DNA from: Basidiobolus meristosporus CBS 931.73
Lineage: Eukaryota; Fungi; Basidiobolomycota
Reading direction: 5' to 3'
Length of the DNA: 64,000 bases
Assembly (NCBI GenBank): GCA_002104905.1
Contig: MCFE01000411.1
Coordinates: 1 to 64,000 of the forward strand
Positions within the stretch are counted from its first letter, which is position 1. Every line of letters begins with the position of its first letter. A program made the translations under genes and the position numbers. Under the pieces are notes generated by a model. The model was given only the letters and a program-made list of their open reading frames with translations, was not told the DNA's origin and ran no database searches. Positions 1 to 64,000 of the stretch are shown in pieces.

Positions 1-509
1 CGGCCCCGTCTTCCCGCCACATAAGACGTGAACTGAAACATTTCTTCCCGTCCGACTGATGACCACCAGAGCATCCACTAGCAGCTTCGCCGGCATACAG
101 ACCAGGAAGCTTTCCTCCCTCAACAAAGTTGAATCCTTCGGTGATACCAACTTCGTAGGTTAGGATCGCTCGTTGAAATCCCACATCGCCGAAGGGCTGC
201 GAATAAAAGTTCACACCCCCTTCCTTGTTGGAGCCGGATGGCGAGTAGCTTCCTTTCGGATAGGACACACTGAACACCTTTGTCGCCAGAGTTCTCAAAT
301 GGATCCGCAACCACCTTTAGCCGAGCCAGGTTGGCATCCTTTGCGAGGGCGAGGTTTCCGGTGTTGGGGTTCATGATCCATGACTTCTCCATTTGATATT
401 TGTTGGGTGTCGGTGCGCTTTCTACTGTCCGGCAGAATGAAACGAGAGCGATACACAAACCAATCGACAGCAGTACCATGGCGTAGAAACGATGTTGAAC
501 AGATGGCAC
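1..509 (-). CDS. Polysaccharide lyase family 14 (alginate/glucuronan lyase-like), secreted; apparent +1 frameshift at 279-281; 3' end outside window
   Basis: N-terminal hydrophobic signal (ORF 120..509). After a one-base shift the frame reads KVFSVSYPKGSYSPSG..GGVNFY..FNFVEGGKLPGLYAG..GCSGG..CFSSRLMWREDG. GGKLPGLY and FSxRLMWR are PL14 hallmarks. Confidence 0.85.
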
Positions 510-1376
510 AGAGGTCCAGAGTAGGTTTCCAGAAACCGAGAAAATTCAGAAAACTCAACCAAAACTTGGTGATGATCCGGTGGATTAGCTGCATCCTGCA
601 TCTTATATAAAGCCACTGAATAGGATGCGATCCCGTTTTCGTCCAATGCCAAGGAGACCTTTGTGGTTGAACATCACTAAGGACATATTGATCTGGGTAC
701 TCTCAAAGGGGCGGGTCTGCATTCCATGAACATGAGCAATCCAACTAGCCTCTACGGAATTGCCAATGGAATGTGTCGAGCAATTTTTGCCTTCAGTTAC
801 CCAATCTCCCCAATGACTGCCAAGCATTGGTCAATCAGCAAATTTCAATGAGTCGTTGTTTATCCATGTTGTCACCTCCGATTTGCTCCAGGAAAAGTAA
901 ATTAGACCTTTGAAATTAGGGCCCAGGAGATGGAATCATCAGGTTGGAGGGGGCCTTACGGTTAGGGCTAAATATATGAAGCGTGCTTGAGACTAGATAT
1001 TTCTTCCAAACCCCAGACCCCAAACCTACCAATGGCACACTTCACATTGTGGTTTTCAATGGAACAGACGGACAAGGTTTACCATATACGGCCCTTTATT
1101 TTTCTACAACAACGTGCCATGATTGACAATCTGGACCGAACCTTGACCACTAGGAGAATGTCGCCATCGATTACCATCTAGCAAACTTGGATTCGTGCTT
1201 ATTTTTAGCAGTCCCATCGATGGCAAACCGTGTAGCAAGCCCTAACCCTAACCCCAAGACTCAGTATGGCAGCCACTCCGCTTTACACATGGCTACTTTG
1301 TCCATGAAAATCATCTATTTATTTATTAATCAGGCAAAACGTGGCACGGAGTGGACATGCGAAAATATCGTGGTGA

Positions 1377-2844
1377 CTAGGCTTTTTGGGAGGATTTTTG
1401 GTATTTCCCGTTGATACCATCCAAGCTGAAGTCCTGTCTCCAAAGTGCCTCCTCGGCATAGTCTTCGCCAACATCGCAGTTGCCTGGACAGCTGTAGATG
1501 ATCAGGGTTCCCCAATCGATCGAGTCGGAGTTTGTGTAGTCGATCTTCAAGAAGTGGAGCAGCTGTGGCAGCACTTGCATCTCGAAGGTCTTCTTCTGGC
1601 CGCATTTCGCACACTCGGGTACATCCTTGTCCTCAATCATGCCAATGTCACTGACATACAATGGGCCACCCGTTTCGACGCCATATCCGGTTCTAGCATA
1701 GCTATCATCATCCATGTTAGAACAGTGCTGTGTCAAGTCGATCAGATCCAACCAAACCTACCGAACAACTTGATCGGGATCTTGAGACATCTTTTTCTGG
1801 AATTTCAAGAAGGCCTTGTCGACGTCCACTTCGGTGTTCTCGTAGATTTCATCCCCCACGGGCACCAAGGCTCTAGCCTCGGGGTTAGGCTGATTGTCGG
1901 CATCATGTAGCTCCTTCACCTTCTCCTCCTCCTCCTTTTCTTCAACCCTTTCTGGCTCGGAGACAATCTCGTACTCCAAGAACAGGAACTCCTTGATCTT
2001 CTCCTGATCCTTCTCCAGGTCTTCCTCGTTTAGCTCGGTCGCATTGCAAAGCTTCTTGTGCATCCCAACTGTCCAGTGGAACATCTGGTGTTCTTTGGAG
2101 CAATAGTGGCTCTGGTGGCATTCGCCACAGCTTTTTGTACCTGCAAGCCCGCACACGACACAAGCGCGAGCTAATAGAATATTGATTAGGCTTGGGATGG
2201 GTTGGGGGGAATGGGGCCGGATTATTACCATCGACATCAGGGCGTTTGTACCATTCAGACAATGGCTCCTCCTCCTCGTCGTCATCTTCCTGTGGCTCAC
2301 CGGCGATCTCAACATAGTAGTCGTTCTGGCGTGGTAGCTGGTTACGGAAAACCTTGAAGCTAGTGAACGCACGGTTAGGTGTGGCCGGATAGGGCAGCAA
2401 TGATTTGCCTCAAGTACCTGTCCTTCCAGGATTTGTTATGGCACACTCCGTTTTTGCAGCAGTATACGTAAATCATGCGGTGATAAGCACAGGGCGGCTC
2501 ATCCTCGGGAGTGTAAAGCTACAGCCTAAGGGGTTAGAGCTGCCCGTGGACCCTGCAATCCAAGCATGTCCCTTACCTGAAGCAAAAACAACATGGGCTT
2601 CTCACACACGCCGCAGCGAACATCCTCGGCGGAGAGAATCTTCTTGGGGTTGAGCCATATCTATCGAGCGAGGGGATATTCTTCAGATATGCGAAAAGAG
2701 CAGGTGGAGTCGTGGGGGCAGTCGAGAGAAAGGGATATTTACCGGTTTGCCACCAATCTTGTTGGCGAAGGGAGTGTCGAAGAACTCTTGTTCGGGGGTT
2801 TCGGCGAAGCCAAGTTCCACCGGGGCGAATTGGGAAGAAGTCAT
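1377..2844 (-). CDS. PDCD2: Programmed cell death protein 2 family (MYND zinc finger + PDCD2_C; uS5 chaperone family), multi-exon
   Basis: Spliced exons give MTSSQFAPVELGF..NKIGGKPIWL..CGVCEKPMLFLLQLY..HRMIYVYCC; MYND finger CVVCG..CGECHQSHYCSKEHQMFHW; C-terminus CAKCGQKKTFEMQVLPQLL..IDWGTLIIYSC. GT-AG introns at 2742, 2576 and others. Confidence 0.9.
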
Positions 2845-3176
2845 GTTGCTGGGTTGTAGAGACTAAGTGACCGACCGACCAACGCTTAGTTACCTTGTCG
2901 AGAATTGATGTATAACCCGTATATCGCGTATATCCCGTATAACCCTAATCCATGCCATGTTTCTTTTTTTCTTTCCTTTTTTTCGAGGAACAGCAATCCG
3001 GCCGTGCCTGCCCAGGATCCACGAATGGTCGTTCATCCGAAATTGGTCGGTGATGATGGATTTCTTACGAAATGTGCCGATTCATGGTGGAAAATTCCGA
3101 TCTGATTGATCGTTAAATGACCTACCATGTGTTTGGCTCCTCTGACTTAGACTTCCCCTACAACAAGCTTTACACA

Positions 3177-3741
3177 ATGGCTAGTCAAGCTACGCTCACA
3201 GGCACCCAGGAGCCAACCGGGAGCCAAACCATCACCGTTGATCCCACTTCGTCGCAAAGCGTGACCCCAATCACTTCGGACAACGAAGAGCGTTTCGCCG
3301 GCACCATAAGGTTGGAGGGGGCGACCATCTCCAACCGCAGGGTACGTTGGGATGACAACGTTGTAGACAACGAAGGCCTTGGAAAGAAGAAGAGTAAAAG
3401 TAAGCCAACCTCGTAGCGTATCCTATCTATCGACCAGCCACTGATGCGAAGCACCCTAGTTTGTTGTATTTATTCTAAGCCCAGAGCGTTCGGTGAATCG
3501 GACTCCGACGAGAGCGACACCGAGAGCGACAGCGAGACGGACAGCGACCTCAGCGATGACGGGAAGATCCGTAGTGCGAAACGCCGGGCGGCCCCCAACG
3601 CATATGAGAAGGCGAGCTACTCGAAGAAAGCCCAAGGTCAGTTCCTTTCCCCGCCTTCCCTTCCTCCCTCCCCACCAGTAACCCTTTCTCTTTCGATATG
3701 TAGGCTGCACTCACAAGCATCCACACAAACACAGCCATTGA
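3177..3741 (+). CDS. YPI1: Protein phosphatase 1 inhibitor-3 (Ypi1/PPP1R11), 3 exons
   Basis: RVRWDDNVVDNEGLGKKKSK|ICCIYSKPRAFGES: RVxW PP1-docking motif plus CCIY motif and acidic tract. Introns 3400-3459 and 3637-3703. Confidence 0.88.
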
Positions 3742-3907
3742 TCCCCGACCTAGTATTTGTACATATCCTGGATAAGCACGCCAAGTCAGACGGCCAAGGG
3801 GAAGTGCGTATCGAAAGATGCATGGACTGCGATGATTTCTATGCATTAATTTATTTTTACCGTCACTAGAGAATATATATATGTGAAATCATTGATTACA
3901 AAGGGGT

Positions 3908-4899
3908 CTATTTCTTTCTGTCGGGCTTCCACTTGTAAACGGACAATCCATTCCCATCCACGCCGACCTTCTTTCTTCTACCTTTGGTCTAAACAAATAA
4001 ATCGCGAGTTAAAATCCACCAACGGTGAACGTGGTTCCACGAGCTCCACCTACCATCAATGCCTTCTGCGTGTTGAATTCCTGCTCCAATCTAGACAACT
4101 TCTCCTCGCGATCCATACGGGAACTTAGCTCCTTGTACTTGTTCTCCCTGGCCTTGCGGATCTTCTTGTCCTCCAAGGGGTTCTCGTTTGGCATGTCGGT
4201 CATCAAGGTGGACATCTTGGGTCGATTGTATTTACGGTTCATCAGCTCGGGTAACGTGTCGAAATGTTTCGCCGCGTCGAACTTCTCCACCTGCTCGTCA
4301 TCGTCGACGAATATCAAATGGTTGGACTTGACGGCCGGCTCCTCCTCCTCCTCCATCTCCTCGTCCTCCTCAAGCCCTTCTTCGTCGAGGAAGTGGATGC
4401 TCTCCTTGAGTTTGTCCAACTTCTTCTTACTGATGTCCCTCAAGTGAGTCACATAGTTGACGTCTTGGGTCTTCAACAACTTCAAGAATTCCGCGGAGAA
4501 TTTCTCGTTTCTTTCGGCGATATGGACTCCTTTCTACGGATGGGAGCAACGGTTAGTAAAGGCGAATCTGCGTGGGAAAGGGTGGCCAGAAGAACACGAA
4601 GGGGTAAAGCCCAACCATAGGTGCTCTTGACTATGGAGGGTGAGGGGGGGGATGAATCGTATGTGATCCAGTCAGCATACCTTGGTTTTGGTACTGATCA
4701 TTTTGTAGTAGAACTCATCTGGGTTCTTGTAGTACGCTTTCTCGCGCAAACCCTTGAGGCGGTTTTGCTTGGAGTGGTAATCTCTGGCACGCAAGACATA
4801 GTCCTTGTGCTTTTCCAAGAGACCAAGCTTGGTACGAGCGCCAGGTTGGGAACGTTCCCTATGTGTACGACGGTGTACACTATTTCTTAAGGAAGACAT
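3908..4899 (-). CDS. UTP11: U3 snoRNA-associated protein 11 (SSU processome), 3 exons
   Basis: [47 protein letters not shown] and C-terminal [10 protein letters not shown]. Introns 4680-4534 and 4053-3989. Confidence 0.93.
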
Positions 4900-5260
4900 G
4901 AGACAGGTGGTTTCTCAGAACAGGTGCTGGTCTAACGGTGGTGGTGTGTTATGTGGTGCAGTTGGGTCGATGCGAAGTTGGCCCCTGAAAAAAAACCGCA
5001 AATTTCCCTTGGAACTTGGTCCTAAACCTCGCTGAGCAGTTGGATGTTGGCCCACCTTATTCACCATCTTGGTCAAGGATGGAATAAAAAAAAAAATTCT
5101 CCCAAATTTTGTGTAGCTTCTTTTTTTTTATGTCAACCTGGGCCGGATTCGTGTTTAGCTATTCGGATTTGGTGGCTGGAAATCAAGCCATGAGTTACAA
5201 AACTAGGCCGTCACCTTGCAGAGGCATATTGTTGGTGAGGAGTGATTCCTTTCAAAAGAA

Positions 5261-5333
5261 TAACCAAGCCAGGGGTCGAACCTGGGACCTTCCGCTTAGG
5301 AGGCGGACGCTCTATCCACTGAGCTACGAGGCC
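5261..5333 (-). tRNA. tRNA-Arg(CCT), 73 nt, intronless, with a poorly paired acceptor stem
   Basis: D stem GCTC/GAGC, anticodon arm TCCGC-CTCCTAA-GCGGA, T arm CCAGG-TTCGACC-CCTGG, A20 and A73, followed by TTCTTTT (Pol III terminator-like). Confidence 0.85.
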
Positions 5334-5956
5334 TTAGGCTGGTTGGAACAGAGTAAGGAGTCACTCGATGTTAAGTGACATCAACGCATACAAAGACGAC
5401 TTAGTAGCCAGGGAAAAGCAAAACAAGACAAATCACCAGACTCACAATAAGGTATAAATACCAATCAAACAATCAAATAAAAGAGGAGTTTGTTTATAAG
5501 CAGAAAGAGCAGTAGAAACGAATATTAGCTTGAATATATTTCTACGAAGTCACCATCCTATCCTTTAAAGGGATATTCTTACACTACCGCGTCGAATCTA
5601 CGAGATAACCTACACGTTATCCATTTTCGCACTCTCTAAAGGACAGTACTCTTTTACGTAACATGGTTAGAAATAGTGACAAAAGAATTCGGCTATAGTA
5701 TGCTGTATCTAGCCAGCGGCTCTTATCTGCTTGGCTAATGAAGTCATTCAAAATAACAACGCTGCTGATTATATTCCTAAGACAAGTCCGTTCTTTTGCA
5801 ATCAATCTTTTTTACTGAGTGTTGCTCATTGAGCAAACGTATAAAATGAGATGTAGGGGAGAGAGGGTGGTGTGGAGGGGTGAAGGATGGTCTGGGTTTA
5901 ATTGGGATGATGAATAAAAATATCGACGCAAGTGGGTCCCGGTGGTGTTGACCGCT

Positions 5957-8900
5957 TCATCCCCACAGTGCGTTCAGCTTCTTTTTGCGAACCTGAAATG
6001 GGCAAGGGTGAGTAATTAGTCGAGACGGAAGAATGGATATCACTTACAATAGGTCCGGCAATCAGCACCGCGGCGGTTAGTCCAGCGATGGTCGTTAAGA
6101 GCATTCCCTTACTGAAATCTTCATTCAAGATATCGAAGGTTTTTGAGGGAGCCTCACGGGTGAAGAAGGTATCCAAACCATAAGCAACAACAAGGGAAGT
6201 GGACTCCAAGTGGCTGGGAGAGGTAAGGATTTTCTTGATACCGAACACCTAGCATGTGTTGATTAGTTATGCGCGCGAACCATAGATACGGCCGATCAGT
6301 TAGATGCAACTTACTGGTAAATAATAGGAAAGCGCCAATTTGCCATCGAACGGAATGAGGGGATCATATTGAAGAAGCATCTCTTCTTTGTCAGCCTCAG
6401 TGAGGCCGCCCACTGGGCGTCTAGGATCCAAGATTCTCTTGGAGACGCCGTAGATGTGACCTGAAGCCAAGGCGAACAATACTTCACGGGAGGTGATGCC
6501 GTTTCTGGTGGTGGTCACTCCAACCGCGGTAACTGCTTCGGGGAACATGAACGATTGCGACATGACGTATGGGCGTTGCTCATCGAAGGAGGAGAAGACC
6601 TTGGAATCCACTCGCATATCCTCTTCCTCATTCTCGAAAAGCTCATGAACAACGGTAACATAACCCTTTTCCTTACCGTCGAGCAAGTCTCCATCACTCC
6701 AGAACTGATACACTACCCAGTTCTCACAGTAAGCGACGTGGACCGGATGAGCGGGGGAAGCAATGCCACCTTGATGGAGGGAGTGGTGCAGGATGGTTCC
6801 CTTGACACGGTCGATCAAATACATGGAGATGACGGGCATTTGCTCCTTGACGGAATAGGTAACCACCGGGACAACATGTGGGTTGAGGTATTTGTAGAGC
6901 ACAGCGCGATTACCGAGAACACGACCAAGGGAGGCGATTTTTTCATAGGAAGGCTTTTCACCTACAGCAACAATGGTTTCATCCTGAGGAAGATTGAGGG
7001 CCCATTGTTGTTGAAGATCCAACACCGAGGAGACTGGGTTGGGGACTGCTTGGAAGCCCTCGATCTTACTGCTTCCAACAGTATCGCCCAAGGTGAGATA
7101 GAAAGAAGAAGCGTGCTCTGCGAAGGTCTTGCTCGCGTCGGCATGATCCGGATAAAGGTAGAACTGGTTGTCCTCGGCAACAAATGCCAAGATGGCACTC
7201 TTATCCACTGGGTCCTCGAAGGGGAGTTTGACAACCTTCTTGGCAATAAATGGCAATGTGACATGGGACGGGCTAAACTGTTGCTCGGAGTGGAGGTCCT
7301 CACCAGTCAGCGCATTCAGGCGATAAACAACGGTAACCTTTTGCAACTTCGAGTCGAGCATCTCGCCGACAACGACCACCACTGGTGGAAGCTTAACCAC
7401 TGACGGTCTTACGATGTAAAGGTGCTGGAATGAAACCCGGCTGTGTTGACTTTCGTCTTGGAAGAGTCTAGACCAGATCAACTTTCCTTTGTTGTTGGTA
7501 TCCAGAGCGACAACCTTGCCGTTTTCAGTGGCAAAGAGAATGAGTTTACGCATTCCGAAGGTATCTCTGTAGAGCTGAGTGGGATCGTGAACAACGGGCT
7601 CGCGAGTGACCAAGGAGGTGACGAAGTCGACGGGGTGGGTGGCAACAGACTAAACAGAGAATTAGCGACGCTGTTTCGACCGAGGAATCTATCAGAAACC
7701 AACATACCACAAGCTTACTCAAATGAGCCCCAATTCTACGGAAATACCGAGAGACAGGGTTGGCACTCTCCAAGGCTTCAGGGTCTTCAAGGCTGCCCTT
7801 ACCAACCGAGAGCAGTTGGTGCTCTGGCAAATCCAGAAATTCGGCGGCATTGGCGTAGGCTAGGGATTCGTCACGAGTCCAAACCTGCTCTTTCTTGTTG
7901 AGCAGAGTGATCGAGGCGCCAACATCTACGGTCAGAAGTTGGAAGTCCTTGGCATGGTAGTCGATGAAGACCTGCTTAATGGTCCCCGAGACCGAATAAT
8001 CATGGGTGAGCTTGAGCGAGTCCGCTGCGACATCGCGGCTAAGGTCCACGATAGTACTTTCGACGATATTCAAATCCTCGTGCGTAGCCACCAAGGCAAT
8101 ATAGGCTTCGGTTGGGCTGATCTCGATCCCGGCGAACATGGTGTTCCACGAAGGCTCGAAGTTGTAGGCGAGGGAGATAGCAACCGCCTCACCACTATCG
8201 CTAACACGGAAGATCCCGGCTTCTTTTTGGCTGAACTGGAGGACGAACTCGGTTCTCGATTTCAAGTTGAGTGAATAGAGTTGAAGGTCGAGGAAAACAT
8301 TGGTGGCGGTATCAGCGGGTGGGAGGAAGGTCTAAAGCATAACGATGAGTAACCATGTAGGGTGAATATCGGCCAAATTAAAACGGTCACCTCGGCGCTG
8401 ACTTCGGATGTGACGCCTTCAAAGCCTAGCTTATGAGCCCACAGGGAATCGCCTGGCTCGACTTCCAGATAAGATATGCCGGGTTGGCCGCCCCGCCGAC
8501 CAGGATCAAGTTGTTGATGTGCTTGGCGTTGCATTCAACCTTATAAGCGGCCACCTGCTCACCAGCATAGCTGAGTCGATAGACGTACAGGTTCTTGTCC
8601 TCACGGTCGCCAACATTTCTGCCAACAAGGTGGACACCCTGGGAATCATGAGAAATCTTGAAGAGGACGTGGCTATCGCAAGCAAACAGATTAAGGGCGT
8701 AAGTAGTTGTTCATCGAGGCGCGGGAATGCAAGAGAATACTAACTCGGCCGGGCTCTCCCAGTTCCATACGATGGCACCGGTGGATGCTTGGAGTTTGAA
8801 CACGGCTTTACCATGAATAGAGGCGGCGATATGACCATCTTCAAGGAAGATGGCATCCACCATTTTTTTGCTTTTCAAGGGTTGCTCGGTCTCAGAGGAA

Positions 8901-9502
8901 AGAATCGTCTCCCACACAACGTGGCCAGACGTGGCATCCCAGAGTCTAGCGGCAACAGTGGATTGGCCGGAGAGGGTGAGGATCTCTTTGGGGTAAGAAG
9001 GTAAGTGATCGAGTATCTCCACAGGGGGGACTATATCCGGTTGACTCACGTTCGTTGTGGACCTTCATGGTGTGAATGGTATCATCAGGTTGGAATACTT
9101 GGCGCCAAACTATATATGACCACATGGGAGAGGTTGGTGTCCGTTAGAACGACGTCCAAGAAATACCTGCATGCCACTTGGAACTTACCAAGCTCCCCGT
9201 TCTCAGACTTGACTGAGCTTAGTACATTTTTGGTGGTGGCGGTGATAAAGGTGCGAGTGTTGTTGACAGTGTAAAAGCCGGATACCTTCGGAGTACCGAT
9301 GTTCTGTTTGTGCCTAAATGCAGGAAAGTTCAGATATTGCCGGATGAAGGGGAGCATCGTTGAGCCAAAAGCAACCGTACCAATCTACCAGGCCGATGTG
9401 ATCTTCGTATAGAGCTAGAGTCGTTTTCCAAGCCACCAGGGACAGCAGCAGTGGGAGGAAGAAGAAACTCGAAGTTTTCCTTAAACCCGAGAGTAACCTC
9501 AT
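5957..9502 (-). CDS. EMC1: ER membrane protein complex subunit 1, multi-exon
   Basis: Signal peptide then ALYEDHIGLVDW; RDTFGMRKLILFATENGKVVALDT; KIASLGRVLGNRAVLYKYLNPH; SLVVAYGLDTFFTREAPSKTFDILNEDF plus C-terminal TM and RKKKLNALW. Confidence 0.92.
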
Positions 9503-9856
9503 ATTGTTGGGAAAAGTACGCGTACGGGTTACAATGGAGGTTGGGCCGAAGTATATTCGAGATGGGCGGCCTTTTTGCGGGTACCAATCTTTCCTGGGCC
9601 AAATTTCGATTTTTTGACCAATCGAGTTCCCTCAAATGGTGATGCTTTCACGGGGAATCACTTCGCCTAGATTGGCGCTCGTCTGCTATCATGGCCTTCG
9701 TCGATTCATGCGGGCGACGGCGGGTATTTCAAACAAATGACTTAACCAGTGCTCAAGCGGTTGATTCACACATTTATTTAACATCGAGACAACATAAAGA
9801 GACGGGATTATGGGGTGGCTGGTCACTTCTAAAACATACTCTAGATTGGCTACTCT

Positions 9857-10826
9857 TTAACTGTTGCACTTGCTCCATTGGTTGTTGGCGCCCAGGAACG
9901 AGGTGAGCACACTGAGGTAGGGATGGTTGGTTAGTCTCGCACTGGCTGGCAATCATAGATGAATCTTTCACGTACCCTGCAAGGCCGATAACTCCCTCGT
10001 TGAGATTGACGTACTTCAATGCGCTGAGTGGAAGCAACAGGTCGACGGAATCGATAACGAACTGGGTGACAAGCTCCTTTCGGGCCCTAGAGGTGAACGG
10101 GATTAGATGTGGGGACGACGGGTAGCCGGGGGTCGGGAATTATACGTACGTGGTCAATGTTCGGAGCTTCTGGGATGTTTCCTCGTCCAGGGTTTGCACC
10201 TGCTCCTGCTTGACGGATTGAACCCGTTTGACCGTCTCGTACTGCAAGTAATGCTGGCGCAACTTGTACAGGTCTGAGATCCAGGCAAGGAGGATTCCGT
10301 AGAGCCAGAATCGATTCGCATTGTCGGTTATCTTCTTGGCGCTTTTGAATTTGTACATACCGACCATGTTCACCTAACGAGGGGATTAGTCTATCTCTGA
10401 GCCGGTCCTCGGCCGTGGTAAAAACCCCTGCTTACCCAACTGAGCATATCCAAGGTCAGGTAGGCTGCCATGGAGGCTGCCCTACCGATACTGCAAACAC
10501 GAAGCAGATCGTCTTGGATCGAGGTGGATTTGACCATGGTGTTGATCCATTCTATGGGCTTTCCTAGACGCAACACTTGGGGAGAGGAGGAATGGGTGTC
10601 AGCATAGGCTCCGAAGAGGACGAAATCAGGTGGACTTACATCTGCGGGCAACTGCAAGGTGAGCTTTCAGTTTGTCGTTGGCGAAAATGGCTTCTTTGCT
10701 GTATCCCTGGCGCACCAAGTACCAGGAGAAGAAGCGAGACAGGTACTGCAGCAGACGGTAGAACTTGTCCCTGCCGTTGGTGGTGGCGGAGTACTTGACG
10801 AAAGTGTTCACGACGGGGGAAGACAT
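9857..10826 (-). CDS. PEX11: Peroxisomal biogenesis factor 11, 5 exons
   Basis: TTNGRDKFYRLLQYLSRFFSWYL..HLAVARR|VLRLGKPIE; ANRFWLYGIL; DSVDLLLPLSALKYVNLNEGVIGLAG|VLTSFLG. Confidence 0.92.
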
Positions 10827-11796
10827 GTTGGTGCTAAAAAAGCTTAGCTTCAGAGAGGATATGGAAAGCTGTTTGGTTGATGCAAAATACCCATTCTAAC
10901 TAGGTCGCTTTTATTGACAACTTCTATATGGAATCCCAGATTTGGTGTAACCAATGGCCATGAATCCCTCTCCGGGGTCACGTGCAGTCTAGATCGGGAG
11001 CTAGGGAGAAACCGACATTCGATTGTGGTTAGATGAAGCGGGCGGTGGTGCGAATGTGACAAATGGCTGGGATCTATGTCATTGCTAGAACAGAGGAGGC
11101 TCGTGAGGCGCTGCCGACGATGATTGCAAAGGTGCAAGCGGACAACTTCAGCGATGTGGGACAAACCCGGCCAGAGCTGGGTGCATATGAAAGGGTGATT
11201 TACTAATCGCACATGTGTCGTGTAACCCAACCAATCCCACGGCATGAAACCTCATTTGTTGCTCATCCTATCTAGAATGTTGACCGCTAATGCAGGTGGA
11301 TAATTGCCGGCCATGATGGTGCGTCAATAGCACAATAGTCGAGGTTGAACCCACGGTGGTCCACCTAATTTCTAAAGCCACATTATTGCTTCACCCGTCA
11401 TTGGACCATGATGCTACGTCATTCATACACCATCATAAATTGGTGATAGTCACAGTGATGTATCCGCTATTTTACTTCGCTCAAGGTTAGAAAATCGAGA
11501 TGGTGAGCTGGTACTTCCGGACAAATCCACTCATTCGTGTGTTGGTGTATGTTTTCAAATCCGTCATGTTCTACACGGAGCAGATGAAGAGAGGATATTC
11601 GTTGCTGAATCACGTGGAGTAGATGTCTTGGAAGTGATATGGTGAGTATTGAGTTAAAGTGAACCATGGGTTCTTTCTGTAGAATTTAGCAACATTGAGT
11701 ATTGTTGTGCATTGTGGAAGACCATGGAAAGATGTGCACAAACTTTAGTGTCTAACTATTCCTTAGCTGACCCAAGAAAATCACCTCCTGGCTTGG

Positions 11797-12127
11797 TGTT
11801 GTAAAATCCGTATTTCCACCTAAATATTCACCTAACTTAGTCACTTAGATCATTACCTTCATATCCTAGAGAATACTGACCAAATTCCTTGTTGGGATTT
11901 ACTTAGAATATTTACCCAGAACATGAAAATTAGATAAGTTGTCCAAACAGCCCCAAACTTTGCACACATGTTCTTGGGACCTTCCTTAACCTATTCTACA
12001 TGTTTGTAATGCCAAGACCAGGTAAAAGTATAAATACTACTTTTACATTCAATAAATCATTAAGTGAAAACCACATAATCTACTTGTTCTCCCAATCACT
12101 TCCAATATCTCCAAGACTCTTACAACA
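11797..12127 (+). mobile_element. Solo LTR of the main copia family
   Basis: TGTTGTAAAA...CTTACAACA, aligns over its length to the LTR at 41301-41650. No matching TSD (CTTGG vs TATTG). Confidence 0.85.
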
Positions 12128-12129
12128 TA

Positions 12130-12872
12130 TTGTACATAAAAAGGTCCCAAGAACATGTGTACAAAGACTTTGGAGCTGTTGTATCCAAGAGATAGGTGTA
12201 ATAAAACTCTTGAATGCTTTAACTGAACCTAAGTGACAACTAGGTGCAGAATCTTAGAATTGTAAGTGAGTGGGAGAAATATTAGCAGAGAAATTCTGGT
12301 CTAATATTGGTCTTGTATATAGTGGGGTTTGGCTATAAAGGCAAAATAGTTGGTTTTCTATGCAGGCTAGGCTTGGTGTTCTTGGGTGTGCTAGGAATGC
12401 TAGGCTTGGGTAGAAACTAGAACACAATTATTGAATTCTTAATTTTGCTAAGACACAATCTTAATTTTGTTGAGACACACACTGAGCCAAAAGGTTCAGT
12501 AAACTTTATTTATACTTTTTTGATCAGGTTGAATTAGTAAGCACCAAGAGACTGGACTAATTGAAATCTGTTGGGGTGTTGATAGGTGCATAAGATATAT
12601 GAAAATTGCATCATTAATCAGCTAATGTCATGGCAACTGTTAAGTTGTTGGATAGATCTCAGATGACTAATCACCTGGGAAGGCTTGGCAGATAAATTGA
12701 TAAGGTCATAGTCATTTGAGTATTGATCAGGTGTGACAGCTAATGATAGATTCTGAGATGAGATAAAATAAACCATAACTGGGATTAGTTATGTTTGGGT
12801 TAGGGGAAATCAGTTAGGGTACTAGATTTTCTAACAGAGTAAAATTGGATAAGTCTTAAATGTTGATGCACT
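12130..12872. repeat. Dispersed repeat family Z (probably LTR plus adjacent internal sequence), copy 1
   Basis: Colinear but diverged match to ~44300-45009; both copies end ..TGATGCAC(T/A)ACA. Confidence 0.5.
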
Positions 12873-14554
12873 ACATGAACAACATTCTGGATTACACTGT
12901 TCTGGGTACCTGAAAAAATTGGTGAAAATATTTCAAACTCCAACAAAGTGTAAGGGTCATAAGCTAGATCTAAGTGGCTGAGCTGTTGTAAAGCATCAGG
13001 TATACATACTTGGCTTGTACTCTCTTTGAAAACCCTATTATCTCCACAGTTACAAAGAGTTGTCAGATAAACTGACATGTTCACAACTTCATCTAGTTGA
13101 GAGCACTACAACAGTTAAGTGCATGAATAATCAGCTATATTTCTGCAACAGTCTCACCCTACTATTTATGCATATTATGTTGCAAGCTTTGGTAATCACA
13201 CCTAAATTCTCCATTAACATGGTCACTTGGATCAAAACTTATGAATGTTGGCATTTCTTGCCAGTAAAGTTTCAAAATATGATATAGGCAACCAAGTTCA
13301 TGTTAATATTCAAGTGTAAATATAAAATTTGCAACATAGTTCCCAATCCTTGTTACCAAGCGTTAGGGATTCTTTGTCTATTCAACCTTCCCCAATTGAG
13401 AGAAACCACTTGAAGCATATGATCCAAGTGGGATGTTTGTTTGTGTTCGAAGTGAAGTTGTACTATGCTAGGGATTTGCCAATTCGTGAGGCATGGCTTC
13501 AGCTTCTGGCTGGTGAACTAGTTACGTTACACAGATAAATTGGTGGATGAGCAATTCTTTGCAATGATTAATGGAGCCAATTATGGGCCATTGGAAGGGA
13601 TAAAAATGGAAGCATTGGCGATTTACCGCACTGCATTTCCTAAAAATTCATGGTTACCATACTCAGTGCTGAGGGGAGTCGACTGAATATCTTGACTCTG
13701 GACCTTCAATTGAGATAAGGTGGCTCTGACCGCACATTGGGATGTAGGGCATATTGACCGTTGTACTACTCTGTACACCAATTCTTGTTGTGATGGCTGT
13801 CGAGTATTGTAGGTAGCCGTATATACCACATTGGTTTCTATGCATACATGAGTTACTCCGCAAAATCTGCACAAACCAAGCCAAACATTGTCATCCAAAG
13901 TGAAAGGGTGGTGGAAATCCAACTATGCACTGGGCAAGGATCAATGCATTGATTCGATTGGAAATAAGCCCATTCTTCATTCGTACATCACATAAAGATA
14001 AGGTCCGATCCGAACAAATATGAGGATGCAACCTTTGGCGTGGCACAGGCTTTGCTGAATATCATAACCGTCGGCGTGGTACAGACCATCAAAGACGTGA
14101 AGGGTAGCATTAGCATGGAATCAAGATTGCCTGAATGAGTCATTGGCTCGAGATTGAGATTGGGAGCGGTATCGATTGGTTGCTTCACGCAGGGTACACA
14201 GTCTCGAGTATATATGGCTTAATATGCTCGATATGCCACATTTGTAGATGAATGCAACCCTGTCATAATCATTCATGAATCCCTTTCTTACGTATCTACC
14301 GCCTGGAATTACAAATCATCGCTTGCGTGATATCCGATAGATGCCCAACCCTCTTATCGGGTCATGTGGCCATGGCAAAGGCGGTACAGTAACTGATGCT
14401 TTTATTCAGCCGGGAAAGGGACAACGACAAGGATAGGGTTGGAAAGGGGAAAGTAATCGATGGGAATTATACAGCATGCTTCGCCAGAAGCCAATTAGCC
14501 AATAGTTGGGAGGGGGGAGGGTTCGAATATTTACGCTTTGGCAACGGGGGACGA

Positions 14555-16236
14555 TCATTTCTGGCGGGAGTGTCCATCATCGACCCAAATGTACTCCTGT
14601 CTGTCTCTCTCGAAACCGTGGCTTTCTATGAATTGTTGCGCCTCGGTTGGACCACGTGATCCGTAGGTGTACTTCAATGGCTCGATGTGCTCTCTTTCGA
14701 TTTGGTGGAGAATAGGAGTAAAGATTCTCCAGGCCTCATCCAGTTCATCATCACGAACGAAGTTCGAGTGATCCCCTTGTAACGCGTCCAAGATCAACGC
14801 CTCGTAGGCCTCGGGGATTCTGACGTCGGAGAATCGGCGTCTGTAGCTAAGATCGAGCTCGGAGATCACCGTGTCCATAGAGAGGCCGGGCTTCTTGTTG
14901 GTGATCTTCATGTAGACCGCCTCGTTGGGTTGCACTCGGATGACCAGCTCGTTGCGGGAATGGTTGGGGAAGATGCAGTTCTCGACGTCTCGGAATTGGA
15001 TTCGAATCTCCGCCTTCTGCTCGTTGAGCGCTTTGCCACACTTCAAGATGAATGGGATGCCCTTCCATCTCTCGTTGTTGACGAACATCGAGGCAACGGC
15101 GTAAGTGGGGGTGTTGGATCCCTTGGGCACGGTCTCGTCATCCAAGTAGCCGGGTTTGGAGCCATCCTCACTACCGACGTACTGTCCGATCAAGATGTTG
15201 TCCTTGGTGATGGGTTCAATGTACTTCAACACATCCACTTTGGCGGTACGAATGTCTTCGGCATCCAGAGAGGCTGGGCTCTCCATGGCAACAAGAGAGA
15301 GGATCTGTAGAAGATCTGGAGCATCAAGCAGCGTTAGGCCAGGTCTATGGAGTTGGAGGGAACTTGGGAAATGACTTACGATTTTGCATGACATCACGAA
15401 TGATTCCGAACTCGTCGAAATATCCACCGCGTCCCTCGGTACCAAATGGTTCCTTGAACGTGATCTGGACATTGTCGATATACTGACGATTCCAGATCGC
15501 ACCCAAGAAGACGTTGGCAAAGCGAAGAGACATGATGTTCTTGACCATCTCCTTGCCCAGGTAGTGATCGATACGGTAGATCTAGGGAAGACCGGAGCTA
15601 TATTAGAAGGATGTCCATGACAACGCTTATCTATCGGATCAGGAACCTACCTCCTCCTCCTTGAAGCAAGCGCCCAACGCGTTCAACAGAACCTTGGAAG
15701 AGTCGAAGTCCTTGCCGAAGGGTTTCTCTACGATAAGGCGGTTGGAACCCTGGGTGGTATATACATTTTTCTTGACCTGTTGGGCCACAGGAATGAATAC
15801 GGAGGGGGGAAGAGCCATGTAGAAGACCCGGTTGGTGTTCTTCCTCTCGCCGGCAAGCTCCTCGAGGTATTGGTTCAGCTTCTGGAACGAGGCGTCCTCG
15901 TCATACTGACCGCTGATGTAATGGAGATGCTCCAAAAAGCCGTCGACCAGGTTGCGCTCACTGGGGATGAACTTCAGGTAGGAGGCGATACGCTTCTTGA
16001 ACTCGTCAAGCTCAAGATGGGAGCGAGCGTAGCCGACGATGTGGGTGTCTCTGGAGAGGAACCGGTTTCTGTAAAGGCCGAACAGGGCAGGGTAGGTCTT
16101 CTTTTTGGCCAAGTCTCCGGAGGCTCCGAATACTACAAGGACAAAGGAAAGTCAATATGCGGTCCCCACCAGGGAAGAAGTATCGATAAGGCTACCCACC
16201 CACAATCACTGTGCTCTCTTGCGTAAGGTTGGTCAT
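14555..16236 (-). CDS. ZWF1: Glucose-6-phosphate 1-dehydrogenase, multi-exon
   Basis: [21 protein letters not shown]; [12 protein letters not shown]; [11 protein letters not shown]; [12 protein letters not shown]; [22 protein letters not shown]; [14 protein letters not shown]; [12 protein letters not shown]. Start placed at ATG 16236; an upstream exon is possible. Confidence 0.95.
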
Positions 16237-18604
16237 CCTAAGCGGGGGTGGAGGAAGGATAAACGGTCGAGGGGAATGAATGAGTAGAGCGCTGGAGGAA
16301 ATTAGGAATTTATGGAATCCGTTACGAAACCGATATAAAAGCCTGGTGCATAATGGGGGCCCAAATCTGACCTTCTCTCCACCCTCACCCTCACCCTCGT
16401 CCTGGTCCTCATCTCGCCAAATATGGGAATCTCGGATTGTCCGTGGTTTGCTGATGGCAATCACCCGCTTGAGCGCATTGAAAAAAATCCATTCGTCATT
16501 GCCAATCGGTCTGGGTGACGTCACCTGACTCTTCACCATGGGTCGCACCGCTGGTGACAAGGATAAGCAGCATTTGACATGTCTGTCACACGCGAGGCAT
16601 ATCTACGGGTTAGAGTTTGTGTGGGCAGATAGATTGGCCAACAAATCGCCATTACTAATCAATTGGAGATGTGGTTCGATTCGGGTTGGCTGGATTTCTT
16701 TGGAAGTCCAGCGAACCGGGAATTCATGCGAGATTTGGGAATGGCTTGGAGTTGGTAAGCGATGGGCCGGCCGATAAGCACTGCGGTTTGCCCGGACAAT
16801 TTTCCATTACTCATCACCAACCTTATCACGGCAATAGTGGTGCAAAGGCCAATTTGGCTTCCGTCGCCGTATCGGTCCCCCGGGATACTGAGGTGGCGTG
16901 ATCAGAAATTCCATGCCCCGGGTAATCTGCTCTGATCGGTGCGGTCGTGAGAGCCTGCCTTGGGTGCTTGCTTGACTGATGTGTGTGTGTTTGTAAGGGA
17001 CGGTTATTTATCTCTCGTGCAGCGCGTGGCCCAATCATGTGCAATCCAGTCCTCTCTTGTCTAGCACCTAATGGTCCGCAAGCAGTCGTGCGTATCGATG
17101 ACCTCTGGATTTCAACTGCCACGGGGATTTTCTTGAGATCCACATGGTGCACAAGTCTGGATGGACCACCGCCTCTTTCTGCCTTCATGGCCAAAGGCGC
17201 TACTCAGAAGCTCCGGTATAGATTGAGGACATGACTGGACTGACTTTTGCGGAGGCTTCATTTCCGGTTTTTTCATTTGGATATGACGAGATGATCGACG
17301 AGCAATCTCCGGTCGGGCAATACGTTCCGTCGTGTGAATGGGACAGGGGAAGTGGATGTGGAAGTGGATGTGGAGAGCGACTGTGCAGCGATTCCCATAC
17401 CGGCTGTCATCGACTGCGCTTGCCGTCCACCTTGGTGCCTTCTCTCCAAAATCGATCCCAGGGTGCAGTCACCGAACCCCTCCAATACATGACGGCGAAA
17501 TCGACAAGATCTCATTTCCCCGAAATGGTTGGAAATGGTAAATAAATGCTCGGTTCCTCAACCAACCACGTTTGAGGCCCAAATGGGCTTGTTCACCCGT
17601 CGCATATTCTCCACCGATTTATCGGTAGATTGGCTGACATATCTTGGGCCGTAGCAGATAGCTAGAGTGGACCACCTGCCGACTTCCACGAGACGATCGT
17701 GTGGAAGGCCCTAGAACATTGGGGGCTGGTTTCCGCAGCGGTTGGCGGAGCTTGGAATCGTATCTGACGAGGTGCGACTGCCAAAATAAGCATGAAACCA
17801 AGGTACACGGTTCGGCAAAGTCTGCATTCATCACCCTTCGCCCAGCCGATTTTGCTGTACGCGTTATCTGGTGTGAAGAACTGGACTCCCATCCCAGCGG
17901 ATGTAGTCCCGGCTCTCTTCGGAAATGGTTGGTCCTGGCCCGTTTGAATTTCATCCGGTTCCCACTCACTCACGACGGAAAGTGGCACCATGGGTGGTTT
18001 GTTGGGTTTACTGACAACCATACGACGGCTAAACCTTCTCCCGGAATCATCTATCCTGGGTTAGCTTTTAGAAGTGGGTTTCAATGTCTTGAAAGTGAAA
18101 AATTTCCGGCATCAGTCAAGAGGCCTGATTCGTCAGTTATGCGGGTGTGACTCCAGGTACTGGGAAGACGCTGTTACTTTATTGTATAGAGGTACTTTTG
18201 GTCAAGCTCTTGAATCGCGGCTAATGTCCGAAGTCCCTGGGGATGATCTCTGTCCCAATGTGTCCACATTTCAGCTAAAAATTAAAAAAAAAAAAGATTC
18301 CGTCATAGTTTGGACAATGCTCATGTTGGTGCTAAGAAATACCCTTCTGTCACAATACCGCCATCAGCGCTAGCTATGGGGATTCAAAGGTATGGGGTAT
18401 TTTGATTACCAAGCTTGGTCCCAAGGCTACTCATAGATTTCAAAATTCTTCTCTACTGATTCTCAAATCGCTGGTTTCTTAACCCATGTTGAGCTTATAA
18501 TCTATGGGCTAGCTCTCGAAGCTAGAAAAGTTTCTGGTGCTGTTATGATAGTTGTGGGGATACTTATAATCACTGGGAGAACAAGTTGATCATATGGTTA
18601 TTAC

Positions 18605-21600
18605 TGTTGTAAGAGTCTTGGATATATTGGAAGTGATTGGGAGAACAAGTAGATTATGTGGTTTTCACTTAATGATTTATTGAATGTAAAAGTGGTATTT
18701 ATACTTTTACCCGGTCTTGGCATAAAAAACACGTAGAATAGGTTAAGAAAGGTCCCAAGAACATGTGTGCAAAGTTTGGGGCTGTTTGGACAACTTTGAG
18801 AATTTTGATGTTCTGGTTTCCTGGTATTTTGGTGAAAATATTCTAAGTAAATCCCAACAAGGAATTTGGTCAGTATTCTCTAGGATTTGAAGGTAATGAT
18901 CTAAGTGACTAAGTTAGGTGAATATTTAGGTGGAATTACAAATTTTTACTACACTCCCACTCAGCTAAATGTTCATACTGACTAGTCCTAATTCTGACCT
19001 AAGATATTCAAACTTGTCTCTAGCTAATGGTTTGGTAAATATGTCTGCAATCATTTCATCTGTAGGACAGTAAACTAAGCTAACTAAGTTATTTTCTATA
19101 GCTTCACGTATGAAATGATGTCTAATATCTATGTGCTTGGTTCTAGCATGAAAAGTTGGATTTCTACCTAATTGTATACATCCTTGATTATATTGAAATA
19201 AAGCAATAGGCATTTTTTGACATAGGCCTAAATCTGTAAAAGGCTTTCTTAACCACATTGCTTTTTTTTGTAGCTTCACAGGCTGCCATATACTCTGCCT
19301 CTGTGGTAGAAAGTACTACAGTTGGTTGCTTTCTTGAATTCCATGAAATTGCTCCTTTACAGTAAAGAAAGGTGTATCCTGTGGTGGATCTTCTGTCTTC
19401 TAAATTCTGTCCCCAATCAGCATCAGAGTATCCCACAAGATCCTGTTCTGAATCCTTATAAGTGTATCTTAGGCTGATATCAGCAGTTCCTTTTAGGTAT
19501 CTAAAAATCCGCTTAACTGCTGCAATATGATCAAATCCACTGTTCTGATTATGTTGGCTGACAACTCCCACCAAATATGAGATATCTGGACATGTTCCAA
19601 GCATGATATACAGCAGACTGCTGGCCATAGATTACTAAGGAAAGTCAGGGCTTTCAGATGGCACCAAGCTCTCTTGATTTGGTTGTGTTTTGATCAAGTT
19701 AAGGTTTGTCTCCATTGGGGTAGCTGCTGGTTTACAGTCTTCCATTTTTTACTTCTTTAGTATATCTTGAATATACTTGGATTGGCTTGGGATGATAGTC
19801 TGGGTACATCTGTCTATGGACAACTTAATCCCTAAGTAGTAACTGAGTTCTCCTATATTGAACATCTTGAACTCCTTAGATAGGCTGGATTTAGTCTCTT
19901 CCAATGTTTCTAGGTTATTGGCAGCTATAATAAGATCTTCCACATATAGAGCTAATAGAACTGGATTTGCTATCTTCTGGCTTATAGTATATACTATAGT
20001 CAGCATTACTCCTTTGGAAACTCAAAGATTCCAAATAAGAGTCTTTCTTGCAATTCCAGGCTCTAGGTGATTGTCTGAGACCATATAGTGACTTTTTAAG
20101 CTTGCAGACCAAATGGGGGTTATCTTGGTCACAAACCCGTCAGGCTGGTCCATATACATGTCCTCATCAAGTTCTCCATTCAAATATGCAGTTTTTATAT
20201 CCATTTGATGAAGAGAAAACTTATATTTGGCTGCAATAACCAATATTAATATGATGGAATTAAACTTGGCTACAGGTGCAAAGGTCTCAGTATAGTCAGG
20301 TCCTTTTGTTTGAGAGTATCCTTTGGCTACAAGTCTTGCTTTGTATCTTTCAATTGTACCATCAGCCTTGTATGTTGTCTTGAAGACCCATCTGCATCCA
20401 ATTGATTTTTGGTTGATTGGTAATTTGACTAAGTCCCAAGTTTGATTTTCCATCAGGGCCATATATTCCTCAGTCATTGCAGATCTCCAAAACTTTGTCT
20501 GAGGGCTATTTAGGGCCTCTTTTACAGTCTGGGGCTTATCAATATGGACTGAATAGGCATAGGCTAAGTTTGTACCCTCATCAGTATAGTAATTTGGGCT
20601 ATTTCTTGTCCAATTGGATCTCCTGGCATTTGATACTGGAATGATCTCTTCTGGGATATTCCTGGGCACTGATTCTGGCTGAACCATGGTTGCAGAGTCC
20701 TCTGGAGTGAAAAATTTTCATTGTTTTGCTCCAATTCAATCCTGACAATTGGTGGACTTGAGATCAAATTTTTGTCATCATCTGATGTCATTTTTTGTGA
20801 ATATTTTGAATTTTCATCAAACAACACATCCCTGGACTTGAACAGCTTCTTTGCTTTGGTATTGTAGAGTCTGTATGCCTTACTCTCATTGCAGTGGCCC
20901 AAAAATATGCATTTTACACTTTTTGGCTCAAATTTTGATTGATTTCTGGGCAGTTTCTTGGCATATGCTGTACACCCAAATATTTTAGATGTTCTGCACT
21001 TGGCCTGTATCCATGCCATGCTTCAAATGGAGTAGAGTCATGAAGTATTCTGTTATAACTCCTGTTTTTCAGATATACAGCAGTGGCAACTGATTCCGCC
21101 CAAAAATCATAGGATAATTTTTGATCATGGATTATAGATCTTGCCATATCAATTATTGATCTGTTAGCATGTTCTGCTACTCCATTTTGCTGTGGGGAGT
21201 ATGGTACAGTAGTCTCTTGCTTTATCCCATGAATTTTGCAAAAGTGGATGAAGAGTTTTGAGGTATATTCTACACCATTGTTAGAGTGTATTTTCTTGAT
21301 TTTTTAACCAGTTTCTCTCTCCACCATGACTTTAAACTCCCTGAGCTTAGACAGAGCTTCTTCCTTTCTCTTCATGAAGTAGAACTATGTGTATCTTGTA
21401 TAATTATCAACAAAAGTGATTAAATACTTCATCCCACCTAAGGATAAATTTTGCATGGGTCCACACACATCTGAGTGAATAACTACTTCTGGTACATAGA
21501 GTACTTCTTTAAAGGTCAGTGTATGACTTCCTTCACTGCATCTAAGGTTTACTTGGAGAGTTCCTTCTCCTACTGCATCAAGTGTTCTATTGTCACCCAT

Positions 21601-22889
21601 GAAAACCTTCTTAATTGGAATTTCTTGATATTGGGTAAAAAGTTCTTTTTGGTGTGTAAAGTGTTGAGATGCTCCAGAGTCTATATGCCACATTTGAGAA
21701 TCCTTGCTTGTGGTCATATTTAGTGAATAGTCTATCTTCAGTTGTTGCAGCATATCCATATTCAGGCTTCTTTTGCTGATTATCTTTCTTTTTGAGACAC
21801 CGGACTGATGTGTGTCCTTTCCTTTTGCAGTAGTTACAAAACAGGTTGCTGTTGCCTTTGTAGGGTCTTAGGTACCTCCTTTGTTGGTTATCATTGCTTC
21901 TTAAAGCATTTTCTTCTTCCTTCTTATTGGCACTTGATTTTCTTGATTCTTCATCAAGGAGCCTTCCATATACATAATTTAAGGTCAAATCTTCAGTTCT
22001 GGACACTAGTGCTGATACAAGGCCCTGAAACCTGTCTGTAAAGCTATTCAGGATGGTTACTATCACATCCTCATCAGCAGTTTGTATGCCCACAGATTCC
22101 ATCTCATCTACCAGCAGGGTAATTCTGTTAAATAAATTTTTCATTTCTTCTCCTGGCAGAATCTTTGTAGTAAAGAATTTTGTCTCAGATACATTTGCTT
22201 AACAGCTGAGCATGACTGGTAGGTGTCTTCTAATGCCTTCCAGGCATTCTTTGTTGTTTTTGCTCTTGAGCATTGAATTAGCAATTTGTCCTTGACATTA
22301 AGGCAAATGTGGTTAAAGGCACTTTGTTCTTTCTTCTGGTACTTTAAGGCTTCCTATCCCACGTTTTTAGGAGGGCATTCTTCTCCCATGACAATATCCC
22401 AAAGGCCTCTTTCTTGTAGCAGCATCTTCATCTTCACCTTCCACACTTGGTACTTAAATCCATCCAACTTTTCGGCAGAGGGAAAATTCCAGTAACAGCA
22501 GTAGTAGACATTGCAGAGAGTGACAGCTCAGGGTTAATAACCTGTTGTAAGAGTCTTGGAGATATTGGAAGTGATTGGGAGAACAAGTAGATTATGTGAT
22601 TTCACTTAATGATTTATTGAATGCAAAGTAGTATTTATACTTTTACCTGGTCTTGCCATAAAAGATACTTAGAATAGGTTAAGAAAGGTCTCAAGAACAT
22701 GTGTGCAAGGTTTGGGGCTGTTTGGACAAGTTTGAGAATTTTCATGTTCTGGGTACCTGGTGTTTTGGTGAAAATATTCAAAGTAAATCCTAACAAGGAA
22801 TTTTGGTCAGTATTTTCTAGGATTTGAAGGTGATGATCTAAGTGACTAAGTTGGGTGAATATTTAGGTGGAAATACAAATTTATACAAC
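18605..22889 (-). mobile_element. Ty1/copia retrotransposon copy 1 (two LTRs, decayed gag-pol, ~390-bp internal deletion)
   Basis: LTRs 18605-18953 and 22543-22889 (last base displaced to 23626). CCHC knuckle CNYCKRKGH; IDSGASQH protease; HSDVCGP integrase; YKARLVAKGYSQ RT; GYSDADWG RNase H; PPT GCTGAGTGGGAG. Confidence 0.95.
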
Positions 22890-23622
22890 AGACTTGTTCC
22901 ATTGGATAGTGCCACATTGAGCCATGAGTAGCAAATAATGCCATAGTGTGCCAGGGAGACCAAGTGAGCCTGTACTTGGCCACAGAGTATGAAACATAGC
23001 TCTCCATCTTCATGCAAAGCAGCCCCTGTGTTTGACCCATTGTACTGAAGAAAATCCATTTTTTGACCTTTTTTTTGGATCAATGTTGTGCGGGATGTGG
23101 ATGAGCACAGAAGGACTGAAGACATGAATCTGGTACTCAATACCCATGGCACTCTGAATCTAGCTTCTGTGGCTTGTATCAAGTCACAAAAATGCATGGC
23201 ACTATCTTGTTCCACTGGTACTATCAGGCACTGTATTTAAATATTAGCCCTAAAGTAAGACCTATATAAAGCACTTATAGTGCCAGATAGTACCAGTGGA
23301 CCAAGATAGTGCCATACATTTTTGTGACATGATACAAGCCATAGGAGCTAGATTCAGAGTGCCATGGGTATTGAGTACCAGATGCATGTCTTCAGTCCTT
23401 CTGTGCTCTTTCACATCCTGCACAACATTGATCCAGAAAAAAAGGTCAAAAAATGGATTTTCTCCAGCACAATGGGTGAAACACAAGGGGTGCTTTGCAT
23501 GAAAATAAAGAATAATGCTTCACACTCTGTGGCCAATTTTAGGTCTGCTATGCCTTTCTGGCACTCAATGGCACTATTTGGCACTCATGGCTCAATGTGG
23601 CACTATCCAACAGAACAAGTCT
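22890..23622. mobile_element. Foldback/MITE-like palindromic DNA element, copy 1 (733 bp)
   Basis: AGACTTGTTC...GAACAAGTCT; arms 22890-23235 and 23276-23622; 40-bp spacer; TSD AAC/AAC. Confidence 0.9.
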
Positions 23623-23626
23623 AACA

Positions 23627-23748
23627 ACTTTATCAAGAGTATAAACACCATACTTTTGATCAATATATTTACAAGTCATTTACATGTAAATCCTATAGCT
23701 CTCCACATCTCCAATACTCCTCAGAATATTGTAACAGGTTATGAGCCC
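23627..23748 (+). mobile_element. 3' part of the 5' LTR plus PBS of a second, related copia family
   Basis: LTR-like tail ending TGTAACA (23736) directly followed by GGTTATGAGCCC (23737-23748); only loosely similar to the main-family LTR. Confidence 0.5.
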
Positions 23749-24136
23749 AAGCTTACTCTCCTCTTGGTGCCTACTTTGCTCTGGATCTGTTTCTGCTGGT
23801 CTGGGGATAGACTTTTGGCACTTTTGTTCTGCTAAAAGTTAAAGATGACTACTGCTGCTAATAAACTGTGTTTATGAGAATTTGCTATGGAGAAGAAGGC
23901 CTTGCCTTCAAAAGATGCTCCCAATAACTATTCAAATGACTTATGAAGATGAGTCTTTTGAACTGGCATGTAAATATGTCAAGAAATATAGTATGTTGGT
24001 GCACTATCACTACCAAAAAAAGTTGCATATGTCTAGCAACTGAGGGTTCAGATCAACAATGAAATGTATTTTTATATGTATACATATGGCCCCAATTGAC
24101 TGTAAGACAAGCTTTTGGATATGATATCATCCTGAG

Positions 24137-25056
24137 CCCTATGAAGATAATTGTGATGATCCCATCAAAGGCTGTCACAAAATTGAATTCCATGATTAGG
24201 AGGTATTGATGCCATTAAGACACCCTACAAAGATAGTTTAGAAAAAATTGCACCTCAGATTTCACAAAAACCTAGGTCAAAACTTTTTGTCACAACATTA
24301 CAGAAGTGGCTTTGGATTGGTTCTCTACCAATTCTCTCACTTTTGGATCCTAGATGCTCATTCACCTCCTACATTTGTGTACATTGATTGAGTGTTGCCT
24401 TTTTTTCACACTCCTTACTTCCTGACTAGGCCAATGATCTTACTTTTCATGCACACAAATTGCTCTATATCAGTTGAAATTTCAGTCTCTATTTAACTGC
24501 TGATTGTACTGACCTATACGAGTCCCTATACCCAACAGTATCACTGAGCCCAACCACACACTCAACAAGCAATTTCATTAAAATCCTGTATTCAATAAGT
24601 ATTTTGACTGTAATGCCCTTTTCCATCACTTTGATGGGAACTGTACAGCTTTATGCCATTGTTCATTCACTGGTTCCCGTATGTCCTGGTTTTCGGCCAG
24701 CACTACAAGGCCTAGCACCACATCTGCCAGTCATAGCAATAAATCCTTGCATTATTCAAGTGCATTTTGTTAAGCACCACTCTTGAAGTGGTGTTGGAAG
24801 TGCTTGGTGTGCCTAGTAATATTCCAAATTCTACTGTAGGCATTATGATGGTCATTTAAGTTCTTGATGTTGTGGCTTTGTCTGTTGGAAGGATATCCAC
24901 TCTGCAACAGAGAATGCAGAGGTTGTGGTAGACACATTAACTTTCTCCAAAAGCTCAACTACCTTGCTGCAGTGTGGCTCAACTGGCTGCACCACCATCT
25001 CTTCTGAGAATAGCTGGTGTCTTATTGTTGATCCTTCTTGGCTATGATGGGACTCA
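24137..25056 (-). mobile_element. CACTA-type element, ORF2-side terminus plus ORF2 tail
   Basis: Starts CCCTATGAAGATAATT; homologous to 33653-33938 and to the reverse complement of 58540-59341. Confidence 0.7.
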
Positions 25057-27497
25057 ATCCTGACAAATGGCAGACTTGAGATCAAATTTTTGTCATCATC
25101 TGATGTCATTTTTGGCAAAAATTTTGAATTTTCATCCAACAACACATCCATGGACTTGACCAGCTTCTTTGCTTTGGTATTGTAGAGTCCAAACATTCTT
25201 AGATATTCTGCACTTGGTCTGTATCTATACCATGCTTCAAATGGAATAGAATCACAAAGTATTCTGCTATAACTCCTATCTTTAAGGTATATAGCTGAGG
25301 TAACTGATTCCACCCAAAAATCATAGGATAATTTTTGATTATGGTTCATAAATCTTGCCATATCAATTGTTGATCTGTTTGCATGTTCTGCAACTACATT
25401 TTGCTGTGGGGAGTAAGGTACAGTAGTCTCTTGTTTTATCCCATGAATCTTGCAGAAGTGGATGAAGAGTTTTGAGGTATATTCTCCACCGTTGTCAGAG
25501 CGTATTTTCTTGATTTTTTAACCAGTTTCTCTCTCCACCATGGCTTCAAACTCCCTGAGCTTAGACAGAGCTTCTTTCTTTCTCTCCATGAGGTCAACCC
25601 ATGTGTATCTTGTGTAATCTTCAATAAAAGTGACTAAATATTTCATCCCACCTAAGAATAAATTTTGCGTAGGTCCACACAGATATGAGCGAATTAGATC
25701 TAATTTTTTCTTAGTTTTGTTTAGCCCAGAGCTCTTGAACAGTTGTCTGGCTTGCTTCCCATATATGCAGGCTTCACAGTGCTCCAAACTAGCTGGGGGA
25801 TCAGTTTTTACTCCGGAAATTAACTGATCTCTGATCATTTTGAGCAAATAATCAAAATTGATGTACCTAAGTTTCCTGTGCCAAGGCATTGGTGTTTCTT
25901 CATTTAAGTTAGTTATATTGGCTTCAAGAAATGATGGAATATAAGCTAACCTATACACATTCTGCTCTCTGATATGTAAAGCAAAATGAGCACCATTTTG
26001 ATCAGTGAACCTGCATGCAGAATTGTCAAAGCTGAAACTGTGTCCTTCTGCAGTGGCCTTGGTTACAGATAGTAGGTTTGTAGCTATTTCTTGTACATTA
26101 AGTACTTCTTTAAAAGGCAGTGTATGGCTTCTGTCATTGCTTCTAAGGTTTACTTGGATAGTTCCTTCTCTCACTGCATCAAGTGTTCTATTGTCACCCA
26201 TGAAAACCCTCTTAATTGGGATTTCTTGGTATTGGGTAAAAAGTTTGATTTGGTTTGTAAAGTGTTGAGATGCTCCAGAGTCAATATATCATGTCTGAGA
26301 TTCCTTTTCTGTAGTTGTATTTAGCACAGATATGAATACTCTATCTTCAGTTGTTGCAATGTTTCCATATTCTGGCTTCTTTTGCTGATTATCACTCTTT
26401 TCAAGAAACTGGTCTTAAGTGTGTCCTTCCCTTATGCAGTCATTGCAAAGCAGGTTTCTGTTGCCTTTGTAGGATCTTAGGTACCTCCTTTGTTGGTCAT
26501 TGCTGCTTATTAAAGCCTTTTGCACTTCCTTATAGGGGCTTGATTTTGTGAATTCTTCATCCTGGAGCTTTTCATATACATAATTTAAGGTCAAATCTTC
26601 AGTTCTGGACTCTAGGGCTGATACAAGGCCCTGAAACATGTCTATCGGGCTATTCAGGATGGTAACTATCACATCCTCATCAGTAGCTGGTACACCCACA
26701 GATCTTATCTCATCCACCAGCAAGGTATTTCTGTTAAATAAATTTTTCATTTCTTCTCCTGGCTGCATCCTTGTAGTAAAGAGTTTTGTCTCAGATACAG
26801 TTTCTTAGCAGCTGAAGATGACTGGTAGGTGTCTTTCAATGCCTTCCAGGCATTCTTTGCTGTTTTTGCTCTTGAGCATTGAATTATCAATTTGTCTTTG
26901 ACATTAAGGCAAATGCAGTTAAAGGCACTTTGTACTTTCTTCTGGTACTTCAAGGAATCCTCTCCCAAATTTTTCAGAGGGCATTCTTTTACAATGACAA
27001 TATCCTAAAGACCTCTTTCTTGCAGCAGCATCTTCATCTTCACCTTCCACACTTGGTACTTAAGTCCATCCAACTTTTCAGCAGAGGGAAAATTCCAGTA
27101 ATGGCAGTGGTAGACATTGCTGATAATGACAGCCTGGGGCTCATAGCATGTTGTAAGAGTCTTGGAGTTATTGGAAGTGACTGGAAGGACAAGTAGATTA
27201 TGTGGCTTTCACTTAATAGTTTATTATATGTAAAAGTGATATGCATATTTTTACATAGTCTTGTCATAAAAAATACAAAAAATAGGTTAAGAAAGATTCC
27301 AAGAACATGTGTGCAAAGTTTGGGGCTGTTTGGACAACCTTGAGAATTTTCATGTTCTGGGTACGTGGTATTTTGGTGAAAATATTCTAAGTAAATCCTG
27401 ACAAGGAATTTGGTCAGTATTCCCTAGGATTTGAAGGTAATGATCTAAGTGACTAAATTAGATGAATAATAAGGTGGAATTACAAATTTTCATAACA
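25051..27497 (-). mobile_element. Copia copy 2, 5' half (LTR, gag, protease, integrase), fused to CACTA ORF2
   Basis: LTR 27149-27497, degenerate PBS, gag/PR/IN ORF remnants (25518..26201, 26415..26768); sequence switches family at GACTCA 25051-25056. Confidence 0.9.
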
Positions 27498-27733
27498 GCA
27501 ACAGGCTCTTGAAAAGGTCATGGGCTTTTATCACTGCCAGCTCTAACTGCTCCTTTGACTGAGCACTCTTTGTATTGAGCTACCTTTTTTTCTTAATAAA
27601 TTATGCACTGCTGCATCTGTTTCTGCCTACTTGTCCCTTACTTTCACTGTTCTGGCTACCTGATGTCTCTGTGCCACTCTTCTGGAGCTTTCAGCCCTAC
27701 TTATAACAAGCTGTTGATGAAGCCACCTATTTT

Positions 27734-30700
27734 TGTTGTAAAAGTTAGTAGCTCTATCTAAGTACTCACTTAAGCTAGTCACTTAGAGCATTACCTACAA
27801 ATCTTGTAGAGAACTGACTAAATTCCTTGTTGGGACCAACTTTAAGAATTTTCATGATTTGTGTATCTGGCATTTTAGTGAAAATTTTCTAAGTTGTGCA
27901 AACAGTCCCAAGCTTTGCACACATGCTCCTGAGGCCTTCCTTAGCCTATTCAATATGGTTGTTAGGCCTAGACTATGTAAAAGTATAAACACTACTTTTC
28001 ATTCAATATATATTATTAAGTGAAAATCAAATAATCATCTTATTCTCCCAATCGCTTCCAATATTTCCAAGACTCTTACAACAGGTTATGAGCCCCAAGC
28101 TGTCACTCTCTGCAATGTCTACCAGTGGTATTACTGGAATATTTCCCCCTGTAGAAAAGTTGGATGGATCTAACTACCATGTGTTGAAGGTGAAGATGAA
28201 GATGCCGCTAGAAGAAAGAGGCCTTCGGGATATTGTCATTGGAGAAGAATGTCCTCATAAAAGTATGGGGGAGGAAGCTTTAAAGTACCACAAGAAAAAG
28301 CAAAGTGCCTTTAACTGCATTTGCCTTAGTGTCAATAACAAATTGCTAATTCAATGCTCAAGAGCAAAAACAGCAAAGAATGCCTGTAAGGCATTAAAAG
28401 ACACCTACCAATCATGTTCAGCTGCTAAGAAATGTATCTTGGACAAAATTTTTCTACTGCAAAGATGCTGCCAGGAGAAGAAATGAGAAATTTATTTTAC
28501 AGATTACCCTTCTGGTGGATGAGATGGAAGCTGTGGGCATACCAGCTATTGAGGAGGAAGTAATAGTTACCATCCTGAATAGCCAGACAGACATGTTTCA
28601 GGGCCTTGTATCCGCCTTGGAGTCCAGAACTGAAGATTTGACCTTAAGTTACATATATGGAAGAGTCCTTGATGAAAAATTCAGAAAATCTGTTGTAAGA
28701 GTCTTGGAGATATTGGAAGTGATTTGGAGAACAAGTAGATTATGTGGTTTTCACTTAATGATTTATTGAATGCAAAGTAGTATTTATACTTTTACCAGGT
28801 CTTGGCATTACAAACACGTAGAATAGGTTAAGGAAGGTCCCAAGAACATGTGTGCAAAGTTTGGGGCTGTTTGGACAACTTTGAGAATTTTCATGTTCTG
28901 GGTACCTGGTATTTTGGTGAAAATATTCTAAGTAAATCCCAACAAGGAATTTGGTCAGTATTCTCTAGGATTTGAAGGTGATGATCCAAGTGACTAAGTT
29001 AGGTGAATATTTAGGTGGAAATACAAGTTTTTACAACACTCCCACTCAGCTAAATGTTCATACTGACTAGTCCTAATTTTGACCTAAGATATTCAAACTT
29101 GTCTCTAGCTAATGGTTTGGTAAATATGTCTGCAATCAATTCATCTGTATGACAGTAAACTAAGCTAACTAAGTTATTCTCTATAGCTTCTTGTATGAAA
29201 TGATGTCTAATATCTATGTGCTTGGTTCTAGCATGAAAAGTTGGATTTCTACCTAATTGTATACATCCTTGATTATCTTGAAATAAAGTAATAGGCGTTT
29301 TTCAACATAGGCCTAAATCTGTAAAGAGCTTTCTTAACCACATTGCTTCTTTTGTAGCTTCACTGGCTGCTATATACTCTGCCTCTGTAGTGGAAAGTGC
29401 TACGGTTGGTTGCTTTCTTGAATTCCATGAAATGGCTCCTTTACAGTAAAGAAAGGTGTATCCTGTGCTGGATCTTCTGTCTTCTAAATTTCGTCCCCAA
29501 TCAGCACCAGAGTATCCTACAAGATCCTGTTCTGAATCCTTATTAGTGTATCTTAAGCAGATATCAGCAGTTCCTTTTAGGTATCTAAAAATCTGCTTAA
29601 CTGCTGCAATATGATCAGATCCATAATTCTGATTATGTTGGCTGACAACTCCCACTGAATATGAGATATCTGGACGTGTTCCAAGCATTATATACATCAG
29701 ACTGCCGACCATAGATTGATAAGGAAAGTCAGGGCTTTCAGATGGCACCAAGCTCTCTTGATTTGGTTGAGTTTTGACCAAGTTAAGGTTTGTCTCCATT
29801 GGGGTAGCTGCTGGTTTACAGTCTTCCATTTTGTACTTCTTTAGTATATCTTAAATATACTTGGATTGGCTTAGGGTAATAGTCTGGGTACTTCTGTCTA
29901 TGGAGAACTTAATCCCTAAGTAGTAACTAAGTTCTCCTAAATCAGACATCTTGAACTCCTTAGATAGGCTGGATTTAGTCTCTTCCAATGTTTCTAGGTT
30001 ATTGGCGGCTATAATAAGATCATCCACATATAGAGCTAATAGAACTGGATTTGCTCTATCTGGCTTATAATATATACTATAGTCAGCATTACTTCTTTTG
30101 AAACTCAAGGATTCCAAATAAGAATCTATCTTGCAATTCCAGGCTCTTGGTGATTGTTTGAGACCATATAGTGACTTTTTAAGCTTGCAGACCAAATGGG
30201 CGTTATCTTGGTCAACAAACCCATCAGGCTGGTCCATATACACGTCCTCATCAAGTTCTCCATTCAAAAATGCAGTTTTTACATCCATTTGATGAATAAA
30301 AAACTTATATTTGGCTGCAATAGCCAATATTAATCTGATGGAATTAAACTTGGCTACCGGTGCAAAGGTCTCAGTATAGTCAAGTCCTTTTGTTTGAGAG
30401 TATCCTTTGGCCACAAGTCTTGCTTTGTATCTTTCAATTGTACCATCAGCCTTGTATTTTGTCTTGAAGACCCATCTGCATCCAATTGATTTTCGGTTGA
30501 TTGGTAATTTGACTAAGTCCCAAGTTCAATTATCCATCAGTGCCTGATATTCCTCAGACATTGCAGATCTCCAAAACTTTGTCTGAGGGCTATTAAGGGC
30601 CTCTTTTACAGTCTGGGGTTCATCAATATGGACTGAATAGGCATAGGCTAAGTTTGTACCCTCATTGATATAGTAATTTGGGCTATTTCTTGTCCGATTG

Positions 30701-33652
30701 GATCTCCGGGCATTTGATACTGGAATGATCACTTCTGGGATATTCCTGGGCACTGATTCTGGCTGAACCACGGTTATAGAGTCCTCTGGAGTGAAGAAAT
30801 TTTCATTGTTTTGCTCTGATTCAATCCTGACAATTGGTGGACTTGAGATCAAATTTTCGTCATCATCTGATGTCATTTTTTGTGAAAATTTTAAATTTTC
30901 ATCAAACAACACATCCCTGGACTTGATCAGCTTCTTTGCCTCTGTATTGTAGAGTCTGTATGCCTTACTCTCATTGCAGTAGCCCATAAATATGCATTTC
31001 TCACTTTTTGGCTCAAATTTTCACTGATTTTGGCCGGTTTTTTGGCATATGCTGTACACCCAAATATTCTTAGATGTTCTGCACTTGGTCTGTATCCATA
31101 CCATGCCTCAAATGGAGTAGAATCACGAAGTATTCTGTTATAACTCTTATTTTCAAGGTATACAGCACTGGCAACTGATTCCGCCCAAAAATCATAGGAT
31201 AATTTTTGATCATAGATCTTGCCATATCAATTATTGATCTGTTAGCTTGTTTTGCTACTCCATTTTGCTGTGGGGAGTATGGTACAGTAATCTCTTGCTT
31301 TATCCCATGCATTTTGCAGAAGTGGATGAAGAGTTTTGAGGTATATTCTCCACCATTGTCAGAGCATATTTTCTTGATTTTTTCACCAGTTTCTCTCTCC
31401 ACCATGGCTTTAAACTCCCGGAGCTTAGACAGAGCTTCTTCCTTTCTCTCCATGAAGTAGACCCATGTGTATCTTGTATAATCTTCAATAAAAGTGATTA
31501 AATACTTCATCCCGCCTAAGGATAAATTTTGCATAGGTCCACACAGATCTGAGTGAATTAGATCTAATTTTTTCTTAGTTTTGATTAGCCCAGAGCTCTT
31601 GAACGGTTGTCTGGCTTGTTTCCCATATATGCAGGCTTTTCAGTGCTCCAAATTAGCTGGGGGATCAATTTTCACTCCAGAAATTAGCTGATCTTTGGTC
31701 ATTTTGCGCAAATAATCAAAATTGATGTGTCCAAATCTCCTGTGCCAAAGCATTGGTGTTTCTTCATTTAAGTTACTTAAATTGGCTTCCAGATATGATG
31801 GAATATAAGTCAACTTGTATAGATTCTGATCTCTGATGCCCAAAGCAATATGGGCACCATTTTGATCAGTGATCCTGCATCCAGAATTGTCAAAACTGAA
31901 ACCGAGTCCTTCTGCTGTGGCCTTGCTTACAGAGAGTAGGTTCTTGGCTATTTCTGGCACATAGAGTACTTTTTTAAAGGTCATTGTATGGCTGCCTTCA
32001 CTGCTTCTAAGGTTTACTTGGATAGTTCCTTCTCCCACTGCATCAAGTGTTCTATTGTCACATATGAAAACCTTCTTAATTGGAATTTCTTGATATTTGG
32101 TAAGAAGTTCTTTTTGGTTTGTAAAGTGTTGAGAAGCTCCAGAGTCAATATACCACGTCTGAGAATCCTTGTTTGTGGTCATATTTAGTGCAGATATGAA
32201 TAGTCTATCTTCAGTTGTTACAGTATTTCCATATTCAGGCTTCTTTTGCTGTTAATCTCTCTTTTTGAAACACCGGTCTGATGTGTGTCCTTTCCTCTTG
32301 CAGTAGTTGCAAAATAGGTTGCTGTTGCCTTTGTAGGGTCTTGGGTACCTCCTTAGTTGGTTATCATTGCTTATTAATGCATTTTCTTCTTCCTTCTTAT
32401 TGGTACTTGATTTTCTTAATTCTTCATCCAGGAGCCTTCCATGTACGTAATTTAAGGTCATATCTTCAGTTCTGGACTCTAGGGCTGATACAAGGCCCTG
32501 AAACTTGTCTTTCAGGCTATTCAGGATGGTAACTATCACCTCCTCATCAGTAGTTGGTACACCCACAGATTCCATCTCATCTACCAGCAGGGTAATTCTG
32601 TTAATTAGATTTTTCATTTCTTCTCCTGGCAGCATCTTTGTAGTAAAGAATTTTTGTCTCAGATACATTTTCTTGGCAGCTGAACATGACTGGTAGGTGT
32701 ATTCCAATGCTTTCCAGGCATTTTTTGCCTTTTTGCTCTTGAGCATTGAATTAGCAATTTGTCCTTGACATTAAGGCAAATGCAGTTAAAGGCACTTTGT
32801 TCTTTCTTCTGGTACTTTAAGGCTTCCTCTCCCACATTTTTAGGAGGGCATTCTTCTCCCATGACAATATCCCAACGGCCTCTTTCTTGTAGCAGCATCT
32901 TCATCTCACCTTCCACACTTGGTAGTTAGATCCATCCAACTTTTCAGCAGAGGGAAAAATTCCAGTAATAGCAGTAGTAGACATTGCAGAGAGTGACAGC
33001 TCGGGGCTCATAACCTGTTGTAAGAGTCTTGGAGATATCGGAAGTGATTTGGAGAACAAGTAGATTATGTGGTTTTCACTTAATGATTTATTGAATGCAA
33101 AGTAGTATTTATACTTTTACCAGGTCTTGGCATTACAAACACGTAGAATAGGTTAAGGAAGGTCCCAAGAACATGTGTGCAAAGTTTGGGGCTGTTTGGA
33201 CAACTTTGAGAATTTTCATGTTCTGGGTACCTGGTATTTAGGTGAAAATATTCTAAGTAAATCCCAACAAGGAATTTGGTCAGTATTCTCTAGGATTTGA
33301 AGGTGATGATCCAAGTGACTAAGTTAGGTGAATATTTAGGTGGAAATACAAATTTTTACACCAAAATCAAGCGTCAATAAGAAGGAAGAAGAAAATGCTT
33401 TAATAAGCAATGATAACTAATAAAGAGATACCCTTGACCTTTTAAAGGCAATTGCAACCTGTTTTGCAACTACTGCAAATGAAATGGACACACATCTCAC
33501 CAGGGCCTGAAAAAGAGAGATAGCCAGCAGAGAAGCCAGAATATAGAAATGCTGAAACAACTGATGATAAACTATTCATATCTGCACTAAATATAACCAC
33601 AAAAAATGATTCTCAGATGTGGTAACTTGACTCTGGGGCATCTCAACACTTT
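27734..33652 (+). mobile_element. Copia copy 3 (host): 5' LTR 27734-28083, PBS, gag split by copy 4, truncated at 33652
   Basis: PBS GGTTATGAGCCC 28084-28095; gag reads ..EKFRK|SSVNKKEEENAL across the insertion. Confidence 0.9.
28691..33363 (-). mobile_element. Copia copy 4, full length (4673 bp), youngest LTR pair, gag-pol disrupted
   Basis: LTRs 28691-29038 and 33016-33363 (348 bp, 4 differences by hand), TSD AAATC/AAATC, all domains present including WHRRFGHINF and LYVDDL; frameshifts near 32915 and 32770 and stops. Confidence 0.96.
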
Positions 33653-33938
33653 CCCTATGAGAAGTTATTGTGATGGTCCCATCAAAAGGCCTTCACAATT
33701 TCAAAGTCAGGTGACTAAGAGGTACTGGTCCCATCATGACACCATGTAGAGGCCATTAAAAATAATTGCACCCCAGATTTCACAAAAACTTGGCCCAAAT
33801 TTTTCATTTCAACAATATTTTAGTAGGTTTTGATTGGTTCCCTGCCAATTTGTTCACTTTCTGATCCTGGACATTCAATCACCTCCTATGTTTGTGTACA
33901 GTGAGTGGTTATTGTCTCTTTTTCATACTTGTTACTTC

Positions 33939-34755
33939 TGTTGTAAGAGTCTTGGAGATATTGGAGTAATTGGGAGGACATGTAGATAATGTGGTTTTTA
34001 CTTCATGATTTATTGAATGTAAAAGTAGTATTTATACTTTTACATGGTCTTGGCATTAAAAACACATAGAATAGGTTTAGGAAGGTCCCAGGAACATGTG
34101 CGCAAAGTTTGGAGCTGTTTGGACAACTTTTAGAATTTTCATGTTCTGGGTACCTGATATATTGGTGAAAATATTCTAAGTAAATCCTGACAAGGAATTT
34201 AGTCAGTATTCCCTAGGATTTGAAGGTAACAATCCAAGCAACTAAGTCAAGTGAATATATAGGTGGAATTACAAATTTTTACAACACTCCCACTCAGCTA
34301 GATGTTCATACTGGCTAGTACTAATTTTGACCTAAGATATTCAAACTTGTCTCTAGCTAATGGTTTGGTAAATGTGACTGCAATCATTTCATCTGAAGGA
34401 CAGTATACTAAGATAGCTAAGTTACTCTCTATAGCTTCACATATGAAATGATGTCTAATTTCTATGTGCTCAGCTTTAGCATGAAAAGTTGGATTTCTAC
34501 CTAATTGTATGCATCCTTGATTATCTTGAAATAAAGTAATAGGTGTTTTTAGACATAGGCCTAAATCTGTAAAAAGCTTTCTTAACCACATTGCTTCTTT
34601 GATAGCTTCACAGGCTGCCATATACTCTGCCTCTGTGGTAGAAAGTGTTATGGTTGGTTGTCTTCTTGAATTCCATGAAATTACTCCTTTACAGTAAAGA
34701 AAGGTGTATCCTGTGGTGGATCTTCTGTCTTCCAAATATTGTCCCCAATCAGCAT
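33939..34755 (-). mobile_element. Copia copy 5, 3' fragment (RNase H, PPT, 3' LTR 33939-34286)
   Basis: RRSTTGYTFLYCKG..STTEAEY (ORF 34298..34735); fused upstream to CACTA ORF2. Confidence 0.9.
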
Positions 34756-36330
34756 CTGAGCTCTTGACATTGTAGCCTTGTCTGTCAGTGGGACCTCAAC
34801 TATGTCAACAATGGAGGATGCAGAGGCTGTGGTAGACAAATTGCCTTTCTCTGCAAACTCATCTACCTTGGTGGAGTGTAGCTCAACAGCCTGAGCTTCC
34901 AACTCTGGTGGAAATAGCTGTTTTCTTGCTGGTAATTCTTCTTGGCCATGATGAGATTCAGCCTGTTCCAGGATTACAGCATTCATTGGCAATAGCTGCA
35001 GTTTTTTTTGTATGCTTCCCTGTCTCAGGCTTGAGTAGACACTTTTCCCTTTACCTTCTCCTTTATCACTGCCAGGTCTTTCACTTCTACTTTTTCTGAG
35101 TGCTTCTTGTAAGGAATTATATTTTCTCTTTGCTAAATTCTGCTCAAACGCAGCTGTTTTGTCCTACTTGTCCCTTGCTGGCACTGTCCTTGCAACTTGA
35201 CATTTCTTTACCACTTGTTTTGAGCCCTCAGCTGTAGTTGTAATAGGCTCATGAGAAAGCCACTTGTCCCTTAATGGCACTCTTCCAGCTACCTGGCATC
35301 TCCTTGATGCTTGCTTGGAGCTTTTGGCCCTGCTTGTATAAGGCTCTTGAGGAAGCTGCTGGTTTTTAGCCATAGCACCCTTGTACTGCTGCCTTTGATA
35401 GTTTCTGCTAATCTTGAGATACTTTGTTAGCATACCAATACTGGCCCAAAATCTGTTTGCTTACTTGAATCCAGGATAATGCTCATGGAGCAAGTCAGCA
35501 GCTTTCTGCTGGGCCTTGAGTTCCTTATGATCCCATGGTATACTGGCCTTACGGTGTTGGCATGCTAGACTTCTAATGGCCTCTTGGATATTTGCCACCT
35601 CTTCATCACTGCAATCAACAGCTTCACATATGTTCAATGTCTTTTGATTTATAGGCTTTGGTATAAACACTACATTTTCTCCCTGCTATGTTGTGATAGA
35701 TTTTCTATAGGCTTTATGTTTGAGCAGTGTTGTTGTGCTTGAAAGACTGTACAGTGGTTGTCTGCTATTACAGTGCAAAATGGCACAATTCTTGGCTGTA
35801 GCATTGAGCTACTTGAGTTCCTTCTTTGCAGCAAAGATACTGCTTTCTCTACCTGGGATATAGATTGATCTATACCTTTTATCCACTCATCCTGTTTCTG
35901 AACTCTTTCTTGACTTCTCTGGGCCATTGCATCTATCCTATTAGCTACAGTGCCTGATTACCTCTTTAATGCTTTGGCATGAGCTGACAACAGACTTGCT
36001 AATATGAGTGGTGGCAATGTTATGACAGCCACTTAATGGTCTGCAACTGAAGGTACTGCTGTTGCTACATTCTCATCTGCCTCAGTACTGTGGCCAGCTT
36101 GCAGCTCTGCAGAGATTTTCAATTGACTGAGAGCCTGCAGTGTCTGCATTATTACAATCAATGGACACACTGTCCACAGGGCCTTCTTTGGTTGTAGCCC
36201 CACTTGTTGCACTGAATCTCAAAGCAAGCTTTTGTCTAACTGTTCTTCTGCTCCTATCAGTAGTGAGGTTTGGTTGGGAACCCAACAACTTTGTCTTATT
36301 TTTGGCCACATATATACAGAAGTGAGTCAA
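34755..36330 (-). pseudogene. CACTA-associated ORF2 of unknown function (decayed)
   Basis: ORF pieces 36082..36330, 35670..35927, 35461..35670 and 35164..35433 match pieces at 54124..54660 and 53763..54137 (e.g. QDEWIKG..QSISQVEKAVS, DLLHEHYP.FK). Confidence 0.65.
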
Positions 36331-36533
36331 ACTAAAGGAGAGATGGTGTTACATAAACATGTGTAAGTGGTGCCACAACATTATTTATGATGCTTACTAT
36401 GACAGGTCATTGTTAAATCTTACATTTATGTAGGTGCAATGACTTAAATAGAAGAATGCCTTGGATTCACCTGAGTATTGACAAAAAAATGATCTAAAAG
36501 TGTTATGTTGCTGAGTGTCAAACTGTTTGCCAT

Positions 36534-39500
36534 ATGGAAAAGACTACTTTGATGCAACGCCATAAGAGAAGAGAAAAAAGTCCATGTGGTAATTGTAGCC
36601 AGCCTCTCAGTCATGAAAAACATATACAGTATAGGAAGTATTACAGGGATCTTGGCCAGTGTTTTGCCGCTCAAGTCATATTTGACCACTTGCCAGTGAC
36701 TACTGCACCAACATCATCTTGCCAGCCACTTGATACCTCTATAATGACATCTGGCCATACTTGTCACCATGTGCAAACTGAGTCAGGTGAGTTTGTGACA
36801 CCTCTAGGCTTGCCCCAGCTTTCTGAATATTGCATACAGAGTGACAGACCTGAAGCAGCAGGCTCATGGATAGATTGTGAGCTTTTCTCCCTAACAACAG
36901 TATCCGGCATTAGCTTGACAAAATCCCATTATGCAATGAGATAATACAAATGGAAAAAAATGCTAAGGATGATTTATGGAGTCAAGCAAGGACAGTATTC
37001 ATCTACTGGTGAACAATGTGATGTTGTGGCTAGAGAAGTAGCTCATTTCCACTAATATCAGTAGTAGGGGCTTTGGGGTTCCACTACTACTTCTTGCCAA
37101 AATCATCCGGGGATGCAACTTGCCATGTACATGGTATGAATCAACAACCATCATGTGGCTGGCAACATATGACCCAGAGACTGTTGTGATACCTGTTGTA
37201 AAGATTTGTATTTCCACCTGAATATTCACTTAATTTAGTCACTTGAATCATTACCTTCAAATCCTAGAGAATACTGACCAAATTCCTTGTCAGGATTTAC
37301 TTAGAATATTTTCACCAAAATACCAGGTACCCAGAACATGAAAATTCTCAAGGTTGTCCAAACAGCTCCAATCTTTGCAAGCATCTTTTTGGGACCTTCC
37401 TAGACCTATTCTATGTGTTTGTAATGCCAAGACCGTGTCAAAGTATAAATACTACTTTTACATTCAATAAATCATTAAGTGAAAACTCATAATCTACTTA
37501 AGATATGCAAGAGGGAGCCTTAAAGTACCAGAAGAAAGAACAAAGTGCCTTTAACTGCATTTGCCTTAATGTTAAAGACAAATTGCTAATTCAATGCTCA
37601 AGAGCAAAAATGGCAAAGAAAGCCTGGAAGGCATTAGAAGACACCTACCAGTCATGTTCAGCTGCTAAGAAAATGTATCTGAGACAAAAATGTTTTACTA
37701 CAAAGATGTAGCCAGGAGAAGAAATGAAAAATCTAATTCACAGAATTACCCTGCTGGTGGATGAAACAGAATCTGTGGGTGTACCAGCTACTAATGCAGA
37801 TGTGATGGTTACCATCCTGAATAGCCTGACAGACAAGTTTCAGGGCCTTATATCAGCCCTAGGGTCCAGAACTGAAGATTTAACCTTAATTTATGTATTT
37901 GGAAGGCTCCTGGATAAAGAATTAAGAAAATCAAGCACCAAAAAGAAGGAAGAAGAAAATGCTTTAATAAGCAATGTTAACCAACAAAGGAGGTACCCAA
38001 GACCCTACAAAGATAGCAGCAACCTGTTTTGCAACTACTGCAAAGGTAAGGACACACATCAGACCAGTGTCTCAAAAAGAGAGATAGTCAGCTGAAAAAG
38101 CCTTAATATTGAAATGCTGCAACAACTGAAGATAAAATATTCATATCTGCACTAAATATGACCACAAACAAGGATTCTCAGACGTGGTATATTGACTCTG
38201 GAGCATATCAACACTTTACACACCAAAAGAACTTTTTACCCAATACCAAGAAATTCCAATTAAGAAGGTTTTCTGGGTGACAATAGAACACTTGATGCAG
38301 TGGGAGAAGGAACTATCCAAGTAAATCTTCAAACAGTGAAGGAAGCCATACACTGACTTTTAAAGAAGTACTCTATGTACCAGAAATAGCCAAGAACCTA
38401 ATATCTTTAAGCAAGGCCACTGGAGAAGGACTTAATTTCAGCTTTGATAATTCTGGATGCAAGATCACTGATCAAAATGGTGCCCATACTGCTATGGGTA
38501 TCAGAGATCAGAGTCTATATAAGTTAGCTTATATTCCATCATATTTGGAAGCCAATATTAGTAACTTGAATGAAGAAACACCAATGCTTTGGCACAGAAG
38601 ATTTGGACACATCAATTTTGATTATTAGCGCAAAAAGAACAAAGATCAGCTAATTTCTGGAGTAAATTTGATCCCCCAGCTAATTTGGTGCACTGTGAAG
38701 CCTGCATATATGGGAAACAAGCTGGACAACTGTTCAAGAGCTCTGGGCTAATCAAAACTAAGAAAAAATTAGATCTAGTTCACTCAGATCCGTGTGGACC
38801 AATGGAAAAATTATCCTAAGGTGGGATGAAGTATTTAATCACTTTTATTGATGATTATACAAGATACACGTGGGTCTACTTCATGGAGAGAAAGGAAGAA
38901 GCTCTGTCTAATTTGAGGGAGCTCAAAGCCATGGTGGAGAGAGAAACTGGTGAAAAAATCAAGTAAATATGCTGTGACAATGGTGGACAATATACCTCAA
39001 AACTCTTCATCCACTTCTGCAAAATTCATGGGATAAAGCAAGAGACTATTGTACCATACTCCTCACAGCAAAATGGAGTAGCAGAATGTGCTAACAGATC
39101 AATAATTGATATGGCAAGATCTGTGATCCATGATCAAGAATTTTCCTATGATTTTTGGGTGGAATTGGTTGCCACTGCTGTATATCTTGAAAATAAGAGT
39201 TATAACAGAATACTTTGTGATTCTACTCCATGTGAAGCACAGTATAGATACAGACCAAGTGCAGAACATCTAAGAGTATTTGGGTGTACAGCATATGCCA
39301 AGAAACTGCCCAGAAATCAGTCAAAATTTAAACCAAAAAGTGTGAAATGCATATTTTTGGGCTACTGCAATGAGAGTAAGGCATACAGACTCTACAATAC
39401 CAAAGCTAAGAAGCTAATCAAGTCCAGGGACGTATTGTTTGATGAAAGTTTAAATTTTCACAAAAAATGACATCAGATGATGACAAAAATTGTATCTCAA

Positions 39501-42500
39501 GTCCACCAATTGCCAGGGTTGAATCAGAGCAAAACAATGAAAATTTTTCACTCCAGAGGACTCTAAAACCATGGTTCACCCTGAATCAGTGCCCAAGAAT
39601 ATCCCAGAAGCAATCATTCCAGTATTAAATGCCCAGAGATCCAATTGGAAAAGATATAACCCATATTACTATATCAATGAGGGTACAAACTTAGCCTATG
39701 CATATTGAGTCCATATTGATGAGCCCCAGACTGTAAAAGAGGCCCTAAATAGACCTCAGACAAATTTTTGGAGATTTTCAATGACTGAGGAATATCATGC
39801 CCCAATGGGAAGTCAGACTTGGGACTTAGTCAAATTACCAATCAATCAAAAATCAATTGGATGCAGATGGGTCTTCCAGACAAAATACAAGGCTGATAGT
39901 ACAATTGAACAATATAAAGCAAGACTTGTGGCCAAAGGATACTCTCAAACAAAAGGACTTGACTATACTGAGAACTTTGCACTGGTAGCCAAGTTTGATT
40001 CCATCAGATTAATATTGGCTACTGCAGCCAAATGTATTTTTTTATTCATCAAATGGATGTAAAGACTGCATTTTTGAATGGAGAACTTGATGAGGATGTG
40101 TATATGGACCAGCCTGATGGGTTTATTGACCAAGATAACCCCTTTTGGTCTGCAAGCTTAAGGAGTCACTATATGGTCTCAAACAATCACCAAGAGCTTG
40201 GAATTGCAAGATAGATTCTTATCTGGAATCTTTGAGTTTCAAAAGGAGTAATGCTGACTATAGTATATACTATAAGCCAGATAGAGCAAATCCAGTTCTA
40301 TCAGCTCTATGTGTGGATGATCTTATTATAGCCACCACTAACCTAAAAGCATTGGAAGAGACTAAATCCTGCCAATCTAAGGAGTTCAAGATGTCTGATC
40401 TAGGAGAACTCAATTACTACTTATGGATTAAGTTCTGCATAGACAGAAGTACCCAGACTATTACCACAAGTCAATCCAAGAATATTCAAGATATACTAAA
40501 GAAGTACAAAGTGGAAGACTTTAAACCAGCAGCTACCCCAATGGAGACAAATCTTGACTTGGTCAGAACTCAACCAAATCAAGTGAGCTTGGTGCCATCT
40601 GAGAGCCCTGACTTTCCTTATCAATCTATGGAGGGCAGTTTGATGTATATCATGCTTGGAACATGTACAGATATCTCATATTCATTTGAGTTGTCAGCCA
40701 ACATAATCAGAACTATGAATCGGATCATATTGTAGCAGTTAAGCAGATTTTTAGATACCTAAAAGAAATTGCTGACTTTGGCTCAAGATATACTTATAAG
40801 GATTCAGAACTGGATCTTGTGGCATACTCTGATACTAATTGGGGACAAAATTTGGAAGACAGAAGATCCACCACAGGTTACACCTCTCTTTACTGTCAAG
40901 GAGCAATTTCATGGAATTCAAGAAAGCAACCAACCATAACACTTACTACTACTGAGGCAGAGTATATCGCAGCCTGCAAAACTACCAAAAAAGAAATGTG
41001 GTTAAGAAAAATTTTTAGAGATCTAGGCCTATGCCTAAAAACACCTATTACTTTATTTCAAGATAATCAAGGATGTATACAATTAGGTAGAAATCCAACT
41101 TTTCATGCTAAAGCTGAGCACATAGAAATTAGACATCATCTCATATGTGAAGCTATTGAGAATAACTTAGTTAGCTTAGTATACTGTCCTTCAGATGAAA
41201 TGATTGCAGTCACACTTACCAAACCATTAGCTAGTGACAAGCTTGAATATTTTAGGTCAAAATTAGGACTAGCCTGTATGAACATTTAGCTGAGTGGGAG
41301 TGTTGTAAAAATTTGTAATCCTGCCTAAATATTCTCTTAACTTAGCCACTTGGATTGTTACCCTCAAATCTTAGGAAATATTGACCACATTCCTTGTCAG
41401 GATTTACTTAGACTATTTTCACCAATATACCAGGTACCCAGAACATGAACATTCTAAAAGTTGTCCTGACAGCTCCAAACTTTGCACACATGTTCCTGGG
41501 ACCTTCCTAAACATATTCTATGTGTTTGTAATGCCAAGACCATGTAAAAGTATAAATACTACTCTTACATTCAATAAATCATGAAGTGAAAACCACATAA
41601 TTTACTTGTTCTCCCAAATCACTTCCAATATCTTCAAGACTCTTACAACAATACCAGCATGTATTAGCAGCTGCTTGGGATTCACATCAGAAAATGCCAC
41701 AATTGCAAGGTGCCCAACTTGTCAGGAATCTACTACCATTGGGGGGAAACATTGTACACACCCCATATATGTTCTAGTTATGCCCTGTCTAAAGAAGCTC
41801 ATACTGCTCAACAAATAATGTGAAGCTATAGAGTCTCACACTCAGTATCAATCAAGCATAAATACATCCAATATATTTGATGGCAAACATTACAAACAGC
41901 CAAGAAGCAAGGGCTATTTTCAAGGTATGCATGACCATGCCTTTACCTTGAGAGTTGATGGAATCTTATTAAACAAGTGCATTGCCAGCAAATCCTGCTA
42001 GCCATTGATTCTCATCAACCTGAATCTGCCACCTATCTTACAGTATGAGAGCAGAATTCTGATGGTAGGCTCACTGGTATCTGGGCCTAAATCACCATCC
42101 AACCTGGATAGCTATCTGTATCCATTGCTGGATGAATTTTGTATGCTTTCCAGCTGGATAATGGTGAATAGGTGTCATGTCAAAGCGCATATCACTATCT
42201 GCATTGGAAAAACACCAGCCCTCAGCAGGTTAGCTAGCCTTTCTGGGAACAATGGATGGTATTGCTGTTAAAAATGTGTGAGATCCAGAGGATTTACTCT
42301 ATAACACACACACATTATTATTACCCAAACACAAACACTAATAAAATCATCTTCCCACACATAGAACAAGCAGAAGTAAACATGCAATTGCAGCAAAGTT
42401 GGCAAGCTATAAGCCATTGGCCAGAATATGGAATTAATTAGAAGCCAGAGATACCTAAAATAGAGGGTATCTGTTAGAGCAAAGCTTTTCACTGGGAGCA

Positions 42501-42900
42501 ATGCTTTTGCTTTTCAACAATATCCCTATACTGATGACCAAGTTGTACATGGGGCATTCCACGCTAAGTGGCCCTTTGAGATACCAGAGAGATTTTAAAG
42601 AATTGGCAAGACATTACAGAGTATCTGCTACCCCAAGCACTTTAACATGTAGATTTCTGCTGCTACTATGTCCATTCTTTACTCCTTCTTGTTTGGGGCA
42701 CCGGGAGTATTGGGCCTTGCTTCACCTTTTGGGAGTCTCCTATGGAGTAGATATGTGGGGAGATAGGAAAACAAATCAAGTTGCAGGTACTATCATATCC
42801 CAATCGCATCAAGAATATCACCTTCAACTCCCTCATGGATGCAATGAGTTGGCACATGAAGGTCGACCAGGAAGAGTTGGAAAATACTGAGGACAGATGT
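36534..42900 (+). pseudogene. CACTA Tnp2 (Transposase_21-like) transposase, interrupted by copia copy 6
   Basis: CGNC..SH N-terminus; ATYDPETVVIP|ACISSC..RCPTCQE; DGKHY; LINLNLPP..SGPKSPSNLDSYLYPLLDE..IGKTPA..GNNGWYCC; MLLLFNNIP. Confidence 0.8.
37194..41650 (+). mobile_element. Copia copy 6 (near full length; deletion removes 5' LTR end, PBS and gag start)
   Basis: LTRs 37194-~37499 and 41301-41650; TSD ATACC/ATACC (37189-37193, 41651-41655); gag, PR, IN, RT and RH remnants. Confidence 0.95.
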
Positions 42901-44299
42901 GCAAATGGAGACAGCCATGCTTAGGGCATTAAGAAGCTAAGTAGCTTCAAAGCATTTGTAATCAGTTAAGTAATGCAAAGCTGAATTAGGTGCAACAAGC
43001 AACTGATTATTATTAGGCAAACTCCACCAAAGTATGCCAGGTTTCTCTTGGTCACAAGCCAATTTCAACACCATTGAATATGGAAATCACACAAACAAGA
43101 GCCAGAGTGCAACTAGAAGAGGGACTAGAATTCAGCAAGGAGAAGAAATATATACTGGCTAAATACCAAAAACCTCTTTGCAGATATTCAGGAGATATTC
43201 ATGGCAGAGGTGGCTTCAACCAAGCATATGTTTGCAGGATGTTTATGTTACTAGCAATACAAGGTATATGGCAACTTTGCAAGTATCACACTAAAAAGCC
43301 ATAAAGTTAAAGCAAAAGAGGTATGTCAATTATGGCAGGTGTGCTTGTTAGTAGAGGCTAGTAAGCAGGAGGTCATAGTATTTTTTGATTTGAGCTATAT
43401 GTGGATTATGCAAGGTAGTAGTGAGTAAGCAAATAAAGTGGTGTGATCCCACCATGCAATATATGAAATGCATAGGGGGATGTAGAAAAAGGAAATACCA
43501 TTTGGTAAATTGCTATGGTAGCATTGTTCAGAATTGACTGTAGGCTGCTATATTGCCATGACAATACCATTAGAGGCTTGCAATGAGGCTATCAAAACAC
43601 CATCATGTTTTTTGCCTTTTGAGGTAATCGGATGTACTGGGTATTAGATCCACTCAGATAGTTGCAGAATGCACCAAGACTGCAACAATGCCCTGTCATC
43701 CCTGGCAAAACACTGCCCAAACTCTGTTAAGTTTTTTAACTTTGCTAGGCAGTAAAATTAGCCAAATGCCATTATGATTCTATCTTGAGATTGTGTAATA
43801 GGCCATCAATTCCAAGCAGGTGGTAATATAGCAAACTCCTGATGGGATCCTGACAGCTGATCTGGAGTGGATCCACCTACATGACCAAATTATTTTTCAT
43901 AGGGAGCAACTGCAGTTATGGTGACTGAGAGTATAAATATCTGTGGGATAATATTCATAAGTGCATGGAGGTTTGCATAAATTGACAATAGCAATATTAC
44001 TCTGAAGTAGGTGTGAGAAGCTTGAAAGAAAATGAGCATTAAGTAATGGATTACCATCACTAACTGCAGCATGACTCATTTGCTTTGAAATCTATCACAG
44101 AGGTGTAGCACCAATATATAGGGTGAATACCAGAACTTGTCTTGGCAGGCTTTGAGTGCTCAAGCCTTAAGTGTTACTTATAAATAATATTTTTCAAGTA
44201 GCTCAGTCAGTTATTCCTGATTTCCTTTGGCTTCTTCCAATATGTAAACATGTGGATTGTTTACTGCTGAGAACATCTTGTAAAGCAGTTGAATGTGAT

Positions 44300-45009
44300 G
44301 GTATTGAACAAAAAAGTATAGCATCCAAGAGAAAAGAGTCATAATCTGTGGAATAGCTCAACTGCACCAAAGGGACAATTAAGTGCAGATTCTTAGTACT
44401 GTCAGAGAGTGGCAGATATACTAGCAGAGAGATTCTGTTCTACTATTGGTCTTGTATATGGCTGGTCTAGGCTATAAAGGCAACAGAGTGGGCCTACTTT
44501 GCAGGCTAGGCATGATGTTTGTGGGAGTGCTAGACCTGCTAGACTTTTGCATAAACTAGAATGAAATTGCTGGATTCTTTTTTTGCTATGACCCAGTCCT
44601 AACTTTGTTGAGACACACACCTGACCAAAAGGTTCAGTAGGCTTTGTTTATACTTTATGATCAATAAGCTTTAGTAAGAGCCTAGAGACTTTATTCCTTT
44701 AAATCAATTAGGGAGCTGATAGGTGAGTAAGATGAGTGAATGTGCATCATCAATCAGGGGATGTGTTTACAACTACTTAGTGGTTGAATGGATCTCAGAT
44801 TACCAATCACCTGGAAAGACTTGGTAGATGAGTTGATGGCATAATGGCCACATGAAAAATGATGAAGTGTGAAAGTGCAAGATAGATTCTAAGATGGGGT
44901 AAATATACCATAGGTGTTTTAATGATGTTTAGGTTTAGAAAATTCAGTTCAGGTAATAAAATTTCAATTGAAATCAAATTAGCTATTTTTTAAGCTCTGA
45001 TGCACAACA
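44300..45009. repeat. Dispersed repeat family Z, copy 2
   Basis: Colinear with 12130-12872. Confidence 0.5.
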
Positions 45010-46690
45010 ATAGGTTCCTGAGGAAGGCACAGGCTTAAATGACTGCCAGGTCCTTGTCTGCTACTTCAGCTGAGTGCTCTTGAGTTGAACTGCACTTTCC
45101 CTGATAAAGTCTGCACTGGTGCATCTGTTTCTGCCTGCTTGAACATTTCAAGTGTGGCTTAGCTACCTGGCACTTCTTTTGTGCATGCTGAGAGCTTTCA
45201 GCCCTGCCTTGATGGGGTCTTGAAGATCTTGCTGGTTTTTGGGAGTGGCCCCCTTGTGCTTCTATCTATGATAGTCTATTCCATTCTCATATGATTTCTT
45301 TACATTCCAATGATGCCCAAAGCTTATTTGCATGTTTGAACTCAGGATAATGCTCATGAAGCATATAAGACTTGTTCTGTTGGATAGTGCCACATTGAGC
45401 CATGGGTGCCAAATAGTGCCATTGAGTGCCAGAAAGGCATAGCAGACCTAAAATTGGCCACAGAGAGTGAAGCATTACTCTTTATTTTCATGCAAAGCAC
45501 CCCTTGTGTTTCACCCATTGTGCTGGAGAAAATCCATTTTTTGACCTTTTTTTCTGGATCAATGTTGTACAGGATGTGAAAGAGCACAGAAGGACTGAAG
45601 ACATGCATCTGGTACTGAATACCCATGGCACTCTGAATCTAGCTCCTATGGCTTGTATCATGTCACAAAAATGTATGGCACTATCTTGGTCCACTGGTAC
45701 TATCTGGCACTATAAGTGCTTTATATAGGTCTTACTTTAGGGCTAATATTTAAATATAGTGCCTGATAGTATCAGTGGAACAAGATAGTGCCATGCATTT
45801 TTGTGACTTGATACAAGCCACAGAAGCTAGATTCAGAGTGCCATGGGTATTCAGTACCAGATGCATGTCTTCAGTCCTTCTGTGCTCTTTCACATCCTGT
45901 ACAACATTGATCCAGAAAAAAAGGTCAAAAAATGGATTTTCTCCAGCACAATGGGTGAAACACAAGGGGTGCTTTGCATGAAAATAAAGAGTAATGCTTC
46001 ACTCTCTGTGGCCAATTTTAGGTCTGCTATGCCTTTCTGGCACTCAATGGCACTATTTGGCACCCATGGCTCAATGTGGCACTATCCAATGGAACAAGTC
46101 TATAAAGTACATTCTGCTTGGCTTTGAGCTCCAGATAGTTCCATGGTATGATGGCCTCAATATGATGGCATCTCTAGACTTTGTGCAGCCACTTGAATAT
46201 TGATTGGCTCCTCATTATTGTGCTCAACTGCTTCATAGATCTTTGATTTTGGCTAATTTTTAGACTTTGGTACATGTATTGCAGTCACCCCCTCTCATTT
46301 TGTGATAGGCTCTTCTGTGAGCTGTGAATCTGGAAGTGTTGTTGTGGTTCAGTGACTGAGTGGTGTACCTCTGTTGCTATTTCAGAGGATGGATCATTCT
46401 TATTCTGCAACATTGAGCTTTTTGAATTCCGTTGTTGCAGCCAGAATATTACATTTTCCACCTGGAGTAGCAGTTACTCCATATATAATATCCACTCTGC
46501 CTGTTACTGAGTTGTCTCCTAATTTCTCTAGCTCATTGCATCTATCCAATTACCCATTGTACCTAATGATCTCATTAATGCCTTGATATAAGCCAACAAC
46601 ATATTTGATAATACTGGTGGTGGTGATGTTATGACAGTCAGTTGCATGTTTTACACATGATTTACTACATTAGATACATTCTCATGTGCT
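45010..46690 (-). pseudogene. Heavily decayed CACTA ORF2 copy, host of foldback copy 2
   Basis: Flanks rejoin as GGATAATGCTCATGAAGCATATAAAGTACATTCTGC, matching the empty site near 53935. Confidence 0.6.
45368..46101. mobile_element. Foldback palindromic element, copy 2 (734 bp, opposite orientation to copy 1)
   Basis: AGACTTGTTC...GAACAAGTCT, TSD ATA/ATA; left arm differs from the copy-1 right arm at ~5 sites. Confidence 0.92.
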
Positions 46691-47199
46691 TGAGCATTAA
46701 TGTCTTACAGTGGTGTAGTGGTATGAAAGAGACATTCAGCAACCAATGTACTCATTCCTATATTTTCTACTTCCTAGCTTTTCTGCTACCTATATTTTAG
46801 ATTTATTATTTAACTTGAGTAATCAGTAATATTCCATAAGCTGGCTGACTACCACTCATGCTGATTATAATTCAAAACCCAGTTGTAACTCTATGTGGGA
46901 CTACTATATGTCAATGCTTCTATATTAAGCAAGTACCAAAGCTAGTATCTGTCACACATGACTAAGCCATGCCATCATCCCTACCATTTCCACTCCATGT
47001 ATGGCATTTTTATGTTACACTGATTCCAAAATACTGATGCCCAATAGTTAGATGTGTTTTGCATTTTAGAAGCTGTTGGGTCCTACTATTCATGCACCCA
47101 GTTGAGTAGTGCACCTTGTTCTAGTCTTGATAAGATGTCAGCAACCATATCATTTTTCCTAGCACAGTAGACAATCTTTGAGTCAAATTGCTGATTGTT

Positions 47200-47790
47200 T
47201 TCACTTCATATTGTCATTGTGCCAAATAGTTTCTGATGTCAGATATTCCTATGCTTGGCTGCTTGGCAAGCTCAATTTTCAGTGTTTGAAATGCAGTCTC
47301 GAAACCTATGTCTCACTACAAGTGGTTTACTTAGTTGCAGTCTAAGGTTACTCCTGGGCAAGTCACTGCATGTCATAAATATTCAGTGCGCTTCTTTAAG
47401 AATTCACACTCTGCAATTTCTCTATATAGTTTTGTTAATGGCAATCTTGATGGCTTCTTCAATAGTCTGAGGTCTTGGATAAATCACTTCCCTGAAAGTT
47501 CTTTCTTTCAGCCAATCAATAAAGGATTCAACTTGATCAAGGGGGTTCATTCTTTCAATCTGTCCAAGTAGACATCTACACTCATAGATGTATTCTTGAG
47601 CCATTGCTTCCTGTCTGAGCATCTTTAGTTTGCTTCTTTGTAGTATCTGTTGATGTTGAGGCTCATAGGAATCCTGAATATCCAGCACAAACTCATCCCA
47701 GGCAGAGATAGTAGATCATTCAAGCATTTTGGCTGATCTGATCTTGCCTTGGTACCAATGCAAAGCTGCATAATGAAACTTGCTTTCTGC
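47200..47790 (-). mobile_element. Ty3/gypsy remnant (gag fused by deletion to RT/RNase H fragments)
   Basis: ORF 47422..47688 KLKMLRQ..QEY..DQVESFIDWLKE..PQTIEEAIKIA resembles retrotransposon gag; followed by CEFLKKRTEYL-like RT text. Very decayed. Confidence 0.5.
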
Positions 47791-47799
47791 AACAATTAG

Positions 47800-49074
47800 A
47801 ACTTCTTGATATTGGGTAAAATGTTCTTTTTGGTGCGTACAGTGTTGAGATGCTCCAGAGTCAATATACCACATGTGAGAATCCTTATTTGAGTCAATAT
47901 ATAGTGCAGATATGAATAGTCTATCATCAGCTGTTGCAGCATTTCCACATTAAGGGTTTTTCTGCTGACTATCTCTCTTCTTGAGGAAATGGTCTGATGT
48001 GTCTTCTTTCCTTTTGCAGTGTTGCAAAATAAGTTGCTATTACCTTTAGAAGATCTTTGGCATTTATTTGTTTGTTTTCATCATTTCTTAAATCATTTTC
48101 TGCTTCTTTCTCATTAGCGCTTCATTTTTTTAATTCTTCATCTAGGAGCCTTTTATATACAAAATTTAAAGTCAAATCTTCAGTTCTAGACTCTAGGGCT
48201 GTTACAAGGCCCTGAAACCTGTCTTTCAGGCTATTTGGGATGGTAACTATCAGATCCTCATCAGTAGTTAGTACACCCACAGATTTGATCTCAACCAACA
48301 GCAGGGTATTCCTATTGATTAAATTTCTTATATCTTCTCTTGGCTGCATCTTTGTAGTAAAGAATTTCTGTCTCAGATACGACTTCTAAGCAGCTGAACA
48401 TGATTGGTAGGTGTCTTCTCATGCTTTCCGGGCATTCTTTGTAGTTTTTGCTTGTGAGCATTGAATTAGCAATCTGTCTTTCACATTAAGGGATATGCAT
48501 TTAAAGGCACCTTCTTCTTTCTTCTGGTACTTTAAGACTTCCTCTCCCATGTTTATAGGAGGGCATCCTTCTCCCATGACAATATCCCAGAGGCCTCTTT
48601 CTTGTAGCAGCATCTTCAGCATCACCTTTCACACTAGGTAATTAGATCCATCCAGCTTTTCAGCAGAGAAAAAGGTTTCAGTAATAGCAGTAGTACACAA
48701 AGCAGAGAGTGACTACTTGAGGCTCATAACCTGTTTCAAAGTGTTGGGAATATTGGAAGTATTGAGCAAACAAGTAGATTGTGTGGCTTTCACTCAATGA
48801 TATATTGAATGTAAAAATAGCTTTAACTTTACATGGTATTGGCTTAACAAGCACATAGAATAGGCTCAGGAAGGTCTCATGAACATTTGCGCAAATTTTG
48901 AGGCTGTTTGAACAACTCCAAGATTTTCATGTTCTGTGTACCTGATATCTGGGTGAAAATATTCTAAGTAGATCCAAACAAGAATTTTGGTTGGTATTCT
49001 CTAGGATTTGGAGGTAGTGATCCAAGTGACTAAGTTAGGTGAATATTTAGGTGGAGTTGCAAACTTTTACAACA
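47800..49074 (-). mobile_element. Copia copy 7, 5' fragment (LTR 48732-49074, PBS, gag, protease start)
   Basis: GGCTCATAACC beside the LTR; gag ORFs 48122..48349 and 48419..48625. Confidence 0.85.
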
Positions 49075-49404
49075 TATATTAGTAGTGCATGGGAGGTAGA
49101 AAAGGAAATATCATTTGGTAAATTGGTATGGGAGCATTATTAATAACTAGCTGTAGGCTGCCATGCTGCTACAATAATGACATCAGAGGTTTGCAATGAG
49201 GCCATCAAGACACCAGCAGGTTTTTTGCCATATAAGGCAATTACATGTACTGGCCAGTTAGATCTACCCAAATAGTTGTAGCATGCACTAAGACCACAAT
49301 AATGCCATGCCACCCTGGCAAAACACTGTTTAAACACTGTTATGTTTTTAACTTTATTTGGCAGTAAAATTGGCCAAATTCTATTGTCATCCTCTCATAA
49401 GATT

Positions 49405-50137
49405 ATACTTGTTCCATTGGATAGTGCCACATTGCGCCATGAGTGCCAAATGATGCCATAGTGTGCCAGGCTGAGCCTAAGTGAACCCATATTTGGTCAC
49501 AGAGTGTGACACATAGTTCTTCTTCTTCATGCAAAGCCACCCTGGTGTTTCACCCATTATGCTGGAGAAAATCCATCTTTTGACCTTTTTTTTGGATCAA
49601 AGTTGTGCAGGATGTGTAAAAGCTCTACAGGATTGAAGACATGCATCTGGTGCTCAATACCCATGGCACTGTGAATCTAGCTCCTGTGGCTTGTATCATG
49701 TCACAAAAATGAATGGCACTATCTTGGTCCACTGATACAATCTGGCTTTATACTTAAATATCAGCTCTGAAGTAAAACCTTTACAAAGCACTTATAGTGC
49801 CAGATAGTACCAGTGGAACAAGATAGTGCCAAGCATTTTTGAGACATAATACAAGCAACTGGAGCTAGGTTCAGAGTGCCATGGGTTTTGCATACCAGAT
49901 GCATGTCTTCAGTTCTTCCCTGCTCTTACACAACATGCACAATGTTGATGCAAAAATAGGTTAAATAATTGATTTTCTCCAGCAAAATGGGTGAAACACA
50001 GGGGTTGCTTTGTACAAAGATGAAGAGCTATATTTGAGACTCTATGGCCAGGTTTTGGTCTGCTATTCCTCTCTGGCACACAATGGCACTATTTATCACT
50101 CACAGCTCAAAGTGACATTCTCCAACAGAACAAGTCT
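49405..50137. mobile_element. Foldback palindromic element, copy 3 (733 bp, older)
   Basis: ATACTTGTTC...GAACAAGTCT, TSD ATT/ATT; empty site matches GAGATTGTGTAA near 43788. Confidence 0.88.
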
Positions 50138-52084
50138 ATTGCGTAAACCCTATAAAAGAAAGTTCCAAGATGCTGCATAATAATTGTCTCCTGATAAGAT
50201 CTTGCCAGCTGCTCTATGTAGGATCCACTTGCAGGACCAAGTTATTCTTAATAAGTGGACTATTGACCCTGCACACAATCTTATGATGGGATGTTGATGG
50301 CATTTTGCTGATTCTACTGTCAAATAAAGTACAAACTTGACAGTGTTTTTTCAGTCTTTTGACAAGAACTGCATGGCATTCCAACAGTCTTAATGCACTT
50401 TGCATTTATTTGGGTGGACCCAGCTGACCAATACATCCAACACCTTGTATGGCAAGAAACTTGATGGTGTTTTGATGGCCTCATTACATACCTGTACTGA
50501 CACTATATTGGTAGTACAGTGGCCTACAGCTAGTTCTGCATAATGCTACCATACCAATTTACCAAATGGAATTTCCTTTTCCTTCATCCTCTTGTGTTAT
50601 TCATGTATTCCACTGCAGAATCACCCCTCATTGTTTGCATATCCAATACTACCTTGGGTGATCTACATGCAGTTTGAATCAAACAAAGCTATGGCCTCCT
50701 GCTCACTAACCTCTACCAAATGCACACCTGCTACAATTTACACACTTCTATCACATAAACAATATGGCTTTTTAGTGTGATACTTGCAAAGTTGCCATAT
50801 ATCTTGTATGGTAGGTAGCATATACAATGTACAAACATATGCTTGGTTGCCACCACTTTTGCCAAGACTAACTCCTGAATATCTGCAAAGAGCTTCTTAG
50901 TGTTTAGTCAATATATGCATTCCCCCCGCTGACTTTTAATCCCCATTATAGGTGCACTCTGACTCTTATTTGTATGGATTCTGTAGTGAATTGTGTAGAT
51001 ATTGGCTTGTGGCCAAGAGAAAGCTAGCGTATTTTGGTAAAGTTGTGCTAATAAAAATTAGTTGCTTGTTGTGCACAACCCAATACTCTATGAAAAATAA
51101 TTTGGTCCTACAGGTGGATCCAATCTGGATCAGCTATAAGGATCCCATATAGAGACCATCACAATACCGGCAACTTTGAATTAGTGACCCTCCTAACAAT
51201 CTTATGACAGGATCATGACAGCATTTTGCTAATTTTACAACCAAATAGAGGAATAAAACTAGATGATATTTGATTGGTGCTGTGACAATATTTGCATGGT
51301 ATTGTGGTGGTCTTTTTGGGCTCTATAGCTATTTTAAGTAGATCCAGTTGGCCAATATATCCAATGCCTTATATAGCAAGAAGCATGATGGTATGTTGAT
51401 GGCTTCACTGCAAGACTCTAATGGCATTATATTGGTAGTATGACAGTCTACTGCTGGTTCTGTATAATGCAACCGTACTAATTTACCAAATAGTATTTCC
51501 TTTATCTACATCCCCTTATGCAATTCACATATTCTACTATAGAATCACCCCACTTTATTTGCTTACCCACTACTACCTTGGGTACTCCACATATAGTTTG
51601 AATAAGAAAAAACTATGGCCTCCTGCTTACTAAGCTCTACAATGGCACACACCTGCTGCTTGACATACTTCAATCACCTCAACTTTACAGCTTTTTAGTG
51701 TGATACTTACACAGTTGCCATATACCTTCTACTGCTGGTCATATATACATACTGCAAGCATATGCTTGGTTGTTGCCACTTCTGTCATGAAAAGCTCCTG
51801 AATATCTGCAAAGAACTTCTTGGTATTTAGACAATATATTCCTTCTCCCTGTTGAGTTCTAGTCCCCGTTGTATGTGCGCTCTGGCTTTTGTTTGTGCAA
51901 ATTCCGTATTGAATGGAGCAGAAGTTGGCTTGTGACCACAAGAAATCTGGCATATCTTGGTAGAGTCATTCTAATTAAAAATTAGTTGGTTGTTGCACTT
52001 ATCCCAACTTTGCATTATTTAATTGATTACCCATGCATTGGGGCTGCCTAGCTTCTTAATGCCAAAGGCAAAGGTGTCTCCATG

Positions 52085-52454
52085 TGTTATGATCTACTGC
52101 TTGAATGTTTAAGTTAGATCAGTTTTTTAGTTAAATCAATTAGTTTTATGTTTAGCCTATCAGTACATCAGTGTTATGTATCAAATCAGTAGTATTAGTC
52201 AGCAGATAAATTGGCAGATCCTCATCAGACAGAAATAGTTATATTAAGTAGGATCTTATTGGGTGATGATGATGCAATCAAATGAGTCATCAGCTACAGC
52301 CTACATTAGGAAATACAATTTGTCAGCAAATGATCTGGCAAAATGTATTTGAGGAGCTGCTGGAACATCAATAAAAATCAGCTCAAGTTTTAGTGAATAA
52401 AATACTAGCTAAACTCCCTATTCCTCTACAACTCTTATATCAAGACTTGTAACA
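52085..52454. mobile_element. Solo LTR, family W (370 bp)
   Basis: TGTTA...TAACA with 4-bp TSD CATG/CATG; flanks rejoin to CACTA sequence homologous to ~42890-42920. Confidence 0.8.
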
Positions 52455-52660
52455 CATGTGCACATTTGTCCTCAGTATTTTCCAACTCTTTCTGGCTGTC
52501 CTCTGTGTGCCAACTCATCACATCCATGACAAATTTGAAGGTAATATTCTTGATGAGATTGTGATATGGTAGTACCTGCAACTTGACTCATCTTCCTATA
52601 TCCCCACACATCCACTCCATAGGAAACTCCCAACAGGTGAAGCAAGGCTTCAGCATCCAT

Positions 52661-53364
52661 TTAGATGACAATGTACTAAAGCTTCCAAAGTCAAAACAAC
52701 TGTAAGCTCTACCAGCAGGGACTTGATAAGAATGCAGCTGGGGTCAATGGTTACTGAGACAGAGAAGTATCTTTGCCTGTGCAAGAACAAACTTGGGAAA
52801 GAATCAAATATAAAAAAAGAAACCTACTCAGAGTATTACTGATACAAGGGATGATATACTGATAAGAGATTGCCTTCATTATATGCTTTTCTCACTAGCA
52901 AGGTGATTACTATTCATGTTGTTCCAGAAGCTTCCAAGGGTCAAATAGAAATCTTAATGCCATCAAAATGAGCTAAGAATGTTCTAAGTAGGTGCCAGTA
53001 AGTTCTAAGAGACAAAGCACACCAAAACAATCAGGAATCATTATTCTGAAACATGTGTGACATAGGGATATCATATACGGTATGAAAATGGTAGGGATGG
53101 ATGCACAGCTTGGTCATGTGTTACAGGTACTGGCAAGGGTACCTGCCTAATTGAGAAGCACGTACATCAAGTAATCTTACATAAAGTGAGGGATAACTTA
53201 TGCAATAAGGTAAGTAGATGCAATAGTCACCCAGCTCATGGGAGAGTACTGATCATGTAAGACAAATGGGATTAAACTAGTACAAGGGTGGTAGAAAAAT
53301 AGGGATGCTCAAAATATGGGAATGAGCACATCTGGCAGTGGGTGTCATTGTGACCACAATACCA
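52661..53364 (-). mobile_element. Partial LTR, family Y
   Basis: Aligns to 61601-62433 with an internal deletion. Confidence 0.7.
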
Positions 53365-54720
53365 TGCTTCCCTGTCTCTGGCCTGGGTGGACTTTTTCCC
53401 CTTTACCTTTTCCTTCATCACTGCCAGGTCTTTCACAGCTACTTTTTTGGAGTGTCTCTTTTATTGAACTACACTTTCTCCTACATAAAAGTTGCATTGA
53501 TGCATCTGTTGTGGCCTGCTTGTCCCTTGCTGGAGCTCTGCAGGCAACCTGTTGCTTCTTTCTTGCTTGTTTCATACTCTAAGCCCATACTGTCAAGGGC
53601 TCCTGAGGTAGCTGCTTGATTTTATTACTGCCAGGTCCTTCACTGCTACTGTTTCAAAGCACTTCTTGAGTAGAACTACTCTTATTCTGGGTAAATGTTG
53701 TGCTGGTGCATCTGTGTCTGCCTGCTTTTCCCTTATGGCACTCTTCTAGCTACTGGATTCCTCTATGACACTTTTTGGAGCTTTTGGCCCTGCTTGTGTA
53801 GGCTCTTGAGGAAGCTGCTGGTTTTTAGCCATTGCACCCTTGTTCTTGTGCCTTTGATAGTTTCTGCTACTCTTGAGCTACTTTTTAGCATACCAATGCT
53901 GGCCCAAGATCTGTTTGCTTGTTTGAATAAAGGATAATGCTCATGGAGCAAGTCAAGTACATTCTGCTTGGCCTTGAGTCTCTGATGGTCTTGCAGTGTG
54001 CTGGGCTTAAAGTGATGGCATGCCAGACTTCCAAAGGCCTCTTGAATATAAGCTAAGGCTCTGGTACTGGTACAAACACTATATTCTCTCCCTCCCATGC
54101 TGCAATAGGTTTTTCTGTGGGCTTCATCTTTGAGCACTGTTGTTGTGCTTTAAAACTGTATGGTGCTCCTCTACTGTTACATTGGGAAATGGCTCAATTC
54201 TTGGGTGCAACTTTGAGCTACTAGAGTTCCTTCTTTGCAGCCAAGATACTGCTTTTTCAACCTGGGATATTGATTGTGTTACACCTTTTATCCACTCATC
54301 CTGTTTCTTAACTATTTCCTGATTGCTCTGGGCCATTGCATCTATTCTATCAGCCACTGCACCTAGTTGTTTCATTAATGCCTTGGTACAAACTGACAGC
54401 ATACTTGCTAATATAGGTGGTGGTGATGTCATGACGGTCACTTGCTGGTCTTCAACTGAAAGTACCGCTTTTGCCACATTCTCATCTGCCTCAGCAATAT
54501 GGTCAGCTTGCAGCTCCACAGAGATTCCCAATTTCCTACTTGACTGAGAGCCTGAGGAGTCAACATTATTCCTTTCAATGAGCACATTGTCCACAGGGCC
54601 TTTTTTGGTTGTAGCCCTGCCTGTTGCACTGAATCTTAAAGCAAGCTGTTGTCCAACCATTCTTGTGCTGCTGTCAGCAGCTGGGTTTAGCTGAGAACCA
54701 GATAACTTGAATTATATTTT
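53365..54720 (-). pseudogene. CACTA ORF2, best-preserved copy
   Basis: ORFs 54124..54660 (178 aa) and 53763..54137. Confidence 0.65.
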
Positions 54721-54950
54721 AGCGGCCTGAATATGGAAGTGAGTCAAACCCAAAGGGAAATAGTGCTATGTACATGTGTGTATGTGGTGCCACAACTCTA
54801 TTTACAGTGACTACTATGGCAGGGCATCATTAAATTTTACATTCATGTAGGTGCAATGTCTCAAATACAAGACTGTCTTAAATTCCCATGAGTATTGACA
54901 TGAAGGTGATATGATAGCATTACATTGTTAAGTGTCAAGCAGTTTGCCCC

Positions 54951-57040
54951 ATGGACAATGCTACTTTGACTCTATGCTGTAAGAGAAGAGAAAAAAGAAC
55001 ATGTGGCAATTGTAGCAAGCCTCCCAGCCATGGCACTCACAGACAGCATTGGAGGTATTGCAAGGATCACAGCCATTGTTTTGCCACATAAGTCATATGC
55101 GACCATTCACCAATCACTACTGTACAAACAACATTGTGCTGGCCACATGATACTTCTATAATGGCATCTGACTATACTTGTAACCTTGCACAAACTGAGT
55201 TAGCAGAATTTATGATGCCTTTAGGCTGACCTCAGCTATCTGAATATGGCAAGCAGAGAGATAGCTTTGAAGAAGTAGGCACACTGATTGATTGTGAGCC
55301 TATCTTCCCTCAAAACAGTACCCTGCATGAGCCTGGCAAAATCCCTTTAATGCAATGAGAAAACACCCATGGAAAAAATGCCAAGGATACTTTATGAAGT
55401 GAAGTGAGTACAGTGATAGATCTGCTGGTGAAAGATGTAATGTTGTGGCTGGAGAAGTGGGAAATTTCCACTAATATCTGTAATGGGGGCTTTGAGAATC
55501 TACTACCACTTACTGCCAAAATCATCCCAGGATGCAAATTACCATGCACATGGTTTAATGGAAGAACATCATGCAGCTGGCAACATATGACCCTGAGATC
55601 ATCCTAATACCAGCATGTATTAACAGTTACATGGAGTTCACATCTGAAAATGCTACCATAGTAAGGTGTCCAACTTGTCAGGAATCCACCACTATTGGGG
55701 GAAAGCATTGTTCACACTCCAGGTATATTCCAGCAATACTTTATGTAAAGGAGCTCATGCAGTCCCACAAATATTTTGAAGCTATAAAGTACCACACTCA
55801 ATATTAATCAGGAGCAAGCATATCAGATATATGAGATGGCAAACATTACATACAGCCAAGAAGCATGGGATACTTTGAAGGCTTGTTTGACCATGCCTTT
55901 GCCTAGGCACTTGATGGATTCCCATTAAACAAGTTCCCTCCCAGCAAATTCTGCTGGCCACTGATTCTCATCAACTTGAATCTGCTGCCTATCTTGCAGT
56001 ATCAGTATAGAAATCTGATGGTAGTCTTACTGGTATCTGAGCCTAAGTCAACAACCAACCTAGATTGCTATCTGTATCCATTCCTTGATGAACCTTGCAT
56101 GCTTTCCAGTGGGATAACAGTAAATGGCCATCATGTAAAAGCATATATTATTTTCTGCATTGGAGATACCCCAGCCATCAGCAAGATAGCCAGCTTTTCT
56201 GTGCATAATATGTGGTATTGCTGTCAAATGTGTGAGACCCAAGTGACTTAATCCATAACGCACACAATATCATTACCCAAACACCAACATCAAGAGCTTC
56301 AAATTTCCACAGAGAGAATGTGCAGAAGTCAGCATGCAATTGCAGCAAAGTTGGCAAGCTATATGCCGTTGGCTGGAATCTTGAACTAAATAGAAACTGG
56401 ATATACTTAAGACAGTTAGTATCTGTTAGAGCAAAAGCTTCCTACTGAGAGCAATGCATTTGCTTTTCATCAGTATCCCTATACTGATGACTAAGTTGTA
56501 CATGGGACATTTCAAGCTAAATGGGCCCTTTGAGATACTGGAGAAATTTGAAAGAAGTGGCAGGATATTACCAAGTATCAGCTACCCTAAGTACTTCTCA
56601 TGGGCTCCAATCAACATCCATACGCATATGCAACAATAGAAGTGCAATGACTGGATGAACTGGATATGTATATATTTAAGTGGCCTTCTGAAGCAATTTC
56701 TACCAAGAGTACATTGAAAGCATTGGGATTCATATGTGGATATTGTAGGAATATTTTTCCAGAAGCAGATCACCAGTGGCAGCTTCACACATCTACACTT
56801 TTGAGCCAAGAGTTTGTGACAGGACTAGAGCAGCTGTACAACAAACATAAAGCTGAGCACGTAGGTCTCTGCTGCTACTGTATTTATTTGCTACTCCATT
56901 GTGCTTTGTGTGATGAGAATATTGGACCTTACTTCACCTTGTGGAGTTTTCTATGGAGCAGATGTGTAGGGAGATAGGAAGGCAAGTCAGGTTGCAGGTA
57001 CTACCATATCCTAATCTCATCAAGAATATTACCTTTGAGC
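54951..57040 (+). pseudogene. CACTA Tnp2-like transposase, uninterrupted but decayed
   Basis: MDNATLTLCCKRREKRTCGNC; ATYDPEIILIPACINSY..RCPTCQE; YDGKHY; SEPKSTTNLDCYLYPFLDE..CIGDTPAISK..HNMWYCCQMC; MHLLFISIP. Confidence 0.8.
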
Positions 57041-57439
57041 AAGGCTAATATTTTGCCATGGCACAGATCAAATATAGGTTCAGAACCTGTCAAGATTTGT
57101 GTGATTTAATTGGCTGGCTCAAAAGCTACATGCAATTCAAGTCACCATAGTAATCCTAGCAATAGAGACTTGGTATCTATATGGTTTATGTACATTTTTG
57201 ATCATAAGTCCTGAAGCACTGCTTCAAATGAGCTGCAACTTGAAACTTGTATTGGCTACTGAGCGTTCTGCATGACATAATATTCTTGAGCAGATTACTT
57301 TCAGGGTCTTGAGCCTTTGTCCCTCAAAGTTGAAAGTTCTTGATCTTTCCATTGTGTATGATGATAGCAAAATGTAAAATAAAGAGATAAGCGCAATATT
57401 AGGTTTTGAGATGTTGTAGTCACGGAATACTTTTCATTA

Positions 57440-59341
57440 CCACAGAGCACCATACAGTCTTTGAAGCACAACAACAGTGCCCAATGATAAAGTTCACAGA
57501 AAAAACTATCACAGCATGAGAGGGAAAGACTGTGATGTTTATACCCAAGCCTAAAATTTCAAAGACAATGAAGATCTGTGAAGCCATTGAGTGCAGTGAT
57601 GAACAGGGGGCTAATATATAAGAGGCTGTTAGAAGTCTAGCACAGCATCATCTTAAGGCATACCATGGGACCACCAGGAACTCAATTCCAGGCAGAATAC
57701 ACTTGAGCTTTTCCATAAGCATTATCCTAGATTCAAGCAAGCAAACAGATCTGGGGCCAGGATGGAGTGCTCAGAGAGTATCTCAAGAATAGCAGAAACT
57801 ATGAAAGGTAGAAAAACAAGGGTGCTGTGGCTAAAAAGCAGCAGCTTCCTCAATAGCTTATCACAAGAAGGGCTGTAAGCTGCAAACAAGCAGCAAAGAA
57901 ACACCAGGTAGCCAGAAGAGTGCCAGTATGGGACAGGCATGCAGAAGCAGATGTATAGGACATCATTATTGAGGACAGAACATAGTTCATTACAAGAAGA
58001 GCTCAGTTACAGTACCAGTGAAAAATATGACACTGATAATAACCCCCAACTTTCTTGGGAGCCCTTCAAAAGCAGGGCTGGGAGTTCCAAACAAGCAGCA
58101 AACAAATATCAGGTTGTCAGGTGAGTGCTGGCAAGGAACAAGCAAGCAATAACATATGCATCAGTGCAGTATTCATCAAGGAGTAAACAAAGTACAACAT
58201 AAGAAGCACTTGGTCACTGTAGCAGTGAAGGACCTGAAGTGATACAACCCATGGGTTTTTCAAAAGCCTGTGACAAGCAAGGCTGATAGTTTCAAGCCAG
58301 CAACTAAGAGACATCCAGTTTACAGGGGAGTGCTGGCAAGAGACAAAAATGGGTGCATCAGTGCATCAGTCAACAAGGAGAAAACAAATATAATACATGA
58401 AGCACTCAGTCAAAGTAGTGGTGAAAGACCTGGCAGTGATTAAGGTAGCGGTAAAGAGAAGAAGGTCTACCAAGGCCAGAGACAGGGAAGTGTCAGAAAA
58501 ATACTGCAGTTCTCACCAATTAATGCCATCAATCCAGAACAGACTGAATCCCATCATAGCCAAGAAGAATTACCAGCAAGAAAACAGCTGCTTTCTCAAT
58601 GGTTGGAAGTGCAGCCAGTTGAGCAACACTCCAGTGAGGTGGATGAGTTTGGAGAGAAAAGAATTTTGTCTACCACTTCCTGCATATCTTCCATTGTTGA
58701 CAGAGTAGGGATCCAAATGACAGACAAGCAACAATATCAAGAACTCAAAAGACTATCACAATGCCTACAGTAGAATTTTAGAACATCAATAAGCACACCA
58801 AGAGGTTGCAGCACTTCTTCAAGAGTAGAGCTCACAAAAACACACATAACTATTGCAGGGATTTATTGCCAAGACTGGCAGATAAGGTGCTAGGCCTTGC
58901 TGTACTTGCTTGTTGAGTGTGGAGTTTGGCTTAATGTTGGTGTTCAGTATAGGGACTTGCATGGGTCAATTCAATTGGCAGTCGAGGTACAACTGAAGTT
59001 TCAACGGAAATAAACAATTTGTATGCATGAGAAGTAAGAGAAACAATTGAGTCAGGAAGTAAGGAGTGTTAAAAAGAGGCAATAGCCAATCAATTCATAC
59101 AAATGTAGGAGGTAATAGAGTGTCCGGGATCTGAAAGTGGGCAAATAGCAGGGAACCAATCAAAAGCCACATATACATTGTTGTGATGAAAAATATTGCC
59201 AAGTTTTTTGTGAAATCTGAGGTGCAATTATTTTTCATTGGTCTCTAGACAGTGTCCTGACAGGATCAGTACCTCTTAGTCATGGGACTTTAACTTTTTG
59301 ATGGCCTTTTGATGGAATCATCACAATAATTTTTCATACCA
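57440..59341 (+). mobile_element. CACTA ORF2 3' half plus ORF2-side terminus
   Basis: Homologous to 34755-35700 and 24137-25056 (reverse complement); ends ACAATAATTTTTCATACC. Confidence 0.65.
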
Positions 59342-59344
59342 AGT

Positions 59345-60700
59345 CCAATCTCAAGTCCACCAATAGTCAGAGGTGAATCAGATAGAGCAACAAGATTTAC
59401 TCACTCCATAGGGCTCTATAACCATTGTTCAACCTAAATCAGTAACCAGGAGTATCCCAAAAGTGATCAATTGTGTAGTACAAGTAAGGAGATCTAACTA
59501 GAGCAGAAATAGCCTAAATTACTCTGTCAATGATGTTACAAACTTAGTCTATACTTATTCTGTCCATATTAACTAAGCCCTGACTGTAAACAGGGCCTTA
59601 AATAGCCTTCAGATAGGGTCTTGCTAATCTACAATGACTGAGAAGTACTAGGCCCTGATGGAAAATCAGAGATGGGACTTAGTCAAATTACCAATCAACC
59701 AAAAGTCAAGTGTATGCAGATTGATCCTCAGCACAAAATACAAGACTGGTAGTATAGTTGATAGAAACAAAGTAAGACTTGTGGCCAGCAAGTACTCTCA
59801 ACAAATGGACTTGACTATATTGAGACATTTACACTGATAGCCAAATTTAATTCTATCTGATTAAATTGCCTATTGCAGCTAAATACAAGTTTTTCATTCA
59901 TCCAATGAATGTTAAAGCAGCATATTGGAATAGAGGACTTGATGAGGACATGCATATGGACCAGCCTGCTGTGTTTGCTAACCAAGATGATCCCTATTTG
60001 GTCTTTAAGCTTAAAAAGTCACTATAAGGTCTCAAACAGTCACTCAGCACCTGGAATTGCTAATCTTCATTGTATTTTGAATTGCTGAGTCTCCAAAGAG
60101 GTACTGCTACTATAGTTGCTACTATGAGCCAGATAGAGACAACTCAGCTCTACTGGCTCTACATGAAGATGGTTTTATAGTTGCCAATAACCAGGTAACC
60201 TTGGAACAGATTAAATCCAGTCTATCCAAGGAGCTCAATATGTCCAATCTTGGAGATGTTGGTTACTACTTTGGGACACATTTTGCCATAGACAGAAGTG
60301 TGCAGACTATCACCCTGAGCCAGTCCAAGTATTATCAAGATACACCAAAAAATTACTAAATGGAATACTATAAACTGGCAACCACCAAAATGAAGCCCAA
60401 CCTTGAATTGGTAAAACTCAACCAAATCAAGTGAGCTTGTTGATATTTCAATGTACTGATTATCATCTTCAATCTATGGTCAGCAGTCTGATGTATAACA
60501 TGCTTGGAACATGTCCCGACATCTCATATTCAGTGGGAGTTGTCAGCTAGAATAATCAGAACTGTGGACCTGATCATATTGCTGCAGTTAAGTAGATTTT
60601 AGACACCTGCAAAGAGCTGCAGATATCTGCTTAAGGTACTCAAGTAATGCTCCAGAGCAGGAACTTGTGGTTATGCTGATGCTGATTGGGATAAGCTTAG
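59345..60700 (+). mobile_element. Copia copy 8, heavily decayed IN-end/RT/RNase H-start fragment
   Basis: Nucleotide match to 39500-40850 (e.g. GGGACTTAGTCAAATTACCAATCAACC, GATGCTGATTGGG). Confidence 0.8.
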
Positions 60701-60916
60701 ACCACAGAAGTTTTGAAATATTGGACTATTTGGTATAATTCAGCAGCTAAAAATTTACTTCCCAATTCTGGACTAGTCTTGGTCACTGTAGGACTAGCCT
60801 ACAGCCCTAACTTTGCCACTTTCTTCAGATCTACAATCCATGATTATACCGCTATAGTCAAGATTGAATTGAAACTGTTATCACTATTTCTTGAAAAGTT
60901 CCTTACAACCAAATCA

Positions 60917-62802
60917 CTTCCAAAGTCAAAACAACTGTAAACTCTACCAGCAGGGACTTAATAAGAGTGCAGTTGTGGTCAATAGTTACAAGGACAGAAA
61001 AGTATCTTTGCCTGTACAAGAACAAACTTGGGAAAGAATCAAATATAATAAAAGATACCTACTCTGAGTATTCCTCACAAGTAGTGCCTTCAAGGTCAGT
61101 TGGCTGTCAGCATGGTTTCCTGGGAGTGTCCTGCGGTCTGGGGTTGGAAGTTCAGGTAGCAGCAGGTAGCAGTGATCACACCAATCAACAAGTTGGTATA
61201 TTGATAAAAGGGATGATGATTTATTGTTGAGGGATAGCCTCCCTGATATACTTCTCTTGCTGGCTAAGTGATTACTAATCATGGTGTTCCAGAAGGTTCC
61301 AGATAACAATTGAAATCTAAATGACATCAGAATGACCTAAAAATGTTCTAAGTAGGTGCTGGTGTGGTGGTGTATAAGTCCAAGGGAGAGATACATCCAA
61401 CACTTCTCAAGTGTTTTGTGTGTGGGGTGTTCACTGGGTGCAATAACCTCTGGCAAAAGCTTGCTAGGAATACTTGGGTTCTGTCTCTAATCAAATGTGA
61501 GGGGGAATAAAGCCACAAGCTTGTCAAGGGAAAACTATTGAGCTACAATCCCCAACTTAGTTGGCGTCTTAACAAAAGTATGTGCTGGGTTCAGCGTCCT
61601 TTGAGATGACAATGTACTAAAGCTTCCAAAGTCAAAACAACTGTAAACTCCACCAGCAGGGACTTGATAAGAATGCAGCTGTGGTCAATAGTTACAAAGA
61701 CAGAAAAGTATCTTTGCCTGTACAAGAACAAACTTGGGAAAGAATCAAATATAATAAAAGATACCTACTCTGAGTATTCCTCACAGGTAGTGCCTCCAAG
61801 GTCAGTTGGCTATCAGCATGGTTTCCTGGGAGTGTCCTGTGGTCTGGGGTTGGAAGTTCAGGTAGCAGCAGGTAGCAGTGATCACACTAATCAACAAGTT
61901 GGTATATTGATAAAAGGGATGATGATTTATTGTTGAGGGATAGCCTCCCTTATATACTTTTCTCACTGGCTAAGTGATTACTAATCATGGTGTTCCAGAA
62001 GGTTCCGGATATCAATAGAAATCTTAATGACATCAGAATGACCTAAGAATGTTCTAAGTAGGTGCCGGAAGGTTCTAAGAGGCACAGCACATCCAACCAA
62101 TCAGTAATCAGTATTCTGAAACCTGTGTAACATGGGGATACCATATATGGTATGGAAATGGTAGGGATGGTGACATGGGTTGATCATGTGTCACAGGTAC
62201 TGGCGCGGGTACTTGCCTAATATAGAAGTAGTTATAGCTAGTAATCTTACATAAGGTGAGGGGCAACTTATGCAATAAGGTAAGCAGGTGTGATAGTCAA
62301 CCGGCTTATGGGATAGTACTGATTGGGTAAGACAAATGGGATAAAACTAAAATAAGTTTAGTAGAGATATAGGGAAGTAGAAAATAAGGGAATGAGCACA
62401 TCTGTCAGTGGGTGTCCCTGTCACCCCAGTACACCGGAAGGTTCTAAGAGGCACAGCACATCTAACCAATCAGGAATCAGTACTCTGAAACCTGTGTAAC
62501 ATAGGGATACCAAATATGCTACAGAAATGGTAGGGATGGTGGCATAGGCTGATCATATGTCACGGGTACTGGAATGGGTACCTGCCTAATATAAAAGCAC
62601 CTACAGCTAGTAATTTTACATCAAGTGAGGGATAACTTATTCAATAAGGTAGGCAGGTGTGATAGTCAACTGGCTTATGGGATAGTACTGATCAGGTAAG
62701 ACAAATGGGATAAAACTAAAATAAGTGTGGTAGAGATATAGGGAAGCTGAAAATATGGGATTGAGCACATCTGTTAGTGGGTGTCACCGTCACCCTGCTA
62801 CA
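60917..62802 (-). mobile_element. Family-Y LTR (host) split into 60917-61362 and 62434-62802 by a younger family-Y LTR
   Basis: The halves rejoin as GTAGGTGCCGGAAGG, the sequence seen intact at 62058-62072. Confidence 0.75.
61363..62433 (-). mobile_element. Solo LTR, family Y (1071 bp)
   Basis: TGT...ACA ends; TSD CTGG/CCGG; on the minus strand TATATAA is followed ~20 nt later by AATAAA. Confidence 0.75.
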
Positions 62803-63463
62803 ATGGTCAGCTTGTGGCTCCACAGAGGTTCTCAATTTCCTACTTGACTGAGAGCCTAAAGAGTCCGCATTATTACCCTCAATGAGCACACTGTCCACAA
62901 GGCATTTTTTGGATGTAGCCCTGCTTGTTGCACTGAATGTCATAGCAAGCTGTTGTCTGACCGTTCTTCTGTTGCCACAAGTAGTGAGGTTTGGTTGAGG
63001 GCCGCACAACTTTGCTTTATTTTTTGGTGACATATATATGGAAGTGAGTCAAATCAAATGGGAAAAAGTGTTACATATATGTTTGTATGTGGTGCCACAA
63101 CTTTAATTATAATGCTTAATATGGCAGGTCATCATTAAATCTTACATTCATGTGGGTGCAATGTTGCAAATACAAGACTGTCTTAAGTTCACCTGAGTAT
63201 TGACCAAAAAGTGATATATTAGCGTTAAGTTGTGGAAGGTCAAACTGTTTGCCCCATGGACAAGACTACTGTGACTCAACTCCATAAGAGAAGAGAAAAA
63301 AGACCATGTGGCTATTGTGGCAAGTCTCTCAAACATGAAGCATGCAGACAGCAAAGGAGGTATTACAAGGACCATGGCTAGTGTTTTGCCACTCAAGTCA
63401 TATTTGACCATTCATTGGTCACTACTGTACCAACATTATCTTGCAGGCCAGTTGATACTTCTA
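62803..63463. mobile_element. CACTA central fragment (ORF2 start on -, transposase start on +)
   Basis: Colinear with 36090-36740 and 54500-55160. Confidence 0.7.
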
Positions 63464-64000
63464 TGTTGGGACCTGGTGTCATGATCACAAGACATCCCTG
63501 GTCTCCAATTATCTAGCCATATCAAGTCAGTGAAGAAATCCCAGTTCTGTCTAGAAAGTTCTACTACATTCTAGCAACTTCTTGAAAGCTCCAAGTCAAT
63601 ATTACATAATGGAACATTCTATGGAAGCTTACCATCAGAGCGTATGCAGTACCATGCCATATATGGTAACTAAATGTCACATGACCTAGTCACACGATCA
63701 GCTGACCCCTGACATATCTCCATGTAATATTCCAGTCTGTTCTTTAGTATATTCTATCTTGGCACACTTACTGTGCCTCCCCCAGAACCACATCAGTAAT
63801 AGCTAATATCTCTTGGCATCCATATTGCCAAAAAGTATATATAGTCCTCTTCCCCCTTATGTATTCCTTGGTCTGATAAACACAGGTCTTGAATAAACAG
63901 CCTTGCCTTGGAAATCCGCCTTGCCTTGGAAACATATCTTGTCTTGTTGATCCACACCCAAATCCTTTCCTGGTCCTGCCTTGCCTAGCTCTACTCTCCT
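63464..64000 (+). mobile_element. Probable LTR of another family, cut off by the window edge
   Basis: CACTA homology stops abruptly at TGTTGGG; TATATAT (~63837) and AATAAA (~63892) follow. Confidence 0.45.

Follow-up and report, generated by a model that had tools for sequence, protein, structure and literature searches.

Apparent non-reciprocal copying of one arm onto the other in a short foldback transposon

The homogenisation of inverted repeats has been described as a striking characteristic, with numerous examples among both long and short repeats (PMC8604942), and the homogenisation of arms either by conversion or by template switching is well documented (PMC8604942, PMC3004938, 10.1101/800185, PMC8600007). 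On sex chromosomes, palindromes convert from arm to arm; their arms are more than 10 kb long, more than 99% identical and gene-bearing, and the conversion is continual (10.1101/800185; PMC8600007). In yeast and bacteria, an imperfect quasipalindrome can be corrected to a perfect one in a single step, with one arm acting as the template, and short homology is sufficient at the points where the template is switched (PMC8604942; PMC7202029); in the yeast cases, the arms measure 7-16 bp and only a few bases are changed. A transposon provides a further example: in a Wolbachia insertion sequence, the inverted ends of one element were made identical by intra-element recombination (PMC3004938).

Here we describe a case from a 64-kb stretch of eukaryotic DNA (the window; all positions refer to this whole stretch), in which one of three copies of a foldback element, copy 2, has arms that match perfectly over 265 nt. 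An earlier note on this DNA had compared the locus with palindrome homogenisation on sex chromosomes, and the comparison is apt in that the event is of the same kind: non-reciprocal copying within one inverted repeat on the same chromosome, by which the arms are kept or made identical (10.1101/800185; PMC8600007). However, the arms of copy 2 are only 347 bp long and non-coding, they were 13% different beforehand, and a single tract of 213-265 bp was affected. Copy 2 also resembles the corrected quasipalindromes in the one-step change from imperfect to perfect with one arm as the template, but the change covered 34 sites and an indel over more than 200 bp, so that the event may work like a template switch without being a typical member of that class (213-265 bp compared with 7-16 bp). 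The Wolbachia case is bacterial and concerns short repeats, in which one marker was converted and the interior was inverted (PMC3004938), whereas copy 2 shows no inversion and a long tract. Copy 2 adds a further instance to a known process and introduces no new principle. Its interest lies in the divergence of 13% that was crossed and in its tidiness: it is a clean natural example in a short, strongly diverged inverted repeat, and three copies are enough to reveal a single tract, its donor, its direction, the intervals containing its ends and its relative timing.

A BLAST search of the window with the element returned three copies of 733-734 bp. Copy 1 (22890-23622), which has its A arm on the left and its B arm on the right and is flanked by a target duplication of AAC, was used as the reference for unconverted arms. 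Copy 2 (45368-46101, 734 bp) is inverted relative to the other two and lies between duplications of ATA at 45365-45367 and 46102-46104. Copy 3 (49405-50137), with an A-like arm on the left, a B-like arm on the right and a duplication of ATT, served as the outgroup. Copies 1 and 2 are 93.9% identical in reverse orientation, and copy 3 is old, having diverged by about 17-20% from both. The ends of the element start with AGACTTG, and both ends of copy 2 read AGACTTGTTC; a 24-nt terminus starting with AGACTTGTTC occurs six times in the window, exclusively where one of the three copies begins or ends. The two arms of copy 2 (45368-45714 and 45755-46101, 347 nt each) are 97% complementary and are separated by an asymmetric spacer of 40 nt (45715-45754), which has the same layout of an A side and a B side as the spacers of copies 1 and 3.

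When the element and one ATA were removed from the flanks of copy 2, the joined flanks could be aligned over the junction without a gap to three paralogues of the host repeat, one empty site being located at 53880-54010 on the plus strand and others at about 35420-35560 and 57640-57780 (minus strand). Similarly, the flanks of copy 3 minus the element and one duplication gave gap-free alignments to two paralogues, the empty paralogues carrying a single ATT. Since empty sites were found for copies 2 and 3, the copies represent independent insertions of a mobile element. The longest open reading frames of the element encode 68-125 aa and are mirrored between the strands; they gave no Pfam match, ten of the element's reading frames had no exact entry in the protein collection, and a word-based search of that collection with the 90-aa frame of the B arm gave no candidate relative. 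With neither a Pfam match nor relatives, a coding role for the mirrored frames was ruled out. Other searches were equally negative: the element matched no Rfam family at the gathering score, a 24-nt pattern shared by all six arms had no match in metagenome contigs, a 22-nt subterminal sequence had none in prokaryote genome contigs, and no transposase gene sharing the foldback ends was found in the 64-kb window. From the inverted arms, the 3-bp duplications, the empty sites and the lack of coding capacity, we classify the element as a non-autonomous, non-coding foldback, that is, a MITE-like cut-and-paste DNA transposon.

Among described transposons, Galileo of Drosophila is similar in being a structurally dynamic cut-and-paste element that consists mostly of long inverted arms with internal repeats, but it is an element of the P superfamily of which coding copies exist, whereas the foldback is 734 bp long, non-coding and flanked by 3-bp target duplications (PMC3573991). 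The Pangu group of the PHIS (PIF/Harbinger-ISL2EU-Spy) superfamily generates a 3-bp target duplication of the form 5'-ANT-3' and has ends that start with AG or GG (PMC4482050). The foldback shares the length of the duplication and, in AGACTTG, the AG start; ATT fits the ANT pattern and ATA and AAC do not, three sites being too few for a judgement.

The stretches 45380-45644 and 45825-46089 are exact reverse complements over 265 nt with no mismatch, and no exact repeat in the 64 kb, whether direct or inverted, is longer, the second longest measuring 200 bp. The arms of copy 2 differ only at 45378-79 in the tip and, in the inner 70 bp, at 45645, 45648, 45661, 45674, 45689, 45697 and 45705. The six arms of the three copies were aligned, each being read from tip to loop, with the A and B types defined on copy 1. 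The A and B arms of copy 1 showed 35 differences in the 265 columns of the tract (34 substitutions and one indel) and differed in 9 of the 84 stem columns outside it; the arms of copy 3 showed 64 differences over the same 265 columns. Copy 3 agreed with the A/B assignment at the tip dinucleotide, in the halves of the spacer and at the sites in the tract (eight for, two against), and so the two arm types must be older than all three copies.

Viewed in this alignment, the left arm of copy 2 (45368-45714, plus strand) was of B type at every diagnostic site. The right arm, read on the minus strand, was a mosaic. Its tip (46090-46101) was of A type, the TG at 46090-91 corresponding to CA on the arm strand; it was then of B type at 34 out of 34 diagnostic sites (columns 43-243), where it matched the left arm; and it returned to A type from column 282 up to the loop, over an inner segment of 70 bp (45755-45824) that carries the A-type state at columns 282, 285, 298, 311, 326 and 342 (positions 45824, 45821, 45808, 45795, 45780 and 45764). 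For the 42 stem sites, of which 34 were called as B-type and 8 as A-type (column 349, which would be the 43rd, was excluded as private to copy 1), the probability that all of the B-type calls would be contiguous by chance is 9/C(42,8) = 7.6e-8. The mosaic is also visible in the reading frame 45775..45981, whose N-terminus is as in 22838..23215 and whose remainder is as in 45488..45694. The earlier note had reported the mismatch-free repeat, about 35 differences between the arms of copy 1 (by hand count), the mosaic right arm with A-type sequence at 46090-91 and in the inner 70 bp or so (e.g. 45821 and 45824), and the hybrid frame; each was reproduced here, and the hand count proved correct.

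The direction of transfer could be deduced from variants that are specific to copy 2. The B arms of copies 1 and 2 differ at exactly five positions (45405, 45466, 45478, 45569 and 45617), all of which fall within the tract, and all five variants are mirrored in the right arm of copy 2, at 46064, 46003, 45991, 45900 and 45852, respectively. Four of the five are derived, as the other base is present in each of the four arms that copies 1 and 3 provide. Because derived variants are mirrored, the copying from B to A must postdate the split from copy 1, a conclusion that holds whichever state was ancestral in the right arm. The donor was left unchanged, being of B type throughout and matching the B arm of copy 1 except at the five private variants. 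Taken together, the alignments indicate that the B arm was copied non-reciprocally onto the A arm in the copy 2 lineage, after at least four substitutions specific to copy 2 had accumulated. The recipient tract in the right arm (minus strand) extends at least over the 213 bp between the outermost mirrored markers (45852-46064, columns 254 and 40) and at most over 265 bp (45825-46089), with 45380-45644 on the plus strand as the corresponding donor stretch. In these respects, the five mirrored variants, a directional transfer and a tract of 213-265 bp, the analysis agrees with what the earlier note had proposed.

Two other origins of the mosaic could be discounted. Chance or parallel mutation was ruled out by the contiguity of the B-type calls in combination with the four mirrored derived variants. 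A reciprocal exchange by crossing over would have inverted the interior and left both arms as mosaics, rather than making them identical; the spacer and the inner arms of copy 2 keep their A/B arrangement, and hence no crossover took place.

The 2 x 265 bp involved have remained free of differences ever since the event, compared with four in 265 bp before it. Assuming a uniform rate, the event would be separated from the present by less than roughly half of the time that preceded it, although the numbers are small; if the two times were equal, the probability of this outcome would be (1/3)^4 = 0.012. Dating copy 2 by the divergence of its arms would be wrong, because 0 differences in 265 bp look young even though the arms had been 13% apart. 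Cases of this sort help to calibrate how far arm identity in foldbacks reflects youth and how far later copying. The intervals in which the tract must end (45825-45851 and 46065-46089) both lie within the two longest blocks of A/B identity, of 38 and 28 bp. By our own arithmetic, and judged post hoc, the chance of both ends falling in those blocks is about 0.02. This position of the ends fits a process that depends on short perfect homology both at its beginning and at its end.

We consider it likely that 213-265 nt of the element's own B arm were copied onto its A arm in the copy 2 lineage during the repair of a break or a fork; both the molecular route and the use of the element's own arm as donor are inferred. 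A break or a stalled fork in the right arm would leave a free 3' end, which could pair with its counterpart arm in the element, at a distance of 180-700 bp, inside one of the two longest identity blocks that A and B share. The end would then be extended along the B arm and would return to its own arm in the other identity block. The route would most likely be synthesis-dependent strand annealing or template switching, without a crossover. Two considerations count against such a repair event. A divergence of 13% is of a level that is normally held back by mismatch repair in ordinary homologous recombination in yeast. In addition, the arms involved in template switches in yeast, at 7-16 bp, are far below the length of the tract (PMC8604942).

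The copying need not have taken place where copy 2 now lies. It might have occurred in a source (master) copy, from which copy 2 inherited the mosaic on transposing, and the mosaic would then be a subfamily trait. The B arm of copy 2 has four or five private changes compared with none or one in that of copy 1, a hint that would fit a separate source lineage, but the lack of any substitution in 530 bp after the event, when four had accumulated in 265 bp beforehand, speaks for a later date, and we regard an origin in a source copy as possible but unlikely. The identity of the donor poses a similar question. Conversion between dispersed repeats is known, and a B arm in another, oppositely oriented copy of the family could in principle have supplied the tract; however, the tract is the same as the element's own left arm at 265 out of 265 positions, including the five variants that the only other available young B arm lacks, and the own arm is by far the nearest template, which makes an ectopic donor highly improbable. 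We give least credence to an artefact of assembly or polishing, in which reads from the B arm would have been placed in reverse on the A arm and would have overwritten its consensus. Palindromes are a known hazard for consensus calling, but the true arms would have differed at 35 of 265 positions, which is too many for misplacement by similarity. Furthermore, the tract forms a single clean block that gives way sharply to A-type sequence at either end, the opposite arm is untouched, and any read longer than about 1 kb would have been anchored in the flanks.

A different route to the same product, and the one suggested in the earlier note, is the correction of mismatches in a hairpin or cruciform, in which the arms would pair within one strand and one long patch would be refilled from the B arm. 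The arms are predicted to fold in full register (321-353 pairs), and a single long patch copied one way would suit excision from a nick. Against this, 35 mismatches in 265 bp (13%) make the stem a poor substrate, the choice of strand in a hairpin would be undefined, and the 70 bp next to the loop, which would be expected to pair first in a snap-back, are unconverted. For these reasons we think it improbable that the tract arose by hairpin correction. Hairpin correction, break repair, strand invasion and template switching would all yield the same product, so that the routes are inseparable by sequence, which expresses no preference for a hairpin. The earlier note had also held that the event restored a perfect substrate for dsRNA or cruciform formation. 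As a description this is accurate, since the predicted hairpin energy is -667 kcal/mol for copy 2 and -530 kcal/mol for copy 1, but it contains no pointer to a function. It would be of wider consequence if the foldbacks of this genome possessed a dedicated, structure-driven form of re-homogenisation, in which a hairpin or cruciform triggers the break and guides copying across the 13% divergence where ordinary recombination is blocked. Old copies would then keep perfect long hairpins, as sources of small RNAs or as substrates for transposition, while neighbouring repeats decay. We consider the existence of such a process very doubtful, and repair of a break or fork from the element's own arm remains our preferred explanation of copy 2.

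Each arm has an internal architecture of its own. The 9-mer ATAGTGCCA is present 18 times in the window, where 0.8 would be expected, and only inside the three copies (22906-23606, 45384-46085 and 49421-50092). Every arm has two occurrences at its outer end, 29 bp apart, and two beside the loop with equal spacing and in the opposite direction; these 9-mers may be putative protein-binding sites. The outer 60 nt of the B arm, with their AGAC start, can be aligned to its inner 60 nt in reverse complement, with a score of 11 compared with -10.2 +/- 3.7 for shuffled sequences. Judged by this internal symmetry, each arm has the appearance of a unit, about 365 bp long, with its own inverted ends, and the foldback may have originated as a head-to-head dimer. 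At positions 11-12 of the inverted ends, every one of the three copies has CA in its A arm and TG in its B arm (22900-22901/23611-23612; 45378-45379/46090-46091; 49415-49416/50126-50127), despite the divergence of copy 3 by 17-20%. The CA/TG pair is thus a conserved asymmetry between the ends, and the tract in copy 2 stops just inside this dinucleotide.

The repeat that hosts copy 2 belongs to an old, unclassified family, whose copies in the window (35287-36600, 45068-46700, 53664-55006, 57442-57912 on the minus strand, and 62803-63311) are about 68-81% identical to one another. A Pfam scan of the reading frames of this family gave nothing, the longest of them (54124-54660, 178 aa) being without a significant match.

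The first 18 kb of the window have a G+C content of about 50% and contain the long exons of EMC1-like and glucose-6-phosphate dehydrogenase genes, between which a tRNA-Arg (CCT) gene is located at 5261-5333 on the minus strand. Beyond 18 kb, the G+C content is about 38-40% and the DNA is crowded with nested, decayed Ty1/copia retrotransposons. Remnants of these are dense and present in both orientations at 18600-42000, with fragments of RVT_2, gag_pre-integrs and Retrotran_gag_2; this nest, which adjoins the genic block of 50% G+C ending at about 18 kb, includes inverted pairs of up to 876 nt with 88-93% identity. Two direct repeats inside the nested array, at 28715-29038 and 33040-33364, are 4325 bp apart and about 98% identical, and match exactly over stretches of 200 and 111 bp; they probably represent the LTR pair of a single young copia element.
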